A DNA stretch of 23,431 nt from a virus (lineage: Duplodnaviria > Heunggongvirae > Uroviricota > Caudoviricetes), in IMG/VR virus record IMGVR_UViG_2651869749_000011; one strand, written 5' to 3'. Of the stretch, positions 1 to 23,431 are shown one piece after another. A program made the translations under genes and the position numbers. Numbering within the stretch: the first letter of the stretch is position 1; each line of letters starts with the position of its first letter. Below the pieces are notes generated by a model. That model did no database searches. It was not told the DNA's origin and saw only the letters and a list, made by a program, of their open reading frames with translations.

Positions 1-99
1 AATCATAACCACTCGCATAGCGGGTGGTTATCTGTCTCAGCCACGATACGCCTGAAACTGGCTTTAAGTCAGCAATAATAAAAGGAGTAAATCCTTCCG

Positions 100-669
100 T
101 TATTGTGGTTGCACAGGCCAAACTGGCTCAAGAATATCAACACGGTTCAGCAATACCCGATACTTCTTCCAGGCTGTCAGCAACGATATTTCTTCCTCCG
201 TTGCAATCTCCAGATCTACCGCATCCTGAAGTGGCGAAATATGCTCACTGGCTACCTGCATCAGGCTGTTTTTTGTTTCTTCCGCCTCCCGGATCCGGAA
301 CAGTTTTTCTGCTTCTGCATCTTTCACCCAGGCTGTGCCGTTCCACTTCTGAAACTCCCCTTCCGGCGATAACCAGGTAACATTTTCCGGTAACGGACCG
401 AGTTCAGAAATAAATAAAGCATCACCGGAAGTTACGTCATATACAGTTTTACCTCGGTGGTCTTCAACAATATTCCAAGATTTATTCTCACTGTTAAAAA
501 CAGCCACAAATCCAGCCTCCACATCTGGTGGTGCTATATCTGTAGTATTAGCTGGTAGACCTGTATACGGTGGGATATATGCGTCACTTTCCCCAATAAA
601 TTCATTGGTTCCATCAAGTAAATTAAATACGCGGATAGTTTGTGCTTCTGCACTCATTCTGAAAGTCAT
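100..669 (-). CDS. tfa: tail fiber assembly chaperone (Tfa family)
   Basis: 189-aa ORF whose N-terminal and central regions read like lambda Tfa (MxFRMS..NEFIGE..AYIPPxTGLPANxTDIAPP..[34 protein letters not shown]). Its ATG overlaps the stf stop codon (TAATG), consistent with translational coupling. The last ~10 residues differ from lambda Tfa as I recall it. Confidence 0.85.
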
Positions 670-3533
670 TATGCAAGCCTCACAATATAGTTAAATGCGA
701 TGTTTTTGACGGTGTTTTCGGTATTACCAGTAGCATTTACGGTAATGGAATGCCCGTGTGAGCCAATGGCAACAGTGTGTGAATGTGCACCAATACCAAC
801 AGTATGGTTATGTGCTCCAATGTCGACTGTATGTGCATGATTGCCTGATGAACTAGTAGTCGTAGCACCTTTATCACTTCGCGGAACACCATAATTTGCA
901 CCGCCTGATTGCACGCTCACAGCAAAACCGACGGTATGTGTATGATTGCCTGAAGTATTGGTTGATTTTGTGCCGTGGTTAAACGTACTGACTGTCTTCG
1001 TGCCGTAATCAAATGAACTGGTCGTTTTCGTCCCTAAATCCGTATTTGACGCACTGGCGCTGTGAGTATGTGATTTAATCCCGTCCTGTTCCTGTGATAA
1101 TACAGCACGCCCACTGGCGGGTTTGCCCTTGATTGTCCAGCCGCGCATATCCGGAATAACACCAGAAGGATAGGCTATAGCCAGTTTCGGATATGCAGAT
1201 TTGTCAAAAGTCTGCCCCTGCATCAGGGCATAGCCAGACGGAACGGTATCTGATGGCCACGGGATTGGTGCGCCGACTGGATAAAACTCTGCAGGAGGAT
1301 GAGCCGAGGTGTAAAGCTGCGCCCACGGCGACCAGTTTGCGTCGGTCGTATCCCGTCGTGAACGAATAAATGCCGGAGCATGAGCACCGCTTGTACCACT
1401 CCAGCCGATGAGTAACTCACCTTCGCCAACGGCTGTCATCCCTTTCAGGTGAATGATATTTCCATACGCTGTTGGATATCCGTTGTTATACACCTCGTAT
1501 AACTCAAGACCTGCTGCCCCCTGCGTATTGTCTGTCAGCGCGGCTACCCGACCTTTTGAAGCCAGATTAACTGATGATACTGCTGTTCCACCTGACGGTA
1601 GCGCCCCGATCTCTGATGCCGTTGGCTTATTTCTGGAGTTATAGTCCCTTCGCCAACCAGGTGAATAATCTGTTCCGTGATTAATATAGGTAAACTGGGC
1701 GTTGGTTGTTCCGCCACCGCTGGATGTGGTCGGAGTGGTAATGCGGATCGTCATCGCTGACTTTATCCCCATTACTTCAATGACAGCTCCGGCGAGATGA
1801 ATATTACCGCAGCCAGTATCAGTAATGATTTTATTATTGCCATAAGACCAGGAACCCTTGCACATCCAGTATGGATGGTTAAATGCTCCCTGAGAATCCA
1901 GCCACTCGATAAACTGTGCAGTCGTCCAGTTTCCTGTTGTTGTGCTTACTGACCCACCGAAGGCACGGCAGGCACCAATATTTTTCGTAAAGGTGTCATT
2001 GCCAGGGATATCCGCACCGTTCTGATCTTTCTGCAGACGTTTCTCAGCATTGTCATTGGCTGCTTTTACTGCCTTCGGCGTTGCCGCCAGCGTTTCAGAT
2101 GTGCTGTTGGTCGCACTGCTGAGCTGTACTATCCCCTTTTTCGTCGTGCTCGCATCCTCAAGCGCCACGGCGGATGCAATATCCTCTGCCCGTTTTGCAG
2201 CTGTCTCGGCGCGCGTTGCCGCGGATTCAGCCGCATTTTTGCTCTGAGCTGCCTCCGTCGCACTTCCTGCCGTCTCTGTCGCCTTCGTGGATGCCGTTGA
2301 CGCACTCTCTGCCGCCGCTGACGCCTGTCTGGTCGCCTCATCTTTTGAATCAGACGCAGATGATGCCGATGATGCCGCCGAACTGGCTGATGATGCGGCT
2401 GCCGTCTTTGAGGATTCTGCGCTGGTTTCCGACGCTTTCGCGTTCGTTTCGGATGTCTTCGCTGCGGATGCAGACCTCGCTGCTGCGCTGGCCTGTTCAG
2501 CGGCTTCGCCAGCCTTCGTTGTGGCTGTTGAAGCAGACGATGCGGCACTTTCTGCCGATTTTCCGGCGGCGGTGGCACTGGCTGAGGCCTGCCCGGCACT
2601 TGTTGACGCTGCACTGGCAGACGACGCAGCCGCTGTTTTTGAGCCTGCCGCAGCTGAGGCGCTCTGTCCCGCTGCCGTTTCAGAAGACCTGACGTTCGTC
2701 TCGGACGTTTTTGCCGCCTTCGCGGAATTTCCTGCCGCCGTTGCCGAGGAAGCGGAACTACTGGCGCTCGAGGCTGCGCTCGTTTCTGATGATTTTACCG
2801 CCTCTTTTGAAGCCGACGCATCCCTGGCTGAGGAGGCCGCATCTGACGCTTTCGTGGTCGCGGTGGATGCAGAAGTGGCGGCTGATTGTTGTGACGCTGC
2901 GGCATTCGTTTCTGACGTTTTCGCCGCACCGGCACTGGTAGCCGCCGCGCTTTTTGAGGACTCTGCAGCGGCAGCACTTTTTTCCGCTTCAGTGGCCTTT
3001 GTTGATGCCGTTCCTGCGCTGGAGGACGCTGACTGAGCCGACGAAGCAGCCTGTCCGGCTGACGTGCTGGCTGCGCGTGCTGAGCCTGCAGCATCAGTCG
3101 CATGGGTTGCCGCCTCACTGGCAGATGTGCCGGCATCGCCGGCTGACTTCTTCGCGGCTGCCGTGTTCTGTGCCACCGCGGACGCGTTACGCGCCACCTC
3201 TTCCACCATCAGTTCAAAACGTCGCAGTGCCTCCGGACGGGCATCATCCTCCGTCATGGCACCGAGAAAATCATTCAGCGTACCGGGTTGAGAATCTTCA
3301 TACACGGTGATAGTCCCGGCATGTGACGGCGGGAATCCCTCCACCAACAGAATAACGCTGTACTGACCATACTCAACGTCCATACTGTAACGCCCGGCTT
3401 CATCCGGATTTTCTGAGGCCAGCGTGTTCACCACCACCGTGGTACTGTTACGTTTTGCTTTCAGCTGGATTGTGCAGTTCTGTACCGGTTTTCCTGTGCC
3501 GTCTTTCAGTACACCAGAAATCTTTACTGCCAT
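669..3533 (-). CDS. stf: side tail fiber protein
   Basis: 955 aa from the ATG at 3533 (the ORF track begins 2 codons upstream at a GTG). The N-terminus [26 protein letters not shown].. matches lambda Stf. It is followed by a long Ala/Ser/Thr-rich low-complexity shaft and a C-terminal His-rich tip ([37 protein letters not shown]) of the type seen in the T4 gp37 fiber tip. Confidence 0.85.
2100..3200 (-). repeat. low-complexity Ala/Ser/Thr-rich repeat region inside stf (fibrous shaft)
   Basis: Protein-level reiteration of motifs such as [18 protein letters not shown] and TASTKATE across roughly 350 residues. The GC-rich GCN/TCN codon bias generates several long shadow ORFs in other frames on both strands. 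Boundaries are approximate. Confidence 0.7.
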
Positions 3534-3544
3534 ATTCACCCCAC

Positions 3545-3571
3545 AAAAAAGCCCGCCTGAACCGGCGGGCT
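3545..3571 (-). terminator. rho-independent terminator downstream of lom
   Basis: On the minus strand: AGCCCGCC-GGTTCA-GGCGGGCT (8-bp GC-rich stem, 6-nt loop) followed directly by TTTTTTGT. It lies 26 nt after the lom stop and immediately before the stf ribosome binding site. Confidence 0.7.
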
Positions 3572-3597
3572 GTCATAACACTGTGTTACCTGGCTAA

Positions 3598-4197
3598 TCA
3601 GAATTTATAACCGACACCCACGATGAAACCGTCAGTGCGCCAGTCGCCACTGCCGGAGCCTTCATAAGCAATATCAACGGCCACGGATTCGGTCGGGTTA
3701 AACTGCACGCCAGCTCCCCACGCCAGAGAGGTGTTACTGTGGCGAGCGTCATCACTTCCGGTCAGCACATCGTGCGTTTTCCCCTTGTTGTCAGTTACGC
3801 GGAGATAATCCCCGAAGAAAGTCGACACACGGCTGTAAGCCACACCCGCCATCGCATACGCGCTGAACCATTCATTCACGCGCACAGACGGCCCCGCCAT
3901 CACGCTGAACCAGCGGTTACGAACGGAATCTTCATGCCAGCGGGTATCGCTGTAACGGGTAAGCTGGCGATTCTTGTCTCCTGCATAGCTGAATGACGTC
4001 ACCATTCCCAGCGTGTCCGTAAACTCATAACGGTATTTCACGTTAATCCCGTTCAGATCATCGCTGCCGGAAACGTTCGTCGAGACATGAAGATAGCCCG
4101 CGCTCAGCGTGGACTGATGTTCAGATGCCCATGCAGGCGCACCGGATACGGCCAGACAGATGGCTGCGGAAAAAATGGCGGCATAAAGTTTACGCAT
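3598..4197 (-). CDS. lom: outer membrane beta-barrel protein Lom (Ail/Lom/PagC/OmpX family)
   Basis: 199-aa ORF at the lambda lom position between J and stf. It has an N-terminal signal peptide ([24 protein letters not shown]|SE), alternating amphipathic beta-strand character and a C-terminal aromatic residue (..GVGYKF) typical of outer membrane barrels. Confidence 0.85.
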
Positions 4198-4221
4198 AAT
4201 TACCTCTCGCTTTTCTGCAAT

Positions 4222-4245
4222 AAAAAAGGCGTCATTTCTGACGCC
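4222..4245 (-). terminator. rho-independent terminator downstream of J
   Basis: On the minus strand: GGCGTCA-GAAA-TGACGCC (7-bp stem, 4-nt loop) followed by TTTTTTATT, 18 nt after the J stop codon. Confidence 0.7.
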
Positions 4246-4263
4246 CGTTATGGGTTATAAAAT

Positions 4264-7665
<3,402 letters not shown>

Positions 7666-7684
7666 TCATGCTCCATAAACGACA

Positions 7685-7704
7685 AAACCGCCCGGAGGCG
7701 GTTT
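7685..7704 (-). terminator. terminator-like stem-loop in the I-J intergenic region
   Basis: Perfect 8-bp stem AAACCGCC / GGCGGTTT with a 4-nt loop, followed on the minus strand by a moderately U-rich tract (TGTCGTTTAT) and then the J ribosome binding site (GGAG) and start. Function not established. Confidence 0.3.
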
Positions 7705-7722
7705 CACATGAAATATTTTGCA

Positions 7723-8394
7723 TCAGCGGCCAATCACCACAACCTGACCACCGTCCCCTTCGTCTGCCGTGCTGATCTCCTGAGAAACCACGCGTGACCC
7801 CACGCGCATTTCACCGTACAGAACCGGCAGAACATTGCCCTGGGCAACCATGTTATCCAGTGAGGAGAAATAGGTGTTTTGTTTGCCGTTATCCGTTGTC
7901 TGTGTACGGGGAGTTCTGGCTTTCGGTGCCAGCATTTGCGCCACACCACCGAGCACCATACTGGCACCGAGAGAAAACAGGATGCCGGTCATACCACCGG
8001 CCCCAATGGCTGCCCCCCATGCTGCAAGGGTGGCTCCGGCGGTAAAGAATGATCCGGCAATGGCGGCAGCCCCCAGGACAATCTGGAATACGCCACCTGA
8101 CTTGGCCCCGGCGACTCTGGGAACAATATGAATCACAGCGCCATCAGGCAGAGTATCATGTAACTGCGCCGTTAACCCGGACGTGCTGACGTCCCGCCCG
8201 GCAATCCGTACCTGATACCAACCGTCGCTCAGTTTCTGACGAAACGCCGGAAGCTGTGTGGCCAGCGCCCGGATGGCTTCAGCACCCGTTTTCACACGAA
8301 GGTCGATGCGGCGGCCAAATCGTTGTAAATCCCCGTAAAGGCAGATGCGTGCCATGCCCGGTGACGCCAGAGGGAGTGTGTGCGTCGCTGCCAT
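7723..8394 (-). CDS. I: tail tip assembly protein I
   Basis: 223-aa ORF, the same length and position as lambda gpI. Its first 34 codons overlap the 3' end of K in another frame (103-bp overlap). Confidence 0.9.
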   Translation of the reverse strand: MAATHTLPLASPGMARICLYGDLQRFGRRIDLRVKTGAEAIRALATQLPAFRQKLSDGWYQVRIAGRDVSTSGLTAQLHDTLPDGAVIHIVPRVAGAKSGGVFQIVLGAAAIAGSFFTAGATLAAWGAAIGAGGMTGILFSLGASMVLGGVAQMLAPKARTPRTQTTDNGKQNTYFSSLDNMVAQGNVLPVLYGEMRVGSRVVSQEISTADEGDGGQVVVIGR

Positions 8395-9035
8395 TTGTCG
8401 GTATACCTCTCTCGTTTGCTCAGTTGTTCAGGAATATGGTGCAGCAGCTCGCCGTCACCACAGTAAATAGCGGCATGATTCGGCACCGATGAACCAAAGC
8501 AGCACAGCAGCACATCGCCCGGCTGCGCCGCTGACAACGGCACCTGATACAGCCCCGTTGCCTCCAGATTATCCAGATAGAGATTCTGACCGTGACGCCA
8601 CCAGTCATCCTCCCGCGTAAAATCCGGCATCTCAATCCCCGCCAGATGGTAAGCGTCCCGGAACAGCGTGTAACAGTCCGTCACCCCGTGCTCAAAGCGC
8701 CGCCCGGTGAGATGCGGCACACAGCGGAACTTGTGAATCGCCCCCCGGCAGACCAGCCACCACGGCAAATCACTCTGCACCTGCAGCCGCCGGTCGGCCT
8801 CACTCAGCCAGGGCAGACCACCGGGATGACTGTGGACCAGCGCCACAATCTCACCCTGCATCTCTGCCTGCAGCCAGTCCTCCGGCGACATCCGGAAATA
8901 ATCCTCCGGCTCACCGGAGATATTCACGCAGGGAAAATATCTTTCCCCCTCCGGCGTTCTCACCACGAAGCCGCACGACTCCGCTGGCGCACATCGCCGG
9001 GCGTGCGCCAGAATCGCTGATTCTGTCTCTGTCAT
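8292..9035 (-). CDS. K: tail tip assembly protein K (JAMM/MPN-like plus NlpC/P60-like)
   Basis: 247-aa ORF starting 6 nt after the L stop. It contains H68-S-H70-x7-S78-x2-D81 (ALVHSHPGGLPWLSEAD), a JAMM-type metal-binding motif, preceded by E19-S-C-G-F-V-V, which resembles the conserved upstream Glu motif of that fold. An alternative internal start exists at 8891 (MSPEDWLQAE.., preceded by GGAGG), which would give 199 aa. Confidence 0.8.
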   Translation of the reverse strand: MTETESAILAHARRCAPAESCGFVVRTPEGERYFPCVNISGEPEDYFRMSPEDWLQAEMQGEIVALVHSHPGGLPWLSEADRRLQVQSDLPWWLVCRGAIHKFRCVPHLTGRRFEHGVTDCYTLFRDAYHLAGIEMPDFTREDDWWRHGQNLYLDNLEATGLYQVPLSAAQPGDVLLCCFGSSVPNHAAIYCGDGELLHHIPEQLSKRERYTDKWQRRTHSLWRHRAWHASAFTGIYNDLAAASTFV

Positions 9036-9040
9036 GGGAT

Positions 9041-9739
9041 TTACTGCGAAAGTTTGTTAATGGAAAGGAAGCCGCCAAAGTTGCCGACGTTATTGCGAAA
9101 CTTACAGCCACTCAGGCATTTGCTGCATTTATCCTTCGTGATATCGGACGTCGGCTGGTCATATTCATCCGCGACCGCCGGACCGCTATAACCGCACTCA
9201 TCACCGCGATAGGTCCAGGTACAGGTGTTGGCCAGCATGATGCGCCCCGGAAAAACAGCACCATCCGTTTCCGTCGGTGTGGACAACACAAAGGAGGCAC
9301 TGACCGCGCTCAGTTCGCTGCACTGCTCGATGCGCCAGCGGCTGATCACCTCCTGCTCCGGATCGGCATCGCTGTTTCCGTTGACGAAGTTCACCGCATC
9401 CAGAAAACGGGCGTAAACCTTACGCCTGACCACCGTTCCGCCGACCAGACTCTGCAGATCTTCCACCATCCCGGTGACCATGCCGTACAGGTTAGAGACT
9501 GCCAGCGTGGGGCGCGTACTGGTGCCTTTGCCATTCAGTTCAAAACCACTCCCCTGAATGGGATACGCCAGATACTGCCGCCCCTGCCAGGTGACCGGCT
9601 CACCTTTTTCGTTCTGCTCATTACAGAAAAAATAACGTTCACCACCGACCTCTGTCAGATCGATTTCCCAGAGCACCACGCTGGCCGACTGCTCCGCACG
9701 GGTGCATTCATTCAGTGTTTCCTGCCGGATATCCTGCAT
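9041..9739 (-). CDS. L: tail tip assembly protein L
   Basis: 232-aa ORF, the same length and order as lambda gpL. Its start overlaps the M stop by 1 nt. Confidence 0.9.
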   Translation of the reverse strand: MQDIRQETLNECTRAEQSASVVLWEIDLTEVGGERYFFCNEQNEKGEPVTWQGRQYLAYPIQGSGFELNGKGTSTRPTLAVSNLYGMVTGMVEDLQSLVGGTVVRRKVYARFLDAVNFVNGNSDADPEQEVISRWRIEQCSELSAVSASFVLSTPTETDGAVFPGRIMLANTCTWTYRGDECGYSGPAVADEYDQPTSDITKDKCSKCLSGCKFRNNVGNFGGFLSINKLSQ

Positions 9740-10068
9740 CAGTTCACCACCTGTTTAAACTCTGCGCTGAACTCAACACGCAGCATACTGACCCGCGACG
9801 TCCATTTTGCGCAGGTCACCTTTATCTGCCGCCAGTCATAAGGCGGCGTCCACAGAAAGGCTTTCCAGCCTCCGTGCTCTGCCAGAAACGATTCCAGCGC
9901 CGTGGCCTCCCAACGGGGGACAGAAATCGTCACGCTGTACGTTTTCAGGTTGGCATTCAGCCCGGCAGGCGCGCGCTGGGAGTAACCATCACCAAAGCGC
10001 ACCTCCCTGACGGAAGGAGTCGAAGCCACATCCATACCCGGTTTCACTTTCCAGCGGAAGGTTTTCAT
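9739..10068 (-). CDS. M: tail tip assembly protein M
   Basis: 109-aa ORF, the same length as lambda gpM. Its start overlaps the H stop (ATGA). Confidence 0.9.
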   Translation of the reverse strand: MKTFRWKVKPGMDVASTPSVREVRFGDGYSQRAPAGLNANLKTYSVTISVPRWEATALESFLAEHGGWKAFLWTPPYDWRQIKVTCAKWTSRVSMLRVEFSAEFKQVVN

Positions 10069-12644
10069 CGTCCACCTCCGGAGAACAGACCACCATCACG
10101 CATCTGCCCGGTCACAACATCCATTGCCGCCTTACGGGCTACGTCATAAACCGCCTTCAGCGCCTGTGGCCCTATCTGACCGTTCGTGCCGTCGTTGTTA
10201 ATCACCACATGGTTATTCTGCTCAAACTTCCCGGACGCCTGCGACCGACTGTCCGCCATGCTGCCCGGTGTACCGACATAACCGCCGGTGGCATAGCCGC
10301 GCATCAGCCGGTAAAGATTCCCCACGCCAATCCGGCTGGTTGCCTCCTTCGTGAAGACAAATTCACCACGGTGAACAATCCCCGCTGGCTCATATTTGCC
10401 GCCGGTTCCCGTAAATCCTCCGGTCGCAAAATGGAGTTTCGCCGCAGCGGCCTGAATGGCTGCACCACCTGACGCTGATGAGCCGCCACCGGTAGCACCT
10501 CCAATGGCGCTGCCGATACTCCCGACAATCCCCACCATTGCCTGCTTAAGCAGAATTTCTGTCATCATGGACAGCACGGAACGGGTGAAGCTGCGCCAGT
10601 TCTGTTCACTGCCGGTCAGCATCGCCGCCATATTCTGTGCAATACCATCAAAGGTCTGCGTGGCTGCACTTTTAACCTGCGACATACTGTCCGTGGCGCT
10701 CTCTTCCCACTCACTCCAGCCGGACTTCAGGCCTGCCATCCAGCTCCCACGAAGCTGGTCTTCAGCCGCCCAGGTCTTTTTCTGCTCTGACATGACGTTA
10801 TTCAGCGCCAGCGGATTATCGCCATACTCCTCCTTCAGGCGCTGTTCCGTGCCTTCCCGTTCTGCCTGCCGGTCAGTCAGCCCCCGGCTTTTCGCATCAA
10901 TGGCGGCCCGTTTTGCCCGTTGCTGCTGTGCGAATTTATCCGCCTGCTGCGCCAGCGCGTTCAGGTGCTCCTGATACGTAACCTTGTCGCCAAGTGCAGC
11001 CAGCTGGCGCTTGTACTCCAGCGTCTCATCTTTATGCGCCAGCAGGGATTTCTCCTGTGCAGACAGCTGGCGACGTTGCGCCGCCTCCTCCAGTACCGCG
11101 AACTGATTCTCCGCCTTCCACAAATCCCGGCGCTGCTGGCTGATTTTCTCATTCGCTCCGGCATGCTTCTCCAGCGTCCGGAGTTCTGCCTGAAGCGTCA
11201 GAAGGGCAGCATGAGCACTGTCTTCCTGACGATCGCCCGCAGACACCTTCACGCCGGAGTGCTTCGGCTTTTTCAGCGTCGCTTCATAGTCCTTTTTCGC
11301 CGCCGCCATCAGCGTGTTGTAATCTGCCTGCAGGATTTTCCCGTCCTTCAGTGCCTTGTTCAGTTCTTCCTGACGGGCGGTATATTTCTCCAGCGGCGTC
11401 TGCAGGCGTTCGTAAGCCTTCTGCGCCTCTTCGGTATATTTCAGCCGTGATGCCTCAGAGTCGGCCCAGTCCTTTGCTGCCATCTCTCTGGCCTTTTCAA
11501 GATCGGCCTTCAACGTGGCGGCTGAAAGCCCAAGTTGCGCATTCACTCTGTCCTCCCATGCTCCACGGAGATTGGCAAGAAATGCTGAGGTTTTACCGCG
11601 CCGGTGGCTTCGGCTCTGATACCACTGCCATTTTTTATCCGCTTCATCAAAAGCCTTTTCAGCTTTGGCGAGCATATCTGCAGAGGAGTCCGGGCGGCCA
11701 ATATCCAGCACCGCATCCCACATGGATTTGAATGCCTGTGCAGTCTTGTCAGCCCAGGTCTCCAGCGTACCCATGTTCTCTTTCAGGCGGCGGGTCTGGT
11801 CATCAAACCCTTTCGTTGCGGCCTCGTTCGCCGCCTGCAACGCCCCGGCCCCATCGCCGGAACGCTGCAACTGAGCAACATACGCAATCTGTTCCGCCGT
11901 CACGTTATGGAACTGGCGCGCCATCGCCGTCAACCCAGACGTCGGGTCAGTGGTCAGCTTCCCGAAGGCTTCAGCGACCTTGTCCACCTCCACGCCGGAT
12001 GCAGAGGAGAAACGCGCCACACTCTGGCTGATTGCCTCAAACTGCTCACCACCACGCACACCGGCATTCACCAGCGCCGTCAGTGACTCGCTGGTCTGGT
12101 TAAACGTCAGCCCTGCCGCCTGCCCGGATCTGGACAGGGCCAGCATACGATCTGCCGTCAGTCCCGCCTGATTACCGGAAAGGACCAGCGTTTTGTTGAA
12201 ATTAGACAGGGTTGAGTCACCCTGATACCAGGCATACGCCAGCGCACCGGTCGCCACCGCTAGCGAAGTGATACCAACCATCGGCAGGGTGATCGCACCG
12301 GCAAGCCCCCTGAACATGGGGATCATCCCGCCGAAGGAGTCCTTCACCTGACCGCCCTGTTGCAGCAGGATCAGCCACGGACTTTGCCCGCCTGCAAGCT
12401 GCGTGGCCACGTCGGTGAACTGCGCAGGCAGCATACGCATGGCAGCTTTATACTGCCCGACGGAAATCCCCGCTTTCTGTGCAGCCAGCGCCTGTCGGTT
12501 CATCGACTGTTCAACGACTGCCGCTGTTTTTTTCGCATCACTTTCCGTACCGGAAAAATGACGCCTGACTCTGGCCATCTGCTCGTCAAATCTGGCCGCA
12601 TCCAGACTCAAATCAACGACCAGATCACCTACCGGTTCAGCCAT
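10065..12644 (-). CDS. H: tail tape measure protein H
   Basis: 859-aa ORF with N-terminus MAEPVGDLVVDLSLDAARFDEQMARVRRHF.. as in lambda gpH, a coiled-coil-rich middle and a Gly-rich C-terminal region. A strong ribosome binding site (AGGAGG) precedes it and its start overlaps the end of the T frame. Confidence 0.95.
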   Translation of the reverse strand: MAEPVGDLVVDLSLDAARFDEQMARVRRHFSGTESDAKKTAAVVEQSMNRQALAAQKAGISVGQYKAAMRMLPAQFTDVATQLAGGQSPWLILLQQGGQVKDSFGGMIPMFRGLAGAITLPMVGITSLAVATGALAYAWYQGDSTLSNFNKTLVLSGNQAGLTADRMLALSRSGQAAGLTFNQTSESLTALVNAGVRGGEQFEAISQSVARFSSASGVEVDKVAEAFGKLTTDPTSGLTAMARQFHNVTAEQIAYVAQLQRSGDGAGALQAANEAATKGFDDQTRRLKENMGTLETWADKTAQAFKSMWDAVLDIGRPDSSADMLAKAEKAFDEADKKWQWYQSRSHRRGKTSAFLANLRGAWEDRVNAQLGLSAATLKADLEKAREMAAKDWADSEASRLKYTEEAQKAYERLQTPLEKYTARQEELNKALKDGKILQADYNTLMAAAKKDYEATLKKPKHSGVKVSAGDRQEDSAHAALLTLQAELRTLEKHAGANEKISQQRRDLWKAENQFAVLEEAAQRRQLSAQEKSLLAHKDETLEYKRQLAALGDKVTYQEHLNALAQQADKFAQQQRAKRAAIDAKSRGLTDRQAEREGTEQRLKEEYGDNPLALNNVMSEQKKTWAAEDQLRGSWMAGLKSGWSEWEESATDSMSQVKSAATQTFDGIAQNMAAMLTGSEQNWRSFTRSVLSMMTEILLKQAMVGIVGSIGSAIGGATGGGSSASGGAAIQAAAAKLHFATGGFTGTGGKYEPAGIVHRGEFVFTKEATSRIGVGNLYRLMRGYATGGYVGTPGSMADSRSQASGKFEQNNHVVINNDGTNGQIGPQALKAVYDVARKAAMDVVTGQMRDGGLFSGGGR

Positions 12645-13077
12645 ACCGGACTCCTCCTGCGATCCCTTCTGATACTGTCATCAGCATTACGTCATCCTCC
12701 GTCATGTCCGCCACATCCGGGGAAGCGGGGATAACTTCATTCCCGTCAGGGCCAAAACGAACGCCTCCGGCAAGCCCTGCCGCTTTCTGCATCAGCACAT
12801 CATCTTCAGGCTCTTCGTCAGCCTCACGCCGGCTCAGCAGACTGAAATCCAGCGGATGCATATCCGGATCGCTGAAAAACAGGCTGAGCACGGTGTACGT
12901 CAGCCCGGAAAAGTGCATATCCAGCAGAACATCATGAAAATAATGGGTACTGTAAAAGCGGTGCCAGTCGGCATACTCCGTGGATGACATCCCGGCAAGC
13001 ATGGCGCGCCAGTCGGGTCGCCCCATCTCACGCGCCAGTTTCAGGGCAAAACTCAGCTCACCGTCGAACACTTTCCC
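12637..13077 (-). CDS. T: T reading frame of tail assembly chaperone gpGT (made by -1 frameshift from G, no independent start)
   Basis: Open frame of about 144 codons running from the slippery site to a TGA at 12637. The ORF track's apparent start is a GTG lying inside the slippery region. Position and length match lambda T. Confidence 0.8.
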   Translation of the reverse strand, partial: GKVFDGELSFALKLAREMGRPDWRAMLAGMSSTEYADWHRFYSTHYFHDVLLDMHFSGLTYTVLSLFFSDPDMHPLDFSLLSRREADEEPEDDVLMQKAAGLAGGVRFGPDGNEVIPASPDVADMTEDDVMLMTVSEGIAGGVRYG

Positions 13078-13475
13078 GCAGAAACAGGCTCTGCAGGCCC
13101 GGCGTCATCTGTCTGTTCAGGGGCATTATTCACAACAAACTCAGACATTCCGGACAGACGTAACACAACGTTTTCAGCCTGAGCAATTGCCTCCGTGGGC
13201 CAGGTGGTAAGCACTTCCTGCTCAATCTGCGTAATGGCTTCATTCATGGACGGCAGCTTTGTTTTCTGCGGATGGTTATGCCACAGAGACATCGCCACCA
13301 GAAACGCCCCGCCTCTGATAAGATCCTCTACAGACACCTGCAGGTTGCCACTGGATTCAGCCTTTTTTTCCTGCTCTTTCAACCAAGCAAGATGCTCAAT
13401 ACGCTGCAGGGCTGACAGTTCAGAAAGCGTGACGGTCACGCCGTTATGTTCAAATGATTCGGTTTTCAGGAACAT
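13053..13475 (-). CDS. G: tail assembly chaperone G
   Basis: 140-aa ORF starting MFLKTESFEHNGVTVTLSELSALQRIEHL.., the same length and position as lambda gpG. It ends ..AGKCSTVS just after the slippery site. Confidence 0.9.
   Translation of the reverse strand: MFLKTESFEHNGVTVTLSELSALQRIEHLAWLKEQEKKAESSGNLQVSVEDLIRGGAFLVAMSLWHNHPQKTKLPSMNEAITQIEQEVLTTWPTEAIAQAENVVLRLSGMSEFVVNNAPEQTDDAGPAEPVSAGKCSTVS
13071..13077 (-). promoter_or_regulatory. programmed -1 ribosomal frameshift slippery heptamer G GGA AAG (G into T)
   Basis: The minus strand reads GCG GGA AAG in the G frame 6 codons before the G stop. After a -1 shift the T frame reads GGG AAA GTG TTC GAC.. (G K V F D G E L..). This is the same heptamer used in lambda. 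Confidence 0.8.
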
Positions 13476-13490
13476 CTCTGACTCTCCGGA

Positions 13491-14231
13491 TTAGCTGTCG
13501 GTGACGTTGATTTCTGCAACCGCAGCAAACTCACCATTACCGGATACGACCGGAATGTTGACCTTGCCTGCAGCAACGCCCTTCACGGTGATGGTCATCC
13601 CACTGACCGACACGGTGGCTTTTGTTTTATCCGCTGACACCGCACGGAAGCTCTTGTCGGTTGCGCCTTCCGGCTGGAATGCCACGGTCAGCGTGGTGCT
13701 CTGCCCTTTCACTACGGAAGCACTGGCTGGCGTTACCGTCATGCCGGTTGCCGCTGTCACCGTGCTGCGATCTTCTGCCATTGACGGACGGCCCACATTG
13801 GTGACCTTCACCGTACGGGTGATCACTTCCTTCGCCGTCACTGCCTTACCGATACTGCTGACCCAGCCACGGAACACATCGACCGTGCCGTTCGGGAAGC
13901 GGATTTTATAGGCACGGGTATCGCCTTCATTAAACCACGCCAGCAGCGCCTGCTGCCCCTGCTCTCCGGGCATCCACGCCAGCGTGAAGCTGGTATCTCC
14001 GGCGGATTTCTGCCCCTGCCCGGTCGCGGCCCAGTCCGGATCTTCATCATCGAGATAACTGTCGTCATAGGACTCTGCGGTCAGTTCGCCGGGCGTCAGT
14101 TCTTTAACTTTTGCCAGACGCGACCAGTCAACGTCTGAAAGCGGGTTCGCATAAGGGTCACCGTTCCCCTTATAAACCCACAGGGTGGTTCCGGCCCCTT
14201 TCACCGGTGCCAGAGGATTTGGTGTTGGCAT
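13491..14231 (-). CDS. V: major tail tube protein V
   Basis: 246 aa from the ATG at 14231 ([22 protein letters not shown]..), with the ribosome binding site GAGGA upstream. The ORF track extends it by 10 codons to an upstream ATG inside U. The C-terminal region is Ig-like. Confidence 0.9.
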
Positions 14232-14238
14232 ATCGTCC

Positions 14239-14634
14239 TCACATTTCATAGGTAATGACATAAGTCAGATCGGCTGAACTCCACAGGCCCGCATCATCGT
14301 CGCGCCGGTAGTCATAGCCACTGGCCACCATACTGGTGATCAAATCTGACAGTGCCGGGATATCGTTCATCACCGGATAAATCCGGGACTCCATCCACGC
14401 ATCCAGCTCTGAATCCGGTACCTGAGCAGGCAGGAAAACTTCAATATGCAGCTCCGCCTGCCAGGTATCGCTGTCCAGCTCTTCGCCCGTGTATTCAGCG
14501 CCGGTGAGATAAACGGCAACTGCCGGAAAATCCGCCTCATCAAAAACAGCGGGGCGACCATCAAAAAGCGTCGCCCCGGTGTCATGCTTCTCCAGTGCAC
14601 CCAGTACGGCTGCACGGAGTTCAGTATGTTTCAT
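14239..14634 (-). CDS. U: tail terminator protein U
   Basis: 131-aa ORF, the same length as lambda gpU, starting [48 protein letters not shown]... Its start overlaps the Z stop (ATGA). Confidence 0.9.
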
Positions 14635-15164
14635 CGCTTTATTACCATCCTCAGTTGATGCTGCAGCGCATAGCCCAGCTCTTTCGGAAGACGCTCACGC
14701 CGTATCTGTTCAATATTCTGTTTAAACGCCGTGGTCAGCGGCACCGCCATCGGGATTTTCACCACATCAATGGGGTAACGGTTTTTCCCGGCCACACGCT
14801 GCATGACATGCCAGCGACCATTTTTTAATCGCTGGATAAATGCCCGCTGATAACGATGCTGACCGGCCCGTAGCGTACTGTTGGGACGACTTCCGGTGAT
14901 CCGTATCCCCAGTTTGATGACAGGTAAATCACCGCGGTTAACAATGATTTTTACGTGCGGATTTTTGACCGTGGCCTTTTTCAGTCTGGCCCTTTCCTTT
15001 ACCAGTTTTCGCCGCACCTTTGTCTCACGGGCAACCTGTGACGCCGACTGATTCATTGCCGTTGTGGCCACGCGGTTAATGGCCATTGCGGAGGCACCGG
15101 GCACTGCCGTTTTGCTGATACGGCTGAGGTTTTCAACGGCCTGCTCAAGACCTTTTATGGCCAT
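14631..15164 (-). CDS. Z: tail completion protein Z
   Basis: 177-aa ORF starting MAIKGLEQAVENLSRISKTAVPGA.. and ending ..[21 protein letters not shown], matching lambda gpZ. It is about 15 codons shorter than my recollection of lambda Z (192 aa). Confidence 0.85.
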   Translation of the reverse strand: MAIKGLEQAVENLSRISKTAVPGASAMAINRVATTAMNQSASQVARETKVRRKLVKERARLKKATVKNPHVKIIVNRGDLPVIKLGIRITGSRPNSTLRAGQHRYQRAFIQRLKNGRWHVMQRVAGKNRYPIDVVKIPMAVPLTTAFKQNIEQIRRERLPKELGYALQHQLRMVIKR

Positions 15165-15175
15165 ACCTCCTCCTT

Positions 15176-15529
15176 TCAGCGGCGACGGTTAACGGCAGGC
15201 GGTACGCCCCGCCCAAGCCAGAGATGACAGCTTCCGCCATCATCCGGCGAAATCCGGTCTATCCAGAAGTTTTCCTCACCGATGCTCAGCGTGTCGCCGC
15301 GCCGCAGCTGCCGCACATCATCAGTCCGGACAAACAGGGACGGGCTGGAGCCTTCAACGCGCACGCCCTGTCCGGCATAGCTGATATTTTCAGGGTCATC
15401 AAAAACACCACGTATCACAGCACCGGACTGCTCACCGGATGTCATGGTGGCTGACGTTCCCATGTACCCGCGTATCGTTTCATCGGCGCAGGCAATGGCA
15501 GCATCGAACAGGTTATCGAAATCAGCCAC
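15176..15529 (-). CDS. FII: head-tail joining protein FII
   Basis: 117-aa ORF starting MADFDNLFDAAIACADETIRGYMGTSATMTSGEQSGAVIRGVFDDPENISYAGQGVRVEG.., the same length and position as lambda gpFII. Confidence 0.9.
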   Translation of the reverse strand: MADFDNLFDAAIACADETIRGYMGTSATMTSGEQSGAVIRGVFDDPENISYAGQGVRVEGSSPSLFVRTDDVRQLRRGDTLSIGEENFWIDRISPDDGGSCHLWLGRGVPPAVNRRR

Positions 15530-15540
15530 AGCGCCTCCCG

Positions 15541-15936
15541 TTATTGCATTCTGGCCAGGCCGCGCTCTGTCATTTCAGCTGCCACACCGGCAGAGACACG
15601 GAACGCCGTTCCCGGCAGCACAAATGCCACAGCCTCATCCCGCGTGGCGTGAAGTGCATCAGTATGCAGCGTCACCAGTGCCACAACCGTGACCAGATCA
15701 GCCGTATCAGTCACGGTATCCGGCTGCGCTGATACCAACTCATTTTCATGCCCGGTCAGCGCATTTTCCGGGCTGACAGATGTGTCCTGACCGGCAGCGT
15801 CATCCGTGTCATTAAGCTCCTCTTCCAGCTCTGCCACACGGAGTGCCAGTTCTTCTTTCGTCCCCGTCAGGCTGACATCACGGTTCAGTTGCTCACCCAG
15901 CACCTGAAGACGGGCAATCAGTTCATCTTTCGTCAT
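15541..15936 (-). CDS. FI: DNA packaging accessory protein FI
   Basis: 131 aa from the ATG at 15936 (MTKDELIARLQVLGEQLNRDVSLTGTKEELALRVAELEEEL..), preceded by the ribosome binding site GAGGAG. The ORF track extends it 13 codons upstream. Confidence 0.85.
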   Translation of the reverse strand: MTKDELIARLQVLGEQLNRDVSLTGTKEELALRVAELEEELNDTDDAAGQDTSVSPENALTGHENELVSAQPDTVTDTADLVTVVALVTLHTDALHATRDEAVAFVLPGTAFRVSAGVAAEMTERGLARMQ

Positions 15937-15947
15937 GGACTCCTCCA

Positions 15948-15975
15948 CAGAGAGAAAATGGCCCCGAAGGGCCAT
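15948..15975 (-). terminator. terminator-like stem-loop immediately after E
   Basis: On the minus strand, directly after the E stop: ATGGCCC-TTCG-GGGCCAT (7-bp stem with a UUCG-type tetraloop) followed by TTTTCTCTCT, then the FI ribosome binding site. Confidence 0.45.
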
Positions 15976-15977
15976 GA

Positions 15978-17003
15978 TTACGCCAGTTGTACGGACACGA
16001 ACGCATCAGGGTCAGCCAGCAGCATCAGCGGTGCTGACTGAATCATGGTGAACTCACACGCCGGATCGCCGGTGGTCACCCAGTTTTTCGGGTAGCGGGC
16101 AGAGGCGTTAATACCTTCGCGCTGTGCGTCCGCATCCTGAATGCAGCCATAGGTGCGCAGACCGCGTGCCTGAGTGTTCCCCAGCACCATCGTGTTGTCC
16201 GGCAGGAAGTTCTTTTTGACGTCGTTTTCCACGTACTGTCCGGAATACACGACGATCGCCGTATCGCCATACATCCCCTTATAGGACACCGCTTCGCCCA
16301 GGTCTTTTACCGCAGTCTCCAGCTCGGAATTAGAGCCGCGACGGGTATCCAGCTTCTCCTTGACGGCTTTGAAGGAACGGAACAGCGCCCAGCCTTTCGG
16401 ATCAAACACGATGATGTTCACCACACCGCTGGCGTTCAGCGCGTAGGCTTCGATATCGTCGGTCGGGTCATACGTGGACTTGTCACGCTTGCTCCACTCC
16501 GTGCCACCGGACTGTGTGATGTTGTTCGCCGCACTGCGGCCCATATCCACCTCAACCGGATCGAAGGCTTCACCGGTCATGGTGTATTTGCCCTTGAGCA
16601 CAGCAGAAACGGCCTGCATCTCTTCGACCTGAGCAATGGCAAGCTCCTCATCACGCATGTTTTGCATGATGATGCGACGGCGGCGGTAAGCCGGATCCGC
16701 CAGATTCTGTGGATCTTCATCCGGCAGGCGACGCAGGGTCATCTGCGGATTCACCTCATGCTTCGGCTTGACATATCCCGGCGTAAATTCAGAGGTGGAG
16801 CCACCACGGGAGCGGATAACCTCACCGGAAACAATTGGCGAAACGTACAACGCCATGTTTACCAGTCCCGGAATTTGTGAGAGATAGACTTTCTCCGTGG
16901 TGAAGGGATAGCTCTCACGGAAAAAGAGACGCAGAAACAGCGGATCAAACTTAAATTTCTTCTCATTTGCCGCCAGCAGCTGGGCGGTTGTGTACATCGA
17001 CAT
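15978..17003 (-). CDS. E: major capsid protein E
   Basis: 341 aa from the ATG at 17003 (MSMYTTAQLLAANEKKFKFDPLFLRLFFRESYPFTTEKVYLSQIPGLVNMALYVSPIVSG..), the same length as lambda gpE. The ORF track extends it 9 codons upstream. Confidence 0.95.
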   Translation of the reverse strand: MSMYTTAQLLAANEKKFKFDPLFLRLFFRESYPFTTEKVYLSQIPGLVNMALYVSPIVSGEVIRSRGGSTSEFTPGYVKPKHEVNPQMTLRRLPDEDPQNLADPAYRRRRIIMQNMRDEELAIAQVEEMQAVSAVLKGKYTMTGEAFDPVEVDMGRSAANNITQSGGTEWSKRDKSTYDPTDDIEAYALNASGVVNIIVFDPKGWALFRSFKAVKEKLDTRRGSNSELETAVKDLGEAVSYKGMYGDTAIVVYSGQYVENDVKKNFLPDNTMVLGNTQARGLRTYGCIQDADAQREGINASARYPKNWVTTGDPACEFTMIQSAPLMLLADPDAFVSVQLA

Positions 17004-17013
17004 AAAAAAATCC

Positions 17014-17037
17014 CGTAAAAAAAGCCGCACCGGCGGC
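17014..17037 (-). terminator. terminator-like stem-loop in the D-E intergenic region
   Basis: On the minus strand: GCCGC-CGGT-GCGGC (5-bp GC stem, extendable with A-U and G-U pairs) followed by TTTTTTT ACGGGA TTTTTTT and the E start codon. Confidence 0.35.
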
Positions 17038-17058
17038 CTTTAGTGATGAAGGGTAAGG

Positions 17059-17391
17059 TTAAACGATGCTGATTGCCGTTCCGGCAAACGCGGTCCGTTT
17101 TTTCGTCTCGTCGGTGGCAGCCTCCGGCCAGAGCACATCCTCATAACGGAACGTGCCGGACTTGTAGAACGTCAGCGTGGTGCTGGTCTGGTCAGCAGCA
17201 ACCGCCAGAATGCCAACGGCAGCACCGTCGGTGGTGCCATCCCACACAACCAGCTTACGGGTGGAGGTATCCGGCATCAGCGGGGTCATTGCAGGCGCTT
17301 TCGCACTCAATCCGCCGGGCGCGGTTGCCGTATGTGCCGGGTCACTGTTGCCCAGCGGCTGGTAATGGGTAAAGGTTTCTTTGCTCGTCAT
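17059..17391 (-). CDS. D: capsid decoration protein D
   Basis: 110 aa from the ATG at 17391 ([39 protein letters not shown]..). The ribosome binding site GGGA is better spaced for this ATG than for the ATG two codons upstream used by the ORF track. Confidence 0.95.
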
Positions 17392-17400
17392 AAACATCCC

Positions 17401-18006
17401 TTACACTGGTGTGTTCAGCAAATCGTTAACGGCATCAGATGCCGGGTTACCTGCAGCCAGCGGTGCCGGTGCCCCCTGCATCAGACGATCCAGCGCAGTG
17501 TCACTGCGCGCCTGTGCACTCTGTGGTGCAGCTGCCAGAATGCGGCGGGCCGTTTCCACGGTCATACCGGGGGTTTCGGCCAGCACGCGTGCCTGTTCTT
17601 CGCGTCCGTGAGCCTCCTCACAGTTGAGGATCCCCATAATGCGGCTGTTTTCTGCCGCAACCGCTGCGGTGATCTGCGCGTTCACATCCGGCTGCGCCGC
17701 GCTGGCGTTTTTGCCCTCCGTCGCTTGCACCACGCCAGTAACGTCAGCCTGCGAAGCAGTGGCTGAAACAGTTGTTGATTGAGTCTCTTTGGTCATTCGC
17801 CCTCCTGAGAGACGGGATTTACGTGTATCCAGTGCATCACGCATGACGGTGATCGCATCGGTACTGTTAACAAGTTCATCAGCCAGTCCGGCATCAATGG
17901 CCTCCTGACCGCTGTACACTGCAGCCTCGGTATCCAGCACAGCCTGCACGGACAGGCCGGTATATGCCGATACCTTCTGTGCAAACATCCGGCGGGTTGC
18001 ATCCAT
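17401..18006 (-). CDS. Nu3: capsid scaffolding protein Nu3 (in-frame internal start within C)
   Basis: In-frame ATG at 18006 (MDATRRMFAQKV..) giving 201 aa co-terminal with C, as in lambda. Assigned by position and homology only. Confidence 0.65.
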   Translation of the reverse strand: MDATRRMFAQKVSAYTGLSVQAVLDTEAAVYSGQEAIDAGLADELVNSTDAITVMRDALDTRKSRLSGGRMTKETQSTTVSATASQADVTGVVQATEGKNASAAQPDVNAQITAAVAAENSRIMGILNCEEAHGREEQARVLAETPGMTVETARRILAAAPQSAQARSDTALDRLMQGAPAPLAAGNPASDAVNDLLNTPV

Positions 18007-18700
18007 CCGGGACTGCAGTGTTTCCCGGACATCATCCGGTAGATGGCTGTAGGGGTTGCCATCCACCTTATGGCTGCCGCTGTAAATCAGCGTGATTTCC
18101 ACGCCCTGTTTCTCCAGCGCAGCGCCGTAATTACTGTGAGCCATCATGGCGCCGATGGAGCCTGTCCGGGCGGTCTGCGTGACCAGACGCCGGGAGGCGG
18201 CACTGGCAAGCAGCTGACCTGCACTGCAGTTCATGTCGTTGGCCAGCGCCCATACCGGTTTTATGTCACGCACACGGGCGATGATGTCAGCGCAGTCAAA
18301 TGCCCCCGCCACCATCCCGCCGGGCGTGTCCATATCGAGCAGAATGCCGTCCACCATCGGATCGCTGGCAGCCTGTTGCAGACGGGCGATAATGCCGTTG
18401 TAACCGGTCATCCCCGAATACGGCTGCAGCGCCCGCGTCCGGCTGACCAGCGTGCCGGAAACCGGCAGCACGGCGATGCCGTTCATGACCTGATAACTGC
18501 GGGCCTGTCGTGGTCCGTCATCATCACCGGATAACGCCAGCGTCGCGGGTGCCTCTCCGGCAGTCAGGCTGTCACCGGACACCGCATCTGTCAGGCGGCT
18601 GATCCCAAGCTGGCCTGCAAGCGCACAAAAGAAAACCCGCGCATAGGCGGGTTCAAGCATCAGCGGCTCATTAAAGGCCATGCTGGCAATATGCGGGAGA

Positions 18701-18720
<20 letters not shown>
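17401..18720 (-). CDS. C: capsid assembly protease C
   Basis: 439 aa if started at the GTG at 18720 (V/M-TAELRNLPHIASMAFNEPLMLEPAYARVFF..), which has a strong ribosome binding site (AGGAGG) 6 nt upstream and lies within the last codons of B. The ORF track's extension to 18855 would overlap B by 155 bp and is unlikely to be real. This is a ClpP/SppA-like serine protease region. Confidence 0.85.
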
Positions 18721-22401
<3,681 letters not shown>

Positions 22402-22427
<26 letters not shown>

Positions 22428-22947
22428 TCAGCAACCCCGGTATCAGTTCATCCAGCGCGGCTGCTTTGTTCATGGCTTTGATGATATCCCGTTTCAGGAA
22501 ATCAACATGTCGGTTTTCCAGTTCCGGAAAACGCCGCTGCACCGACAGTGGGATCCCGTCGAGAATACTGGCAATTTCACCTGCGATCCGCGACAGCACG
22601 AAAGTACAGAATGCGGTTTCCACCACTTCAGCGGAGTCTCTGGCATTTTTCAGCTCCTGTGCGTCGGCCTGCGCACGCGTAAGTCGATGGCGTTCGTACT
22701 CAATAGTCCCTGGCTGGAGATCTGTCTCGCTGGCCTGCCGCAGTTCTTCAACCTCCCGGCGCAGCTTTTCGTTCTCAATTTCAGCATCCCTTTCGGCATA
22801 CCATTTTATGACGGCGGCAGAGTCATAAAGCACCTCATTACCCTTGCCACCGCCTCGCAGAACGGGCATTCCCTGTTCCTGCCAGTTCTGAATGGTACGG
22901 ATACTCGCACCGAAAATGTCAGCCAGCTGCTTTTTGTTGACTTCCAT
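22402..22947 (-). CDS. nu1: terminase small subunit Nu1
   Basis: 181-aa ORF MEVNKKQLADIFGASIRTIQNWQEQGMPVLRGGGKGNEVLYDSAAVIKWYAERDAEIENEKLRREVEEL.. with an N-terminal helix-turn-helix, matching lambda Nu1 in length and sequence. Confidence 0.95.
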
Positions 22948-23124
22948 TGTTCATTCCACGGACAAAAACAGAGAAAGGAAACGACAAAGGCCAAAAAGCC
23001 CGTTTTCAGCACCTGTCGTTTCCTTTCTTTTCAGGGGGTATTTTAAATAAAAACACTAAGTTACGACGAAGAAGAACGGAAACGCCTTAAACCGGAAAAT
23101 TTTCATAAATAGCGAAAACCCGCG
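22948..23124 (-). promoter_or_regulatory. cosB region (terminase small-subunit and IHF binding elements between cosN and Nu1)
   Basis: The reverse complement reads ..CGCGGGTTTTCGCTATTTATGAAAATTTTCCGGTTTAAGGCGTTTCCGTTCTTCTTCGTCGTAACTTAGTGTTTTTATTTAAAATACCCC.., very close to my recollection of the lambda left end up to the Nu1 start. Individual R1/R2/R3/I1 elements were not mapped. Confidence 0.7.
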
Positions 23125-23136
23125 AGGTCGCCGCCC
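23125..23136 (-). other. cosN cohesive-end sequence (GGGCGGCGACCT on the minus strand)
   Basis: Exact 12-mer identical to the lambda cohesive end, at the expected distance upstream of Nu1. The adjacent sequence on the other side (cosQ side, 23137..23170: ..CGTAGCCTGCCGGATCGCCGGAAAGGACCCG..) resembles the lambda right end with a few substitutions. Confidence 0.85.
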
Positions 23137-23332
23137 CGTAGCCTGCCGGATCGCCGGAAAGGACCCGCAAGCGTTCTGGTTTATTCGCAATGAATTCAAT
23201 GTCTGACAGACCAGCGTCGTGCGACCACGGTCGCACGCTCCTGAATACATGCCCTGTTTCTTCCACCCTCGCACAAGACTGGCGAGCATGAGGGACAAAC
23301 CCGCGAATCATTAGCGCGGTAAAAACCCGGTG

Positions 23333-23431
23333 TGAACCGCCCCGGGAATCCTGGAGACTAAACTCCCTGAGAAAGAGGTAAACAGGATGACTAAAAATAC
23401 ACGTTTTTCCCCCGAGGTCCGTCAACGGGCA
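23333..23431 (+). mobile_element. IS3-family insertion sequence, left end (IS629/IS1203-like), truncated by the window edge
   Basis: TGAACCGCCCCGGGAATCCTGGAGACTAAACTCCCTGAGAAAGAGG begins at 23333 and matches my recollection of the IS629-type left terminal inverted repeat. An orfA start follows 54 bp in. Confidence 0.75.
23387..23431 (+). CDS. IS3-family transposase OrfA, N-terminal 15 codons (partial)
   Basis: ATG at 23387 preceded by AGAGG. Translation MTKNTRFSPEVRQRA matches the IS629/IS1203 OrfA N-terminus as I recall it. The ORF runs off the window. Confidence 0.7.
   Translation, partial: MTKNTRFSPEVRQRA

Follow-up and report, generated by a model that had tools for sequence, protein, structure and literature searches.

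The window (the whole stretch of DNA that was analyzed, 23,431 bp) contains, on its minus strand, the whole left (morphogenesis) arm of a lambda-like prophage. Beyond the left arm lie a cos site, the last bases of the phage right arm, and the left end of an insertion sequence, at which the window stops (Table 1). From cos leftwards, the gene order is Nu1, A, W, B, C, D, E, FI, FII, Z, U, V, G, T, H, M, L, K, I, J, lom, stf, and tfa. Comparison with lambda gave full-length, stop-free counterparts in the window for 24 of the 24 lambda genes from Nu1 to tfa, which bears out the earlier note's description of the DNA left of cos as intact. Amino acid identity to lambda is 79-100% for most left-arm genes, and lom and the distal tail fiber parts are more diverged. 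Nu1 aligns with lambda Nu1 from end to end at 98.9% identity and has no stops; the Pfam domain Phage_Nu1 is recorded for the identical Nu1 gene in sibling loci.

Table 1. Coordinates of features in the window (positions count from its first base).
Feature	Position	Strand	Comment
tfa	100..669	-	follows the side tail fiber gene
Side tail fiber gene	669..3539	-	single ORF, 956 aa
Lom/Ail-family gene	3598..4197	-	
ORF antisense within gene J	5038..7182	+	714 codons
Tail gene Z	14631..15164	-	177 aa
Nu1 (terminase small subunit), first gene of the left arm	22402..22947	-	181 aa
cosB region and Nu1 leader	22948..23124	-	homologue of lambda bp 13-190
ORF crossing cosN and the IS junction	23087..23425	-	112 codons; 3-323 in contig L024
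cosN, 12-nt cohesive end	23125..23136	-	reverse complement GGGCGGCGACCT, identical to lambda bp 1-12
Last 196 bp of phage right arm, non-coding spacer	23137..23332	-	identical to IS-free RM14723 and L003
cosQ	23160..23166	-	AGGACCC, reverse complement GGGTCCT
Palindrome in spacer	23218..23237		perfect, 9 bp, GC-rich (CGTGCGACC / GGTCGCACG)
Promoter-like hybrid site	23307..23336	-	TTCACA, 18 nt, AATGAT
Flank resembling IS right terminus	23318..23332		GGTAAAAACCCGGTG
GTG, predicted left copy of 3-bp target-site duplication	23330..23332	.	predicted from full-length copies
Left end of IS629-group (IS3 family) element	23333..23431	+	99 bp
Left inverted repeat	~23333-23357	+	identical to 1310-bp copies in L012 and L002
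Start of orfA	23387-23431	+	15 codons (MTKNTRFSPEVRQRA); coordinates from full copy L012

Tail gene Z is 177 aa long versus 192 aa in lambda, with a 15-residue gap and 79% identity. The 177-aa allele was found in 82 index blocks, and because it is so widespread it is probably a normal variant and not a defect. The side tail fiber gene is one unsplit ORF in the window, whereas in laboratory lambda it is frameshift-split as orf-401 and orf-314; its distal part is diverged (62-76% identity). The Lom/Ail-family gene has just 47% identity to lambda Lom, compared with about 80-100% for most of the backbone. The long ORF antisense within J is probably a by-product of J codon composition rather than a gene. 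Positions 1-700 are 100% identical to a degraded prophage in Escherichia coli ES5 (L016), in which a distance of about 1.5 kb separates tfa from ybhB-bioA, near the lambda attachment site; this context points weakly to attB-lambda as the integration site. A second repeat boundary at the left end of the window was considered but was not supported, as positions 1-700 match a single place in ES5.

The cos site was mapped by aligning the reverse complement of positions 22881-23431 to the joined lambda ends. Lambda bp 1 corresponds to position 23136 and lambda bp 48502 to position 23137, and cosN is 177 bp from the Nu1 start codon. On the Nu1 side of cos, 190 bp are almost identical to lambda in this alignment. 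On the right-arm side, the resemblance to lambda stops some 40 bp past the nick, and the sequence beyond about 23175 is unrelated to lambda. The heptamer listed as cosQ has the same sequence and distance from the nick as GGGTCCT at lambda 48473-48479, which we take to be cosQ following the lambda literature. Thus cosQ, cosN, and cosB all appear intact and in the arrangement of a lambda-type cos. The palindrome in the adjoining spacer is not followed by a T-run, and its pairing is not conserved in the related prophage of E. coli LST200A. The 112-codon ORF starts inside the IS end and crosses both the junction and cosN. In IS-free relatives a hypothetical gene is annotated over the last 49 codons of this ORF, which is probably spurious, given that it runs through the cos cut site.

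Identity of the element and its junction

Over the 99 IS bases in the window (127 when sibling contig L006 is included), identity to the left end of 1310-bp elements is 100% (E = 3e-59); these elements are annotated as IS3-family transposase with a programmed frameshift. Matching elements (at least 99% identity) occur in 828 E. coli records, and the usual carriers are chromosomes and large plasmids of O145, O26, O111, O103, and O121 STEC. One full copy, from O145 strain RM9872 (L012, 2501-3810), is 1310 bp long and has imperfect terminal inverted repeats. It encodes an OrfA of 108 aa with Pfam HTH_Tnp_1 and, in the -1 frame, an OrfB that matches HTH_21 and rve; the NCBIfam transpos_IS3 score is 312 bits (cut-off 160). 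An A6 run at IS positions 373-378 lies in the orfA/orfB overlap, and RefSeq carries a note of programmed frameshift. The window itself ends within orfA, short of the frameshift, of orfB with its DDE domain, of the right inverted repeat, and of the right copy of the target duplication. Full copies are flanked by 3-bp target duplications, AGC in L012 and GAT in LST200A (L002). IS629 subtypes, including isoform IS1203, are 4-5% apart (Rump et al., PMC3271280). The L012 copy has 95.6% identity to the VT2-Sakai element annotated as IS629 and 95.1% identity to the LST200A copy. Assignment at the isoform level was made at about 95% or more nucleotide identity to named IS629, which for the window can be assessed over the first 99 bp of the element only. 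We assign the element to the IS629 group of the IS3 family, as a subtype common in non-O157 STEC.

The IS terminus TGAACCGCCCCGGG begins at 23333, with 196 phage bases (23137-23332) between the cos nick and the IS. At the junction the window continues with TGAACCGCCCCGGGAATCC; in IS-free relatives, homology to the window runs through 23334 and is then followed by CATCGTTTTGATTATTCCCG. The TG at 23333-23334 is by chance present in the uninterrupted backbone too. Two other copies with unrelated flanks fix the IS start at this TG (CAGAT-TGAACC in L002 and TCAGC-TGAACC in L012). The IS-free set consisted of E. coli RM14723 (L001), which has 99.7% identity to the window over 22400-23334, and draft contigs L003, L004, L005, L008, L018, and L020. 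The earlier note had called the element IS3-family and IS629-like, and the 100% identity over 99 bp to IS629-group copies supports that call. Its position for the IS, 196 bp from cosN on the side opposite Nu1, was confirmed by the sequence and the lambda alignment. The note had also allowed that the TGAACCGCC terminus might belong to the phage backbone in IS-free relatives; comparison with such relatives speaks against this, as backbone homology breaks at 23334 and the same TG start is found beside unrelated flanks.

Reading toward cos, IS-free siblings have Q, holin, lysozyme, Rz, and Rha, then the insertion site, cos, and Nu1. The insertion site is intergenic in RM14723, where the stop codon of a Rha-family gene is 103 bp away and Rz, endolysin, holin, and Q follow; therefore, no gene is disrupted by the IS. 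The 15 bases of phage flank next to the IS loosely resemble the IS right terminus GGAAAACCGGGGCGGTTCA (L012 ~3790-3810), and this possible likeness might go back to a preference for end-like targets, as some IS3-family elements have. Phage YDC107_1 gave a split match near cos and was set aside because it carries a different resident gene and not an IS.

Three contigs that contain the junction end 77 (L024), 99 (the window), and 127 bp (L006) into the IS. These lengths are standard de Bruijn k sizes, and a contig that enters a repeat extends exactly k bases into it. Because of this pattern, the window is most likely the end of a short-read contig that was broken at a multicopy IS repeat, and a break of this kind implies that the host carries several IS copies. 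Rather than a slice cut at an arbitrary place, the window looks like a complete short-read contig or the end of one. That it stops there because of a repeat-induced assembly break had not been considered in the earlier note. All three contigs stop inside the IS, so the state of the right arm is not readable from them. The methodological lesson is that a window ending one k-mer into an IS says nothing about the right arm or about inducibility.

Occurrence and age of the insertion

The identical junction is present in two further draft assemblies. Over its whole length of 12,658 bp, contig L024 (GCA_002459475.1, contig NJYX01000053.1) matches the window at 100% identity, as does L006/L022 (GCA_965178815.1) over 12,930 bp. 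Among the IS-free siblings, L004 and L008 differ from the window by 3 mismatches in 7.7-8.6 kb and L018 and L020 by 27 mismatches in 18.7 kb, and all four lose homology at 23334. Such near-identical siblings without the IS (3 SNPs in about 8 kb) indicate that the insertion is young. The junction was found in 0 of 5,426 complete E. coli genomes. The cos-proximal backbone occurs in 307 of the 5,426, and among the matches inspected only LST200A has an IS beside it. LST200A, the sole full-coverage match, was tried as the same insertion and rejected; it represents an independent event, 111 bp further from cos. From these comparisons we judge the insertion to be real, recent, and rare.

Exact-pattern searches of genome_contigs and metagenome_contigs, collections in which the strain is apparently absent, gave no match to the left junction. 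The right junction expected for a simple insertion, given as the end of the IS, then 2-8 bases and CATCGTTTTGATTATTCCCG, likewise had no match in either collection. A partner contig was sought through homologues of the neighboring Rha protein (P0001, P0002), and this search led only to IS-free contigs of other phage variants. The 177-aa Z allele was tried as a lineage marker and dropped as too widespread; its survey turned up the third junction-bearing contig, L024. When L022 (~13000-18800) was compared with the window (~4600-10500), the two were identical from the IS to about 10.5 kb and then had 20 mismatches in the K-I-J region. The pattern suggests recombination of a tail-tip module between otherwise identical prophages.

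Effect on the phage and alternative explanations

We consider a recent simple insertion of an IS629-group element into a non-coding spacer, 103 bp downstream of a Rha-family gene, to be the best explanation, with a probability of roughly 0.7. In this reading, an element of the group transposed recently to a point within the spacer that is 196 bp from the cos nick of a lambda-like prophage, with its transposase genes oriented against late transcription. Judging from the comparators, the copy would be a complete 1310 bp with the GTG duplication on both sides and the right arm resuming beyond it. A simple insertion would give the right junction CCGGGGCGGTTCA GTG TGCATCGTTTTGATTATTCC. The consequences for the phage would be small, with no gene disrupted, cos untouched, and Q-modified RNA polymerase reading through the IS. 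The insertion is probably harmless to the phage.

Alternatively, the IS could be a rearrangement boundary, at which an adjacent deletion or IS629 x IS629 recombination removed or displaced the right arm (Rha, the lysis genes, Q, and beyond) and left a cryptic left-arm remnant that keeps cos. The right junction is unseen in all three junction contigs, and the assembly breaks require several IS copies in the host, which are substrates for recombination. IS629-mediated deletion and recombination have been reported in O157 (PMC3271280), and related prophages in RM14723 and ES5 are degraded elsewhere. However, the age of the insertion (3 SNPs in about 8 kb) leaves little time for secondary events, a 23-kb left arm without stops or truncations is unusual in a decaying remnant, and the comparable LST200A insertion is simple, with a 3-bp duplication. 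Because the insertion is very young and the left arm is undecayed, we regard a rearrangement as unlikely, though plausible enough to keep in view. The junction could also be an assembly chimera with no IS at the site, given that the extreme end of the window, which the IS occupies, is prone to mis-joins and repeat overhangs. However, three assemblies have the identical junction and stop at different distances into the IS, and a de Bruijn contig enters a repeat only along real k-mers. Agreement among the three assemblies makes a chimera very unlikely, to the point of being nearly negligible.

A simple insertion might still be polar, or interfere with late transcription or packaging, and make the prophage a poor producer. 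In lambda-type phages the late transcript crosses the cos-proximal site, and it is established that the lysis cassette and Nu1, between which the IS lies, belong to a single late transcription unit. The gene order in IS-free siblings agrees with the earlier note, which had placed the IS in the path of this transcript. The transposase genes converge on late transcription, and partial polarity or transcriptional interference from a convergent transposase promoter may occur. However, Q-modified RNA polymerase is known to resist and pass terminators, and the IS strand read by late transcription has one terminator-like site, which is no more than in shuffled sequence. Furthermore, Sp5/VT2-Sakai and PA4-type phages are productive with an identically oriented IS629 that lies upstream of every lysis and structural gene. 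The suggestion in the earlier note that the IS attenuates late expression is thus speculative and goes against the precedent of antisense IS629 in productive Stx2 phages. As for packaging, cosQ, cosN, and cosB are untouched; the IS is 166 bp beyond cosQ, so the packaging signal is left as it was. The lambda packaging limit is about 51 kb, and a parent genome already about 50 kb long could be pushed past the headful limit by another 1.3 kb. By a rough estimate from relatives with the same cos/Nu1 region, which are 44.6-50.5 kb long, the extra 1,313 bp would stay under the lambda limit for most but not all of them. Overall, we consider impaired production improbable.

IS629 in related phages and significance of the insertion

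IS629 is found in the late region of other phages, and 62% of IS629 copies in O157 genomes sit in prophages or prophage-like elements (PMC3271280). VT2-Sakai/Sp5 (AP000422 24900-26209, annotated "insertion sequence:IS629") likewise has IS629 inside the Q-dependent late unit. In VT2-Sakai/Sp5 and in PA4-type (PST1-1) Stx2a phages, the copies are 95.5-95.6% identical over all 1310 bp to the window's subtype, and the transposase genes are antisense to late transcription, as in the window. The position differs: in VT2-Sakai/Sp5 and PA4 the IS is upstream of the lysis genes, between stx2 and holin, whereas in the window it comes after the lysis cassette, beside cos. The order in PA4 (KP682372) is Q, tRNAs, stx2AB, a hypothetical gene interrupted by antisense IS629, holin, lysozyme, Rz, and terminase. 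IS629 splits a predicted protein in the PA4 type, whereas the site in the window is intergenic; in Sp5 the insertion upstream of the lysis region disrupts no protein-coding gene (Asadulghani et al., PMC2669165). Sp5 and PA4 belong to the short-tailed Stx2 phages, whose packaging and morphogenesis module differs from that of the window's prophage. Their productivity has been shown experimentally (PMC2669165; PMC4587872). Sp5 is the dominantly induced prophage (about 300-fold), forms particles, and lysogenizes K-12 efficiently (PMC2669165). For 13 PA4-type strains, DNase-protected, PEG-precipitated phage DNA containing the IS was recovered after induction at 117-573x coverage, and virion DNA across phage types has 0-3 IS629 copies (PMC4587872).

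The prophage of strain LST200A (NZ_CP110858, IS at L002 7057-8366) has a Nu1 identical to that of the window and a nearly identical cos. Its IS629 is in the same interval between lysis cassette and cos and in the same orientation, is 1310 bp long, and has the GAT duplication. The right arm of this prophage is intact with the IS present (iss/bor, Rz, R, S, Q). The LST200A element is of another subtype, with 5 mismatches in the first 127 bp and 95.1% overall identity to the window's subtype, and its right-arm neighbor is iss/bor, whereas in the window's IS-free siblings it is Rha. Sakai prophage Sp4, also a lambda-like prophage of pathogenic E. coli, has ISEc8 in the cos/terminase region (PMC2669165). 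There, ISEc8 disrupts nu1 and packaging relies on the terminase of another prophage, whereas the window has an intact Nu1 and cos and an intergenic IS; ISEc8 also belongs to a different IS family than the window's element.

The IS629 copies were antisense to late transcription in all three cases examined (the window, LST200A, and PA4/VT2-Sakai). One could propose that persisting IS629 copies in lambdoid late operons are biased toward the antisense orientation and, separately, that the IS end forms an outward hybrid promoter, but we hold this proposal to be a long shot. The bias could arise because late read-through would then silence rather than drive the transposase. The promoter-like hybrid site lies partly in the IS end and partly in the phage flank and is directed toward cos/Nu1; 9 of 12 positions match, and one such site was found versus 0.2 expected in shuffles. 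The predicted weak promoter might give Q-independent transcription toward Nu1/A. If either the orientation bias or the hybrid promoter were true, the insertion would not be neutral.

A near-full-length IS629 copy (at least 80%) was found in 168 phage records, and a full-text literature search for IS629 in a prophage at a cos site gave no match. The insertion is an ordinary case of an already well-documented phenomenon. IS629 in lambdoid prophages of pathogenic E. coli is well known from earlier work, and the significance of this copy is small beyond strain-level bookkeeping. The site is absent from the 5,426 complete genomes and present in at least three draft assemblies, and it could therefore be a lineage marker.
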